Shown: piece after piece, positions 1 to 64,000 of the stretch | How the letters are laid out: each line of letters begins with the position of its first letter | How positions within the stretch are numbered: the stretch's first letter is position 1 | Source of the DNA: Dehalococcoidia bacterium | Lineage (GTDB): Bacteria > Chloroflexota > Dehalococcoidia > UBA2979 | Length of the DNA stretch: 64,000 nt | Direction: 5' to 3' | NCBI GenBank assembly: GCA_965262725.1 | Contig: OZ253555.1 | Coordinates: 1,568,001-1,632,000, forward strand | The notes under the pieces: model-generated | What the model was told of the DNA's origin: nothing | The model's input: the letters and a program-made list of their open reading frames with translations, nothing else | Databases searched by the model: none | Translations under genes and position numbers: made by a program

Positions 1-682
1 CGCGCCCGGCGGGGGTCGCGGATACGAGCCGCCTGCCGGCTTCGCCGCGCAGAGCCTCCTCGTGCTCAAGTTCGACGCCCGAGAGCCCGACGCGGGCATC
101 CAGCCGATAGCCTGCATCGAGGTACCAGTCGACTTCCTCCAGCGGGAGGGGCCCGACGTGGCCGAGGATACGCCCGTACAGGTCGCCGCCGCCGTAGACG
201 CGAACCGTACGGGTCTGAATGGCGACGCCGGGGACGGCGGCGAGCGCGGCGCGCAGCCGAATCGCCTCCATCTCGCCGATGCCGCGGCGGATCGTGAGCG
301 GGGCGAACGCATCGGGCGCCTCCCGACCGCGAGCGAGCAGGACCTCCAGCTCGGCGTAGGGGATCCCGAACTCACGCTCGATCGCGCGCAGCACGCCGAT
401 CTCGACGGCGGGAGCGTCCGGAATATCGCCGGGAATCAGGACCAGCACGAGATCCGGAACATTGCGCACCAGCGTGTTGCCGTCGCGGTCGAGGATCAGC
501 CCGCGGGGTGCGTCCACGCGCTCGATGCGGAGTACGCGACCGTCGATCTGCGCGCCGAGCGGCTCCTCCTCGACCAGCTGCATGCGGGCGAGCTGGAAAA
601 GGAGCACGGTGATCACCATCAGTCCGATGATCGCGAGCAGCAGAAGACGGCCGAACGGGGGGAGGTCGGCGCGCTCGTTCAT
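1..682 (-). CDS. mrdA: Penicillin-binding protein 2 (N-terminal part, runs off window edge)
   Basis: Read manually from ATG at 682: MNERADLPPFGRLLLLAIIGLMVITVLLFQLARMQL...APRGLILDRDGNTLVRN. This gives a TM anchor plus the class B PBP RGxIxDRxG motif, directly downstream of mreD. Confidence 0.85.
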   Translation of the reverse strand, partial: MNERADLPPFGRLLLLAIIGLMVITVLLFQLARMQLVEEEPLGAQIDGRVLRIERVDAPRGLILDRDGNTLVRNVPDLVLVLIPGDIPDAPAVEIGVLRAIEREFGIPYAELEVLLARGREAPDAFAPLTIRRGIGEMEAIRLRAALAAVPGVAIQTRTVRVYGGGDLYGRILGHVGPLPLEEVDWYLDAGYRLDARVGLSGVELEHEEALRGEAGRRLVSATPAGR

Positions 683-686
683 CGGC

Positions 687-1295
687 CTAGATGAAGAGCC
701 CGCGACGCTCGCGCCGCAGCGGTCGCAGCAGCGGCGCGAGCACGGCGGCGAGCCCCGCGCTCCACACGGTGGTGGCCGCGATGCTCCTCAGGAGCTCCGG
801 GAACAGCGCGACGTCTCCCGCGGCGAGCGTGAGCAGGGCCACGTAGGCGGCGGACCCGACTGCGGCGGAGACCGCGCCGAGCGCCGCGACGGTGAGGAGA
901 GACACTCGTCCGTCGCGCAGGCCGTCGAGTTCGCCCCCCGGCCGGCTGCCGGGTGCCCGGCCGAGGCCGGCGCGCAGGGTGACCGCGGCGACGATCGTCG
1001 GAAGCAGCGCGAGCAGGAACCAGCCGACCCGCTCGCTTGACACCGCACCGAGCGCGGCGGCGGCGGCGACGGCGGCGGGAACGGTCTCGACGGGGTCGCG
1101 CGCCGATCCCCACGCGGCCACCAGCACGACCGGGAGCAGCGGGCTCGCGACCGCGAGCGGGCCGGCCGGGAACAGCGCGGCGATGAGGGAGATCTGCAGC
1201 ACGACGCACATGACGGCGACAGCCGCCGCGGCGATCGCCGCGGGGATGCTCGGGTCCGGCGCGACCCGCTCGCGATCGTTCAAGGTGGTGCTCAC
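687..1295 (-). CDS. mreD: Rod shape-determining protein MreD (hydrophobic membrane protein)
   Basis: Multi-TM 202-aa ORF between mreC and mrdA. Confidence 0.7.
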   Translation of the reverse strand: MSTTLNDRERVAPDPSIPAAIAAAAVAVMCVVLQISLIAALFPAGPLAVASPLLPVVLVAAWGSARDPVETVPAAVAAAAALGAVSSERVGWFLLALLPTIVAAVTLRAGLGRAPGSRPGGELDGLRDGRVSLLTVAALGAVSAAVGSAAYVALLTLAAGDVALFPELLRSIAATTVWSAGLAAVLAPLLRPLRRERRGLFI

Positions 1296-2167
1296 GGCGC
1301 CGCCTCCGTGGTCGACGCTTGGGCGACCGGCTCCGTCAGGATCAGGAGTTGTTCCAGCCGGTTGTAGTCGATGAGTGCTTCCACCTCGATGGTGGCGAAG
1401 AGATCGTGCGGCTTCGTGTGGATGGCGGCGATACGGCCCGCGAGCAGCCCGGCCGGGAGCCGCCCGCCGAGCGCCGACGTGATCACGGCATCTCCCACGG
1501 CGACGGGTGCTCCCGGCGGGACGAACTCGAGGCGGAGTCCGTCCGCCGTGCCGGTGAGAGCCGCGGGCGTCCGCGAGCCCTGCACGACGCTTGTCACCGC
1601 CGAGCGGATGTCGATCAGCAGCCGTACGCGTGCGCTGCGCTCCTCGACGCCGGCGATGATGCCGACGAGCGTGGCCGCCGGGCCGAGCACGGGCTGCCCG
1701 GTGTACACGCCGTGTGCTCGCCCGCGATCGATCAGCAACTCCGCTCTCGTGGGGGATGGATCTCTTGCCAGCACCGAGGCGCTCACGACGTTCGGCGCCG
1801 CGTCTGCCGTCCCCGAGGCGGCGGCGCCTTGCGAGATCAGCCCCGCCGCCTCGACCGCCGTGAGCAGTTCCTCGACCTGGACGGTGGCGGCGCGCTCCTC
1901 GCGCAGAGCGGCGACCTCGGATGAGAGCCGCGCTAGCTCGCCCTTGAGCCGGACGTTCTCGGTGGCGAGCGCCCGCAGCTCCCCGGCGGAGAGCACGAAC
2001 TCCGCGACGGGGCGCACGGCAGCGTCGACCGTGCTGGCGACGCCGCCGAGCAGCGACCCGGCCCGCGCCTCTAGCCTCCCGGCGGCGGCGAGCGTCGAAG
2101 CGGCGAGCAGCAGCAGGGCGAGCAGAAGCGTCGCCGAGATCCAGGCCGCGCCTCGCGTCCCAGCCAC
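1292..2167 (-). CDS. mreC: Rod shape-determining protein MreC
   Basis: TM anchor, coiled coil (ENVRLKGELARL), IDRGRAHGV, VGDAVITSALGG..PAGLLAG motifs. Confidence 0.9.
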   Translation of the reverse strand: MAGTRGAAWISATLLLALLLLAASTLAAAGRLEARAGSLLGGVASTVDAAVRPVAEFVLSAGELRALATENVRLKGELARLSSEVAALREERAATVQVEELLTAVEAAGLISQGAAASGTADAAPNVVSASVLARDPSPTRAELLIDRGRAHGVYTGQPVLGPAATLVGIIAGVEERSARVRLLIDIRSAVTSVVQGSRTPAALTGTADGLRLEFVPPGAPVAVGDAVITSALGGRLPAGLLAGRIAAIHTKPHDLFATIEVEALIDYNRLEQLLILTEPVAQASTTEAAP

Positions 2168-2245
2168 GTGCTCGTCTCCCCGGCCCTACGATAGCAGCCA
2201 GCGGCTGGGACCGATCCGCGACAGCGGCGAGAGTGGTTCACCGAG

Positions 2246-3306
2246 CTATCGTGGCGGCCGCCTGGTGGCGACCCCGGCCTGCACCTTCTCCAGCGTCGAC
2301 GCCTCGAGGAGCGCCTCGGCACTGCCCCGTACCACAGCACGCAGCGGGTCCTCTGCCACGTAGACGGGGAAGCGGGTCTCCGCGGCGATGCGGCGGTCGA
2401 GGCCCCTCAGCATCGATCCACCCCCGGCGAGCGCGATGCCGTGCATCATGAGGTCTGCGACCAGTTCGGGCGGGGTGACCTCGATGGTGGCGCGCACCGT
2501 GTTCACGAGCTCGTTCGTCACCGGCGAGAGCGCGTCGCGTAGCTCGACCGTTGAGATCTCGACCGCCTTCGGGAGTCCAGTCGCCAAATCGCGCCCCCGC
2601 AGCTCGACCGTCCCCTCCTCCTCGAGGGGGTAGGCGGATCCGGCCTCGATCTTCGCCGTCTCCGCGCTGCGCTCGCCGACCAGCATGTTGTGCACCTGGC
2701 GGGCGTAGGAGGTGATCGCCTGGTCCATGGCGTCGCCCGCCGCGCGTACCGAGCGCGAGACGATGATGCCGCCGAGCGCAATCACGGCGACCTCCGTGGT
2801 CCCTCCTCCGACGTCGACGATCATCGAGCCCGTCGGGCTCATCACCGGCAGCCCCGAGCCGATGGCCGCCGCCATCGGCTCCTCGATCAGGTAGGCGGAT
2901 CGCGCCCGGCCGCCAAAGCGGCGTCGTGCACGGCTCGCTTTTCGACCTCGGTCGCTCCCGAGGGGATACCGATCACGACCCGTGGCTTGGGGATGCCGAT
3001 GCCGAGACGGTCGTTCACCGAGCGGATAAAGTAATGGAGCATGCGCTCGGTGACGGCGAAATCCGAGATGACGCCGTCGCGAAGCGGCCGCACCGCCACG
3101 ATCGTCGCTGGCGTGCGCCCCACCATCCGCTTCGCCTCGTTCCCGATGGCGAGAATGCGCCTCGACCGGCGGTCAATCGCGACGACCGAGGGCTCGTCGA
3201 TGACGATCCCGCGCCCGCGCACGCTCACCAGCGTATTCGCGGTACCGAGGTCGATCCCGACGTCACGCGAGAACATCCCGAGGAAGCTGGATAGCAGGTT
3301 TATCAC
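2246..3306 (-). CDS. mreB: Rod shape-determining protein MreB, split by a single-base frameshift near 2905 (probable sequencing error)
   Basis: DLGTANT in 2887..3306; MAAAIG, DVGGGTTE and AGGGSML in 2246..2875. Adding one G to GGG at ~2905 restores AAGARSAYLIEEPMAAAIG. Confidence 0.9.
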
Positions 3307-3427
3307 GGTGGCACCGATGGCCTAAAAATGCGCGCTGAGGCGGCTCCCAAGCACAGCGAGTATAGGGCCGCCCCGGCGGCCCCGTAAAACGGTCGCCGGG
3401 AGGCCCAGGCGACCCGCCGGCCGCTGG

Positions 3428-6365
<2,938 letters not shown>

Positions 6366-6375
6366 AGAGAGGGCC

Positions 6376-7101
6376 ATGGAAGTCATACCGGCTATCGACA
6401 TCCGGGACGGGAAGTGCGTGCGTCTCTACCAGGGCGACTACGCGCAGGAGACGGTGTTCTCCGAAGACCCGGTGGGCATGGCGGTCCGCTGGGCCGGGCT
6501 GGGCGCGCGGTGGATCCACATCGTCGACCTCGACGGTGCGCGCGGCGGGCGGCAGGCGAACGCGGCGATCGTGGCGCGCATCGTGAACGGCGTGCCGGCT
6601 GCCGTGCAGACCGGAGGGGGCATCCGCGACTTGAATGCGGTGCGCGCGACGCTCGCCGCCGGTGTGAACCGGGTGGTGCTCGGAACCGCGGCGGTGAAGG
6701 CGCCAGCGCTGGTGCGCGACGCGGTGGCGGTCGCCTCGTCTCAACTCGTCGTCTCCGTCGACGCGCGCGACGGGATCGTCCAACTCGAGGGCTGGACCGA
6801 ATCTTCCGACCGCGACGCTCTCTCGCTCATCCGGCAGCTCGCCGATCTCGGCGTGCAGCGCATCGTCTACACGGACATCCAACGCGACGGCACCACGCAG
6901 GGCCCGAATTTTGAGATGTACGAGCACATCGCCTCCGAGAGCTCGGTCGCCGTGATCGCTGCTGGCGGCATCAGCTCTGTGGAGGACGTGCGCCGGCTCG
7001 CCGACTGCGGGGTGGAGGCGGCGATCATCGGGCGCGTGCTCTACACCGGCCAGGTGCGGCTCGCCGACGCGATGTCCGCCGCCGCCGCGCCGGCCGGGTA
7101 G
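6376..7101 (+). CDS. hisA: ProFAR isomerase
   Basis: IPAIDIRDGKCVRLYQGD, HIVDLDGA, GGGIR, YTDIQRDG. Confidence 0.97.
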   Translation: MEVIPAIDIRDGKCVRLYQGDYAQETVFSEDPVGMAVRWAGLGARWIHIVDLDGARGGRQANAAIVARIVNGVPAAVQTGGGIRDLNAVRATLAAGVNRVVLGTAAVKAPALVRDAVAVASSQLVVSVDARDGIVQLEGWTESSDRDALSLIRQLADLGVQRIVYTDIQRDGTTQGPNFEMYEHIASESSVAVIAAGGISSVEDVRRLADCGVEAAIIGRVLYTGQVRLADAMSAAAAPAG

Positions 7102-7113
7102 GGTGCCGGGGCC

Positions 7114-7935
7114 GTGCTGACCAAGCGGATCATCCCCTGTTTCGACGTGGACGCGGGACGCGTCGTGAAGGGCGTGTCCTTTGTCGACATCCGCGACGCC
7201 GGCGACCCGGTGGAGCTCGCTCGCGCCTACGACGAGGACGGCGCCGACGAGCTCGTCTTCCTGGACATTACCGCCTCGCACGAGGGTCGCGAGAGCACCT
7301 ATCAGATGATCGCGGAGACGGCCGATCAGGTCTTCATACCGCTGACTGTCGGGGGTGGGGTGCGCACACCCGGCGACATGCGCCGCATGCTCGAGCACGG
7401 CGCCGACAAGGTCGGCGTGAACACGGCGGCGGTGGAGCGTCCCGAGCTGATTGAGGAGGGCGCTCGTCGCTTTGGCTCGCAGTGCATCGTGGTCTCGATC
7501 GACGCCAAGCGGATCCCGTCCCCCGGTGGTCCGCCGCGCTGGCGGGTCTACACCCACGGCGGGCGGCGCGAGACGGAGCGCGATGCGATCGAGTGGGCCC
7601 GCGAGGCCACGGAGCGCGGCTCCGGCGAGCTCCTGGTCACGTCGATGGACAGCGATGGGCACCAGGAGGGCTACGATCTCGAGCTGCTCCGGCAGGTCGC
7701 CGGGGCCGTCGAGGTCCCGGTGATCGCCTCGGGAGGGGCGGGAGAGCCGGAGCACCTCTACCGCGCGCTGACGGAGGGTCGTGCGGACGCGGTCCTCGCG
7801 GCCTCGATCTTTCACTTCGGGCACTACGACATCGCTACGCTGAAGCGCTTCCTCGCCGATCGCGGCGTGGCAGTGCGTCCAATCGGCGAGGATCTCGCCG
7901 CGACGGCGACGGAGGTCCCCGATGCCCGACCCTGA
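7114..7935 (+). CDS. hisF: Imidazole glycerol phosphate synthase, cyclase subunit
   Basis: [34 protein letters not shown]. Confidence 0.97.
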
Positions 7936-8305
7936 CGAGCTGCGCTACGACGGGCAGGGACTGATCCCGGCGATCCTCCAGGACGCGGCGTCGGGTGAGG
8001 TGCTGATGCTCGGCTACATGAACCGAGAGACGGTGCGCCGCACGCTCGAGATCGGGCAGGCTGTCTTCTGGTCGCGTAGCCGGCAGGAGGTCTGGCACAA
8101 GGGCGCCACCTCCGGTGACTACGTGCGCGTGCTCTCGGTCGCCACCGACTGCGATGCCGACGCGCTGGTGCTCCAGGTGGAGCCCCTCGGGGGCGCGGTC
8201 TGCCACACCGGCGCCCGCTCCTGCTTCATCGAGGCGGGTGCCGGGGGCGACCCGCGGCCGGTGGTGCTCGGCGGCCCCGTGTCCCCGGCCGACGATCCGG
8301 AGTGA
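7922..8305 (+). CDS. hisI: Phosphoribosyl-AMP cyclohydrolase
   Basis: [32 protein letters not shown]. Confidence 0.95.
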
Positions 8306-8402
8306 TCGACGAGGCCGCTGAGCCAGTCCGGAGGCGTTCTCGCAACACGCCGGCCGTGCGGCCAGATCGCGGGCCATCGTCGAGCCGGGATCGCTCCCCG
8401 GT

Positions 8403-9362
8403 CTACGGACCCGCGGCGGTTTCCACGCCCGCCTCTTCGGCGCGCGCACGCTCGAGTGCGGCCACCGCGACCTGGATCTGCTCGTCGTCCGGCGCGCGCG
8501 TCGTCAGGCGCTGGAGCGCGAGATTCCCCCAGAACGCCCACCGTACGAGGGGCGCCTGCGGCTGCGCCCCGGCGAAGCGAATCGCCTCGTAGGCGATCGC
8601 GGCGACGATCGGGATCAGCGCGACGCGCGATGCCAGCCACCAGGGGAGGGGCGGCGCACCGAGCGGAAGGAAGATCAGGCCCGCGACGACCGCCACGGCG
8701 AGCATGAACGAGGTCCCGCAGCGGGGATGCTCGCGCGGCTCGCGCCGGATTGCGGGGACCGTGAGATCGCGCCCGTGCTCGAGCGCCGCGATCGCCATGT
8801 GCTCGGCGGCGTGGTACTCGAAGAGCCTGCGCACGTCCGCCGCACGTCCGATCGCCCACACGTACCCGACGACGATCGCCACGCGCAGCAGCGCCTCGGC
8901 CGCGACGGCGAGCCACGGCGCTGGAAGCCGCGTGGCGAGCCACGCGGTCATCACGACCGGGAGCAGGAACACAATGATGGTAGCGACGAGCAGCGGGGCG
9001 AGCGCGCTCGCCCAGGCGCGCGCCCCGATCCGACCGAGGTCGTCCTCGTCGCGGAGGCTCCCGTCGGCGATAGCGCTCGACCAGGAGAGGGCGCGCGCGC
9101 CGAGCGCGATCGTCTCCCCCAGCGCCAGCATCCCGCGGAGCATGGGGACCCGCCGCTGGGGCCCGGTGAGAAGGCCCCCGAGGCGTCGGGCGTGGACGGC
9201 GATGCTCCCGTCGGGGCGGCGTACGGCCACCGCCATCGCGTGGGGGCCGCGGATCATCACGCCCTCGATCACTGCCTGCCCGCCGTAGGAGATCGGCGGG
9301 GTCGGGGCGCCCGGGCCCGGAGCGCGGATCACGCGGTCGCGGGGGGCGTCCGCGCGCGGCAC
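8403..9362 (-). CDS. DUF1385 family membrane protein (start approximate)
   Basis: GGQAVIEGVM, FEYHAAEH, HPRCGTSF, LQRLTTRAPD; usual position downstream of rpmE. Confidence 0.88.
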   Translation of the reverse strand: MPRADAPRDRVIRAPGPGAPTPPISYGGQAVIEGVMIRGPHAMAVAVRRPDGSIAVHARRLGGLLTGPQRRVPMLRGMLALGETIALGARALSWSSAIADGSLRDEDDLGRIGARAWASALAPLLVATIIVFLLPVVMTAWLATRLPAPWLAVAAEALLRVAIVVGYVWAIGRAADVRRLFEYHAAEHMAIAALEHGRDLTVPAIRREPREHPRCGTSFMLAVAVVAGLIFLPLGAPPLPWWLASRVALIPIVAAIAYEAIRFAGAQPQAPLVRWAFWGNLALQRLTTRAPDDEQIQVAVAALERARAEEAGVETAAGP

Positions 9363-9372
9363 CGCGCCGACG

Positions 9373-9636
9373 CTAGGGACCCTGGCCCTCGCTCGCCGGC
9401 AGGCCGTCGCCGTCCGCGCCGGGCTGCGCCGCTTCCGACGCGCGCGCGTAGCGGCGCCGGAAGCGCTCGACGCGGCCCGCCGTGTCGACGATGCGCTGCT
9501 CACCCGTGAAGTACGGGTGGCAGGCCGAGCAGACGTCCACGTGGATCTGCGACTTGGTTGATCGCGTGTCCCAGCTGTTCCCGCAGGCGCAGGTGATGGT
9601 CGTCTCGACGTAGTCGGGGTGTATCGTCGCCTTCAT
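9373..9636 (-). CDS. rpmE: 50S ribosomal protein L31
   Basis: MKATIHPDY...CACGN...[13 protein letters not shown]...DTAGRVERF. Confidence 0.95.
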
Positions 9637-9682
9637 GGCGCTCCTGTCCCGTGCGGGGCCGCGCGAGCCCTGTCGCGGCCTT

Positions 9683-9946
9683 CTACTCCCCGGCGGGGAG
9701 AATCGACACCTGCTTGCGCCGGCCCTTCGCGTACGGCGCGAACTTGACGGCGCCATCGACGCGTGCCCAGAGCGTGTGGTCACGGCCCACGCCGACGTTG
9801 GTACCGGCATGGATGCGGGTCCCGCGCTGCCTGACGAGAATCGACCCGGCCGTGACCACCTGGCCGTCGTAGCGCTTCACGCCGAGGCGCTGGGCGTTGG
9901 AATCACGACCGTTGCGGCTGGATCCACCGGACTTCTTGTGAGCCAT
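9683..9946 (-). CDS. rpmA: 50S ribosomal protein L27
   Basis: [24 protein letters not shown]. Confidence 0.98.
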
Positions 9947-9980
9947 TCCCGCCGTCTCCCTCTCAGCCGCCCGCGGCTCG

Positions 9981-10310
9981 CTACTCGCCCGGGATGATCG
10001 CGGTGACCGAGATCCTCGTGCGGTACTGCCGGTGGCCGCGCCGCGTGCGCTGCCTCGTCTTGTTCTTGTACTTCAGCATATGCTGACGGCGCCCGCGGTC
10101 CTGCATCTCGACGCGAGCGGTGACAGTCGCGCCCGGGACGAGCGGATCGCCGACAGCGATCTCCTCGTCTCCCTCCGTCTCGCGCCCGATAAGCAGCACG
10201 TCGCTCAGGGTCACCTCGTCGCCGATCTCGGCGTCGAGGCGCTCGATATCGATGCGGTCGCCCTCGCGCACGCGGTACTGCTTGCCGCCCGTGCGGACGA
10301 TCGCGAACAT
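9981..10310 (-). CDS. rplU: 50S ribosomal protein L21
   Basis: [14 protein letters not shown]...GHRQYRT. Confidence 0.97.
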
Positions 10311-10434
10311 AGGACCCCCTGCGATGCGTGGTGCGATCCGAGTCTAGGCAGGGCCTGAGGCGCGGTCAATCGAGCACCACGGTGGTGGGGGCGGCCCGAC
10401 CGGATCGAGCCGCGCACGGGTAACGAGGCGCCTT

Positions 10435-11163
10435 CTGGATACTGTATTCGATGTCCTCACCGCGCCACTCGATGCGCTCAACTGGCTCACCGATCAGATC
10501 TTCCTGTTCCTGCACGGCCTCTTCGAGCGCTTCGGCACGCCGATCGTCTTCCTCGCCGCGCTCGCCGAGGCGACCGTCGGCGTGGGGCTCGTCTTCCCGG
10601 GCGTGGTACTGCTCTTTCTCGGGGGCGCCTTCGCCGGCAGCGACGGTCCGACGCTCGCGCTGGTGCTGGCCTTCGGCATCGCCGGCACGGTGCTCGGCGA
10701 CGTGCTCTCCTACGTCCTCGGGCGCTACGGGATCGGGCGGCTCGCCTCCGCCCGCCTCGCCCCCGTCATCCGCCTCGGCGAGGTGGTGATGTCAGGGCGC
10801 ACGCGCTGGCTCATCCCGTTCTATCACCTCCACAGCGCGACGCGGGCAGTGGGCCCCTTCGGCTCGGGCGTGATCCGGTTGCCGTGGCACTTCTGGCTGC
10901 CTCTGGACGTCGCGGGCGCGGTGATCGCGAACTCCGTCTGGATCGGGTCCGGCGCGTTGCTCGGGCGTGCGGTTCTCACCGACGACGGCCGGCTCGAGCA
11001 GCATCCCGTGCTGCGCATTGGCCTGCTGGTCGTTGCGGTGACGTGGCTACTGCTGATGCGGCGCGTCGTCGGCCGGAAGGTCCACGAGCTCCGTGCGAGC
11101 CAGCCCCTGCGATCGGGCGAGAGCGATGCCATCCCCCTGGACGCGGGGGACCGGCAATCATGA
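10435..11163 (+). CDS. DedA/VTT family membrane protein (frame is open upstream of 10582; possible CTG start at 10435)
   Basis: LAEATVGVGLVFPG, GTVLGDVLSYVLGRYG DedA-like motifs. Confidence 0.8.
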   Translation: MDTVFDVLTAPLDALNWLTDQIFLFLHGLFERFGTPIVFLAALAEATVGVGLVFPGVVLLFLGGAFAGSDGPTLALVLAFGIAGTVLGDVLSYVLGRYGIGRLASARLAPVIRLGEVVMSGRTRWLIPFYHLHSATRAVGPFGSGVIRLPWHFWLPLDVAGAVIANSVWIGSGALLGRAVLTDDGRLEQHPVLRIGLLVVAVTWLLLMRRVVGRKVHELRASQPLRSGESDAIPLDAGDRQS

Positions 11164-11542
11164 CCGGGGCGCGGACGGACCGCAGGTAACGGCATCACGC
11201 CGCCAGGCGACCGCGACGGTCATCGGGGCGGATTCGCAGCGGCGCCTGGCATTGCGGTCCTGCGCGCGGGCCGGCGCTGTCGGCACGGCCTCGAGCACGA
11301 CGACGCCGAGGACCAGAGCGCCGGCCCCCACAGCCGATCCGCGATCGTCCCGATGACCTGCTGGGCAGGACGCCGAACGAGCGCGTCTCGCGGGTCAGGG
11401 TGCGGGCGATGTCGGCCGCGTGGCGCCATGGTCGCCGGAAGGGAGCTCGTCGTCGCGATCTCGGTGTGGCGGCACGCCACGCCGGATGGCGTGGCTGGTG
11501 GACGACGGCCCCAGGGCCTGCGCGCGGCTGCGGGAACGACGG

Positions 11543-13531
11543 CTAGTCGGCGGCAGGCGGCGCGGCGGCGCTCGATTGGCCCCATGCGAGCCCGGGCCGG
11601 CCCTGGGGACGCTCCGGACCGTCGGCCGGAGAGCCGTCTGCGCCGGCCGTGCTGCCCCGCGGGGAGTCGCGCCCCGGGGGCGCCTCGTCGGCCGGGGGAA
11701 CGTCCCGGTTCTCGGCCGGGCCGAGCAGCCGCGTCAGCGTGTCGCCCTCGATCGTCTCTTCCTCGACGAGGGCCGCGGCGAGCTCATCGAGCTTGTCGCG
11801 GTGCGCGCGCAGCACGTCGTGGCAGCGCTCGCGGGCGCGCTCCACGATGCGGCTCACCTCGTCGTCGATCTCCTCGGCAGTGCGCTCGGAGTAGTCGCGC
11901 TGCTCGGCGATGTCGCGGCCGAGGAAGATCATGGAGTCGCGCCGGCCGAAGGTGCGCGGCCCGAGGCGCTCGCTCATTCCCCACTGCGTCACCATCTCGC
12001 GGGCGATATGCGTCACCTTGCCGATGTCGTCGTGCGCGCCGGTGGTGGGGTGTCCGAAGACGATTTCCTCGGCCGCGTGCCCGCCCAGCGCCTGCGCCAT
12101 CATCGCGTCGTAGTAGCGGCGGTCGTGCAGCCGCCGGTCGTCCTTGGGGATGGAACGGGTGAAGCCGCCGGCCATCCCGCGCGCCACGATCGTGACCTTG
12201 TAGACGGGGTCGGCCTCCGGCATGAAGTGGGCGGCCACCGTGTGCCCCGCCTCGTGGTAGGCGATGATCTGCTTCTCCTCCGGCGTGATCACGCGTGACT
12301 TGCGCTCGGGGCCGGCGATCACGCGGTCGACCGCCTCGTTCATCTCGTCCATGCCCAAACGCTTCTTGTTGCGCCGGGCCGCGAGGATCGCTGCCTCATT
12401 CACGAGGTTCGCGAGGTCGGCGCCGGAGAAGCCCGGCGTCTGCTTTGCGACGACATCGAGCGAGACCACCGACTCCAGGGGCTTTCCGCGCACGTGCACA
12501 TCGAGCACCGCACGCCGTCCTCGGACGTCCGGCAGGTCCAGCGTGACCTGCCGGTCGAACCGGCCCGGGCGCAAGAGCGCCGGGTCGAGGATGTCGGGGC
12601 GGTTCGTCGCAGCGACGACGATGACGTTGGCGTTGGAGTCGAAGCCGTCCATCTCGACGAGGATCTGGTTTAGCGTCTGCTCGCGCTCGTCGTGCGATCC
12701 GCCGAGACCCGCGCCCCGCTGACGGCCGACGGCGTCGATCTCGTCAACGAAGACAATCGCTGGCGCGTTGCGCTTCGCCTGCTCGAAGAGGTCGCGCACC
12801 CGGCTGGCGCCGACGCCGACGAACATCTCGACGAACTCGGAGCCCGAGATCGAGAAGAAGGGGACGCCGGCCTCGCCGGCGACCGCCCGCGCCAGGAGCG
12901 TCTTCCCGGTGCCGGGCGCGCCGACGAGCAGCACGCCGTGCGGGATGCGGGCCCCGAGCGCGGCGAACTTCTCCGGGTACTTGAGGAATTCGACGATTTC
13001 GGCGAGTTCGATCTTCGCCTCCTCCTGCCCGGCGACGTCGAGGAATGTCACCGTGGAGCTCTCGCTGGAGAAGACCCGCGCCTTGCTCTTGCCGAAGGAC
13101 ATGGCCTGCGAGTTCGAGCCCTGCGCCTGGCGCATCATGAAGATGAGGATGGCGCCGAAGATGATCAGCGGGAGGAAGTTGAAGAGCAGCCCGAAGACGT
13201 TACCGAACTGGCCCGGGCCATTGACAGTGACCTCGACGGCGCCCTCGCCGGCGCCGACGGGGATGCCGTTGTCCCGGAGCAACTCCTCGATCGAGCTGGA
13301 GTTCTCCTTGCGCGAGCGGACCGGCTCCTGCTCGCTGCGGAGCTCGACGAGCAGGCTGTCACCGGTGACCTCGATGCGCTCGACGTTGCCGGCCTGGGCC
13401 TGGCCGATCACCTCCGAGAGGGCGACCTCTCGCGAGCCGCTCTCCGGGCGGAAGAGCATCACCACGGCGAGCACGATCGCGACGAGGATGAGCAGGTAGA
13501 TGAAGGAGTTGCGGACCCAGCGTGAACTCAT
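11543..13531 (-). CDS. ftsH: ATP-dependent zinc metalloprotease FtsH
   Basis: Two TMs, Walker [37 protein letters not shown] zinc motif. Confidence 0.98.
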
Positions 13532-13736
13532 GAGATCCCCGGAGTCCCCTCCGCCGTGGCCCGCTGGTCTGACGTCCGCCCGCGCCGATGGGGCATCGCC
13601 GAGCCCAGCCGGGGCGCCCGCGAATGCCCCATCGTATCCAGTCTAGCATCCGCGTCGCGGCGGCCGCCCCACTCACGGCGCGCCCGGAAGTGTGGCATCG
13701 CCTCGGCGCTCCGAGCGGCTCGGCGCCGCAAGCTGG

Positions 13737-13943
13737 CTACTCCTCGTCGTCCTCGTCGTCCTGGTCCACGTAGAGTCTTCCGTCCCACGCCCAGTCCTCC
13801 ACCGAGTACTCGCTGAAGAGCACGTGCGTCTGCTCCGGCCGCGTGTGCGCGATGTTGCAGACGGCGTCGGTGATCACGCGCACGAGCTCGCGCTTCTGCG
13901 CGAGCGTGCGACCCGGCAGCATCTCGATGCGGACGATCGGCAT
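13737..13943 (-). CDS. 4-oxalocrotonate tautomerase family protein
   Basis: Catalytic N-terminal Pro (MPIVRIEMLPGRTLAQKRELV); GGAGG RBS. Confidence 0.9.
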   Translation of the reverse strand: MPIVRIEMLPGRTLAQKRELVRVITDAVCNIAHTRPEQTHVLFSEYSVEDWAWDGRLYVDQDDEDDEE

Positions 13944-14047
13944 CACGTCACCTCCCTCGTCCCGACGCCGCGATCGTGCGTCCCCGCGCCGGGGTGTGCA
14001 ACAACTGCTCGATTGCCTGAGCGGATTCGCTTCGCATAGGATGCCGC

Positions 14048-14737
14048 ATGGTGCCCGCCGCGCCGTCCGCCGCCGCCGAGAGGGCGCCCCGCCGGTCGCT
14101 TCCGACCCTGCGGGTCGAGCGGGCACTCCGCCGCGAGGGGTACACCCGCGTCGCCGGCGTCGACGAGGTCGGGCGGGGGCCGCTCGCCGGGCCGGTCGTG
14201 GCCGCCGCCGTCGTGCTGCCGGAGCGCCCCGCGCGGTGGCTCTCGGAGCTCCGAGACTCGAAGCTGCTCTCCCCGCGGCAACGCGAGCGTCTCGCCGAGC
14301 TGGTTCGCAGCCACTGCGAGTGGGGGATCGGCACCGTCTCCGCGCAGGTCATCGACCAGATCGGGATCGGGCCGGCCACGCGGCTGGCGATGCGGCGCGC
14401 CGTGCTCGCGCTCCCACGGGATCCCGACGCCCTGATCGTGGACGGTCGCGAGCGGTTGGAGCACGGGGCGAGGCAGCAGCCCATGGTGGGGGCGGATGCG
14501 CGCTGCCGCTCGGTCGCGGCGGCCAGCATCATCGCGAAGGTCGCCCGCGACGCGATGATGGTCGAGCTCGACGCGCGGCTTCCCGGATACGGCTTCGCGC
14601 GCCACGTCGGCTACGCCACCGCAGAGCACCGCGAGAGGCTGGACCGCCTCGGCTACAGCACGGCGCACCGCCTGACCTTCGAGCCGGTGCGGCGCACGCT
14701 GGCCGCGCGGGCCGGGGGCGGCGCGGCGCAGCGTTGA
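14048..14737 (+). CDS. rnhB: Ribonuclease HII
   Basis: AGVDEVGRGPLAGPVVAAAV, LRDSK, AAASIIAKVARD. Confidence 0.96.
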   Translation: MVPAAPSAAAERAPRRSLPTLRVERALRREGYTRVAGVDEVGRGPLAGPVVAAAVVLPERPARWLSELRDSKLLSPRQRERLAELVRSHCEWGIGTVSAQVIDQIGIGPATRLAMRRAVLALPRDPDALIVDGRERLEHGARQQPMVGADARCRSVAAASIIAKVARDAMMVELDARLPGYGFARHVGYATAEHRERLDRLGYSTAHRLTFEPVRRTLAARAGGGAAQR

Positions 14738-14848
14738 CGGCTGCCGCCCCGGCCCGGCGGTCCCGGGGACCGCGCCCTCCCGCCGGGCGACGCCGCTCGC
14801 TACACTGACCGCGACCGACCGCGATGATGCTCACGAGGTCAACCGGCG

Positions 14849-15079
14849 ATGCCGCTCTATCCCTACCACTGCCGCTCGTGCGGCGAGACGACGGAAATCT
14901 TCGCGCGCACACTCCGCGAGGACCTCGCCCCGAAGCTCCTCTGCTCGCACTGCGGCTCGCGCGACATCGAGCGTCGCCTGACGCCGCCGCGCCTGCCGGC
15001 GGACGCGGGGGCGGTTCTCGAGATGCTGCGCCGCCGCGGGGAGGCGGATGGTCTCGGGCGCTCCCGCCAGGACGGGTAG
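14849..15079 (+). CDS. FmdB-family zinc ribbon protein
   Basis: MPLYPYHCRSCG...CSHCGS. Confidence 0.8.
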   Translation: MPLYPYHCRSCGETTEIFARTLREDLAPKLLCSHCGSRDIERRLTPPRLPADAGAVLEMLRRRGEADGLGRSRQDG

Positions 15080-15082
15080 CGC

Positions 15083-15406
15083 GTGCCGCTCTTCGAGTAT
15101 CACTGCGCCGCCTGCTCCCGCCCGACGGAACTCTTGGTGCGATCGGGGGAGGCGCCGGAGCACCCGGCGTGCGGGCACTGCGGATCGCGGCGGACCAGCC
15201 GCCAGCTCTCGCGCTTCCGGCGCGGCCGGACCGATGCCGATGTCGCCGCCGAGTCGAGCGGCGCGGGGGTCGACGATCCGCGGATGCTCGGCCGGTGGGT
15301 CGAGCGCCGCTTCGAGCAGTACGGGATGGAGATCCCCGACGGGGCGCGCGAGGTGATCGATGCGGCGCGCGAGGGGGAGCTCCCCGGCCCGCTCGAGGAT
15401 CTCTGA
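15083..15406 (+). CDS. FmdB-family zinc ribbon protein with helical C-terminal extension
   Basis: MPLFEYHCAACS...CGHCGS...DDPRMLGRW. Confidence 0.85.
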   Translation: MPLFEYHCAACSRPTELLVRSGEAPEHPACGHCGSRRTSRQLSRFRRGRTDADVAAESSGAGVDDPRMLGRWVERRFEQYGMEIPDGAREVIDAAREGELPGPLEDL

Positions 15407-15552
15407 CGCCCCGGAGGCGGTTCCGTACGCGCCGCGGCGAACCCCCCGCCGGTTCCGCCGGATGCACACACGGACCTCCGTCTCCGCCGTGGCCCGTAAA
15501 GCGGGCCCGCGCCTAGTATTTCGGCGTCCGGCGGTGGGATAACGCGGAGGAA

Positions 15553-17667
15553 TTGATGGAAGTCCTGTACCTGGCGTTGGCGGCGGGGATCCTCGCCCTC
15601 TTGTTCGGCGTCCTCGTCACACGGCAGATCGTCGCCGAGGATGAGGGCGACGAGACGATGCAGGGCATCGCGAGCGCGATCCAGGCGGGCGCCGCCGCCT
15701 TCCTGAAGCGCGAGTACACGTTCCTCTCGGTGTTCGTCGTGGCGGTCGCCGTCGTGATCGCGCTCTTCGTCGACGTCGACGTGACCGGAAAGTACGACGA
15801 CCTTGGTCTCGGAGAGGGCGGCCGCGCGGCCGACTTCCCGCGGACCACGCTCGCCTACCTGCTCGGAGCCGTCACGTCGGCGTCGGCGGGCTACATCGGG
15901 ATGTGGGTTGCCGTTCGCGCCAACGTGCGGACGACCGCCAAGGCCCGCACCGGGCTCAATCCGGCGCTCCGCGTCGCCTTCTCGTCGGGGACGGTCATGG
16001 GCATGACCGTGGTTGGCCTGAGCCTTACGGCGATCACCGCGCTCTACCTCGGGTTCGAGTCGGTGGAGCCGCTCACCGGCTTTGCCTTCGGCGCCTCCTC
16101 CATCGCGCTCTTCGCGCGCGTGGGGGGCGGCATCTTTACGAAGGCCGCCGACGTCGGCGCCGACCTCGTGGGGAAGGTCGAGGCGGGCATCCCCGAGGAC
16201 GACCCGCGCAACCCCGCGTCGATCGCGGACAACGTCGGCGACAACGTCGGCGACGTTGCGGGGATGGGCGCCGACCTCTTCGAGTCCTACTCCGGCTCGA
16301 TCGTCGCGACGATGACGCTGGCCGCGGTCGCCGTGATCGGATCCGGGAGCGTGGGGGCGAACCCGGTCTTCGACGGCGCCGCGCTCGGGATCCTGACCGC
16401 GGGTGGCGGGTTGCTCTTCGACTCGGAGCCGCTCGTGCTGCCGCTTCTGGTGATGGCGATCGGGATCGCCTCCTCGATCCTTGGCACGTTCCTGGTGCGG
16501 ACCGGCGAGCAGGCGAGCATGGGGCGCCTCCTGTGGGCTCTGCGGGCCGGCATCTTCGGCGCGGGCGGGCTGGTCCTGATCGGGACCGCGATCGCCGTCG
16601 TGGCTCTCGGCCTCTCGTTCGACCTCTTCTGGGCGGTGCTCGTCGGCCTGGTGGCGGGGCAGGTGATCGGCACGGCGACCGAGTACTTCACGGCCTACGA
16701 GTACGGGCCGACGCGGAAACTCGCGGCGCAGGCGGAGACGGGCCCGGCGACGATCATCATCGGCGGACTCTCCGTCGGCATGCTCTCGACCGTGATCCCG
16801 CTCCTCGCGATCGTCGCGGCGATCTGGGTCACCTTCGACCTGGCGGGCCTCTACGGCATCGCGCTCGCCGCCGTCGGGATGCTCTCGACGCTCGGCATCA
16901 CGCTCGCCTCGGATGCCTACGGTCCGGTCGCCGACAACGCCGGGGGAATCGCCGAACAGGCGCGCCTGGCACCGGAGGTCCGGGAGCGCACGGATGCGCT
17001 CGACTCCCTGGGCAACACAACGGCGGCGACGGGGAAGGGCTTCGCCATCGGCTCGGCGGTCCTGACCGCGCTCGCGCTGATGGTGACCTACTCGCAGATC
17101 ACCGGCCTCTCAAGCTTCGACCTGCTCGTGGTCGAGGTGCTCCTCGGCTTCCTGATCGGCTCGCTGATGCCCTTCGTCTTCAGCGCGCTGACGATGGGCG
17201 CCGTGGGGCGCGCCGCGATGGCGATGGTGAACGAAGTCCGGCGCCAGTTCCGTGAGCACCCCGGCATCATGGACGGGAGCGAGTCGCCCGACCCGGAGCG
17301 CGCCGTTGCGATCGCCACCGACGGCGCAATCCGAGAGATGGTGCTTCCCGGCACCATCGCCGTGGTCGTGCCGGTGGTGGTCGGCATCTTCATCGGTCCG
17401 GACGCCCTCGGGGGGCTGCTCGTCGGCTCGATCGGGTCGGGCGCGCTGCTGGCCCTGATGATGGCGAACGCGGGCGGCGCATGGGACAACGCGAAGAAGT
17501 ACATCGAGGCCGGTCACCTCGGCGGCAAGGGCTCGGAGGCGCACAAGGCCGCCGTTGTCGGCGATACCGTGGGCGACCCGTTCAAGGACACGTCGGGTCC
17601 CGCCCTGAACATCCTGCTCAAGCTGATGGCGATCGTCGCCGTCGTCTTCGGCCCGCTCTTCCTCTGA
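15553..17667 (+). CDS. hppA: Membrane-integral pyrophosphatase (K+-dependent, probably Na+-translocating)
   Basis: [54 protein letters not shown]. Confidence 0.97.
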
Positions 17668-17740
17668 GTGGGGGCGCACCCGGGGTGCCCCTCAGGCGGG
17701 GATCGCTTCGGCTAGACGCCCTCCCCTGCCGGCGGGCCGT

Positions 17741-18379
17741 CTAGCCCCGCCCCAGGCCCGCGAAGGGGTTCGAGCGCTTCTCGTCGCCGATCGTGGTGGC
17801 GGGGCCGTGGCCCGGATAGACGACGGTGTCCTCGGGCAGCGCGAAGAGGTGCTCGCGGATCGCGCCGATGAGCTGCTCGTGGCTCCCGCCCTCGAAGTCC
17901 GTGCGCCCGACCGAGCCCTGGAACAGCACGTCCCCGGTGAAGACGGCCCCCGGGCCGCTCACGCAGATGCTGCCGGGCGTGTGACCCGGCGTGTGCAGGG
18001 CACCCAGCGTCACCGACCCGATCTCGATCGTGTCGCCGTGTTCGAGGTAGCGGTCCGGGGCGCGGGGGACGGTGACGGCGTGGCCGTACCACTCGCTCAC
18101 GTTCGCGGCGTTCACCGCGATCCGCGGGTAGTCCTCCGCGTGCATCAGGAACTGCGCGCCGGGGGACCCCTCTAGCAGCTCGTGGACGGCCCCGGAGTGG
18201 TCGACGTGGAAGTGGGTGGCGAGCACGCCGACCACGAGCAGCTCGCGCTTGGCCAGCTCCTGGAGGACGGTCGGCCCCTGATCGCCCGGGTCGATGACGA
18301 GCACCTCGCGGCTCTCCTCATCGCCGACGACGTAGCAGTTAGCCTGGAGCTGCCCGACGACGAAGCCCTGGAGCAGCAC
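17741..18379 (-). CDS. MBL-fold metallo-hydrolase (glyoxalase II-like)
   Basis: THFHVDH, HTPGHTPG, FTGDVLF, YPGHG. Confidence 0.92.
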   Translation of the reverse strand: MLLQGFVVGQLQANCYVVGDEESREVLVIDPGDQGPTVLQELAKRELLVVGVLATHFHVDHSGAVHELLEGSPGAQFLMHAEDYPRIAVNAANVSEWYGHAVTVPRAPDRYLEHGDTIEIGSVTLGALHTPGHTPGSICVSGPGAVFTGDVLFQGSVGRTDFEGGSHEQLIGAIREHLFALPEDTVVYPGHGPATTIGDEKRSNPFAGLGRG

Positions 18380-18522
18380 GCGAGCCTCCCGTCCCCCGGC
18401 ACGCCAGCCTGCCACGGCGCCGCGCGTGGTGCACGCTCGTCGGCTCCCGGGCGGCCGTCACGGGCGCAGGACAGCAGCGGTGGGGGCCGATGCTCTCCGC
18501 CGCGATGCGCCGGTGGTGGGAG

Positions 18523-18645
18523 TCAGCTGCTCCCCGGTGCGTCGCCGGGGGCGCGGGCGGCGTCGAGCTCGTCGCGGGCGGAGAGGATGACCGCCGCCGC
18601 GGTGCCGGCTGCGGTCCCGAGCAGCAGTGCGAGGAGCAGACGCAC
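18523..18645 (-). CDS. Small single-TM protein (YtxH-like N-terminus)
   Basis: GTG start, VRLLLALLLGTAAGTAAAVILSAR; similar to neighbouring small ORF. Confidence 0.45.
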   Translation of the reverse strand: MRLLLALLLGTAAGTAAAVILSARDELDAARAPGDAPGSS

Positions 18646-18724
18646 CTCGATGGCCCCCGTCTCAGGCACGCCCCGCCGCCGCCAAGATGGTACCAGTCCC
18701 CGCCCGCGTCCGCGCCCCCGGTTC

Positions 18725-18946
18725 TCAGGGGGTGTGCTGTCGGGCGGGGTCCTCGACTCGTGGTGACTGTTCCCGGCGGACCGCGCGCGTCGGCGCGCCC
18801 GCCTCTGGCGGCGAGCGGGTGACCGACCACTTGATGCGACCGTTGGCACTGAAGCCGACCGTGAGACGGTCGGCCCGGGTGGCGAGGGCGATGGCGACGG
18901 CGGTGCCCACCGCCGCACCGAGTAGCAGAGCCGGGAGGCATCGCAT
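18725..18946 (-). CDS. Small single-TM protein (YtxH-like N-terminus)
   Basis: MRCLPALLLGAAVGTAVAIALATR. Confidence 0.45.
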   Translation of the reverse strand: MRCLPALLLGAAVGTAVAIALATRADRLTVGFSANGRIKWSVTRSPPEAGAPTRAVRREQSPRVEDPARQHTP

Positions 18947-19147
18947 CGCGTGATCGCTCTCTCTGCGGGCGCCGGGGAGCGCCCTCGCGATCGTAGCAGC
19001 CCGGAGACGGCTGGGAGCACGCGCCGGGCGCGATCGCTCCTTGAGGGCGCCCGGCGCCGATGCTAGGCTCAGACGCACCGAGGCCCGACCCGCGCCCCTC
19101 CGTGGCGGGGGCGCATCCGGCGGAGGCCGAGTGACCGACGCTTCGAC

Positions 19148-20518
19148 GTGGCCCCCAGCGTGAAGGCCGATCTGGACATCCTCACCTCGCTCGCGAAGCG
19201 GCGCGGCTTCGCCTATCCCTCGGCGGAGATCTACGGCGGCTTCCAATCCACCTGGGACTACGGCCCGCTGGGCGTCGAGATGAAGCGTCAGATCCGGGAA
19301 CTCTGGTGGCGCTGGATGGTGCAGTCCCGCGATGATGTCGTCGGCATCGAGGCGGCGGTGATCACCAACCCCGCCGTGTGGCGCGCGTCCGGCCACGTCG
19401 ACCACTTCACGGATCCGCTGGTCGACTGCCTCGAGTGTCGCGCCCGCACGCGCGCCGACCACATCGAGGACGGCGCGTGCCCCTCCTGCGGCGCGGTGGG
19501 GCGCTTCACGGAGGAGCGGAGCTTCAACTTGCTCTTCCGCACCTACGTGGGGCCGGTGGAGGAGGCGTCGTCCATCGCCTACCTGCGCCCGGAGACGGCG
19601 CAGGGGATGTTCGTCAACTTCGACAACGTGCTGACGTCCACCCGGCGCCGGCTGCCGCTGGGGATCGCGCAGATCGGCCGGTCCTACCGCAACGAGATCA
19701 CGCCGGGACAGTTCATCTTCCGTACGCGCGAGTTCGAGCAGATGGAGATGGAGTTCTTCTGCGATCCCTCGGAGTCACTCGGGTGGCACCAGTACTGGAA
19801 AGAGGAGCGGCTGCGCTGGTACCGGGAGGCGCTCGGCGTGCCCGGCGAGTGCCTCCGCCTCCGCGACCACGAGTCCGCGGAGCTGGCGCACTACTCCGAG
19901 GCGACGGCGGATGTCGAGTTCCTCTTCCCGTGGGGATGGGGTGAGCTCGAGGGGATCGCGCACCGCGGCGACTACGATCTTCGCGCGCACGCCGACGCCT
20001 CCGGCAGGCAGTTGAGCTACTTCGACCCCGAGCGCGAGGCTCACGTCGTGCCCCACGTCGTCGAGCCCGCCGTCGGCGTCGACCGCATCCTCATCGCCCT
20101 GCTCTTCGCTGCCTACGACGAGGAGATGGACGACCGCGGGGAGAGGCGCGTCCTGCTGCGCCTCACGCCGGACGTGGCCCCGGTCGAGGTGGCGGTGCTG
20201 CCGCTCTCCCGCAACGAGCGGCTCGTCCCGACCGCACGGGCGGTGTGGGAGAGGCTCCGGCCGCACTTCCGCACGCAGTACGACGACGCGCAGTCGATCG
20301 GGCGGCGCTACCGAAGACAGGACGAGATCGGCACCCCGCAGTGCGTCACCGTCGACTTCGATTCCCTCGACGACGACGCCGTTACCATCCGCGACCGCGA
20401 CACGATGCAGCAGATCCGCGTGCCCGTCGCTGGCCTCGTCGCGGCCCTCCGCGAGCGCATCGAGGCATCGCGGCCACGTCCGGGGCAGCCGCCCAAGCCG
20501 CCCGCTCGGGAACGGTGA
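19148..20518 (+). CDS. glyQS: Glycine--tRNA ligase (alpha2 type)
   Basis: EIYGG..WDYGPLG, YLRPETAQG, RNEITPG.FIFRTREFEQMEME, IGRRYRRQDEIGTP. Confidence 0.97.
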   Translation: MAPSVKADLDILTSLAKRRGFAYPSAEIYGGFQSTWDYGPLGVEMKRQIRELWWRWMVQSRDDVVGIEAAVITNPAVWRASGHVDHFTDPLVDCLECRARTRADHIEDGACPSCGAVGRFTEERSFNLLFRTYVGPVEEASSIAYLRPETAQGMFVNFDNVLTSTRRRLPLGIAQIGRSYRNEITPGQFIFRTREFEQMEMEFFCDPSESLGWHQYWKEERLRWYREALGVPGECLRLRDHESAELAHYSEATADVEFLFPWGWGELEGIAHRGDYDLRAHADASGRQLSYFDPEREAHVVPHVVEPAVGVDRILIALLFAAYDEEMDDRGERRVLLRLTPDVAPVEVAVLPLSRNERLVPTARAVWERLRPHFRTQYDDAQSIGRRYRRQDEIGTPQCVTVDFDSLDDDAVTIRDRDTMQQIRVPVAGLVAALRERIEASRPRPGQPPKPPARER

Positions 20519-21369
20519 GGGGCGGCGAGGTGCGGACGGTCGCTCCCTGGCTCCCGCGAGGCGGGCGGCGCCCGTTCCGGCTGCTGCACACCTCGGACGT
20601 GCACCTGGGGGCGTACGACCGCGGCAGCGGCCGCGATTCTGCCGTGCACCGCCTCGCCGTGGAGGCGAACCTGCGCGCGGTGATCGACGTCGGGCTCAGG
20701 GAGCGGGCCGACCTGGTCGTGATCGCGGGCGACTTCTTCGACAACGCCCGCGTGAACGAGGAGACGCTTCGGTTCGCGGCCGAACAGATCGCGCGCGCCG
20801 ACGTTCCGGTGGTGATCGGCCCGGGCAACCACGACCACGTGGGGGACAATTCCGTCTACGACCGGCTCGACCTCACGGCGATCGCCCAGAACCTCGTCAT
20901 CCAGCGCTTCGAGGAGGGCGAGACCACCGCGATCGAGGAGCTCGACGTCGAGGTCTGGGGCCGGGCGCACACCGAGCGCAGCTCCGACTTCCTCCCGCTC
21001 GCCGACCCGCCGCCGCGCGGCGACGCGGGGTGGCAGATCGCGGTCGGGCACGGGCACTTCATCCACCCCCGAGCGGTGCTGCGCCACTCCTTCCACATCC
21101 TCGACGAGGAGCTCGCCGAGTCCCGGCGCGACTACGTGGCGCTCGGGCACTGGGAGCAGCTCACGCGCGTCGCGGCGGGTCTGCACACGACGGCGGCCTA
21201 CTCCGGCGCCCCGCAGAGCCTGGCGGTGGGCTCCGGCCTCGGCGGCCGCGTGCTGCTGGTCGACTTCGCGGCGGAGGGAGACGTTCGCCTCACGGCGCAC
21301 TCCATCGAGGGCGCGGAGCCGCTCCGCCACGACGACATCCCACTGCTCGCCGGCGCTTCCAACCGCTAG
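20515..21369 (+). CDS. Metallophosphoesterase (SbcD/Mre11-like nuclease domain)
   Basis: HTSDVHLG, IAGDFFD, PGNHD, YVALGHW; its TAG stop is the CTAG target of the IS stack. Confidence 0.88.
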   Translation: MRGGEVRTVAPWLPRGGRRPFRLLHTSDVHLGAYDRGSGRDSAVHRLAVEANLRAVIDVGLRERADLVVIAGDFFDNARVNEETLRFAAEQIARADVPVVIGPGNHDHVGDNSVYDRLDLTAIAQNLVIQRFEEGETTAIEELDVEVWGRAHTERSSDFLPLADPPPRGDAGWQIAVGHGHFIHPRAVLRHSFHILDEELAESRRDYVALGHWEQLTRVAAGLHTTAAYSGAPQSLAVGSGLGGRVLLVDFAAEGDVRLTAHSIEGAEPLRHDDIPLLAGASNR

Positions 21370-23279
21370 GAGCCTGGTGTTTTTGTGGGGCGGTGGGTGC
21401 CTTCTGGAGGCGGGGCATCGTTGCGAGCAGTCACGGAATGCGATCATGTTGGTGATCAGTTCTGTTCGCAGCGAAAGTCTCGCTCATGACACAGGGAGAG
21501 ACCTCCAGGCAGCCCCTTACCTTCTTCAAGAGCACCGCCTACCTCGCTGAGAGGGTCCCCGGGAACTCCATCTGGACCCTCCTTGCCCGCCACGGCGAGC
21601 GCCTCTTCCCCGACGAGATGTTCGCCGACCTCTTCTCCGCTCGCGGCCGCGGGAGCGTTCCGCCACGGGTCGTCGCCACGGTCATGGTGCTGCAGCGTCT
21701 CCACGGCCTGTCCGACCGCGAGGCGGTGGCTGCCTTCGAGTGGGACGCCCGCTGGAAGTTCGCCTGCGGCGGACTCGACTACGACGCGCCGGGCTTCGTG
21801 CACACGGTCCTGGTCTCGATGCGGGCTCGCCTCGCCCGCTCCGAGCGCCCCCGGCGCATCTTCGAGGCCACGCTCGCGGTGGCGCGCGAGGCGAAGCTGC
21901 TCTCTGCTCAGCGTGTGCTGGACTCCACGCCGCTCTACGACGCCGTCGCCACGCAGGACACGGTGACGTTGCTCCGCTCGTCGCTCCGCGGGCTGCTGCG
22001 GGAGGCGGAGAGCCTCGATGCGCCCGGACTCGGGGCCGAGCTGCGGGCGGTGCTGGAGCGCGATGACGACTACCGGGCCGCTGGGAAGCCTCCGTGCGAC
22101 TGGGAGGACCGCGAGGCCGCGCGGGCGCTCATCGACGAGCTGGCGGCCGATGTATCGCGCTGCCTGCGGGTGCTGGAGGGCCGGGAGCTCGACGGGCACG
22201 TCGAGCGGGCGGGCGAGCTCTGTGCGGCCGTGGTGGGGCAGGACCTCGAGCAGGACGACGGCGGGCGCTTCGTGATTGCGCGGCGGGTAGCGAGGGACCG
22301 CATCATCTCGACCGTGGACACCGACGCCCGCCACGGACGCAAGAGCTCCGCGCACGGCTTCGACGGCTACAAGGGCCATCTGGCGGTCGACCCGGAGTCG
22401 GAGCTCATCACCCACACGACGGTGACCGCGGGCAACGTGGCGGACGGGGAGGTTGCGGAGGAGTTGATCACGGACCTGCTGGAGGACGCAGGGGCACACG
22501 ACTTAGCCGCCGACGCGGCTGCGGAGGCGAGCACCGGGACACCGACGGTCTACGGCGATTCGGCCTACGGCTCGGGCGCGTTCCAGGAGGTGCTGGAGCA
22601 GCACGGGGTCGAGTCCCGCTGCCGCACTCAGAGAGCGACCGCGCCGCATCAGCACTTCAGCAAGGAGCGATTCACCATCGACCTGGAGAGGGGCACCGTG
22701 ACCTGCCCCGCGGAGGTGACGGTGCCGATTCGCCGCGCCTCCGACGGCTCGGGAACCGCCTGCTTCCGGGGCGCCTGCAGCCCCTGTCCGCTTCGCGCGC
22801 AGTGCACCACATCGCGCGGGGGACGCACCGTCGCGGTGGGCGTCCACGAGGCCAGTCTCGCGGCCGCCCGGGCACGCCAGGAGACTCCCGGGTGGCTATC
22901 CGGCTACCGCGCGGTCCGCTCGCGAGTCGAACGCAAGGTGGCGCATACGACCCGTCGCAGACACGGGGGCCGCGTCGCCCGTGTCCGGGGCCGTCTCAAG
23001 GTCGACGCCGACCACAATCTGCTCGCCGCCTCCGTCAACCTGGCGCGGTTGGCGGTCCTGGGCCTGCATCACACACCAACCCGGTGGGCGGTCACAGCGC
23101 CCTCGTAGGGGAGACGGAGGCGGGGGCGACTGCGGGAGAGCCTGCGTCCGGGGGTCCCCGGGTCGATGCCGGCCCCGCTCACTCCCCAGCGGCGCAACTC
23201 CCGACCCGCGCCCACCCGACGCTACACTTCCCTCTCACACCGACTGCGGCCGCCGTGACTCGAGTTTGGCACCAGCGTC
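21370..23279 (+). mobile_element. IS1182-like insertion sequence flanked by CTAG duplications
   Basis: CTAG at 21366-69 and 23280-83; imperfect terminal IRs GAGCCTGGTG / CACCAGCGTC. Confidence 0.8.
21486..23108 (+). CDS. IS1182/IS5-like DDE transposase (DUF772 N-terminus)
   Basis: GRGSVPP, LQRLHGLSDRE, VLDSTP, DGYKGH, YGDSAYG, CPA..C.PCPLRAQC, RSRVERK. Confidence 0.9.
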   Translation: MTQGETSRQPLTFFKSTAYLAERVPGNSIWTLLARHGERLFPDEMFADLFSARGRGSVPPRVVATVMVLQRLHGLSDREAVAAFEWDARWKFACGGLDYDAPGFVHTVLVSMRARLARSERPRRIFEATLAVAREAKLLSAQRVLDSTPLYDAVATQDTVTLLRSSLRGLLREAESLDAPGLGAELRAVLERDDDYRAAGKPPCDWEDREAARALIDELAADVSRCLRVLEGRELDGHVERAGELCAAVVGQDLEQDDGGRFVIARRVARDRIISTVDTDARHGRKSSAHGFDGYKGHLAVDPESELITHTTVTAGNVADGEVAEELITDLLEDAGAHDLAADAAAEASTGTPTVYGDSAYGSGAFQEVLEQHGVESRCRTQRATAPHQHFSKERFTIDLERGTVTCPAEVTVPIRRASDGSGTACFRGACSPCPLRAQCTTSRGGRTVAVGVHEASLAAARARQETPGWLSGYRAVRSRVERKVAHTTRRRHGGRVARVRGRLKVDADHNLLAASVNLARLAVLGLHHTPTRWAVTAPS

Positions 23280-23610
23280 CTAGTGTCCTGAATTGGAAAT
23301 GCGATTGAGATATCCGGTGAGGTTGGTGTGTCCCGAAGTCGAAGGGCGGGTGACGTGATGACGTAACCGGTCTGGAGACATGCTCGTCGTTGCCAGCCGG
23401 TGCGAGTCCGGCACGGGTAACTGTCAGGAGGCCCGTTAGCAGGTCGGCGGCGCGGACGGGAAACGGTCCACGTCGAAGCCCGACGTCAAGAGCCCTATCA
23501 GGGGGAGCAACCAAGCGGTCCGCAGCATCAAGCGAAGCCTGCCTGGGAATGATGCTTACATCTGGCCCCACTTTGATCCTCTGATCTGGCCCCACCCCCG
23601 GGGACCGGGA

Positions 23611-24393
23611 TCAGGTCGTTGGGGCACCTCCTCTCGGGGAGGTCGAGGCCCGGAGCCGGTAGGACTCGGTGCCGGTCTCGATGATATGGGCACGGTAGGT
23701 GAGGCGGTCAACGACGGCCGCGGCGAGACGAGGGTCGGTGAAGATGCGGCCCCACTCGGAGAACGGGGAGTTGGAGGCGACGGCGACCGATGCCCGTTCC
23801 TCGCGCTCGGTCAGGATCTGGAACAGCATTTCGGCACCGCGCGGGTCGAGGTGGACGTACCCGAACTCATCCAGGCAGAGCAGGTCGAGGCGGCCGTAGC
23901 GGGCGACGAGGCGTGAGAGCGCGCGATCATCCGACGCTTCGGCCAGTTCATTCACCAGGGCGGCCGTGGTCATGTACCGCACGCGCAGCCCCAGGTGGCA
24001 GGCGGCCATGCCGAGGCCGATGAGCAGGTGTGACTTCCCGGTGCCGCTGTCACCGAGCAGGACGACGGGCTCGCCCCTTTCGACCCAGTCGCAGCGCTCC
24101 AGCGTGGCGAGCGCCGGCGCGTCGACTGTCGGCGCCGCCTCGAGGTCGAAGTCGGCGAGGTACTTGAAACGCGGGAACCGCGCCTCGACGATACGGCGCT
24201 GACGGCGCCGCTCCTCACGGTCATCGCGTTCGGCTCCCAGCACTTCGGCGAGATAGCCCAGATGGGTGATCCGGTCTCGGACCGCGGCTTCGGCGAGCGG
24301 GAGCGCCTGCTTCCTGACGGTGGGGAGACGGAGCTCGCGGCAGATCGCCTCGATTGTCAGCTCCGCGGCCTGGTCGGTGAGGGGTGCTGTCAT
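23611..24393 (-). CDS. istB: IS21 helper ATPase IstB
   Basis: GDSGTGKSHL Walker A, LLCLDEFGY, AVVDRLTY, GTESYR. Confidence 0.95.
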   Translation of the reverse strand: MTAPLTDQAAELTIEAICRELRLPTVRKQALPLAEAAVRDRITHLGYLAEVLGAERDDREERRRQRRIVEARFPRFKYLADFDLEAAPTVDAPALATLERCDWVERGEPVVLLGDSGTGKSHLLIGLGMAACHLGLRVRYMTTAALVNELAEASDDRALSRLVARYGRLDLLCLDEFGYVHLDPRGAEMLFQILTEREERASVAVASNSPFSEWGRIFTDPRLAAAVVDRLTYRAHIIETGTESYRLRASTSPRGGAPTT

Positions 24394-24409
24394 CGGGTGC
24401 CTCCTGTGG

Positions 24410-26044
24410 TCAGCGTGCCGTCGACACCGCAGCGGTGACGGCGGTTGTGGTGGTGTGCGACGCGTTCTCGGCAGACCGCGGAGCGCGGGAGCGCCCGCCC
24501 GGCGACGTGCCGGGCCATCGGGAATCACCCGAGAGCAGCGCATCGTAGCCATCGAGGAGCGGGGCAGGTCGGTCGTAGCGCTCCAGGTGCGGTCTCTCGA
24601 CGGCGGCGTCTGGTGGCCTGCGGTCGGCGAGACGGCGCGCCTCGATGGCGACCAGTTCGGGGTTCACCGACTGGATCCTGTTGACCGTCCCGAGCGCGGC
24701 GTGCACCGCCGTGAAGGGAAGATGGCGATGCAGGAGCAGGACCTCGATGTACGCCTGCGTGCCCGCGCGGTCGCCGAGCTTGCGGCGGGCGCGGTCCCAG
24801 AAGCGCTGATGCTCGGCTGTGACGTGTCCCTTCGCACGCGCCTGCTGGAGCGCCACCGAGCCCGGGACCGCCCCGGGCTTGCGCGCGAGCACCTCCAGAT
24901 AGTGGTCGAGCAGCAGGACCTCTGCTCCGGTGCGGGCGCTGCGCTCGTGGTGGGCGACTTCACGCCCCTCGGCCCACACGGTCAGGCTGTTCCCGGACAG
25001 CCGCACGTCCAGCTTCCGGCCTGCATAGGCCGCCGGGACCGAGTAGCGGGAGCTACGCACGGCGATGCGCGCCTTGCGGTCGACCTTCGCGCGCAGCGGG
25101 ATTGACGGGTCGAAGCGCTCCGCCGGAAGCGGACGCAGCGAGGCCTTCTCGTTCTCTCCCATCTCGCCGACGGTGGCGAGGCGGCTCTCGATGTGCCGGG
25201 CGTCGTCGGTGCGGTCCGCCTCCCGCACTCGTTCGTTCAGCTCGCCGAGGGTCGCCACCTTCGGGACCGGCACGAAGTGCCGCCGGCGGAAGCGGCCGAC
25301 CTCGCCCTCCACACCGCCCTTCTCGTGCGCGCCCTCGATGCCGGGCTCACAGAAGAAGCTGTCGAAGCCGTAATGCGAGCGGAGCGCGATGAAGCGCTCG
25401 GTCTGCAGGCGCTCGCGTCCCTGCAGCACGGTGGTGACGGCCGCCGTCAGATTGTCGTAGCGGATGCGCCGCGGCACTCCGCCGAGCCGCTCGAAGGCGA
25501 CCACGTGCCCCTCGAGCAGAGACTCCTGGCCCTCGCCGACGAAGCAGACGTGCGCCGCCCGCCCCGAATGCGAGAGCCGCATCACGAACATCGCCAGCCG
25601 GGTCTCGACGCCCTCCAGCCACACCGTCACCGTGCCGAAGTCGACCTCCGCCTCCTCGCCGGGAGGATGGACCTGCGGGATCGTCACAACCGCGCGCCCG
25701 CCCTGGATCTCGCGACGCAGGCGCGCGACGCAGGCGCGGACCGTGGGCTCGGCCACCGTCGCCCCGTGTTCGTCGACGAGGCGCTCCCAGATGCGCCGGG
25801 CCGTGTGCCGCTGCTTGCGCGGCGCGCTGAGGTCGTCCACGAGCCAGCCCCGGATGACCGAGACGTACGGCCCGAGCTTCGGGGCCACGCGGGTCGCCTG
25901 CTTGCGTTCCGGGGGTATCGCCGACCCAAGAGCCTGCCGCACCGTGCGCCGGTGCACGCCATGCCGGCGTCCCAGCTCATGGATCGACAGCTCCTCCTCC
26001 CTCGCCATCCGTCGGATAGACTCGAACAGCTCCACTCTCGACAC
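24410..26044 (-). CDS. istA: IS21 transposase IstA
   Basis: N-terminal HTH, EAEVDFG, IRYDNL, HEKGGVEGEVG, YSVP. Confidence 0.95.
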   Translation of the reverse strand: MSRVELFESIRRMAREEELSIHELGRRHGVHRRTVRQALGSAIPPERKQATRVAPKLGPYVSVIRGWLVDDLSAPRKQRHTARRIWERLVDEHGATVAEPTVRACVARLRREIQGGRAVVTIPQVHPPGEEAEVDFGTVTVWLEGVETRLAMFVMRLSHSGRAAHVCFVGEGQESLLEGHVVAFERLGGVPRRIRYDNLTAAVTTVLQGRERLQTERFIALRSHYGFDSFFCEPGIEGAHEKGGVEGEVGRFRRRHFVPVPKVATLGELNERVREADRTDDARHIESRLATVGEMGENEKASLRPLPAERFDPSIPLRAKVDRKARIAVRSSRYSVPAAYAGRKLDVRLSGNSLTVWAEGREVAHHERSARTGAEVLLLDHYLEVLARKPGAVPGSVALQQARAKGHVTAEHQRFWDRARRKLGDRAGTQAYIEVLLLHRHLPFTAVHAALGTVNRIQSVNPELVAIEARRLADRRPPDAAVERPHLERYDRPAPLLDGYDALLSGDSRWPGTSPGGRSRAPRSAENASHTTTTAVTAAVSTAR

Positions 26045-26530
26045 ACTCCTCTTCCCTCGCTCCGGGAGTCATGCAGTCACCCGAGCGTAGGTCCTGGATG
26101 GGTCGGGGGTGGGGCCAATTCAAAGGATCAAAACGGCTCCAGGTGGGGCCAATTCAGAGCATCATTCCCACCTGCCGCGTCGTTAACGGATAGTGGAGGA
26201 GCCGAGCCCGGCAATTCAGGGCGAAGGCCATGGACGAGGTGAAGATCCTGAATGCGCGTTGCGCTGCAGCCTCAAGGAACCTCCCGGCGTAAGGGGCGTG
26301 GAACGTTTGGAAGGTAGCGACGGGAACGGGAGAAGCCCTCCCCGGCCCGGCACCCTGCGAGATGGTGTCGGAGCGAGGTGCCCTATAACCGGTCAAAGCC
26401 GGGAAGTGGGCAGCTAGCCGGAAGGGTGACGGAGGGGGTCGTAGTACCGCTTGAGCCGGACGGACAACACAACCGCCGGTGATGGGAAGGACCCCTGCTT
26501 TGCTCACGCGTGGGGAGTAGGGATGAATCG

Positions 26531-27074
26531 GTGAGTGCCCAAGCGGCTAACTCCATCCAAGACAAGGTCCGAACACTACAACGCACGCTTTACCGGGCGG
26601 CCAAGGCCGACCCCAATAGACGCTTTCATGCGCTCTACGACAAGGTTTATCGCAGAGACATTCTGGAGCGCGCGTGGGAGCAGGTGCGTCGCAATCGCGG
26701 CGCAGCCGGTATCGACGGCGTCACGCTCGCCGAGGTCGAGCGCTACGGCGTGGAGCGCCTGCTGGATGAACTGGCCACGGAACTGAAGGAGGGAAGATAC
26801 CGGGTGCAGCCGAGCCGCCGGGTCTGGATACCCAAGCCCGGTCGGTCGGAAGAGCGCCCGCTCTCGATTCCTTCGGTCCGCGACCGCATCGTGCAGGCGT
26901 CGCTGAAGCTCGTGACGGAGCCGGTCTTCGAGGCCGACTTCCTGCCATGCAGCTTCGGCTTCCGCCCGAAGCGTTCGGCCCATGACGCCCTGCAGGTCCT
27001 CATTGACGAGGCGTGGCGGGGCAGGCGGTGGGTAGTGGAGACGGACATCGCCTCGTGTTTCGAGTCGATACCGC
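26531..27074 (+). CDS. ltrA: Group II intron reverse transcriptase/maturase, 5' exon
   Basis: KVRTLQRTLYRAAK, GAAGIDG, RPLSIPSVRDRIVQ, SFGFRPKRSAHDA, TDIASCFESIP; interrupted at 27074/27075. Confidence 0.92.
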
Positions 27075-27936
27075 GTGCGTCCGGAAGTCGAAGGGGTGGT
27101 GACGTGATGACGTGACCGGTCCGGAGACATGCTCGTTGCTGCCAGCCGGTGAGAGTCCGGCACGGGTAACTGTCAGGAGGCCCGTTAGCAGGTCGGCGGC
27201 GTGGACGGGAAACGGTCTGCGTCGAAGCCCGACGTCAAGAGCCCTATGAGGGGGAGCAAACGTGCGGTCCGCAGCATGACGCGAAGTCTGCCGCGCCGTG
27301 AGACTCGCCTGTCTATTGACAGGACCAAGGAGGAGCCGAGCCCGGGTGGTCAGGGCGAAGGCCATGGACGAGGTGAAGATCCTGGAATGCAGCCTCAAGA
27401 AACCTCCCGGCGTATGGGACGTGGAACGTACGGAAGGTAGCGACGGGAACCGGAGAAGCCCTCCCCGGCCCGGCACCCTGTGAGAGGGCGTCGGAGCGAG
27501 GCGTCCTATAACCGGTCAGAGCCGGGAAGTGGACAGCCAGCCGGAAGGGTGGCGGAGGGGGTCGTAGTACCGCTGGAGCCGGACGGACAACATAACCGCC
27601 GGTGATGGGAAGGACCCCTACTTTGTCCGTGCATGTTGCTGGGGGTGTGGACTGGTGAGTGCCCCTCGGGGCTAGCAACCACTTGGTAGGGTTCGAGGCT
27701 CTCCGCACATGCTGTACCGGCTGGCCAAGGCACGACCCACGTTGTGGGGAGCGCTGCATGCCATCTGGTGAAGGGCATCGGTGAGCCGGATGAGGGAGAA
27801 CCTCACGTCCGGTTCGATGTGGCAGGGGCTGGAGACGGACGCTGCTATGGCCGTGGAGTTGGGCACCACCGGGAAACCGGCTTGGAACTGATGCGCCACC
27901 GCCTACGGCTCGCACCGCGCCAGCCCCTGACCCTAC
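27075..27936 (+). ncRNA. ORF-less group II intron (inner) inserted in the RT ORF of the outer intron
   Basis: 5' GTGCG at 27075; colinear near-copy of the outer ribozyme domains; domain V GAGCCGGATGAGGGAGAACCTCACGTCCGGTTC ~27783; 3' CCCTAC at 27936; domain IV holds only a short ORF relic. Confidence 0.92.
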
Positions 27937-28730
27937 ACGACCGTCTGATGACGGCCGTCGAGGAACGGATATGCGACCGCAATCTCCTGAAGCTGGTACG
28001 GGCGATGCTGCGTGCCGGTGTGATGGAGTCGGGGGTCGTGCAGCACAGCGCGACGGGTACGCCGCAGGGCGGGGTGATGTCCCCGCTGCTGGCCAATGTC
28101 TACCTGCACCGGTTGGACCGGGACTGGGAGGCGAAGGGTGATGGCGTGCTGGTGCGCTATGCGGATGACCTCGTGGTGCTCTGCCGGAGCCGGGAGGAAG
28201 CGGAGCGGGCGTTGGCCCTGCTGCGTGACCTGCTGGGTGAGCTCGGACTGGAGCTCAAGGCGGAGAAGACGCGCATCGTGCACCTGCGGGAGGGAGGCGA
28301 GGGGCTGGAGTTCCTCGGCTTCGAGCATCGCTGGGTACGTGCGAAGCGCAACAAGAATATCCAGTTCCTCGCACGCTGGCCCTCACGGCGAGCGATGCAG
28401 CGGGCGCGGGACCGCATCCGTGAAATCACGGCGCGGTTGCGTCTGCTGCTGAGTCCCCGGCAGGTCGTGGAGGAAGTCAATCGCTACCTCCGCGGCTGGA
28501 TGAGCTACTTCCGCTACGGCAACTCGGCGAGGGCGTTCGACGTCCTGCACTGGTTTGCCATGTGGAGACTCAAACTCTGGCTGGGGAAGCGGTTGCGTTG
28601 GCGGCGACGCCATCGCGGGCACCCGTTTCCCGTCGCCGACCGTCTGGGGCTCATCTCGCTAGCTGGACAGCGCGTCGTGGCACCACGGCCATATCGACCG
28701 TGGCGGGGCACCCCGCATGCCGCCCGGTGA
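27937..28730 (+). CDS. ltrA: Group II intron reverse transcriptase/maturase, 3' exon (no En domain)
   Basis: (H)DRLM, GTPQGGVMSPLLANVYL, LVRYADD, FLGF, X domain VNRYLRGWMSYFRYG. Confidence 0.92.
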
Positions 28731-29070
28731 AGGGCATCGGTGAGCCGGATGAGGGAAAACCTCACGTCCGGTTCGAGGCGGCAGGGGCTGGAGACGGACG
28801 ATGCTACGGCTGTGGAGATGGGCGCCACCGGGAAACCGGCCTGGCAATATGCGCCACCGCCTACGGCTCGCACCGCGCCAGCCCCTGACCCTACTCAAGG
28901 ATCTGGTCCGCGGACTTGTGCCAGATGAAGCGCCTCCGGTGCTCGTTTCCAGTTGCGACCCAAGCCTCCACTGAGCGGACCAGGCCTGCGAGGCTCGGTG
29001 CGATTGTTTTCAGCATTTGCAACTCGGGACACTAGGAGGCCTCCCGCGGTCGGCCGGCCCGGAAACCAGA

Positions 29071-29093
29071 ACGGGCGCCCCGAGGGCGCCCGT
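29071..29093. terminator. GC-rich hairpin between convergent genes (possible terminator)
   Basis: ACGGGCGCCC-CGA-GGGCGCCCGT, a perfect 10-bp stem downstream of the ferredoxin gene. Confidence 0.4.
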
Positions 29094-29117
29094 CAGGGAT
29101 GCGGCCCTGCGCCCGGG

Positions 29118-29393
29118 CTAGCCGGGGACCTTCGCGCGCGCGGTCTCGCGGTCCTGGAACCAGAGCACGTCGATCTCGGTGAAGATCGCCTGATCCTCCG
29201 GCACGTCGTCCTCGGCGTAGATCGCGGAGACGGGGCAGGCCGGCTCGCAGGCGCCGCAGTCAATGCACTCGTCGGGATCGATGTAGAGCTTGCGGTCGAC
29301 GCCCTCCTCGAAGTGGATGCAGTCGACCGGGCAGACGTCCACGCAGGACTGGTCGAGGACATCGATGCAGGGCTGCGTGATGACGTAGGTCAT
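29118..29393 (-). CDS. Ferredoxin (7Fe/dicluster type)
   Basis: [26 protein letters not shown]...[16 protein letters not shown]. Confidence 0.95.
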
Positions 29394-29594
29394 GTGCTGG
29401 CGTGCTCCCTCCGCCTCCGGCTGCCTGTGGCCTTCGTCGTCGACCGCGGCGCCCGCCCGGCGCGCGGCCGGTCGACGCGTCGCGTCGAGTCTAGGCTCGC
29501 CTCCCGGTGGCGGCAAGGTGGCATCGCGGGTCGCGATCAAGCGGCGTCGAGGGGGTGGCGAGGCACCGCCGGGGATGCTTGTTCGGGCGCCTGA

Positions 29595-30083
29595 TCAGCG
29601 CCGCCACAGCCGCGACCATCGCCTCCGGAGCGGCCTCCGATCGGCCTCGGGCGCGGCGCCCTCAGGCGGCCCCGAGCCTCCCGCCCTCACGACCGCGTCG
29701 AGGCGGCGGCGCAGCATGACGCCGTGGCCCACTACGTCGAGCGCGGCGCTCGGCTCGCCGTCGATCTCCGGGAAGAAGCGCCGCAGCGCCTCAGCGAACC
29801 CCGGCACCATCGAGCGGCCGTCCGCCATCGCGAGCTGCTTCAGCTCGTTGATCGCGGCTCCCAGCGCCTCGCCAAGCAGGGGGAGGGCCTCGTCCGGCAC
29901 GTCGATCTCGACGATGGCGCGCTCGAGCTCGCCCTCGAGCAGCGCGCGCAGCGGCGCGATCGGCTCCGCGGCGCCTCGCCCGCCCGAGCGCGTCGCGAGC
30001 CCGCGACCGGGGCGGGCCTCGCCGTGGAGCAGGCCGAGGTAGAGGATCTGGGCGTCGCGCTGGCGGAGGCGCAGATGCGGCAC
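29595..30083 (-). CDS. Hypothetical protein
   Basis: Globular-looking ORF with GGAAGG/GGGGG upstream; no recognised motif. Confidence 0.55.
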   Translation of the reverse strand: MPHLRLRQRDAQILYLGLLHGEARPGRGLATRSGGRGAAEPIAPLRALLEGELERAIVEIDVPDEALPLLGEALGAAINELKQLAMADGRSMVPGFAEALRRFFPEIDGEPSAALDVVGHGVMLRRRLDAVVRAGGSGPPEGAAPEADRRPLRRRWSRLWRR

Positions 30084-30229
30084 CGGCCCCCCACCTTCCG
30101 CTGGCGCGCCGAGACACGGCGTCAGTGCTATTCTCTCGCAGTCGCCGCTCCGGCGCCTTGCTCGCCAGCGTAGCGGCCGGAGGCGGAGAGCGTGCCGGGG
30201 GCTGCCCGGCGGGAGCAGAGGAGACCGAG

Positions 30230-30739
30230 TTGACGAACGTAGAGCCCGACGCGACCTGGCTGGCGCTCGCCGAGCTTGACGACGCGCAGCGCCAGAAGGC
30301 GATGTCCGATCGTTTCCACACGCTCGAGGAGGCGCCCCAGGATAAGCGTCGGCGCGATATTGCCGCCATGGTCTCCGCCGAGGACGCGATGTCCGACGAG
30401 GCGATCTATCCGTTCGCTCTCAGCCAGCTCCGCGTCTGGGCTGAGCTCGCGCGCGAGGACCTGCCGAAGGCACAGGCGATCGCGAACAGCTACGAGGAGG
30501 TCTACGGCGATGGTGCCGGTACGGCCGCCTGGCGCCGCGCGACGATCGTGCAGACGATCGCGCGCCTCGATCTCACCGCCGCCGACATCGACGCGCTTTC
30601 GGACCTCGTGCCGTCCCTGATGCGCCAGATCCCGCGCGCGCGCACGACGATCCTCGAGCGTGGCGCCGACGAGGCCGAGGCGGTCCGTGTGCGCCGCGCC
30701 GCGGCGCCGCTCTGGAAGCGCATCATCGGGCGGACCTAG
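30230..30739 (+). CDS. Hypothetical helical protein
   Basis: GAGGAG RBS before TTG at 30230; natural amino-acid composition. Confidence 0.65.
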   Translation: MTNVEPDATWLALAELDDAQRQKAMSDRFHTLEEAPQDKRRRDIAAMVSAEDAMSDEAIYPFALSQLRVWAELAREDLPKAQAIANSYEEVYGDGAGTAAWRRATIVQTIARLDLTAADIDALSDLVPSLMRQIPRARTTILERGADEAEAVRVRRAAAPLWKRIIGRT

Positions 30740-30839
30740 GCTGCCGGGCCGGCGTCGCCGATCGTTCTCTCCGCCCCGCACCGCCGTGGCGGCGCACACG
30801 GGCTGATCCCGCGCCGGGGACCCACGGCCGCGTTCCGCT

Positions 30840-33800
30840 CTACTGCTTCGTCGCGCGGGTGCCCGAACCAGCCCGGCGCCCGCGCTGTCGCGCCGCCTCC
30901 GTGGGCGGTGCGCGGCGGCCGTTCCGCGGCGACCGCCCCGCGTCACGTGCGCCGCCCCCGTTCTCGCCCGTGGACTCCGCCCTCTCGGAGCGCCGTCGGC
31001 GCTCCGGCGGCTGCTCCGCCGTGCCGTCCCGGGCCAGCACCTCCGCCAGGAAGCGGCCGCTGGCCGACTCCGGGTGCGCCGCCAGCTGCTCTGGCGTGCC
31101 GGAGGCCACGACGCGCCCGCCGCTCTCGCCACCTCCGGGACCGAGGTCGACAATCCAGTCCGCGTTCTTGACGACGTCCATGTGGTGCTCGATCACGATG
31201 ACGGTGTTGCCGCCGTCCACGAGCGCCTGCAGGACCGCGAGCAGTGATTCCGTGTCCGAGAACGAGAGCCCCGTGGTCGGCTCGTCGAGAACGTAGACCG
31301 TGCGGCCCGTCGAGCGCCGCGAGAGCTCGGTGGCGAGCTTGATGCGTTGCGCCTCGCCGCCGGAGAGCGTGGTCGCCGGCTGGCCGAGACGGATATAGCC
31401 GAGTCCCACGGAGGCGAGCGTCTCGAGCTTGCGCCGCGGCCGTGGAAACGCCTCGAAGGTGGAGAGCGCCTCGGTGACGGTCATCTCCAGCACGTCGGCG
31501 ATGCTCTTCCCGCGGAAGTGGATCTCCAGCGCCTCCCGGTTGTAACGGCGGCCGCGGCAGACGTCACAGGGGACGGTCACGTCCGGGAGGAACTGCATCT
31601 CGATCTGGTTGTAGCCGTCGCCGGAACAGGCCTCGCAGCGGCCGCCCTTCACGTTGAAGGAGAAGCGCCCCGGCTTGTAGCCGCGCGCGCGCGCCTCCGG
31701 CACCTGCGCGAAGAGCTCGCGCACCAGCGTGAAGAGCCCGGTGTAGGTGGCCGGGTTGGAGCGCGGCGTTCGCCCGATGGGCGACTGGTCGATGACCACG
31801 ACCTTGTCGACGTGTTCCAGACCCTCAATGGCGTCGTGGGCGCCCGGCCGCTCGCGCGCGCCCTGCAACTGGTGCGCGAGAGCCTTCGCGACGATCTCGT
31901 TGACCAGCGTCGACTTTCCGGAGCCGGAGACGCCGGTGACGCCCACGAAGCAGCCGAGCGGAATCTCCACGTCGATGCGGCAGAGGTTGTGCTCGCGGGC
32001 CCCGAGCACCGTGAGCGACTCGCCGCTGCCGGCGCGGCGGGCCCGGGGCATCGGGATGCTGCGCCGACCGGAGAGGTAGGCGCCGGTCAGGGAATCCGGA
32101 TGCGCTGCCACCTCTGCCGGCGTGCCAGTGGCGACGACGCGCCCGCCATGCTCGCCGGCGCCCGGGCCGAGGTCGATCACGTGATCGGCGGCGCGAATCA
32201 TCGCCTCGTCGTGCTCGACGACGAGCACGGTGTTGCCGAGATCGCGCAGGCGCGTGAGCGTGCGGATGAGCCGCTCGTTGTCGACCGGGTGCAGGCCGAT
32301 GGAGGGCTCGTCGCAGACGTAGAGCACGCCCATCAGCGCGGAGCCGATCTGCGTCGCGAGCCGGATGCGCTGACCCTCGCCCCCGGAGAGCGAGGCGGCC
32401 GCCCGGTCGAGCGTCAGGTACTCGAGCCCGACGTCGCGCAGGAAGGAGAGCCGCCCGCCGATCTCCTGCAGGATCTGGCGCGCGATCTGGCGCTCGCGCG
32501 AGCCCAGCGGCGAGTCCGTCCCCCGCAGCGCCGCGATCCAGAGCGCGGCGTCGGCCACCGAGAGGGCCGCGACGTCCGTGATCGACCGGCCATCAACGGT
32601 GACCGCCCGCATCTCCGTCCGGAGCCGCGCGCCGCCGCAGTCGGGGCAGGGCACGGCGACCATGTAGCGCTCGATGTCGGAGCGGACCCAGTCCGACTCG
32701 GTCTCCCGGTAGCGCCGCTGCAGGTTGGTGAGGATGCCCTCCCACTGGATCTCGTAGCGGTTCCGGTGCCCGCGGCGCGTCCGGTACTCGACGGGGATGC
32801 GCTCCTCGCCGCTGCCGTGCATCAGGAGGCGCCACTGCTCCGCCGTGAAGTCGGCGAGCGGCGTGTCGAGGTCGAAGCCGTGGATGGAGCCGAGCGCCTC
32901 GATGCGGCGCCGGTACCAGGTGAGCGAGGTCGCCAGGCGCTGGAGCGGCACCAGGCCGCCCTGCGCGACCGAGAGCTTCCGGTTCGGTGCGACCAGATCC
33001 TCGTCGAGCTGCATCTGGACGCCGAGGCCGGTGCAGGCCGGGCAGGCGCCGTGCGGACTGTTGAAGGAGAAGTTGCGGGGCTCGATCTCACCCACAGAGT
33101 AGGGCGGGTGATCGCCGTCGGGGCAGGCGAAGTGCTCGGAGAAGGTCTGCTCCGGGCGCCCCTCGGGCGCGAAGACGAGCATTCCTTCGCCGAGGGCGAG
33201 CGCCTGCTCCGCGGAGTCCGCGACGCGTTGCCTGAGCTCGTCGCGCTCCGCACCGTCGGGCTCCGGGATCACGATGCGATCGACGACGACATCGATGTCG
33301 TGCCACTTGTAGCGGTCGAGCGCGGGGGCGTCGTCGACCTCGTGCACCTGGCCGTCGACCCGGACGCGGATGAACCCGGCCCGGCGCACGTCGTCCAGCA
33401 CCTGGCGGTGCTCGCCGCGCTTGTGGCGGATCATCGGGCCGAGCATGAGCGCCCGCGTCCCGGCCGGCTCCGTCAGGATCGCATCGACGATCTGCTGCAC
33501 CGTCTGGCGGCTAATGACCCGCCCGCAGTGGGGGCAGTGCGGGACGCCGGCCCGGGCGTAGAGCAGCCGCAGGTAGTCGTAGATTTCGGTGACCGTCGCG
33601 ACGGTCGATCGCGGGTTGCGCGAGACACCGCGCTGGTCGATCGAGATCGCGGGGGAGAGTCCCTCGATGTGATCGACGTCGGGCTTCTCCATGAGGCCGA
33701 GGAACTGGCGCGCGTACGCCGAGAGCGACTCCACGTAGCGGCGCTGACCCTCCGCGTAGATCGTGTCGAAGGCGAGGGAGGACTTCCCGGATCCGGAGAC

Positions 33801-33986
33801 GCCGGTGAGCACGACCAGGCGGTCACGGGGGATCTCGACCGAGATGTCGCGCAGGTTGTGCTCGCGGGCCCCCGTGACGACGATCTGGCCACGGGGCCTG
33901 GGCTCGGCGATCCCGTCGCCCGGGACCAGTGCGGCGTCGTCTCGCGGCCCCGGCCGGCCGCCGGGCGGTGCCGGCGCGCTATTCAC
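30840..33986 (-). CDS. uvrA: Excinuclease ABC subunit A
   Basis: Two ABC Walker A (GVSGSGKS), LSGGE signatures, zinc fingers, [11 protein letters not shown]. Confidence 0.98.
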
Positions 33987-34308
33987 CTCACCGCGCTCCT
34001 TTGGTGGGTGCCCCGCCGGCACGCCGGTCGCGGCGCATCGCGCCGTGCGCCGGGGTGGGCCGAGCCCGTCGTGCGCCACCGATCTGATCTCGCTGCGGAT
34101 GGGTCCCGGCCGGGGGGGAGATGCCCAGGGTTTCATGATACCCGCGGCCTCTCGGCCGCCTCAAGCAGCGACTGCTCCGCGTCGAGGCTCCGCCGGGCCA
34201 TCTGCGGGGACGCGCAGCGGGCGCGCCGGGGAGCGCCAGCGCATCACCTGAGGACATAATCCCGGGTTCTGTCCCGCTGCCGGCGACGCCTCTCGCCGAC
34301 GGGCCCGC

Positions 34309-34794
34309 CTAGGTCGGGAGGGGAGGCGGCTCTTCGGGCGGATCCCGCCGGCCGAACGCATCGCCGGGGTCGTCGGGATCCCCGGGCTCCTCATCGTCGT
34401 CTCTATTGAAGATGGGCCAGATCGCTCCCTCGGGCACGTCCTCTCCGAGCTCGGCGAGGCGCGCGCGGATCTCGCGCTCCACCTCGGCGAGCTTCGCCTC
34501 GCTGATCCCCATCTGGGTGAGTGAGGCGCGCATCAGCTCGCTCACGCGCGTGTGGTCGCCCGAGATCAACGCCTCCGCGACCTCGAGCTGCGTCTCGACC
34601 GCCCGGAAGCGGGAGCGCCGCTCCTCCTCCTCCTCTGTGCCCAGGATCGTCGCCATCAGCCGCGTGAAGAGCGTCGACGTCCGCGCGATGCGGACGCGAT
34701 CGGCCGGGTGCTCGGGGAAGTCCCCGGTCACGGCTACCTGCAGTCCCGAGCGGCTGTCGGTGGCGACGTACTGCTGGGGCATCCACTCCTCCAA
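34309..34794 (-). CDS. Hypothetical protein with acidic tail
   Basis: Coherent 161-aa ORF (DRVRIARTSTLFTRLMATIL). Confidence 0.6.
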   Translation of the reverse strand: MEEWMPQQYVATDSRSGLQVAVTGDFPEHPADRVRIARTSTLFTRLMATILGTEEEEERRSRFRAVETQLEVAEALISGDHTRVSELMRASLTQMGISEAKLAEVEREIRARLAELGEDVPEGAIWPIFNRDDDEEPGDPDDPGDAFGRRDPPEEPPPLPT

Positions 34795-34896
34795 CCCGAT
34801 GCGCCCGGCGAGCGCCTGAGGGGACGACCCCCCGGTGATGCTATCGCACGGCGCGGAGTCGGGGCGCGGGGCGCCTGACGCCCCTCTCGGCCGCGA

Positions 34897-36192
34897 TCAT
34901 GCCTCGCGCAACCCCCGGGAGCGGAGCAGCAGCGTCAGGACGAGGAGGCCGCCCGTCCCGGCAGTGAGCAGCACGGCGGCCGGCGCGCCCAGCAGCTCGG
35001 CGATCACGCCGAGCGCGGCGGCCCCGAAGGGCACGGTCCCGATGGCGAGTGAGATCGCGCCCATCGCCCGGCCACGCAGGTGTCCGGGCACGGCGGTGGT
35101 CGTGACCGTCCACTGCATCGAGGCGAAGGAGCCACGGCCGAGGCCGGCGATGAGAAGGATCGGGATGGCGACGAGCCACGACGGCGAGAGCGCGACGCCG
35201 AGCACGCAGCTCGCGACGAGCAACGAGCCGGCGACGAAGAGGAAGCCCCGCCCGGCCGCAAGCCCGACGGTCGCGATTATGCCGGTCGCGACCAGCGCGC
35301 CGAGCCCGTCCATCCCGCCCAGCAGGCCCAGGACGAAGGGCCCCTGTCCCCACTCATCTCGCACGAAGACCGGCAGCAGCTGCTGGTAGGGGAAGACCAG
35401 CAGGTTCATGATCATCGAGCCGATGAGCACGCCCCGCACCGCCGGGGTGGCCCACACGACGCGCAGCCCCTCGCGAATGTCGTCGACGAGGCGGCTTCTC
35501 GGCTCTTCCCCGCGCCCCGCGGTCGGCGCGCGGGGGGACGAGTCCGCCCACGCGGCGGATGCATCCGATCGGGCGCGCCGGCCGACCGCGCGCAGCATCA
35601 GCCAGCCGCCTGCGTAGAACGCGACCAGGACGGCGTAGGCGGCCGTGGCGCCGCCGACGAGCAGGAGCAGCCCCGCGAGCCAGCGCCCGACCATCGATCC
35701 CCCGACGAGGGAGCCCGCGTCCAGCGACATGGCGTTCACGGCGAGCGCGTCCGGGACGAGATCGCGGATGTAGGCGCGCCGCACGGGGAAGTCGATGGCC
35801 CAGGCCATGCCGGCGGCGAGGGAGACGATGTAGATCTGCCACACCTGCTCGCGCCCCGCGATCAGGAGCAGCGCGAAGCTCGCCGCAGCGGCGAGGTTCA
35901 GCGTCTGCGCGGCGAGGAGGATGCGCTGCTTCGGGAGCCTGTCCGCCTGCGCGCCGGCGAGGAGGCCGAAGAGACCCATCGGCGCCATGCGCGCCGCGCC
36001 GACGAGCGAGACCGCCAGCGGGGAGTCGGTCAGCTCCAGCGCCAGCCAGCCGAGCACGATCAGGTCCAGCCACAGCGCGGCGTTCCAGAGGTGGCCCGCA
36101 TACCACAGCAGCCGCCACGACGGCACGCCCAAGGAGGCGAACGTGCGACCCCCGATGCGGGGGCGCGGCGGAAGCTCGCTGGGTGAGGGCAT
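34897..36192 (-). CDS. MFS transporter
   Basis: About 12 TM segments, AGAQADRLPKQRIL motif A, HLRGRAMG. Confidence 0.9.
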   Translation of the reverse strand: MPSPSELPPRPRIGGRTFASLGVPSWRLLWYAGHLWNAALWLDLIVLGWLALELTDSPLAVSLVGAARMAPMGLFGLLAGAQADRLPKQRILLAAQTLNLAAAASFALLLIAGREQVWQIYIVSLAAGMAWAIDFPVRRAYIRDLVPDALAVNAMSLDAGSLVGGSMVGRWLAGLLLLVGGATAAYAVLVAFYAGGWLMLRAVGRRARSDASAAWADSSPRAPTAGRGEEPRSRLVDDIREGLRVVWATPAVRGVLIGSMIMNLLVFPYQQLLPVFVRDEWGQGPFVLGLLGGMDGLGALVATGIIATVGLAAGRGFLFVAGSLLVASCVLGVALSPSWLVAIPILLIAGLGRGSFASMQWTVTTTAVPGHLRGRAMGAISLAIGTVPFGAAALGVIAELLGAPAAVLLTAGTGGLLVLTLLLRSRGLREA

Positions 36193-36274
36193 CGCCCCCG
36201 ATAGTGCACCCGGGCGCGCTCGCATGCACGGCACCGCCGGACCCCTCCCGGCGGGGCTCATGGACGCCCCGGTA

Positions 36275-37273
36275 TCACCCCGAGCGCGCGAAGGTCTCGA
36301 TCAGGCTCCGGTAGTTCGCGATGTGGCGCTCGTGCGGGACCGCCTGCCGCGGCGCGAAGAGCACGACCTGGTCGAGCAGCCCCTCGTAGCGCTCGAGCTG
36401 GTCGCGCACCTCGGCGGCCGTCCCGTAGAGGCAGCAGGCCTCGAGCATGCGATCGGTCACGGCATCGGCAACGTCGTCGAGCGTTCCGTGGCGGAAGGCC
36501 TCGCGGACCTGCCCCTTCTCCTCGTCCCATCCGCTCGCGTCGAAGATGCAGTCGAAGACGCGGGGTGAGAGGTAGAAGCCGAGGTTCGCGGCGGCGTCGC
36601 GCCGGGCCCGCTCCGGGACGTCGTCGATCACGGCGATCACGTCGCTGGTGAAGTCGAAGTCCTCCGTCGTGAGCCCCCTCGCCGCCAGCCGCTCCTCGAT
36701 CACCGGTCGGACGGTCTCGCGCAGGTACGGGACACTGTTGATCGGGTGCCCGATCAGTCCGTCGGCGGCGTCGCCCGCCGCGCGCAGCGCGTGGAGGTTG
36801 ACGGCGGCGAGGTAGAGGGGCACGGGGAACTCGCACGGCGCCGGGCGCCCGGCCTGCATCTGGAAGAAGCGTCCCTCCCATCGCACCGGCTCCTCGGCCG
36901 TCAGCAGCGCGCGCAGCAGCTGGAGGAACTCGCGCATCCGCGGTGCGGCGTGCTCCGCCTGATCGCCGTGGATGCCGAAGAATCGGTTGAGCTGGGGCTT
37001 CACGCCCGAGCCGTAGCCGATGATTGCCCGCCCGCCCGAGAGCTCGGCGAGGTCGCGCGCCGACGAGGCGTGCACGACGGGATGAGCGAGAGGCTGCACG
37101 ATCGCCGCAGTCCCGAGCCGTACCCGCTCGGTGTTCACCGCGTATGCCGCGAGCCGGACATAGCCGGAGGGCTGTGCGCTCCACACGGAGTCGAGGCCCG
37201 CCGCCTCCGCCGCCCGCGCCAGCTCGACGCCCTCGCGGATCCCGAACTCAAGCGGCCCAATCCCCAGCCTCAT
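36275..37273 (-). CDS. LLM-class (luciferase-like) flavin-dependent oxidoreductase
   Basis: AEAAGLDSVW, TERVRLGTA, LSGGRAIIGYGSG, VPLYLAA, AGDAADG. Confidence 0.9.
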   Translation of the reverse strand: MRLGIGPLEFGIREGVELARAAEAAGLDSVWSAQPSGYVRLAAYAVNTERVRLGTAAIVQPLAHPVVHASSARDLAELSGGRAIIGYGSGVKPQLNRFFGIHGDQAEHAAPRMREFLQLLRALLTAEEPVRWEGRFFQMQAGRPAPCEFPVPLYLAAVNLHALRAAGDAADGLIGHPINSVPYLRETVRPVIEERLAARGLTTEDFDFTSDVIAVIDDVPERARRDAAANLGFYLSPRVFDCIFDASGWDEEKGQVREAFRHGTLDDVADAVTDRMLEACCLYGTAAEVRDQLERYEGLLDQVVLFAPRQAVPHERHIANYRSLIETFARSG

Positions 37274-37374
37274 CTGTCTTCCCCCACCACTGGGCGCCGG
37301 GCGCGCGCGCGGCGCCCTCGAGCGATACCACGGCGCCCGCCGCGGCGCAAACGGGGCGTTCCCCTTCGTCTATC

Positions 37375-38067
37375 ATGGCCACCGTGGAACGAGCGGATCT
37401 GCCGGAGAAGGTCGCGGAGCCCGCGTCGAGCGCGGTGCTCGTCGTCGACGTGCAGAACGACTTCGTCCACGCGGAGGGCGTGCGCGCGCCGAGCTGGCCA
37501 GACGCCGCGCACAGGGAGATGGTCGAGCGCCGCCTCCAACCATTCCTCGCCGGCGCGCGCCTGGCCGGCGCCCGGATCGTCTGGGTGGTCATGGAGCAGA
37601 CGCCCGAGACCGTGTCGGCGGCGAACGCGCGGATGAAGCGCAAGATGTACCCGCGTGGCGACGGCCCCGCCCCCGACGATGCCGACCTCTGGGCGGCTGC
37701 CGCCTGTCGCCAGGGGAGCTGGGGAGCGGAGCTCTACCTGCTCCCCGGTCCGGGGGATCTCGTGGTGCCAAAGACGCGCTACTCGGCGTTCGTGCGTACC
37801 GACCTCGAGGAGCGGCTGCGTGCCGCGGGCGTGACGAGCGTGCTCGTGACCGGCGTGGTGATGAGCCAGTGCGTCGAGTCGACGGCGCGGGATGCGTACC
37901 AGCACGACTTCGACGTGGTGCTCGTCGAGGACTGCGCCGCCGCGCGCTCCGAGGAGGAGCGGGCGGCGACCGTGCGCGCGATCGAGCAGAGCTTCGGCTG
38001 GGTGCGCCGGTCCGAGGCGTTGCTCGAGGCCTGGGGCGTGTCGAGCGAGGTAGCCGCGTCGCCCTGA
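37375..38067 (+). CDS. Cysteine hydrolase (isochorismatase/RutB-like)
   Basis: VVDVQNDF, KTRYSAF, CVESTARDA. Confidence 0.9.
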   Translation: MATVERADLPEKVAEPASSAVLVVDVQNDFVHAEGVRAPSWPDAAHREMVERRLQPFLAGARLAGARIVWVVMEQTPETVSAANARMKRKMYPRGDGPAPDDADLWAAAACRQGSWGAELYLLPGPGDLVVPKTRYSAFVRTDLEERLRAAGVTSVLVTGVVMSQCVESTARDAYQHDFDVVLVEDCAAARSEEERAATVRAIEQSFGWVRRSEALLEAWGVSSEVAASP

Positions 38068-38077
38068 GCCGGGCGCC

Positions 38078-39670
38078 TCACCAGTCCACGTACGACTCGG
38101 CGAGCTTCTCCGCCACAGCGTAGACCGTCAGGTTGAGCATCCCGCGCGGAATCGTGGGCATCACGGAGGCGTCGGCGACGTAGAGATTCTCGAAGCCGCG
38201 CACCCGGCCGGTCGCGTCGACCACCGCCTCCGGCTCATCCGGAGGTCCCATCGCGCAGGTGCCGACCGCATGGAAGTAGAAGCTGAGGTGGCCGCGCACC
38301 CACTCCCGGAGCGCCGGCCCCGACACGTGCGAGCCGGGCTCAAGCTCGCGTTCGAGCCACGGGGCGACCTCCGGGTCGCGCATCCGTTCGCGCGCCCATT
38401 CGACGGCGCGCGCCAGCGCCTCGATGTCCTCCTCGGCGCCGAAGCCGTGGTCGATGTGCGGCGGATCGCGCGGGTCGGCGCTCACGATCTCGACCCGCCC
38501 GACGCTCCGCGGCTGGACGTGCCAGGCGATGAACGGGAAGACGAGATCCTCGCCGCCGTCGCCCGCCGGCCGCTCGATCGCGAGGAGCCCATCGAGATCC
38601 TGCGTCGAGGTCAGGGTGATGTCGTAGTAGGCAAACGCGGGGTCGGTGGTCAGGCGCGCCGTGACCGACCCCCGTCGCGGGCCGCCCGCCGCCTCGAGCC
38701 GGGCCCGGGTCCCGGGGACGCCCGCGACGGCGAAGCGCACGCCGTAGTGATCCAGGAGCCGGCGCCCGACGCCCGGAAGGTCGTGCAGCGCCCTCCCGTC
38801 CCCGAGTGCCCTCCCGAGGAGCCCTGCGGGCCCGATCCCGGATCGCTGCAGCAGCACGGGGCTCCCGATCGCGCCGGCCGCGAGGACGATGCGGCGGGCC
38901 TCGACGGCTTCCTCTCCGCCCGGCGCCCGCACGCGAAGCGTGCGGGCGCGGCCCTCGCTCCACTCGATAGCCTCGACCTCCGTCTCCGCGCGGATTACCA
39001 GATTGGGACGGCCGCGCGCCGCATCGAGATAGGCCGCCGCGGCATGCACGCGGCGGCCTCCGGCAGCGCTCCGCGTCATCGCCCCGTAGCCCACGGGCGC
39101 GTTCGGGCCGGCCGGGTCGACGAGCGGCAGGCCGGCTCGCTCGCACGCCCGGGCGAAGGCCTCGAGGTAGGGCGTGCGGCGGTCGATCCGCGTAACCGTC
39201 AGCGCGCCGTCGCGGCCGCGCTCGGGATCGACCGGGCCGACCGCGGCCATGCCCTCCGCCTCGCTGAGCCGCTCGACGCGCCGGAAGGCCGGCAGCAACC
39301 CCGCGAAGTCCCAGCCCGGGAGGCCGCGGGCGGCCCAGCCGTCGTAATCCTGCCTCAGGCCCCAGTTGATCCCGAGCGCGTTGATCGAGGAGGAGCCACC
39401 GACCACGCGGCCGCGCAGGTAGGGCTGCGGTCGCCCCGAGAGCGGGGCGAGGTAGCCCCAGTCGTACGCCGTCTCGTGGCCGGGCCAGCGGTCCGACGCG
39501 ATCTCCTCGGGCCACCCGCCGCCGTCGGCCGGGCCGAAGTCGGGCCCCGCCTCCAGCAGCAGCACGCGCCGTTCGGGCCGCTCGCTGAGGCGGGCGGCGA
39601 GCACGCAGCCGGCGGTCCCGGCTCCCACCACCGCCACGTCGAAGGGCTCCCCGGCCCGGTCGCTCATCAT
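38078..39670 (-). CDS. GMC-family FAD oxidoreductase
   Basis: GAGTAG, GRVVGGSSSIN, SPVLLQRSGIG, FHAVGTCAMG, VADASVMP. Confidence 0.93.
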   Translation of the reverse strand: MMSDRAGEPFDVAVVGAGTAGCVLAARLSERPERRVLLLEAGPDFGPADGGGWPEEIASDRWPGHETAYDWGYLAPLSGRPQPYLRGRVVGGSSSINALGINWGLRQDYDGWAARGLPGWDFAGLLPAFRRVERLSEAEGMAAVGPVDPERGRDGALTVTRIDRRTPYLEAFARACERAGLPLVDPAGPNAPVGYGAMTRSAAGGRRVHAAAAYLDAARGRPNLVIRAETEVEAIEWSEGRARTLRVRAPGGEEAVEARRIVLAAGAIGSPVLLQRSGIGPAGLLGRALGDGRALHDLPGVGRRLLDHYGVRFAVAGVPGTRARLEAAGGPRRGSVTARLTTDPAFAYYDITLTSTQDLDGLLAIERPAGDGGEDLVFPFIAWHVQPRSVGRVEIVSADPRDPPHIDHGFGAEEDIEALARAVEWARERMRDPEVAPWLERELEPGSHVSGPALREWVRGHLSFYFHAVGTCAMGPPDEPEAVVDATGRVRGFENLYVADASVMPTIPRGMLNLTVYAVAEKLAESYVDW

Positions 39671-39858
39671 CGCCCCTCAGACAGCACACGGGCGGGAGAG
39701 AGGGCGAGGGCCCGGTCTCGGGCGCGACCGCCTCGAGCGCTCAGCGGCCGCAGGGCGACACCGGACCTGCTGCCGCCATCAGGACCATGCCCCGGGGTGG
39801 CGACCCGGGGCATCCCGAGGGGATCGGCCGGCGGGCACGTCGGGATCGCGTCCGCCGC

Positions 39859-40461
39859 TCACGCGCCCCGGGGGTCGGCGCCCGCAGCGGCATCACCGCC
39901 GGACTCCCGCTCCCACCGGAGATGGATGGTCCCGACGAGGAGCGCGACGCCGGCCAGGAGCACGAGGGCGCGGGCGATGTTGCGCGCGTCCCCCGCATCG
40001 GTCGCGTTAGGGGGCAGCAGGGCGCCGAGGAGGTAGAAGGAGGAGAGGATCCCGCTCGGCGCCACGGTCGTCGAGGAGAGCAGCATGAGCAGGATGCCCG
40101 CGAGAAGAAACCCGGGCGCGATGGCGTGCCATCGTCGCGAGAGCCCGACTCCGCCCGCGACCAGGACGATCGCCAGCCCGAGGTGGATGCTTCCCACGAC
40201 CGCGTTGTGCTGGATCAGTCCGGCGAGGCCCTCCGTGGAGTCCCCCGCCAACGCGTCGCCGAACTCGGGCTGGGTTCCGAGAAGCGCGTCGACCGCGGTG
40301 GTCACGGCGAAGACCGCCATCATCAGCACGAGTCCCAGGCTGAGCTGGACGGCTCTCAGTGCCAGCATGTCCGCGCCACCGAACCGGTGGGCGAGCAGGA
40401 CGGCTGCGATGATGATCCCGATCACGAATCCCGACTGAAGACCGGCAGCCTCGACACCCAT
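39859..40461 (-). CDS. Hypothetical membrane protein
   Basis: About 5 hydrophobic segments; GGAGGG RBS before ATG at 40461. Confidence 0.65.
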   Translation of the reverse strand: MGVEAAGLQSGFVIGIIIAAVLLAHRFGGADMLALRAVQLSLGLVLMMAVFAVTTAVDALLGTQPEFGDALAGDSTEGLAGLIQHNAVVGSIHLGLAIVLVAGGVGLSRRWHAIAPGFLLAGILLMLLSSTTVAPSGILSSFYLLGALLPPNATDAGDARNIARALVLLAGVALLVGTIHLRWERESGGDAAAGADPRGA

Positions 40462-40872
40462 TGCCCACCCCTCCGCGCGGTTCCGCGGCAGCATACCGCC
40501 AGACCGGGCGGGGGGCCTCGGTCCGGACGCCCTGTTCGAACTCGCCTCGCGGGCAGGTGCCCTCGCCGTGCCGGCTGGACCGGGACGATGCCCGCGCGGC
40601 GGTTGTTCGTGCGGCCGAACTCTCCTCGCCGCGTGCAGCAGCGCAGCGTCGGGGAAGCGTAGGATGCGAGGACGACCGACGGCGGACCAGTGGTGTCCGG
40701 AAACAGAATGCGGGCGGGTGCCGGAGATGGAGCTGGAGCTGAACGGGGCGCGGAGCGGCCGTCCGGGCCCGGTGCCCCGGGCGCCCGGCCTCGGGGAATC
40801 TCCGGCGGGCGCCCTCCGCCGCTCGCCCCGCCCCGGCGAGCGGGAACTCACCGCCGCCCGAGGGGGTGGGGC

Positions 40873-41541
40873 ATGAGTGCCCTCTCCCGGTCGGGCTTCT
40901 TCGTGATCGTGGCTCTCCCGCTCCTCATCGTCTCCGTCGTCGCCGCCGTCATCGCCTTCCGGGTGGGTGGCGAGAGCGAGGGACCGCCGGTCACGCCCGT
41001 GACCGCGACCGTGACCGCGACTGCCACGGCAAGCGCGACACCCCCGACGCCCACCGCGTCGCCGCCCGAGACGCCCACCGCGACACCGTCCGCATCGCCC
41101 GTCGAAACGCCCACCGCGACGCCGTCTCCGCCGGCGGTGGAGGGTTCCCCCTTCTCGCTCTCCGACCTCGAGGAGGCACTCTCACCCGCGGGCATCCGGT
41201 CCACGGATCTTTACGACCCCCGATCCGCCTGCGCGGGAACGGGCGTGGAGGGCGTGCCCCTTGTCGTCGCCGGTGACGACACGGAACGCTTCGCGGTCTG
41301 GGTGCTCTGGGTCTATCCGGACAGCGAGGCGCGGAAGCGCGACTGGCGGACGGATCAGCGTGCCGAGCCGCTGCTGGCCGGCTGCGAGCCGCCCAACGGC
41401 TTCATCTACTGGAACCGCAACCTCTTGCTCTGGTTCGTCGGGTTCTACGGTGACGGCGTCACGCCCGGATCGCCGCCCCACAGCCGCGAGGAAGTGCGCC
41501 AGCACCCGATCATCCGGGCCTTCCTCTCGCTGGTCCCCTAG
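40873..41541 (+). CDS. Membrane-anchored protein with Pro/Thr-rich linker
   Basis: N-terminal TM, TATATASATPPTPTASPPETPTATPS linker, small C-terminal domain with two Cys. Confidence 0.7.
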   Translation: MSALSRSGFFVIVALPLLIVSVVAAVIAFRVGGESEGPPVTPVTATVTATATASATPPTPTASPPETPTATPSASPVETPTATPSPPAVEGSPFSLSDLEEALSPAGIRSTDLYDPRSACAGTGVEGVPLVVAGDDTERFAVWVLWVYPDSEARKRDWRTDQRAEPLLAGCEPPNGFIYWNRNLLLWFVGFYGDGVTPGSPPHSREEVRQHPIIRAFLSLVP

Positions 41542-41849
41542 GCGTCTCAACCCGCCACGGCACGGGGCCGCCACCGGCACGCTCGGGTGAGAATGGCGCT
41601 TCATCCAGCGCCCGCCCCTCGCATCGACCGTCGCCTTCGCTTCTTCACGGCGTCCGGGAGCGCCCGCCGGACTTCCCGGGCCCCGTTCTCGAAAGCCCGT
41701 CCACCCCGCAGGCGAGGAGCGCGATCGGCTGTCGCGCGTGCAGCGTCGCTCCTTCGCCTCCCTTGTGCGACTCAACAGGCGGGCGCACGCGACCACGGCT
41801 GCCGGCCGAGCGAACTCGCGTACCATCCGCGAACCAGGGGGCTGGCACC

Positions 41850-42188
41850 GTGGCCTACGACGAGACGCTCTGCACGCGTGTGCGCGATCTGGTCGGCGAT
41901 CTCGTCGACCCCGCCGAGGTACTCGAGCGGAAGATGTTCGGCGGGGTCGCCTTCGTCGTGCGGGGCAACATGTGCTGCGGCGTCCACGGCTCCGATCTGA
42001 TCGCACGGCTCTCGCCGGAGGAGGGGGAGGCGGCTCTGGGTGAGCCCTTCGCGCGTCCAATGGACATGACCGGGCGCCCGATGCGCGGGTGGCTGCTCGT
42101 CGGGCCGGCTACCGGCTTCAGGGATGAACGGCTCGGTGGCTGGGTGCGCCGCTGCGTCGCCTACTGCCTCACGCTCGCGCCGAAGTAG
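41850..42188 (+). CDS. TfoX/Sxy N-terminal domain protein
   Basis: AYDETL, ERKMFGGVAFVVRGNMCCGV, MDMTGRPMRGW. Confidence 0.88.
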   Translation: MAYDETLCTRVRDLVGDLVDPAEVLERKMFGGVAFVVRGNMCCGVHGSDLIARLSPEEGEAALGEPFARPMDMTGRPMRGWLLVGPATGFRDERLGGWVRRCVAYCLTLAPK

Positions 42189-42293
42189 CGCCGACCGAGG
42201 GGGTCGGCACCGACCGACGGCGACTGGAACCCGGATCCGGTCGCTCGATGGCGGCGAGTGCGAGTCCTCCCCGGGTGACGCGGGTCTGGGCTG

Positions 42294-42338
42294 TGGAGCG
42301 GGGGACGGGTCTCGAACCCGCGACCTTCTGCTTGGAAG
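42294..42338 (-). repeat. 3' fragment of tRNA-Gly(TCC); attachment-site duplication marking the island boundary
   Basis: Minus strand CTTCCAAGCAGAAGGTCGCGGGTTCGAGACCCGTCCCCCGCTCCA has the anticodon loop, T arm (GGTTCGA) and CCA, but no D arm or 5' half. Confidence 0.85.
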
Positions 42339-42536
42339 TCGCGCGGTTCCTCGTGCTCCCCAAACCGCTCCGTTCAGGTTCAAAATCGCCCGATTTCGCA
42401 CCCTCTGCACGGTCGAGGCAGTGGGTCGGCTCAGGCACGTCCTTCCAGTTTGGACGCAGGGTATCTGGTTTGGATGCTGATGCCAATGTGGTGGGAGTCG
42501 TTCCCGGATCGCTCTGGTCCTCTGGTTCGGCTCCCA

Positions 42537-43150
42537 TTAGCTGTGCGTCGCGAAGAGAGCGAGCTGCGAACCGGGCGTCGGCCGCACGCGCCGGACGATG
42601 AGCCGCACCGGGACGGCGTCCGGCGCGTGTGCGAACGGCGTGTAGGTCGTCTCTGAGACATCGGCGCCGCCCTCCAGCCAGTACGGAATCTCAGTCCACT
42701 CCTGCTCGGGGATCGCCTCGATGAGTCTCCGTAGCTTCGGATGCTGGCGCACCGTGACCGAGAAGCGGACATCCATCTCGCGGCAGGCAGCGACCACCGC
42801 GTGGGAGTAGAAGCCGCTGTCGGCGCGCACCGTGAGCTGCCCGTTCGCTCCGGCATCGCGGACTCGACCCACCGTCTCCTGCAAGAAGTGGGCGGCGCCC
42901 CGGCCGCTGTACGCACGACCCGAGCGCAGCCGAGCCATCGGCACGTCACCCGTCCCGGCCGCCACTGCGAGCAGCGGGTGATAGCCGCGCGCACCGGTGT
43001 AACCGGGGTGCTGCGCCCCCTCTTTGGCGAGTCCGTAGGTCTCGCACACCGTCGAATCGAGGTCGATGGTGAATGGCGCCTCGCCGGGGCCGGACCCGGC
43101 GGCCCAGGCGCGGGCGAGCAGCGCGCGACTCACGCGGTCGAGCTGGCGAG
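42537..43150 (-). pseudogene. IS1380-family transposase internal fragment
   Basis: TIDLDST, GYHPLLA, ARLRSG, VRADSGFY; truncated at both ends. Confidence 0.8.
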
Positions 43151-43210
43151 CTCAACAGGGTCGCCTCGCCGGGAGATTGCAAAACAGCGTCGCGCGCGGA
43201 CGAGAGGGCA

Positions 43211-44347
43211 TCAGCGGCTGCCGTTCCTTGATCCGGGAACCGCCAGCCGCAAGAACTGCATCCCGGTGAGTTTCAGCGCCTGCTTGCGGTACGCTCGTGA
43301 GCACCACTCGCGGCTGACGCCCAGCTCGCCGGCGATCTCGGTTACCCGCTTCCCTTCGACGTAGCGCGTGAGGAACAGGTGCAACGGCGCCTGAAGCGGT
43401 ATGTCGCGGGCATGGGCGGCAGCGCGCTGCGCCGCATCCACGAGCAGCCCGCGCAGCGCCTGTGCCTCCGGCATCGGCGCCAGCGGGTTTGTCCGCTCTC
43501 GAACAGCCTCGAGCCCGGTGAGCGGTGAGTCCTGTAGCCAATCGAGATCGTGGAGATGCCCGTACGCCTCCAGCACGTGTTGCAGGAGAGCAGCATCGGG
43601 CCGAGAGCTGCGGGACATGGCACGAATCGCCCTGGTGGTGCTCGTGCCGATCATCTGCACGCCAGACCCGGCTGGTGCCGAGAGAAGGGAGCTGACGGGA
43701 ACAACGGTGATTCGTTGAGTCAACTCCGACCGCGCGAGACGCTGCGCCTCCTCCTTCAGGTCGGCGGCGGCTTCCGCCGTGTCCGCGCAGAGGAACACGT
43801 CGTCGAAAGCACCAACGTCCTGCAGGTGCGGGTGGAGCCCGCCAGCGTCGCCCGCCTCGATGACCTCGAAGGCGACGGACCGGGCTCCCTCCACGTCGCC
43901 GCCGCCCGGGACTAGGACCGCGACATCCGGTGAACGGTCGGGAGAGTCGAGCCCGCGACCAATCTCGACCGCCGCGTCGGGCCACGTGCGGCGCGCGTAC
44001 TCGGCGAGCCTGTGCGCGTAGTAGCGCCGTCGGTAGGCAAGAGGGCCCTGAGGCTCGTCTATGCGGACGTCAGCTGCCTCCAGGTGCCTTCGGCCGACGG
44101 GCGTGAGTTCGAGCAGCACGGACTGCCCCGATCGACGGCCCGTCGAGACGCGATGCGGACGCACGCAGCCCAGTTCGATGAGGCGTCGCCGGACCTGCAC
44201 CCCGTTGTACCGGCTCAGGCCGAGGCGCTGATCGCGCTCCAGTGCTGCCGAGAAGGGACGCGTGGCAACGTCCTCGAGATACCCGAACAGCCGCTCGCCT
44301 CTCAGAGCCTCGTCCGGCGGGTGTGGAGCGGGCAACCTGCCGCTCAT
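43211..44347 (-). CDS. Winged-helix + PD-(D/E)XK-like domain + C-terminal sigma-region-4-like HTH protein
   Basis: LLELTPVG wing, SPDVAVLV...VAFEV, YVEGKRVTEIAGELGVSREWCSR. Confidence 0.55.
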   Translation of the reverse strand: MSGRLPAPHPPDEALRGERLFGYLEDVATRPFSAALERDQRLGLSRYNGVQVRRRLIELGCVRPHRVSTGRRSGQSVLLELTPVGRRHLEAADVRIDEPQGPLAYRRRYYAHRLAEYARRTWPDAAVEIGRGLDSPDRSPDVAVLVPGGGDVEGARSVAFEVIEAGDAGGLHPHLQDVGAFDDVFLCADTAEAAADLKEEAQRLARSELTQRITVVPVSSLLSAPAGSGVQMIGTSTTRAIRAMSRSSRPDAALLQHVLEAYGHLHDLDWLQDSPLTGLEAVRERTNPLAPMPEAQALRGLLVDAAQRAAAHARDIPLQAPLHLFLTRYVEGKRVTEIAGELGVSREWCSRAYRKQALKLTGMQFLRLAVPGSRNGSR

Positions 44348-46185
44348 CGGTCGCCCGCCGCCCCGACCCCGTCCGATGGCAGGAGCGCACGGCGACGCCG
44401 GTCCTCGTGCTGGTTCCGCCAGACCGGCCCCGCCAATCCCGCAGGATCCCGCTCGCCGCGCCACTCACATGTCATCACCATTGCCAGGTCCGGCGAGATC
44501 GACCTCGCCAGGCGCGCCACGCGATCCTCGGCGCGGTGGTCGGTGCAAACGAACACCAGCCCGGGCTTCCCGGGAAACTCCCCCCGCCACGCCGCGGCCG
44601 CGTAGTACCGCCGGTACCCCTCGAACTTCGCGCGGTAGTCGCCCGAGTCGAGCGTTCCGCGGTCGTACTCAACGAGGAAACACCGCGCCTCCGCACCGCG
44701 CACGAGCACGCCGGACGCATCCGGACGGATCCAGGCGATCCGCCCGTCCTCCGCCACGAAGCGATACGTCGACTCCGCCTCGTTTCGCCATTCCGCGAGG
44801 TGCCAGCCCGCGGCCCTGGCATCGAGGGCCAGGCGAGCGGCGAAGCGGTTCACGCCGAGCGTGTGCTCGCGGTGCCGGACCACCCGCGCGCGGTCTGGCT
44901 GCTGCGCGGAGACGAACGTGACTCCCCCGTGCCGCGCGTAGATGGCCGGAGGGACGCCGGCCCGAGCGGCGATCGACCGCATCCCCAGTTCCGTCAGCAG
45001 GTAGCGGGGCTCGTCGACGTCGTTCGTCTGGCCCGTTCCGGTTCCCTCCGGCGATTCAGCGTCGGCATCGATCACGCCGCAGCTCGTGATCCGCTCCAGG
45101 CGGCGCCCGATCAGCCCCGCCGGTTCGCGCGTCAGCGCCGCGAGCTCCGCGGCGCCCATGAGCGGATGCCGCGCCACCCATTCGATGAGGGTCTTCTCGG
45201 CCGGGCTTGTCGCAAGCGCGAGGTCGGCAAGACGTTGCCGGTCCGGCCCCACCTGCCCGCTCGTCGCCTGATCGAACGCGCGCCTGCTCAGCGACGCGCC
45301 GGTGCGGCGGGGCGGCGGCGTGCAGTCGTCGAGCGCCCGTTCGATCCGGACCGCGTCCAGGGTCGGCGCCTCCCCCCATCCGACCTGCTCGACGAGCGGC
45401 GCCGGCGCGCGGCCGGGCCGCCACCACCGCGCATCGCCCGCGCCGGCTGCGTGCAGCTCCTCGCGGGTGGTGAGGAGCAGGTCGAGACACCCGGAGCCTG
45501 CCCCGTCCCGCTTCGCCAGCGCCTCCTCCCACACCCGCCGCTCCCGGGGCGACGGGCAGATCACGAGCACGGGCGGGAGTCCTTCGGTACCCCACCGCCT
45601 GTCGACACGGGCGCTCGCCGCGAACCACCCGGCCAGCCTCCTGCGGCGATGGACGTCCGGCGCCGCCGCGCGGTCCCACGCCACGAGGAAGGGCGCGTGG
45701 ATCGGACCCGAGCGGAGGCAGCCGTAGCCCTCGGTGCCCGGAAGCCACCAGCGCTCGGCCCGGGGCAGGGCGAGCGGGAGCGACCGCGCGTCGGCAAGTT
45801 GAGCGATGCCGGAGCTCTCGAGATCGTCGGCGAGGTCGGCGGCGAAGCGATTCACGCAGGCGGTGATCTCAAGGCGGGCCACCCGCGTCGAGAGGTCGCG
45901 CGGGCGGACCGGGGCGGCGCCGGCGAGCGAGGCGAGATCCCGTCCGCACGCGGCTGCGAGGGCCGGTACCGCCTCGTCCCGCAGGACGGCGAGTCGCCGC
46001 GGTTGCAGCTCGGGCGAAGCCGCCGCGACGGTCTCGACCCACCCGCGCTCAGAGAGCAGGTGGATGAGCCGGCGGGCGTCGTACTCGTCCACGCCGAGCA
46101 GCCCGGCCAGCTCCGGCTCACCGCAGAGCGGGAGCCGTGCGATCCACGCCAGGGACCGCGCGAGACGCGCCGTCTCGTCACGCAT
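44344..46185 (-). CDS. Replication-relaxation family protein (tandem domains)
   Basis: HREHTLGVNRF, EWRNE, IRPDASG, FLVEYDRGT, KFEGYRRYY; degenerate N-terminal copy (LPGTEGYG..FLVAWDR). Confidence 0.75.
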   Translation of the reverse strand: MRDETARLARSLAWIARLPLCGEPELAGLLGVDEYDARRLIHLLSERGWVETVAAASPELQPRRLAVLRDEAVPALAAACGRDLASLAGAAPVRPRDLSTRVARLEITACVNRFAADLADDLESSGIAQLADARSLPLALPRAERWWLPGTEGYGCLRSGPIHAPFLVAWDRAAAPDVHRRRRLAGWFAASARVDRRWGTEGLPPVLVICPSPRERRVWEEALAKRDGAGSGCLDLLLTTREELHAAGAGDARWWRPGRAPAPLVEQVGWGEAPTLDAVRIERALDDCTPPPRRTGASLSRRAFDQATSGQVGPDRQRLADLALATSPAEKTLIEWVARHPLMGAAELAALTREPAGLIGRRLERITSCGVIDADAESPEGTGTGQTNDVDEPRYLLTELGMRSIAARAGVPPAIYARHGGVTFVSAQQPDRARVVRHREHTLGVNRFAARLALDARAAGWHLAEWRNEAESTYRFVAEDGRIAWIRPDASGVLVRGAEARCFLVEYDRGTLDSGDYRAKFEGYRRYYAAAAWRGEFPGKPGLVFVCTDHRAEDRVARLARSISPDLAMVMTCEWRGERDPAGLAGPVWRNQHEDRRRRALLPSDGVGAAGDR

Positions 46186-48733
46186 GGCGCCCTTGATGAT
46201 GGTGGCCGCGGTGGTCGTTGCCGCGGAGTGGTTGCCGGGGGGTCCGCGGGCTCTCGCGCTGATCCGCCGTGCTGGTCGGAGTCGTGTCGGCGGCACCCGC
46301 TCCCGCGGCACTCCCCGGCCCTGCCTCGGCCACCTCCTCCCGGGACTTCCGCTCGCGTCGATCTGACGAACGCGACGGCGAGCGTTCCCAGAGCGCCCGC
46401 GTGATCTCCTCGACCACCTGCTCCCGCGGACGGCCGACGCGGGCGGCGGAGCGCGCCGCGATCGCCCGGGCCCGTCCCGGGACGGTCGCCGGCGGCGGGT
46501 CGACCCGGAACGAGAACGCGGGCGGGCGGGCGCGGCCGTCCCACCAGCGCGCGTAGCAGGTGAAGTCGTCGAGCGAGACCAGGTCGGGGACCTCGATCCC
46601 CCCTCCCAGCTCCGGGGTGAGCCGGCGGGCATCCTCGGCGCTGACCCCGAAGACGGTGAGGCCGTCGGAGTTCGCGAAGATCGTCGGGGCGAGGTTGCGG
46701 TCGATGGCGTCGAGCTTGGCGAGCGACTGCGTCACCAGCACGAAGCTCGCGCCGTACTTGCCGAGCTCGGAGAGCATGCGCGTGTAGTCGACGGCGCCGA
46801 GCGTGCTCGACTCGTCGATGAGCCCGATCACCTTCCGCCGGCGCTCAGGCGGCAGCGCCACCTGCTCCTCGATCAGGAGACCGAGCAGGTTGAGCAGCGT
46901 CGCCCCCACGAGCGAGGCGGCGCCCTCGCCGAGCGCGCCCGTCGCGGTGTTGACGACGAGCACGCCGCCGTCACGCACGATCGCGCGCGGATCGAAGGTG
47001 GAGCGCGCCTGCCCGAAGACCAGGCGCGATGCCTCCGTGACCGTGAAGCGGCCGATCTTCGAGGTGACGGGGTTCGCGGTCTGCTGCTGCAGCACGCGCC
47101 CCGCGCGGTCGTAGTTGTCGCGCCACCAGGCGCGCACCGCCGGATCCTGCACCTCTGCGAGCACGCGCTCGCGCAGCTCCCGGTCGGTGAGCATCGGCGC
47201 GACGTCGAGCAGCGTGAACTGCGCCTCCCGCTCGTAGTGGCGGTTCGCGTCGAGCAGCGCGAGCAGCGATGCCCGCAGCGCGCCCTCCATGCGCGGCCCC
47301 CAGTTCGCCGGCCAGAGGCGGTTCATCATCGTGACGATGTGCTCGGTCGTGCGGTCGCGGTCGGGGAAGAGCGCGACGTCGAGCAGGTTGAGGCCGACCG
47401 GCCGCTCCAGGTTCGCGAAGTCGAGGTAGGTCGTGCGGTCCGCGAGCTCCTGCGGAACGGCGTCCAGCACCGCCTCGGCCAGGTCCTGGTGCGGGTCGAC
47501 CACCACCAGCGCCGTCCCGTCCGGGCCCCCGGCCGCCCCCTCCATCACCCGGGCTGCGAGGTGCCTGAGCAGCGTCGACTTGCCGCGCCGCGTCTTCGCG
47601 ACGATGAGCTGGTTGCGGTGCAGGAGCGGCGCGGGCAGGTGGACGGGAGCGGCGGCGCCGTCCGCATCGGAGGCGCCGACGCGCGCGCCGCGCGCCGCGT
47701 GGCCGGGCGCCGGCGGAAGCCGCTGCGCCGTCGTGCGGCGGATCCCGGACGGGGCGCCCTCGTGGTCGGGCAGGTGCCAGAGCCCGGCGAGCTCGGCGGT
47801 GTTCAGCAGCAGCGGCAGCTTCCGGTCCGGCCTGCGGCGCGGCGCGTGCGGAGCCGCGGGGCGCAGTCCCCCGCCCGCCGAGTCGTAGGCGCCGTAGGCC
47901 GCCGCGGTCTCACGAGCGAGCAGGCGCAGGCGCTCGGGGCCCGAGTCATGCCAGCCGATCGCGTGGACCTCGAGGCTCGCGCTCACCAGCGGCGAGCCGA
48001 GCTTCTGCTCCACCACGCCCGGCGGGAGCGGCTCGGGGGAGCGCAGCATGCGCATGACGAGCGCTCCCGCGAGCGGCAGGCCGACGAAGACGCAGGCACC
48101 GCCCGCGACCAGCAGCGGCCACTCCCCATCGAGGTACCACTCCCGTCCCTTCAGGCCGGCCGCGGCGATCACGAGCGCCCCGACGAGCGGGATCGGGCTC
48201 GGCCCCGCGTCACCGGCGGGTTCGCGCCGCGGCGCGCCGGCGGGCGCCGCCCGGCGGTGGAGGCGGCCGGCTGCCCCGGCCGGAGCCGGGCCGAGTGTCA
48301 GCCGGCAGACGACCCGCTCGTCTTCCCGCGGCGCCGCCCGCGCCAGCACCCCGGTCAGCGGTGAGGTCTCGCTCCGCCAGTCGCTGCGGAGCGAGAGGAT
48401 GTTCCCGGCGGAGGGCCTCAGCCCGACCACGACGGCCTGCTCCGCCCCGAGCACGCGGGCCGGGTCGAGATCGGCACGCTCCGGCGGGATCGGTTCGGCC
48501 CGCGCCTGCGGGTAGGCCGCGCGCAGCTGCGCGAGCGCGCGGTCGAGGCCCGCTTCGGTGGCGGAGCGCACGTACCAGCGCGGGCCTCCGGCGGCGCCCG
48601 TCGCGATCTCGAGCGAGATCGACTCGCCGGCCAGAGCGCCCAGCATCCCCCGCGCCGAGGCGACGCTCGCCTCCAGATCGCGGGGCGCGACGACCTCTGC
48701 CAGGTACGAGAGTTCAGTGCGTGATCGCGACAT
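46178..48733 (-). CDS. Type IV coupling protein (VirD4/TraD-like ATPase)
   Basis: Two TMs, AKTRRGKST Walker A, VVVDPHQDL, LIDESS, ELGKYGASFVLVTQS. Confidence 0.82.
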   Translation of the reverse strand: MSRSRTELSYLAEVVAPRDLEASVASARGMLGALAGESISLEIATGAAGGPRWYVRSATEAGLDRALAQLRAAYPQARAEPIPPERADLDPARVLGAEQAVVVGLRPSAGNILSLRSDWRSETSPLTGVLARAAPREDERVVCRLTLGPAPAGAAGRLHRRAAPAGAPRREPAGDAGPSPIPLVGALVIAAAGLKGREWYLDGEWPLLVAGGACVFVGLPLAGALVMRMLRSPEPLPPGVVEQKLGSPLVSASLEVHAIGWHDSGPERLRLLARETAAAYGAYDSAGGGLRPAAPHAPRRRPDRKLPLLLNTAELAGLWHLPDHEGAPSGIRRTTAQRLPPAPGHAARGARVGASDADGAAAPVHLPAPLLHRNQLIVAKTRRGKSTLLRHLAARVMEGAAGGPDGTALVVVDPHQDLAEAVLDAVPQELADRTTYLDFANLERPVGLNLLDVALFPDRDRTTEHIVTMMNRLWPANWGPRMEGALRASLLALLDANRHYEREAQFTLLDVAPMLTDRELRERVLAEVQDPAVRAWWRDNYDRAGRVLQQQTANPVTSKIGRFTVTEASRLVFGQARSTFDPRAIVRDGGVLVVNTATGALGEGAASLVGATLLNLLGLLIEEQVALPPERRRKVIGLIDESSTLGAVDYTRMLSELGKYGASFVLVTQSLAKLDAIDRNLAPTIFANSDGLTVFGVSAEDARRLTPELGGGIEVPDLVSLDDFTCYARWWDGRARPPAFSFRVDPPPATVPGRARAIAARSAARVGRPREQVVEEITRALWERSPSRSSDRRERKSREEVAEAGPGSAAGAGAADTTPTSTADQRESPRTPRQPLRGNDHRGHHHQGRHA

Positions 48734-49802
48734 CCGTGTCCCTCCTCTCCGCGCCCAGCAGCCGGAAGAAGGCGTCGCGGCCGCCCGGCCGCGCGCCCAG
48801 CTCGCTCACGTCCTTGACGCCCGCGGGCAACTCGAGGACCTCTGCGCGCCCTCCGAGCTCGGCGGAGAGCCGCTGCGCGGCGTCGCGACCGGCCTCGTCT
48901 GAGTCCATCACGAGCACGACCGAGCGCGCGCGTTCGAGCAGCCGCAGCACGCCCCGCCCGGGCTGCGTCCCGAGCAGCGCGCACGCCGGCAGCCCCCAGC
49001 CCGTGAGCGTCAGCCAGTCGAACGGCCCCTCGGTGAGGAAGAGGCGCCGCCTGCCGCGCTCGTAGCCGAGCAGCGGCTTCGGGAGCGAGAGACCCCGGTA
49101 CTTCGGCCCTCCGCCGCCCTCCGGCGCGCGGCCGACCATCCAGCCGCAGTGCGCCCCGCGCAGCTCCGGGATCACGATGCGGCCGGCCATCGCCTCGTCG
49201 CCAGAAGCGAAGAGGAGGCCGAGCTCCCCGGCGCGCTTCAGGCTGAGCCGGCGCCGCTTCAGGTAGGGCACGAGCCTCTTGCCGTCGCTGGTGCCGAGCC
49301 GGCAGCGCTTCGCGACCCAGGGCTGAACCCCCCGTCCCTCGAGGTAGCGGAGCGCCGCGGGCGTCTCGAGCAGCGTCTCGTGGTAGAGCTCGCAGGCCGC
49401 CGTGAGGATCAGCCGGTCGTCGAGCGACAGCACCGGGGCCTGGTCGGTCTCTTGCGACGGGCGGGCCCGCGGCGGGGGCGGGGGGGCGGCGGCGGCGGTC
49501 CCGATCGGACTGCCATCGGAACCGCCGCCCGCGGCTCCGCCTCCGAGCCGCAGAACGGCCTCGCGGAAGCCCAGACCTTCGGTGCGGCGGATGAAGTCGA
49601 TCACGTCGCCTGCGGCGCCGCAGCCGAAGCAGTGGAAGGACTCCGTCTCGGGATAGACGCAGAAGCTCGGGGTGCGGTCCTCGTGGAACGGGCAGCGTCC
49701 CGTCAGTCGCCTCCCCTGCCCGCGCAGCTCGACCCCGTGGCGCCGTACGACCTCGGCGATCGGGTTGCGGCGCTTCAGCTGATCGATGTCGATGTGACTC
49801 AT
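48714..49802 (-). CDS. DnaG-like primase (CHC2 zinc finger + TOPRIM)
   Basis: CPFHEDRTPSF..FHCFGCG, LTEGPFD, MDSDEAG, VKDVSE. Confidence 0.9.
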   Translation of the reverse strand: MSHIDIDQLKRRNPIAEVVRRHGVELRGQGRRLTGRCPFHEDRTPSFCVYPETESFHCFGCGAAGDVIDFIRRTEGLGFREAVLRLGGGAAGGGSDGSPIGTAAAAPPPPPRARPSQETDQAPVLSLDDRLILTAACELYHETLLETPAALRYLEGRGVQPWVAKRCRLGTSDGKRLVPYLKRRRLSLKRAGELGLLFASGDEAMAGRIVIPELRGAHCGWMVGRAPEGGGGPKYRGLSLPKPLLGYERGRRRLFLTEGPFDWLTLTGWGLPACALLGTQPGRGVLRLLERARSVVLVMDSDEAGRDAAQRLSAELGGRAEVLELPAGVKDVSELGARPGGRDAFFRLLGAERRDTDVAITH

Positions 49803-51613
49803 GGCTGCACCTCCGTCCTGTCAGCAGCGCGTTCCGCGGGGTTGGTGGTGGCGAGGGCGTGCTCGAGCGGGCTCGCCTCGACGCGCAGCGCGATGTGGTT
49901 GCCGCGGGCCAGGAAGAGGCCCTCGCCCCGGCGGCAGGCGAGCAGGAACTCCCGCTCCGCGGCAGAGAGCCCGAAGGTCTCGGCGACGAGCCCGGCGGTG
50001 GAGCTGTCCTGCCGCATGAGGAGCTGCACCGAGCTGTTGGCGAGCACGGTGTGGCCCTCCGGCGAGGCCAGGAAGTCCCCCACGTCCTGCGTGACCGTGG
50101 TGAGGCCGAGCCAGCGCTTGCGCGCCCGGCGCGCGAGCTGCGCGAGGAAGCGCGCCCCCTCGGGGTAGCGCATCAGGGACCACGCCTCGTCGATCAGGAG
50201 CACGCGCGGTCTCGGGTCGCGCTTCACCCGCCCCCAGATGTGATCGGCTATGAGGTAGGTGGCGAGCGGGCGCAGTTCCTCCTCCAGTCCCTCCACGTTG
50301 AAGACCACGAAGGGACGGTCGAGCTCAGCCGTCGTGCGCTCCGAGAAGACGCGGCCGAGGCTGCCCGAGACGTAGCGCTCGAGGCGGCCCGCGAGCCCGT
50401 GCTCATCGCCGGCGCCCTGCAGCACCTCGACCAGGTCGCGCAGCACCGGCGCGGGGCGGTCGTGCGTCGCCGGGTCGGCGGTGATACCGGCACGCCGGTA
50501 GCTCTCGTAGAGCGCCCGGTCGAGCACGCCCTGCTCGTGCTGGCCGAGCGATTGGCCGGGCCCTGCCAGCATCAACGCGAGCAGTCCCTGCAGCGCCAGC
50601 ACGCGCTCCGCGAGCGGATCGCGCGCGTCGGGATCCGCCCGGTCCGGCTCCGGCCCGCCCGGCGGCAGATCGAAGGGGTTGATGCGGACGGGCGAGCCGC
50701 CGGAGAGGCGGACCATCTGCCCGCCGACCGCCTCGCAGATCCGGCCGTACTCGTCCTCGGGGTCGATGACGTAGTACTCGACCCCGAGCAGCAGCGCGCG
50801 CAGCGCCTCCACCTTGCAGGCGTACGACTTGCCGGCCCCGCTCTTCGCGAAGACGACCTTGTTCGCGTTCTCCTGGTCGGGTCCGAAGGGGTCGAAGATC
50901 ACCAGCGAGCTGTTGTGGACGCTCTCGCCGTAGAGCAGCCCGCGGCCGGCGGAGAGAGCGCTCGAGGTGAAGGGGATCATCGTCGCCACGCTCGAGGTGT
51001 CGAGGTTGCGGCGGCGCCCCAGGTGGTCCTGCCCGGCCGGGAGGCATGAGAGCAGGCCCGGCATCATCTCGTAGAGCGCCGGCCGGGCCGTGGCCATCAT
51101 CCCGCCGAGCGTCCCCTCGACGCGCGCCGCGGCCTGGTCGAGTTCTCGGACCGAGCGGCCGTGCATCCTGAGGTAGAGGCTCCCCGAGAAGACCCGCTCG
51201 TCGCCGCGCTCCAGCGCGTCGCGCAGCCGCTCGGCATCCTCGTACGCGACCTCGCGCTCGGCGGAGGCGATGCGCCCGCCCCTGGCGTCGAGCAGGCGCG
51301 ATGACTGGAGCTCCACCAGGCGGTGGGTCAGGCCGCGCACCGCGTCCCCCGAGTCCAGCGGCTCGAGGTGCAGGCTGAGGTCGAGCGGCTCGCCCTGGTC
51401 GATGAGACGCCCGAGCCAGTTCGGGGCGACGTGGCGCGGGTAATCGGTGAGCGCCAGCACCCGCGTGAGCTGCCCGTCGATTGCGAGGTGGCCCCTCGCC
51501 TCCTCTATCGCCGTGGGCGCGATCAGGTCGGCCGTGGAGCGCTCGCCCGCTGCGAAGCGGTGCGCGCCCGCCGAGCTGCCGGCGCCGCGATCCCGGCTGC
51601 GCAGCAGCGCCAC
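49799..51613 (-). CDS. VirB4-like conjugation ATPase
   Basis: AKSGAGKS, VIDPEDEY, RINPFD, LIDEAW, RRARKRWLGLTTVTQ. Confidence 0.9.
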   Translation of the reverse strand: MALLRSRDRGAGSSAGAHRFAAGERSTADLIAPTAIEEARGHLAIDGQLTRVLALTDYPRHVAPNWLGRLIDQGEPLDLSLHLEPLDSGDAVRGLTHRLVELQSSRLLDARGGRIASAEREVAYEDAERLRDALERGDERVFSGSLYLRMHGRSVRELDQAAARVEGTLGGMMATARPALYEMMPGLLSCLPAGQDHLGRRRNLDTSSVATMIPFTSSALSAGRGLLYGESVHNSSLVIFDPFGPDQENANKVVFAKSGAGKSYACKVEALRALLLGVEYYVIDPEDEYGRICEAVGGQMVRLSGGSPVRINPFDLPPGGPEPDRADPDARDPLAERVLALQGLLALMLAGPGQSLGQHEQGVLDRALYESYRRAGITADPATHDRPAPVLRDLVEVLQGAGDEHGLAGRLERYVSGSLGRVFSERTTAELDRPFVVFNVEGLEEELRPLATYLIADHIWGRVKRDPRPRVLLIDEAWSLMRYPEGARFLAQLARRARKRWLGLTTVTQDVGDFLASPEGHTVLANSSVQLLMRQDSSTAGLVAETFGLSAAEREFLLACRRGEGLFLARGNHIALRVEASPLEHALATTNPAERAADRTEVQP

Positions 51614-51617
51614 CGGG

Positions 51618-52322
51618 CTACGCACGGGAGGCCGCCTGCCGGCGCCCGGAGAAGGCGGCGGGCGATGTGACGACGGGCGCCGCGACCAGAGCCTCGTGGC
51701 CCGCGGTGCCACCGGCGACGCCACCGAGCGTGGCCCGCCAGAGCGCCGCCAGTTCCTCGCCGCCCAGCCGCCGCGTGTTCACCCCGAATGAGCCGAGGCC
51801 CTGCGCCACCTCGCCGCAGCGGAAGGAGAGCGTGCGCCGCGCCCGGGCGAGGTCGCTCTGCCCCTGCGCTTGCAGGCCGCGGCGCCACGGCCAGCCCGGC
51901 GCGGCCCGCCCGGGTGCTGCGTCCACGTCCGCCGGGACGACCACGTAGAAGCGGCGGTCGAGCAGCGTCCGCTCGCGGGCGATGCGCCGCACGAACGCCT
52001 CGTGGTCGAGCGCGAGCCGCCGCAGCGTCTCCGTGCCCCGGCGGGCTCCCCCGAGACCGGCGAGGTAGCCCTCGACGTCGGCCGGGACCAGGCGCACCAG
52101 CACCTGCAGCGGGTAGGTGAGCCCGTTCAGGAAGCGCCGGTACCCGGCGAGGATCGCCTCCTGCTCCGGCTCCGACTTGAGCGCGAAGTTGACGCTCGAG
52201 GCCTCGAGCACCGAGCGGTAGTCGCCGCCGCGCAGGCACACGATGTCGCCTGCGATCTCCTCCAGCGGCAGGATCTCCTGCACGCTCGCGAGGCGCCGCC
52301 TCCTGCTACCGCGTGACCACAT
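51618..52322 (-). CDS. Conjugation protein associated with VirB4 (N-terminal partner)
   Basis: SSVNFALKSEPEQEAIL, FLNGLTYPLQVLV, RRFYVVV; directly upstream of virB4. Confidence 0.7.
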   Translation of the reverse strand: MWSRGSRRRRLASVQEILPLEEIAGDIVCLRGGDYRSVLEASSVNFALKSEPEQEAILAGYRRFLNGLTYPLQVLVRLVPADVEGYLAGLGGARRGTETLRRLALDHEAFVRRIARERTLLDRRFYVVVPADVDAAPGRAAPGWPWRRGLQAQGQSDLARARRTLSFRCGEVAQGLGSFGVNTRRLGGEELAALWRATLGGVAGGTAGHEALVAAPVVTSPAAFSGRRQAASRA

Positions 52323-52364
52323 GTGCCACTCCCTTCCTCGCCACCACCCGGGCTCCGCGTTCCA

Positions 52365-52550
52365 TCAGCGGTAGCGCCTCATGCGTGCTCGCCACGTGCG
52401 TCTCCTGATCCGGTGCGATTGCCTGCGTGCTTCCCGTCGGGCCCGCTGATGGGCCCGCTGATGGGCCCGCTGCTCGGCCCGCTGCTCGGCCGGGTGAGCG
52501 CTCTTCCCGAACGGCCGCCACCGCCGTCTCCGGTCAGGACGCGGTTGCAT
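52365..52550 (-). CDS. Small Arg-rich protein with (E/H)QRA repeats
   Basis: Strong GAGGAAGGGAG RBS, the same as that of the next gene; 12-bp tandem repeat ~52439-52490. Confidence 0.4.
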   Translation of the reverse strand: MQPRPDRRRRWRPFGKSAHPAEQRAEQRAHQRAHQRARREARRQSHRIRRRTWRARMRRYR

Positions 52551-52929
52551 GCACGTCTCCCTTCCTCGTCACCGGGTGGACGGGCGGCGCCGCGAGCGGG
52601 CGCAGCACCACCTCGCGAGCCGCGCGCGGAGGCACGGAGCGCTCGCGCGGCCTCCAGACGGCGACGCGGGGCACGGCCCAGTAGCGCAGCAGCACGAACA
52701 CCCACTCCTCGAGCGGGCGCCCCGCGGGCCGCCAGAAGACGAGCGGCAGCACCGCGGCCAGCACGAGCGCGGCCGCGCAGAGGCGGACAAGGAGTGGCAG
52801 CGGCAGATCGCCCGCGGCGCCGTAGGCCAGCGAGAGGCCGGCGGCGGCGGAGAGCAGCTGGCGCATCGTCAGGCCCAGGACCGCCCTGTCGGCGACGCCG
52901 AGGTGGGTCGGGATCTCGTGGCGCCCCAT
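52534..52929 (-). CDS. PrgI-family membrane protein
   Basis: HEIPTHLGVADRAVLGLTMRQL, two TMs, RPAGRPLEEW. Confidence 0.8.
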   Translation of the reverse strand: MGRHEIPTHLGVADRAVLGLTMRQLLSAAAGLSLAYGAAGDLPLPLLVRLCAAALVLAAVLPLVFWRPAGRPLEEWVFVLLRYWAVPRVAVWRPRERSVPPRAAREVVLRPLAAPPVHPVTRKGDVHATAS

Positions 52930-53162
52930 CACGCCATCGCCCCCTGCACGATGCCGGCGATCGCGCGCGCGAGCAGCACGATCGCGAACCCCGCGAGCGC
53001 GTTGAGGATCGCCGTCTTGCCCGCCTCCATCTGGCGCGGCGATCCGGTCGCCGACATGTAGAGGAAGGCCCCCCACATCACGAAGAACGCCGAGACCGCC
53101 GCCGCCACACCGATGCCGATGTCGAGCAGGTTCCCGAACAGCACGTTGATCTCTTCCATCAC
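52929..53162 (-). CDS. VirB2/TrbC-like pilin
   Basis: 77 aa, two hydrophobic helices, GAFLYMSATGSPRQMEAGKTAILNALAGF. Confidence 0.75.
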   Translation of the reverse strand: MMEEINVLFGNLLDIGIGVAAAVSAFFVMWGAFLYMSATGSPRQMEAGKTAILNALAGFAIVLLARAIAGIVQGAMA

Positions 53163-53173
53163 TGGCTCCCTTC

Positions 53174-53716
53174 TCAGCCGGCGCCCCGTGCGCCGGCCGG
53201 CTCCTCGCTCATCACAAGCACCTCCGTCACCAGCCAGCGGCCGCCCTCGCGGACGAGCCGCAGGCGGACGTGCTGGGTGACCTCTTCCCGGGCGGCGCGT
53301 CCGGACGCCGGGTCCAGCCAGCTCCGCTCGTGCAGCGAGCGGACCGTCGCCTCCGCCGCGGCGGCCGAGAGCGCTTCGACCGAGACCGACTGGACGGCCG
53401 CGCGGCTCCGGCGGCCCCCGGCGATGGCGGCCGGATCGACCGCCGCTCCCGCGAGCGCCGCGCGGAGTTCGCCTGAGGTGAGCGCGGCGAGGCGCGCCAT
53501 ATAGCTGTCTGCGTCGCGGTAGTCGAAGCCGCCGTAGGCGACGACGAACGCGGACGCCGCGGCCTCCACGGCGGCCGCATCGGCGGCCCTGCGCGCGGCG
53601 CGGTCCTCACCGCGCCCGGCGAGGCGCGAGGCCCCGCTCCAGGCGGAGGCGACGGCGACCGCGGCGAGCAGCGCGGCGAGCGCGAGCAGCGCGTAGCCCG
53701 GTCCGCGCCCGGTCAC
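53174..53716 (-). CDS. Single-TM conjugation protein (VirB8/NTF2-like candidate)
   Basis: N-terminal TM, AASAFVVAY, LVREGGRWLVTEV. Confidence 0.5.
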   Translation of the reverse strand: MTGRGPGYALLALAALLAAVAVASAWSGASRLAGRGEDRAARRAADAAAVEAAASAFVVAYGGFDYRDADSYMARLAALTSGELRAALAGAAVDPAAIAGGRRSRAAVQSVSVEALSAAAAEATVRSLHERSWLDPASGRAAREEVTQHVRLRLVREGGRWLVTEVLVMSEEPAGARGAG

Positions 53717-54126
53717 GACGCCGCCCCGGCGGACGCGGCCGGCACGGGCGGTGGTGCCGTCATGAGCTCGGCGGCGGCATAGCTCTCGCGGGCGGGCGCC
53801 GGCGCCACGGCGGCCGCTGGCGCCTTGGTGCGGGCGCCGACGCCGCCTCGCATCGGGGCGATCGCCGCTGCCGGGAGCTCCGCGGGCACGCCGTGCGCAG
53901 CGCCGTCTCTGGAGATGGCGGTGGCGTGCTCGGGCGGAGGCGGAGGCGGTTCGGGACCGCCGACGCCGGGAAGTGCCGCGAGCAGCGTCGCCGCCAGCGC
54001 CGCCACGGCGATCACCACCACGAGCACGGAGGCGAGGACGAGCAGCAGGAGCGCGCCGGCGATGCGGAGCGCCTCGCGCGGGGGGTCGCCGAGCAGCGAG
54101 CTGACGATGAGCGCGGCCTGGAGCAC
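53713..54126 (-). CDS. Membrane protein, possibly a truncated cell-wall hydrolase
   Basis: Long TM and Pro linker followed by only a short low-complexity tail; no catalytic motif. Confidence 0.4.
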   Translation of the reverse strand: MLQAALIVSSLLGDPPREALRIAGALLLLVLASVLVVVIAVAALAATLLAALPGVGGPEPPPPPPEHATAISRDGAAHGVPAELPAAAIAPMRGGVGARTKAPAAAVAPAPARESYAAAELMTAPPPVPAASAGAAS

Positions 54127-54129
54127 GTG

Positions 54130-55317
54130 CTACCTCCCCACCGCGCCGGCGGCGGCGCTACCGCGGCCGGCCGCGACGCCGGCGACGCGGCCGGCCACGA
54201 CGAGCGCGACGGCCGCCCCGGTGCCCGATTGCTGGACCTGGCCGTGGAGGAGCGAGGGCACCCGGAGCGTCAGGGCGGCGATGGCGATGCCGAGGAGCAG
54301 GGTCAGCAGCGCGTCCGCGGCGCCGCCGGGCACCAGCTCGACCATCAGCGCCGCGCCGAGGCGCAGCACGACGAGCTGGACCGCCTGCTGGAAGACCGTG
54401 ATCACGAAGAGGTGCGCCCACCAGCGCGTCCAGCCCTGCGTCTGCGGCAGCACCCAGCAGAGCACCATCAGCGGCGACAGCACGATCAGCACGTCCAGGA
54501 GCGCGAGCCGCATCAGCATCTGGAAGACCAGCAGCAGCGCCATCACGGCGTACGCGATCGCCACGAAGACGAGAGCGATCCCCTCCTGCGCGGCGTTCGC
54601 CTGCTCGTAGCCGGGCAGGCCGACCTGGCCGACGGCCCCGGCGAAGGCGTTGTTGACCTCGATGAGGACGCCCGCGAACTCGAGCGTGAGGTTGACGGCG
54701 AGTGCGGCGAGGATGACGCGGGGAAGCAGCTCCATCGCCCCGTGGTAGGGGCTGCCGATGTGCTGCCGGACGATGACGTTGAAGCCGCCCCACATCACCA
54801 CCACGGCGAGGCCGGCGTTGGCGATGGCGCGCGAGAAGTCCCAGAGGGAGCGCACGGTCGGGCTCTCGTAGGAGCCTGCTGCGGGGGTGCGCGTGACGAA
54901 GTTGAGCGAGGAGCCCCCGAAGCCGAGCGCCCAGTCGATGAAGCTGCGCATCGCCCCGAGCAGCTCCCGGCCGAGCGCGCTCACGACGCCGTCGAGGATC
55001 GAGGCCGCCCACTCGCGCGGGTCGAGCCCGCTCAGCAGGTCGGAGGGGCTCGGGAGCCCGGGAATGCCGATCGCGGGGGCGGCGCCGGGCGCTGGTGCGA
55101 CCGGGGCCGTCGCGGCGGCCGCCATCGGCCTCGCCTCTGGTGTGGGGCCGGCGGATGTGGGCGCCGCCGCGGCGACGAGAGGTGCGCCGGCCCGGGTGAG
55201 GGCCGCGAGCGGATCCGCCGCCTGCTCCGCGTGGGCGGGCACGGCCAGCAGCAGCCAGCAGACGAGCGCTCCGGCGACGGCGAGCAGCGGACCCCGCACG
55301 GCCAGCCCCTTCCGCAT
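54130..55317 (-). CDS. VirB6/TrbL-like polytopic membrane protein
   Basis: Signal-like N-terminus, multiple TMs, MRLALLDVLIVLSPL..CWVLPQTQGW. Confidence 0.8.
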   Translation of the reverse strand: MRKGLAVRGPLLAVAGALVCWLLLAVPAHAEQAADPLAALTRAGAPLVAAAAPTSAGPTPEARPMAAAATAPVAPAPGAAPAIGIPGLPSPSDLLSGLDPREWAASILDGVVSALGRELLGAMRSFIDWALGFGGSSLNFVTRTPAAGSYESPTVRSLWDFSRAIANAGLAVVVMWGGFNVIVRQHIGSPYHGAMELLPRVILAALAVNLTLEFAGVLIEVNNAFAGAVGQVGLPGYEQANAAQEGIALVFVAIAYAVMALLLVFQMLMRLALLDVLIVLSPLMVLCWVLPQTQGWTRWWAHLFVITVFQQAVQLVVLRLGAALMVELVPGGAADALLTLLLGIAIAALTLRVPSLLHGQVQQSGTGAAVALVVAGRVAGVAAGRGSAAAGAVGR

Positions 55318-55388
55318 CGCCGCGCGCTCGCCCCGGTGGGCGGGGTGCGGCGATGCAGGGCTAGGGTGCGATCAGGCGTTCACAGAAA

Positions 55389-55461
55389 GTTCCGGCTGCG
55401 TTCCATGAGAGTTCAAAACGTTCCGGATTTGTTCCGGATTTGTTCCGGATTCGTTCCGAAC
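55389..55461. repeat. GTTC-anchored ~11-bp direct repeats upstream of the transfer operon
   Basis: GTTC at 55389, 55400, 55411, 55420, 55431, 55442, 55453; GTTCCGGATT(T/C) x3. Confidence 0.75.
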
Positions 55462-55519
55462 ACGCCAGAATCGGCTCAACGCGGGTCCGGGCGGCGTTTC
55501 CGCATGCTGCGAACACGTC

Positions 55520-55600
55520 GCGAGGACCGGCCGCATGCAGCCCACGAGCTCGCGTGCGACGGCGACGTTGGCCACCGCGACTGCTCGACGCGGTCAGGAC
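55520..55600 (-). pseudogene. IS110-like transposase C-terminal relic
   Basis: Minus-strand ANVAVARELVGCM resembles the IS110 C-terminal VAVARELAGF motif. Confidence 0.4.
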
Positions 55601-55725
55601 GTCGCCCTGCGGCATCGCCATGTGAGCCAGGGCCCAGGTTTACTTCCCACGAGCGTGTTTACAGACGCGAGGCGGGAACAGCGTCGTCGATGCCGCCGCT
55701 CAGCCTCGCGTAGCGCGGCCTCGGC

Positions 55726-55757
55726 CCCACCGCCCCACAAAAACACCAGGCTCCTAG
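55726..55757 (-). mobile_element. Isolated left end of the IS1182-like element
   Basis: Reverse complement CTAGGAGCCTGGTGTTTTTGTGGGGCGGTGGG is identical to 21366-21397. Confidence 0.75.
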
Positions 55758-56935
55758 TGTCCTGAGTCGTAATAGCGGCATATAACGGATAGGGTGTGGC
55801 ACAGCGGGGTTTTGCCCCATGGGGCAGACTCTGGAGTGTGATGAGCACCCGAATCGGACGGCCGACGGTCGCGATCGTCCTGAGCGACGAGGAGCGTGAG
55901 ACGCTGGAGCGGTGGGCGCGCCGGCCGACATCGGCCCAGGCGCTGGCGCTGCGCTGTCGCATCGTCCTGGCAGCGGCCGAGGGGACATCGAATAGGGCGA
56001 TCGCCGCGGCGCTCGATTGCCATCCGGTCACCGTCGGCAAGTGGCGCCGGCGCTTTGCGCAGTGGCGGCTCGATGGGCTACAGGATGAGCCGCGCCCCGG
56101 GGCGCCGCGCACGATCACCGATGCACAGGTGGAAGCGGTGATCGTCACGACGCTGGAGGAGCAGCCTTCCGACGCGACGCACTGGTCGACCAGATCGATG
56201 GCAGCCGCGCTCGGGATGTCGCAGTCGGCGATCGTCAGGATCTGGAGCGCCTTCGGCCTGAAGCCGCACCTCGTGGAGAGCTTCAAGCTGTCGCCCGACC
56301 CGCAGTTCATCGACAAGGTGCGCGACGTGGCCGGACTCTATCTCAACCCGCCCGACGCGGCCGTTGTGCTGTGTGTGGACGAGAAGACCCAGGTCCAGGC
56401 ACTCGACCGCACCGCTCCGATGTTGCCGATGATGCCCAACGTCCCTGCCCGCCAGACGCACGACTACATCCGTCACGGCACGACGAACCTCTACGCAGCG
56501 CTCGATGTCGCCTCGGGACACGTGATCACGGAGATGACCCCCAGGCACCGCGCGCGGGAGTTCCAGCGGTTCCTCACCCTCATCGACCAAAGCGTTCCCC
56601 GTGAGCTGGCGGTGCATGTCGTGCTCGACAACGTCTCCACGCACCGCACGCCCGCCATCCAGCGCTGGCTCCAGCGCCATCCCCGCTTCACCTTCCATTT
56701 CACGCCGACCTACAGCTCCTGGATGAACCTCGTGGAGCGCTGGTTTGCAGAGCTCACCAGCAAGTGGCTCCGGCGCGGCACGCACCACAGCGTCCCTGAT
56801 TTGATCCGCTCAGTGGAGATGTGGGTCGCCAGCTGGAACGAGAATCCGAGGCCCTTCATCTGGCACAAGACCGCGGACCAGATCCTGGACAACCTCGCCG
56901 GCTATCTAGAGCGTATTCCTGACTCGGGACACTAG
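55754..56935 (+). mobile_element. IS630-family element, copy 1
   Basis: CTAGTGTCCTGA...TCGGGACACTAG ends. Confidence 0.93.
55841..56935 (+). CDS. IS630 transposase
   Basis: CVDEKTQVQA, VVLDNVSTH, FTPTYSSWMNLVERWF. Confidence 0.95.
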   Translation: MSTRIGRPTVAIVLSDEERETLERWARRPTSAQALALRCRIVLAAAEGTSNRAIAAALDCHPVTVGKWRRRFAQWRLDGLQDEPRPGAPRTITDAQVEAVIVTTLEEQPSDATHWSTRSMAAALGMSQSAIVRIWSAFGLKPHLVESFKLSPDPQFIDKVRDVAGLYLNPPDAAVVLCVDEKTQVQALDRTAPMLPMMPNVPARQTHDYIRHGTTNLYAALDVASGHVITEMTPRHRAREFQRFLTLIDQSVPRELAVHVVLDNVSTHRTPAIQRWLQRHPRFTFHFTPTYSSWMNLVERWFAELTSKWLRRGTHHSVPDLIRSVEMWVASWNENPRPFIWHKTADQILDNLAGYLERIPDSGH

Positions 56936-57132
56936 ACGGTCTCGAACTCCAGCGCCGAGAGCTTGAGGTCCGGGGAACGCCGTGACAGGTGCAGCATCTC
57001 GACACCCACGACCTCGTTCGACTCGTTGTAGTCGAGCATCACGCCCGGCGAAACTTCCTGAGATTCGACGATGACGGACTCATCGAGACGGAGGTACAGG
57101 GCGTCGGCCTCGCGGTCCACGTGCAGTTTCAT
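56932..57132 (-). CDS. DUF2283 family protein (putative antitoxin)
   Basis: DREADALYLRL...GVMLDY...VVGVEML. Confidence 0.88.
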   Translation of the reverse strand: MKLHVDREADALYLRLDESVIVESQEVSPGVMLDYNESNEVVGVEMLHLSRRSPDLKLSALEFETV

Positions 57133-57380
57133 AGTTGGCCTCGCATATCCCGATCGAAGAATACGCTGACCACGCGCCACGGCTCAACGCGTGTGTTGAC
57201 GGCCACGCGAAGCACCCGGTCGCCGCGCTCCGGCAGCCGCCCGAAGAAGCGCTCCACCTCGGGGTCGGTCGGGTCGTCCGTCCGCAGCTCCGGCCCGTTC
57301 ACCACCCGCTCGACCCAGCCCAGGGGAATCAGTCGCTCGGCCATCGCCTGCCGCGCGTGCACGGTGACGCTCAGCTCCAC
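57129..57380 (-). CDS. DUF4258 family protein (putative RelE-like toxin)
   Basis: TVHARQAMAER, RVLRVAV, VVSVFFDR; overlaps the DUF2283 start. Confidence 0.82.
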   Translation of the reverse strand: MELSVTVHARQAMAERLIPLGWVERVVNGPELRTDDPTDPEVERFFGRLPERGDRVLRVAVNTRVEPWRVVSVFFDRDMRGQL

Positions 57381-57685
57381 TGTACCGGCACTCCCTGCTC
57401 GCTGGCCTTCATTTGTCGTCACCTCGGAGAGCAGCGTGGCGGTCTCCCGTTCGAAGGATATTTGGGACCAATCGCGGGTGCGTACGCGCGAGTCTTCACG
57501 ATCCACAACCGGTCACACCGAGGCTGTATCCCATTCTAGAACAAGAGTTCTGAAACGGGCAATGGACAGCTCCCAGTGGACGCATGAGCATCAGTTTGGC
57601 CAACTGGCGCTCGGGCCCTGCAGCGATTCGACCCCTTGCCTGGCCTCGTAGGATTGGTGCCGAAGTTGGAGAAGGCGTCGGCTCA

Positions 57686-58738
57686 ATGCCAAACGGCGGC
57701 TCGGATTGCTGCGGGACCTGCTGGTTCAACCGTGCGAACGCCGACGAGCCGAGCAGTGCGAATCACAATCACGAGATCCCGAGCTACTGCGAGATCCGCG
57801 AACTCGAGATTCCGAACCCGTTCTACACCTACTGCGCCAACCATCCGTATCACCGCCCGCAGCGCGATCCCATACCGATCGGTCCGGTGACCGTGCACGA
57901 GGCCGAGAGTGTCGAGAGTGAGCCGGGCCACTACGAGAGCGGTTCGTGGCGCGAGCCGTGGCGTGTCCTCGGCGAGACGGATCCCGAGGTCGCGTTGCTC
58001 CAGGAGGCGAGCCGCCCGCCGCCGGACGTCGCAACCCGAATCGCGGTGGACCCGGCGCCCTGGCGGACGGCAAGCGCGCGCGCATCGCGACCCTGGCGGA
58101 CGGCAATCGCCGGACTCTCCAAGCGCGTCTGCCTGGAGTGGATCGACGCGAAGTCGCTCGAGGATGCGGCCGGCGGGGAGCTGGCTGTCAGCCATGCCGG
58201 CACACTCACTGCGGCGCGCGTGTCCGCCCCCGACATCGAGCCCTTTCTCGCCGTCTCCATGTACGCGCCATGGAGGAGGCCGCACAAAGTGACCGGCAGC
58301 AGACGGATCTTCTCGGATGCATCGGCCCACCGAGTCATCTCCGACCTGTCCGTGCTCGTCGGCCGCGAGTCCGGTCACCGCATTCTGGCCGCCGGGGATC
58401 TCAACATCCTCCATGGCCATGGAGAGCGCGGCAGCTCGTACTGGGCCTCGCGCTACAAGACCGTGTTCGACAGGATGGAGGCGCTGGGACTCCCCTTCGT
58501 CGGCCCGCAGGCGCCAGACGGACGCCAGGCCGATCCATGGCCGCGGGAGCTCCCGAGGGACAGCAAGAACGTCCCGACGTATCACTCGAACCGCCAGACG
58601 CCGGACACGGCGACCCGCCAGCTGGACTTCGTGTTCGCCTCGAGAGAGCTGGCAGGCTCCGTGCGGGTACGGGCGCTCAACGAGCCGGATCAGTGGGGCC
58701 CCAGCGACCATTGCCGCCTGACGATCGAAATCTCGTAG
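57686..58738 (+). CDS. Cys-rich N-terminal domain fused to endonuclease/exonuclease/phosphatase (EEP) domain
   Basis: MPNGGSDCCGTCWFN..YCEIR..YCANH; ALLQEA, AGDLN, PTY, QLDFVFAS, GPSDH. Confidence 0.75.
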   Translation: MPNGGSDCCGTCWFNRANADEPSSANHNHEIPSYCEIRELEIPNPFYTYCANHPYHRPQRDPIPIGPVTVHEAESVESEPGHYESGSWREPWRVLGETDPEVALLQEASRPPPDVATRIAVDPAPWRTASARASRPWRTAIAGLSKRVCLEWIDAKSLEDAAGGELAVSHAGTLTAARVSAPDIEPFLAVSMYAPWRRPHKVTGSRRIFSDASAHRVISDLSVLVGRESGHRILAAGDLNILHGHGERGSSYWASRYKTVFDRMEALGLPFVGPQAPDGRQADPWPRELPRDSKNVPTYHSNRQTPDTATRQLDFVFASRELAGSVRVRALNEPDQWGPSDHCRLTIEIS

Positions 58739-58876
58739 CGAGGCGTGGACGTGAGGGCACAGAGGAGCACGCCACGCCGAGCGTTCGCACTTCTCGCGGT
58801 GACGGGACGTAGCTCGTGAGTAGCGACAACGCAGCCCATGCCCGCATCGTGCGCCGCGCCGAGAAGGCTTCGTCGA

Positions 58877-59314
58877 GTGAGTGAACACGCGGCCCCGCCG
58901 CTGGAGCTGCGGTTTGACCGCCTCGCATCCCTCCTTCCCGTGTTCGAAGCTCCCGACTTCTCCTTCGGGACGTGGGGGGAAGGACGACGAGATCGGACCA
59001 CGGGCCTCGTGGAGCTGCCCTGGTTCAGTCTGTCGGAGGCTGCCGAGCAACTCGTCGACATCGCGTATGGGGACGGTTGGGTGCTGACGGAATTCGACTG
59101 GGGCGAGTGGAATTGGACGGGTCAGGCCCAGCGCTTCGAGGGGGATCCCGAGACGGTTGCGGATGCGAGCGCTCGCGAACTCGCGCAACTGCTCACCGCG
59201 CTCATTCGGCTGGATCGGTTCTCCGAGGGCACTCTGGCGGAAGCGGGTCAGTCAGGCCTCGTCACCGCCGTTCTGCGGCGCATCGACCGCCTCCACCGCG
59301 AGGCTGCCGGGTAG
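58877..59314 (+). CDS. DUF6508-like protein
   Basis: FDWGEW, LLTALIRLDRFSEGTL...SGLVTAVLRRI. Confidence 0.75.
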   Translation: MSEHAAPPLELRFDRLASLLPVFEAPDFSFGTWGEGRRDRTTGLVELPWFSLSEAAEQLVDIAYGDGWVLTEFDWGEWNWTGQAQRFEGDPETVADASARELAQLLTALIRLDRFSEGTLAEAGQSGLVTAVLRRIDRLHREAAG

Positions 59315-59529
59315 GGAGACCCGCCGTCCCCGCGCCGTCCCCGCGCCACCTATGGCAGACGCGCCCCGCCGCTGCGTCGCGGGGGTCGCGGGGGTCGCGC
59401 CACATGCTTTGCGGCTTGCCGGGGCGTTGCGCTCAGGTCGGCTCCCCTCGCAACGGACGTGTGGGACGGCTCACCGGCCGGACTCCGGGCAGGGCCGTCC
59501 CGAATGAGGGCCCTGCGGCGAGCCACCGA

Positions 59530-60278
59530 TCACCGGATCCGCTCAATCGTTCCGTCGGTCCCCCGCTCTCCTGAACCGAGCGGAGGGCCGATCGGCTTCG
59601 TGCACCGCCGGTCACGCCGACCGCCTCCTGTGATCCGCCATCCCTCGGTGTCGACGGGATCCCGCTCGCCGCTCGGCCCGGTCACGTAGCGCAGCGTGGT
59701 GACGATCGTCTCAACGGGGAGCTGATCGTGCTCGGGACGCTCCGGCGTGGGAAGCCCCATCGCTCCCCTGAGCGCGTCCGTCCAGTTGCGCATGTACCGG
59801 TCGATCCCGGCGGTCATCTCACTCATGGCGCGGAGGGCGGACGGCACGTCCACGGAGTCCAGAAGATCATCGGGAATGGTCAGGTCGAGATGCGAGATCG
59901 GGCGCGTCTCCGGAACGCAGCTCGAGGGTTCCGTGCCCCCTCCCCGGAACCACCGGAGACCCGGTCCGACCCGACCGGATCGATGTCGCTACAGTGCTCG
60001 ATGCCCGCGGCCCGGATGCACAGCCCGTCGAACGTCCAGCTCGTTTCGGACGCGACCTTGTGCATCGTCTCGCCGGTCGCCCCACGATTGGCCGCCAGCA
60101 TCCCGGCCTGGATCTCGGCGTCCAGGTCGTCGTCGAACGGCCGGCCGTGCACGGCCTCCGCATCGGCGATGTCGAAGAAGAGCAGCTGCTGCAGGGTGTG
60201 CCCCGACACGACGATGTTGAGCCGGCGCACGCGCACGCCGGCGATCTCCAGGCTCTGCTCCCTGACCGACGCCGTCAT
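59530..60278 (-). pseudogene. Hypothetical gene split by a frameshift near 59935-59945
   Basis: ORF starting at 60278 (MTASVREQ) switches frame near a G-run to TEPSSCVPETRPISHLDLTIPDDLLDSVDVPSAL. Confidence 0.45.
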
Positions 60279-61255
60279 CGAGGGGCCCCCGGCTGCTGTT
60301 CGGCGCTCGGGGTTCGGCGGCTGTGCTCGTGGAGGCGGTCGGCGAGCGTCGCGATCTCGGCCTCCATCGCCAGCTGCTCCCGCCACGGGGCCGGGATCGC
60401 CCCGGCGCCGTAGTGGGCGCCGGCGAGCTGCCCGTAGATCGCACCCGTTGTGTCGGCGTCGTCGCCCAGGTTCACGGCGAGGAGCGCCCCCTCGCGGAAG
60501 TCGCGTGCGCGGGAGAACGCCCAGAGCGCCGCCTCGAGGGACCGGACCACGTAGCCTGAGCCCTCGATCTCGGGAGGATCGCGTTCCGCGAACGACCCGC
60601 CGGAGACGCGCGCGATCTGCCCGGCCAGGGGCTCTCGCTCCCACAACCCGGCGACCGGGCAGTAGTCCGCGGAGAGGAGGGTCTCCTTCTCGACGCCTCG
60701 CAACGCGCCGACGAGCAGTCCGGCGAAGTAGCGGCAGGCATCGACCGCTTCCCGCACGCGGTGCGTCGTCCTCGAGCTGTCGGCCGCCCGGCGGATCGCC
60801 TCGGCGGGGTCTCCCGCGAAGTACATCGGCACCGGAGCGAGCCGCATCAGCGAGCCGTTGCCGGCCGAGTAGCGATCACTCGAGCCGGCGTAGGGCTCCC
60901 CCTCCTGCTCGAACCGCGACAGGGCCGCGCGGACGGTGACGCCGATGTCGAAGCAGTGCCCCGTCGAGGAGAGGTAGCCCTCCCGCCACCACCGCACATA
61001 GCGCCGCATCTGGTCCGCGGCGTCGAAGCCACCCCGCTCGACCAGACTCGTGGCCAGGCACAACGCCATCGAAGTGTCGTCCGTCCACTCTCCCGGCCGT
61101 AGCCCGAACGGCCCGCCGCCGACCATGTCGTCGATCGGTTCGAAGCTCCCGGGCGGGCTGAACTCGAGCGCGGTGCCGAGGGCGTCGCCTGCCGCGAGGC
61201 CCAGCAGGCAGCCCCGGAACCGCTCGCTGGCGGTGATCTGACCCGTGCGGCTCAT
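60275..61255 (-). CDS. ADP-ribosylglycohydrolase (DraG/ARH family)
   Basis: GLAAGDALG, WTDDTSM, AGNGSLMRLAP, AVNLGDDADTTGAIYGQLAGA. Confidence 0.95.
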   Translation of the reverse strand: MSRTGQITASERFRGCLLGLAAGDALGTALEFSPPGSFEPIDDMVGGGPFGLRPGEWTDDTSMALCLATSLVERGGFDAADQMRRYVRWWREGYLSSTGHCFDIGVTVRAALSRFEQEGEPYAGSSDRYSAGNGSLMRLAPVPMYFAGDPAEAIRRAADSSRTTHRVREAVDACRYFAGLLVGALRGVEKETLLSADYCPVAGLWEREPLAGQIARVSGGSFAERDPPEIEGSGYVVRSLEAALWAFSRARDFREGALLAVNLGDDADTTGAIYGQLAGAHYGAGAIPAPWREQLAMEAEIATLADRLHEHSRRTPSAEQQPGAPR

Positions 61256-61803
61256 CGCGCTCTAGGCTCCGTCCAGTCGCGGACGTACGCACGCTGTTCC
61301 TGTGTCTCCGGCGAGTGAGGCCGGCGATGCGCCTTCTCAACTCCCCTCCACCACTCGGCGACCTGGACCAGGGCCTCGTCTCCCGTCCTCCCGCAGCGCA
61401 CGAGCCAGCACCCGACCGCGGTCGCGGTCCGGCCGACTCCGCCCCAGCAGTGCAGGTAGACGGTCTCGCCGCCGTGCAGAGCGGCGTCGATGGCGTCGAG
61501 AATGCCGGTCATCTCTCTCGGGCTGGCCGGGACCGAGACGTCGACGACCGGATGCCGCTCATGCACGACGTGTGCGCCGAGGCGGGCGGCTTCCACCGCC
61601 GCGATCTCGGCATACGGCGCCAGCCCCTCGCCCGGCTCGGTGAGATCGATGAAATGGTCGATACCGGCGCTCAGTAGCGCCCGAAGCCTGGCCGCAGTCT
61701 CGTCGGGGTCCTTCGCGCCCGGGTACTCACCGGCCGCGAACCGGCCCGGGACGACCCAGTAGCTGTTGGGGAGCGGGCGGCCTTCGCCTGCTGGTGCGCT
61801 CAT
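61252..61803 (-). CDS. Cys-based (CX5R) protein-tyrosine/dual-specificity-type phosphatase
   Basis: NSYWVVPGRFAAGEYPG, YLHCWGGVGRT, SPETQEQ; overlaps the ARH start. Confidence 0.9.
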   Translation of the reverse strand: MSAPAGEGRPLPNSYWVVPGRFAAGEYPGAKDPDETAARLRALLSAGIDHFIDLTEPGEGLAPYAEIAAVEAARLGAHVVHERHPVVDVSVPASPREMTGILDAIDAALHGGETVYLHCWGGVGRTATAVGCWLVRCGRTGDEALVQVAEWWRGVEKAHRRPHSPETQEQRAYVRDWTEPRAR

Positions 61804-62051
61804 CTTTGCGGGCGCCTTGGTGCGCTCCGGGCCGCCCGCCCCCCTGCCGGGCGAGCGCCCGATGTACTGTAGCGCCCGCGCGCGATCCTCCGTGCTGGGC
61901 TGCGCCCCGCCGGGGCCGCCCATGGATCGACAGACGACATCCGCGAGCGGGGACCACGCCTTCCTCTCGCTCTCGGCGCTCGACGTGTGGCTGTTCGAGC
62001 ACGGGTAGGTGTACCGGGGGCGCCGTAGCCGTGCGGACGGTGGAGAGGACG

Positions 62052-62124
62052 ATGTCACAACTGATCGAGCACCTGCGCTCCTTCAACAGGAAGGAGCGCT
62101 TCATCCTGCTGCGCGAGGCCCTAG
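62052..62124 (+). pseudogene. 5' end of a hypothetical gene disrupted by IS630/IS5 insertion
   Basis: GGAGAGG RBS, MSQLIEHLRSFNRKERFILLREAL ending at the CTAG target. Confidence 0.55.
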
Positions 62125-63300
62125 TGTCCTGATTCGTAATAGCGACAGATAACGGGTATGGTGGCACAGCGGGGTTTTGCCCCATGGGGCAGACTCTGGA
62201 GTGTCATGAGCACCCGAATCGGACGGCCGACGGTCGCGATCGTCCTGAGCGACGAGGAGCGTGAGACGCTGGAGCGGTGGGCGCGCCGGCCGACATCGGC
62301 CCAGGCGCTGGCGCTGCGCTGTCGCATCGTCCTGGCAGCGGCCGAGGGGACATCGAATAAAGCGATCGCCGCGGCGCTCGATTGCCATCCGGTCACCGTC
62401 GGCAAGTGGCGCCGGCGCTTTGCGCAGGGGCGGCTCGATGGGCTACAGGATGAGCCGCGCCCCGGGGCGCCGCGCACGATCGCCGATGCACAGGTGGAAG
62501 CGGTGATCGTCACGACGCTGGAGGAGCAGCCTCCCAACGCGACGCACTGGTCGACCCGATCGATGGCAGCCGCGGTCGGGATGTCGCAGTCGGCGATCTT
62601 CAGGATCTGGCGCGCCTTCGGCCTGAAGCCGCACCTCGTGGAGAGCTTCAAGCTGTCGCCCGACCCGCAGTTCATCGACAAGGTGCGCGACGTGGCCGGG
62701 CTCTATCTCAACCCGCCCGACGCGGCGGTTGTGCTGTGCGTGGACGAGAAGACCCAGATCCAGGCACTCGACCGCACCGCGCCGACGGTGCCGATGATGC
62801 CCGGCGTCCCCGCCCGCCAGACGCACGACTACATCCGTCACGGCACGACGAACCTCTACGCGGCGCTCGATGTCGCCTCGGGATGCGTGATCACGGAGAT
62901 GACCCCCCGGCACCGGGCTCGGGAGTTCCAGCAGTTCCTCGCCCTCATCGACCAAAGCGTTCCCCATGAGCTGGCGGTGCATGTCGTGCTCGACAACGTC
63001 TCCACGCACCGCACGCCCGCCATCCAGCGCTGGCTCCAGCGCCATCCCCGCTTCACCTTCCATTTCACGCCGACCTACAGCTCCTGGATGAACCTCGTGG
63101 AGCGCTGGTTTGCAGAGCTCACCAGCAAGTGGCTCCGGCGCGGCACGCACCATAGCGTCCCTGATCTGATCCGCTCAGTGGAGATGTGGGTCGCCAGCTG
63201 GAACGAGAATCCGAGGCCCTTCATCTGGCACAAGTCCGCGGACCAGATCCTTGACAACCTCGCCGGATATCTAGAGCGCATCCCTGAATCGGGACACTAG
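62121..63300 (+). mobile_element. IS630-family element, copy 2
   Basis: Same ends as copy 1; diverged paralog. Confidence 0.93.
62206..63300 (+). CDS. IS630 transposase
   Basis: DDE motifs as in copy 1. Confidence 0.95.
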   Translation: MSTRIGRPTVAIVLSDEERETLERWARRPTSAQALALRCRIVLAAAEGTSNKAIAAALDCHPVTVGKWRRRFAQGRLDGLQDEPRPGAPRTIADAQVEAVIVTTLEEQPPNATHWSTRSMAAAVGMSQSAIFRIWRAFGLKPHLVESFKLSPDPQFIDKVRDVAGLYLNPPDAAVVLCVDEKTQIQALDRTAPTVPMMPGVPARQTHDYIRHGTTNLYAALDVASGCVITEMTPRHRAREFQQFLALIDQSVPHELAVHVVLDNVSTHRTPAIQRWLQRHPRFTFHFTPTYSSWMNLVERWFAELTSKWLRRGTHHSVPDLIRSVEMWVASWNENPRPFIWHKSADQILDNLAGYLERIPESGH

Positions 63301-63399
63301 GGGTTCTCTGAACAGGTCGCCGCGTCGTTACTGGAGCACATGCACACTCCGATGACTATATGCGATCATGGCACTCCTCCGGGAAAGGGGAGCGCTGCC

Positions 63400-64000
63400 A
63401 TGCATCAGCCGACATTCGCGAGAGTCGAGTTCGAGCGGGATGGCTACAAGACGCGCCGCCAGAAGTTCCTCGAACGGCTGGATGGCCTCGTCCCGTGGCA
63501 GAGGTTCGAAGCAGCCATCGAGCCCCACTACCCGAAACCGGGCCGCGGGCGGAGGCCCTACCCGCTCTCCGTGATGCTGCGCATCCATACCGTGCAACTC
63601 TGCTACAACCTCAGCGACCCCGGCATGGAGGATCTGCTCCACGAGGCCGAGTCGGTGCGAGCCTTTTGCTTCCTCACGCTCTCCGAGCCCATCCCCGACG
63701 AGACGACGATCCTCAACTTCCGGCACCTGCTCGAGCGCCACTCCCTGGGTAGCAGGATCCTCCAACTCATCAACGAGCACCTCACGAGCAAGGGATTGAA
63801 GCTGAGCGAGGGCAGCATCGTGGATGCGACCATCATCTCGGCGCCATCGTCGACGAAGAATCGCGGGCGGGCGCGGGACCCGGAGATGCATCAGACCAAG
63901 AAGGGGAAACAGTGGTTCTTCGGGATGAAGCTGCACATCGGCGCCGACAGGGATACTGGACTGGTCCACAACTTCACGACCACGCCTGCGAACGTGTCGG
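63400..64000 (+). CDS. IS5-family transposase (partial; element starts at 63301)
   Basis: MHQPTF...KTRRQKFL..VPW...GRRPYPL..MLRIH, LSDPGMED, PDETTILNFRHLLE, IVDATII, KKGKQWFFGMKLHIG. Confidence 0.92.
   Translation, partial: MHQPTFARVEFERDGYKTRRQKFLERLDGLVPWQRFEAAIEPHYPKPGRGRRPYPLSVMLRIHTVQLCYNLSDPGMEDLLHEAESVRAFCFLTLSEPIPDETTILNFRHLLERHSLGSRILQLINEHLTSKGLKLSEGSIVDATIISAPSSTKNRGRARDPEMHQTKKGKQWFFGMKLHIGADRDTGLVHNFTTTPANVS

Follow-up and report, generated by a model that had tools for sequence, protein, structure and literature searches.

How can a group II intron supply its own reverse transcriptase (RT) when the gene for that enzyme is split, in the middle of the RT domain, by a second group II intron? 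The question is raised by a locus in a 64,000-nucleotide stretch of contig OZ253555.1 (Dehalococcoidia bacterium), referred to here as the window. The original prediction read the locus as a twintron, in which an ORF-less intron of 862 nt interrupts the RT gene of a related intron and its removal restores the gene exactly; it proposed looking for RT alleles free of the insert, for other copies of the insert, and for pairing of its EBS1 and EBS2 elements with the 5' exon. We refer to the outer intron as A and to the inner intron as B.

Both junctions of B, read again directly in the sequence, fall where they had been placed, and the size of the insert is as predicted. The RT frame runs to ...TCGATACCGC at 27074, where B starts with GTGCG (27075-27079), and resumes with ACGACCG at 27937, directly after the terminal CCCTAC of B. 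If B is left in place, the 5' RT frame reaches a stop at 27115. Its removal by script gave a single open frame that starts with the GTG at 26510 and has 452 codons (445 aa when counted from the GTG at 26531 used in the original prediction), and the joined RT reads ...ASCFESIPHDRLM..., with FESIPHDRLM at the junction and with the YADD motif, so that the exact restoration of the frame holds. B is inserted behind codon 188 of the 452, at a point between positions 83 and 90 of RVT_1, and no downstream start codon can therefore yield a full RT. If B is spliced, the predicted B-less junction is ...GATACCGC-ACGACCG... Thus, an ORF-less intron is present inside the RT gene of a related intron at this locus.

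Table 1. Features of the nested introns A and B and of their surroundings (positions within the window).
Feature	Position	Strand	Remarks
Small repeated element with the A homing site, left inverted-repeat arm	23275..23302	.	28 nt, 86% complementary; right arm 29013-29040
5' exon of A	23311..23325	+	IBS2 TATCCG 23311-23316; IBS1 GGTTG 23321-23325
A, 5' segment of domain I	23326..23543	+	Starts GTGTG; RF02003 at 23394-23530, 95.3 bits
IS21-family insertion sequence	23544..26170	-	istA 24410-26044, istB 23611-24552
A, remaining domains I-III and start of domain IV	26171..26509	+	EBS2 CGGATA 26187-26192; EBS1 CAATT 26212-26216
RT/maturase ORF, 5' part	26510..27074	+	RVT_1 positions 1-83 (Pfam)
Inner ORF-less group II intron B	27075..27936	+	862 nt; GTGCG start, CTAC end
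EBS2 of B, GACTCG	27302-27307	+	Pairs with IBS2 CGAGTC 27061-27066 in the RT exon
EBS1 of B, GTGGT	27346-27350	+	Pairs with IBS1 ACCGC 27070-27074 in the RT exon
Sub-features of B	Domain V about 27783-27815; bulged branch A 27930	+	Rfam and MFE fold
RT/maturase ORF, 3' part	27937..28730	+	YADD, maturase domain, stop; RVT_1 90-204, GIIM 2.8e-14 (Pfam)
A, end of domain IV and domains V-VI	28731..28894	+	RF00029 at 28740-28807, 41.5 bits; 3' end CCCTAC, then exon TCAAGG

The site is contiguous in the three of three relatives that have an A-like RT (G083, G004 and G098), where it reads TTCGAGTCGAT(A/T)(C/T)C(G/T)C immediately followed by A(C/T)GA(C/T)CG. The frames of these insert-free alleles are open over 472 and 460 aa in G083 and G004, respectively, and decayed, at 259 aa, in G098. 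The alleles set the limits of the inner intron and 13 unoccupied A sites set those of the outer one; with both pairs of boundaries defined, the twintron reading stands.

All 28 copies of B in the genome have identical termini, which agree with the 5' GUGYG and 3' AY ends of group II introns. The Rfam model for domain I (RF02003) matches B at 102.8 bits. The D5/D6 model RF00029 matches 27781-27936, ending exactly at the last nucleotide of B, with 37.5 bits (E 1.4e-5), which is under the gathering score of 40, and RF04357 matches D5 at 27783-27815. In the MFE fold D5 forms a hairpin with a 2-nt bulge, and D6 leaves the A at 27930 unpaired, at a distance of 7 nt from the end. The Rfam match and the fold thus assign to B a domain V and the bulged adenosine of domain VI. 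B is collinear with the outer ribozyme over three segments (218 nt of D1, 91%; 238 nt, 92%; 146 nt at the 3' end, 88%) and has a relic of the ORF start, LYRLAKARP at 27712-27738, against LYRAAKADP in A. A Pfam search of 27075-27936 gave no RVT_1 or GIIM match, the ORF remnant being this 9-codon relic only; related RT genes are present in the genome in A and in a sister lineage, C, all of them split by B. The collinear near-copy, the relic and the derivation of B by deletion from a close relative, all of which had been proposed, are supported by these results. B would have arisen from an A-like intron that lost about 2.1 kb of RT-coding DNA, with retention of what looks like a complete ribozyme and of the start of domain IV, the usual place of maturase binding.

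The EBS elements of B were placed through an alignment of all three introns, A, B and C, with their exons, and the proposed pairing with the 5' exon was found for both. In the same alignment columns A has CGGATA and CAATT and C has GAGTCC and ACCC, each complementary to its own 5' exon, so EBS1 and EBS2 change in concert with the A and C targets. EBS1 had first been placed in the loop GCAAACGTGCGGTCCGC (about 27258-27274), which lies 5' of EBS2 and does not covary with the exons of A and C; this candidate was rejected. At 13 distinct target sites of B, a mean of 9.6 of 11 positions pair with EBS1 and EBS2, compared with 5.81 (sd 1.45) for 200,000 random genome positions, and at least 9 pairs are formed at 10 of the 13 sites as opposed to 3% of the random positions. 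Variation of the targets at -2 (G/A) and -3 (C/T) is of the kind permitted by G-U wobble to GUGGU. The match to RF02003, the covariation and the 13 targets all indicate a domain I with exon-complementary EBS1 and EBS2. When 27280-27380 is folded locally by MFE, EBS2 is partly paired with the EBS1 region and the two are not both left in loops; their position in loops hence rests on comparison and not on folding. B would pick its DNA targets by base pairing, GACUCG of EBS2 with CGAGUC about 9-14 nt upstream and GUGGU of EBS1 with ACCGC at -5 to -1, and its best match in the genome would be the conserved stretch of the RT gene with the codons for FESIP.

The outer intron spans 23326-28894. Its start at 23326 had gone unseen in the original prediction, as had the IS21-family element in its domain I. 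The segment of A upstream of this element is 91% identical to 27075-27292 of B and, among the other 11 copies of A, 100% identical in eight and 99.1-99.5% identical in three; the segment 26171-26509 gives matches of 88.6-100% across copies. The element (2627 nt) has terminal inverted repeats and a 6-bp target duplication, CCTGCC, at 23538-23543 and 26171-26176, which is single in intact copies of A. Its Pfam matches are IstB_IS21 (1e-60) and, in an IstA-like ORF of 544 aa, Mu-transpos_C_2 (7e-18), and it recurs in full length, at 98.2-100%, at 13 other places, with two end-truncated copies besides. Because the element cuts the A ribozyme just upstream of EBS2, the locus in the window is a damaged copy and not a working twintron. 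The RT of A matches RVT_1 and GIIM only, and the joined 452-aa protein ends about 40 aa past GIIM; by Pfam, it is an En-minus RT, with RT and maturase (X) domains and without a C-terminal endonuclease domain. The homing site of A is held by a small element whose flanks recur at 25 sites in the genome. Thirteen of the 25 A homing sites are empty, and these, in the ligated form, confirm the boundaries of A; contigs from public runs, among the loose ends at 28895, also join the two exons of A. A full-length relative of the small element encodes a DDE_3 transposase, and the small element itself resembles a MITE-type derivative of an element of the IS630 type.

The search for other copies of B found 28 in the genome, of which 24 are full-length and 100% identical and four are interrupted or truncated. 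Fifteen of their 5' ends lie at the RT site in A or C copies, one lies in another B, in a tandem at G000 549500-551223, and 12 lie elsewhere, the last having the target motif in common. In the assembly, all 12 copies of A and all three of C bear B at the same RT position, which leaves the clade without any uninterrupted RT gene (0/15). The 15 occupied RT genes, the tandem B and the 12 motif-sharing insertions lend support to the suggestion that B is a hyperparasite. A and C are about 75-85% identical, and despite this B is 100% identical inside both, which means that B entered the two separately. In five of the 12 A copies, A or B has taken up an IS or another insertion, and one copy has the tandem B; all three C copies have further insertions, and the C RT has in-frame stops. 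Six undamaged twintrons, identical or nearly so, are found elsewhere in the genome. Among the 12 twintron copies three sites vary, each of them in A; the count in B is zero (expected, 1.25), and these are too few for composite and separate mobility to be told apart. B is also found in sense orientation in two apparent host genes, for a cadherin-domain protein and an RNase_T exonuclease, which could work only if B splices. In three others (kinase, phosphotriesterase and transposase) it is antisense, and so B also simply disrupts genes.

The reading that best accounts for these observations as a whole, to which we assign a probability of about 0.7, is that B is an active, non-autonomous rider whose homing site is the RT gene of its helper. 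As the best match to B in the genome is the RT gene, B would have retrohomed into every helper RT gene (12 in A, three in C); it would also have entered one site that was already occupied and 12 weaker sites elsewhere. Because its place is in the ORF loop of domain IV, B in principle leaves the outer ribozyme able to fold. Translation of the RT, however, would require transcripts that have already lost B by splicing, and we infer that B does splice in vivo and that the A-type RT both splices and mobilises it in trans. The result would be a leaky positive feedback, possibly primed by basal self-splicing or by inherited protein. B may move separately, or the composite of A and B may move as a unit.

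Precedents come from Thermosynechococcus elongatus, where TeI4 introns have ORF-less TeI3 introns within their IEP ORF (Mohr, Ghanem & Lambowitz 2010, PMC2882425). The two systems have in common a bacterial genome with many copies, an ORF-less inner intron that arose when a related intron, one encoding an RT, lost its ORF by deletion, a single conserved insertion site in the helper ORF, inner copies that are identical to one another, some introns that target another mobile element, and one outer ORF hit by an IS. The IEPs of T. elongatus splice and mobilise ORF-less relatives in trans, as established by experiment (PMC2882425), whereas for B and A we infer this. The inner intron of TeI3/TeI4 lies between the first and second ATGs, the IEP can start at the second ATG without splicing, and two of eight ORFs are continuous; in B/A the insertion is in mid-RT, all 15 ORFs are split and there is no bypass. 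Unlike in T. elongatus, the outer copies are nearly identical here, which makes composite mobility possible.

Nested group II introns were reportedly described in Methanosarcina acetivorans by Dai and Zimmerly in 2003, in RNA 9:14. In that archaeon, introns with and without an RT ORF have homed time and again into the ORFs of related group II introns, which form a perpetual homing site (PMC4424553). Both systems lack housekeeping exons around the introns; the archaeal nests have up to five levels, balanced by deletions, whereas the bacterial B/A nest has mostly two, with a third where a D-family intron (see below) or an IS has inserted. The Trichodesmium group II twintron, also a bacterial intron within an intron in which the order of splicing matters, splices sequentially; it reportedly lies in a host gene, with a sequence of splicing proven by RNA-seq (Pfreundt & Hess 2015, PMC4649490). 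The twintron arrangement is thus already known (PMC2882425, PMC4424553), and the unusual feature here is the complete saturation.

Could the feedback be strict? The original prediction had raised a self-referential switch, in which RT is made only after B splicing, B splicing needs that same RT, and the A/B family is bistable, either on or irreversibly off. The lack of any uninterrupted RT gene in the A/C clade is consistent with such a switch, as is the position of B in mid-ORF with no downstream-start bypass, unlike the second ATG described for T. elongatus (PMC2882425); the near-identity of the 12 A and 28 B copies points to recent activity. However, intact D-family RTs exist, and self-splicing at a low rate, as is common among group II ribozymes, would make the loop leaky. 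We regard the strict form as possible but doubtful.

It is also conceivable, if unlikely, that a recent burst of B filled all helper RT genes and thereby closed the family, with A, B and C now inert and decaying and the RT of the clade no longer made. This would fit with the full occupation of the RT sites when 13 of 25 A homing sites are still empty, and with the damage seen in A and in all C copies. Yet the six twintrons elsewhere are undamaged, the tandem B-B shows an insertion of B made when at least that RT gene had already been split, and the sense insertions in the two host genes are more easily tolerated if B splices.

Another source of enzyme would be the D-family introns, with which the interruption of the A RT would become irrelevant to B. 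The genome has 12 intact D RT genes with open frames of 475-500 aa, RVT_1 1-204 and a maturase-like C-terminus, and the two families interact physically, in that a D intron lies inside domain V of one B copy and B lies inside one D RT gene. However, identity between the D RTs and the A RT is only 41-47% in the N-terminal part, the D introns yielded no match to B at the nucleotide level, and B retains the A/C-like start of domain IV. Moreover, IEPs of T. elongatus that are 87% identical still differ in the introns they serve (PMC2882425). Splicing and mobilisation of B by these unrelated RTs therefore appears improbable.

In the Logan contigs of four public runs (contigs, not raw reads), we found neither the join of 27074 to 27937 nor a contig bridging either junction of B with 31 letters on each side; the short-read contigs break within 2-30 nt of each junction. 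One 263-nt contig from the RNA-labelled run X19 is identical to 27226-27488 of B, and one 179-nt contig from X20, a run whose RNA label is a guess, is identical to 27538-27716; neither gives a sign of transcription or splicing, and stretches left uncovered carry no meaning. A 19-letter junction pattern matched 91 stretches in the genome contig collection, none near B-like or RT-like sequence, which marks them as chance matches. A 70-nt exact string and a 34-letter pattern, both narrow, gave no match in the metagenome contig collection, from which the records of this genome itself may be absent. Although these breaks, and the fact that the elements are long exact repeats, could suggest that repeated intron copies were mis-joined so as to place the insert in the RT gene, such an artefact is extremely improbable, as the insert is bounded exactly by intron termini and its site is uninterrupted in three relatives, the same junction occurs in 15 contexts with different secondary insertions, 12 other insertion sites follow the same pairing rule, runs from two studies have contigs reaching into both junctions (for example X5, 27047-27100; X1, 26734-27076 and 27910-28414), and word depth in X1, although no copy number, is about 501 for B-specific and about 216 for A-specific words, near the assembled copy ratio.

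The general phenomenon has been described before, and the value of the present case is therefore that of an example and not of a new principle. It also has a lesson for annotation practice: RT genes split in this manner are called as two fragments, and one published pipeline states that the outer intron of a twintron escapes its detection (PMC8919778). In this genome, 15 RT-encoding introns would be hidden in that way. A bolder extension of the rider reading, which we think unlikely, is that the lineage has become obligately two-part, with RT supply gated by the RT-assisted splicing of the rider, hence autocatalytic and possibly bistable, and with the 2.9-kb composite of A and B, rather than A alone, as the unit that retrohomes. 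The rider reading itself would make this a clean natural case of hyperparasitism among retroelements, in which the preferred homing site of the rider is the gene for the enzyme that it borrows and every copy of that gene has been reached. It opens two questions: how a helper and an intron without an ORF can live side by side, and whether the supply of RT is limited by splicing of the inner intron.

The RT/maturase frame of the outer, RT-encoding group II intron (A) is interrupted after ...TCGATACCGC and picks up at ACGACCG, and both the break and the resumption lie exactly where the original prediction had placed them. Removal of the intervening ORF-less intron (B) in silico joined both parts into one continuous reading frame of 452 codons, with the joint ...ASCFESIPHDRLM... 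and the YADD motif, also as anticipated. B is collinear with the ribozyme of A (88-92% identity) and was matched by Rfam to group II domain I and, at a looser threshold, to D5/D6. An MFE fold of its 3' portion gave a D5 hairpin and a long D6 in which the A at 27930 is unpaired. The counterpart of about 26615-28698 of A is missing from B, and the ORF-start relic LYRLAKARP is all that is left of the RT ORF, which bears out the proposed origin of B as a deletion derivative and near-copy of a ribozyme like that of A. Judged from its sequence, B is a non-autonomous rider: it retains its ribozyme and the beginning of domain IV but lacks a protein gene. A 328-codon open frame begins within B and continues in frame into the 3' RT part (RT motifs 4-7 and the maturase domain). 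This frame has no obvious ribosome-binding site and is probably a by-product of the high G+C; a truncated, maturase-only product may be made from it without splicing of B.

Coordinates of the features in the window and, where marked C1, in the single contig of the genome (G000)
Feature	Position	Strand	Details
Repeated element carrying A, inverted ends	23275-23302, 29013-29040
Outer intron A	23326-28894		2074 nt without its two passengers (B, IS21-family element)
Domain I segment of A	23326-23543		91% identical to first 218 nt of B
RF02003 match in A	23394-23530		second of the window
IS21-family element	23544-26170	genes on minus	2627 nt; terminal inverted repeats; 6-bp duplication CCTGCC
istB	23611-24552	minus	IstB_IS21, 1e-60
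istA	24410-26044	minus
RT gene of A, 5' part	26510-27074		RVT_1 1-83 (Pfam); start at 26531 in the original prediction
Inner intron B	27075-27936		862 nt; 5' GTGCG, 3' CCCTAC
RF02003 (domain I) match in B	27143-27279		102.8 bits
ORF-start relic	27712-27738
328-codon frame	27744-28730
Folded 3' portion of B	27781-27936
D5/D6 match in B	3' limit exactly 27936		37.5 bits, E 1.4e-5; below gathering score of 40
RT gene of A, 3' part	from 27937		RVT_1 90-204 and GIIM (Pfam)
Empty A homing sites	56901, 63266 (C1:1624901, 1631266)	minus
Tandem B in an A RT gene	C1:549500-551223
B in histidine-kinase gene	C1:1018206-1019067	antisense to gene	HisKA/HAMP
B in phosphotriesterase-family gene	C1:537614-538475	antisense to gene
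B in D-family RT gene	C1:1524130-1524991		...IYESGY/YGFSH...
D-family intron in a B copy	C1:734423-736345		1923 nt, 5' GTGCG; B copy 733701-736485
D-family introns with ~1.3-kb insertion	C1:1875232-1878478, 1521918-1526026		near D position 885
C-like intron fragment	C1:1874882-1875217		340 nt

The original prediction, correct on the boundaries of B, had overlooked both the start of A and its disruption. An upstream domain I segment is separated from the remainder of A by an IS21-family element, so that A runs from 23326 to 28894 and this copy is damaged, domain I being cut just upstream of EBS2. Undamaged copies of A elsewhere in the genome carry a single CCTGCC and no IS. The IS21-family element is found at at least 13 other full-length places, 98-100% identical, and has struck domain I of A in the window, the 3' part of an A RT gene twice, the RT gene of C (a sister lineage of A) once, and B twice. 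The many near-identical copies, together with the repeated hits on introns, point to very recent activity of the element.

The genome is a single contig of 3.67 Mb and contains 28 5' ends of B, 24 belonging to full-length copies that are 100% identical and four to interrupted or truncated ones. B lies at the identical RT position in 12/12 copies of A, and an identical B lies at the same position in all three copies of C, which shares about 75-85% identity with A. Of the 12 A+B twintrons, six are undamaged; the rest have been hit by IS21 or other insertions or hold the tandem, two identical B copies head to tail within one A RT gene. Because every recognised pair involves the 5' exon, the tandem is consistent with a later insertion into an occupied site, at its junction of 5' exon and intron. 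A further 12 copies of B lie outside these RT sites and the tandem. B has moved independently and recently, since its copies are identical between the diverged hosts A and C, in an already filled site and at 12 sites elsewhere. Among the 12 twintron copies three positions vary, all of them in A, too few to separate mobility of the composite from separate mobility; only for A versus C, the tandem and the solo sites is separate entry of B certain.

When the genome was scanned with RVT_1, every RT gene of A or C proved to be split at about profile position 83-90. The only unsplit RT genes were 12 of a different group II intron family (D), whose open frames of 475-500 aa share 41-47% identity with A in their N-terminal part, and one unrelated RT-like ORF. 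The standout feature is complete saturation: 15/15 helper RT genes are split mid-ORF, without bypass. In contrast, homing of A itself, at ...GGYGAGGTTG/TCMARGATCTGG, is far from saturated, with 13 sites empty and 12 filled. A is nested in a small repeated element whose full-length version encodes a DDE_3 (IS630-type) transposase, and the homing site of A lies on the other strand at the 3' end of the transposase gene. The empty sites, two in the window and 11 elsewhere, lie at the 3' ends of such transposase genes or of their short derivatives. A exons were also seen joined in contigs of public runs.

Alleles without the insert were sought in 99 genomes of the family, equal to the whole order in our set. 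An A-like RT was found in three, one of the same genus (G083) and two others (G004 and G098). In all three the RT parts are contiguous exactly at the B site and B is absent from the RT gene, with uninterrupted open frames of 472 aa in G083 and 460 aa in G004. The boundaries of B match these contiguous genes, and the ends of A match its unoccupied sites.

EBS positions were located by aligning A, B and C and comparing each with its own exons; they fall in the same columns in all three. The EBS2/exon and EBS1/exon pairs are GACTCG/CGAGTC and GTGGT/ACCGC for B, CGGATA/TATCCG and CAATT/GGTTG for A, and GAGTCC/GGACTC and ACCC/GGGT for C. Since EBS1 and EBS2 of B are not both unpaired in a local MFE fold, their loop position is taken from the comparison. 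All 12 non-RT targets of B have CGAG(T) some 10-14 nt upstream, with C(C/T)(G/A)C at -4 to -1, and vary as G-U wobble permits. Over 13 distinct sites, B makes a mean of 9.6 of 11 possible pairs, versus 5.81 (sd 1.45) at 200,000 random positions. The FESIP-coding sequence is the best available match to the guides of B, which explains why the RT gene is hit. The original prediction is partly supported: it holds for the twintron, the deletion derivative, the EBS-IBS pairing and, given the spread of B, the hyperparasite, whereas its self-referential switch is hypothetical and the copy in the window is broken by the IS21-family element.

B lies antisense in three host genes (a HisKA kinase, a PTE-family gene and a transposase), where splicing cannot rescue the gene; the kinase and phosphotriesterase-family genes are probably inactivated. 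Two other host genes, for a cadherin-domain protein and an RNase_T exonuclease, carry it in sense orientation. B also hits the RT of the unrelated D family, at a position unlike the A/C one, with an IBS2/IBS1 match of 11/11 pairs. Conversely, a D-family RT-encoding intron lies in the domain V apical loop of one B copy, at the equivalent of window 27796/27797. In G004, A-like introns are split three times at the same ribozyme position (B-query 666-722 and 723-862 about 1.9 kb apart), and a D-like RT gene maps into the gap at two of the three. Domain V of A/B-type introns may thus be a homing site of D-family introns. In two D-family introns the RT gene is interrupted at the same place by an insertion, and a C-like intron fragment lies directly upstream of the one at C1:1875232-1878478.

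The closest known case is T. elongatus (PMC2882425): identical ORF-less TeI3 introns occupy five of eight TeI4 ORFs, an IS splits a further one, and certain introns have other mobile elements as their targets. There, too, an ORF-less intron sits in the ORF of a relative, but it is placed between two start codons, which allows a bypass, and two of the ORFs are uninterrupted. In M. acetivorans, repeated homing into related intron ORFs has built nests of up to five, as summarised in a review (PMC4424553). Public genomes and metagenomes scanned with narrow junction patterns gave no further example of the B/RT junction.

The enzyme for B must be supplied in trans, and by analogy with T. elongatus, where IEPs splice and mobilise ORF-less relatives, the A-type RT is its likely source. 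The D-family RTs, whose genes are intact, could also serve as helpers, but in T. elongatus IEP specificity is narrow even at 87% identity (PMC2882425). Contigs of four public runs contained no ligated B junction, and none bridged either junction under a 31-letter rule. Alternatively, B may have ended by saturating its helper and silencing it. The outer ribozyme should still fold with B inside, because B sits in the ORF loop of domain IV, and the 2.9-kb A+B composite could retrohome as a unit. With every A and C RT gene split mid-ORF, RT would be produced only from transcripts that have shed B, a positive feedback on RT supply that may be primed by basal self-splicing or inherited RT.
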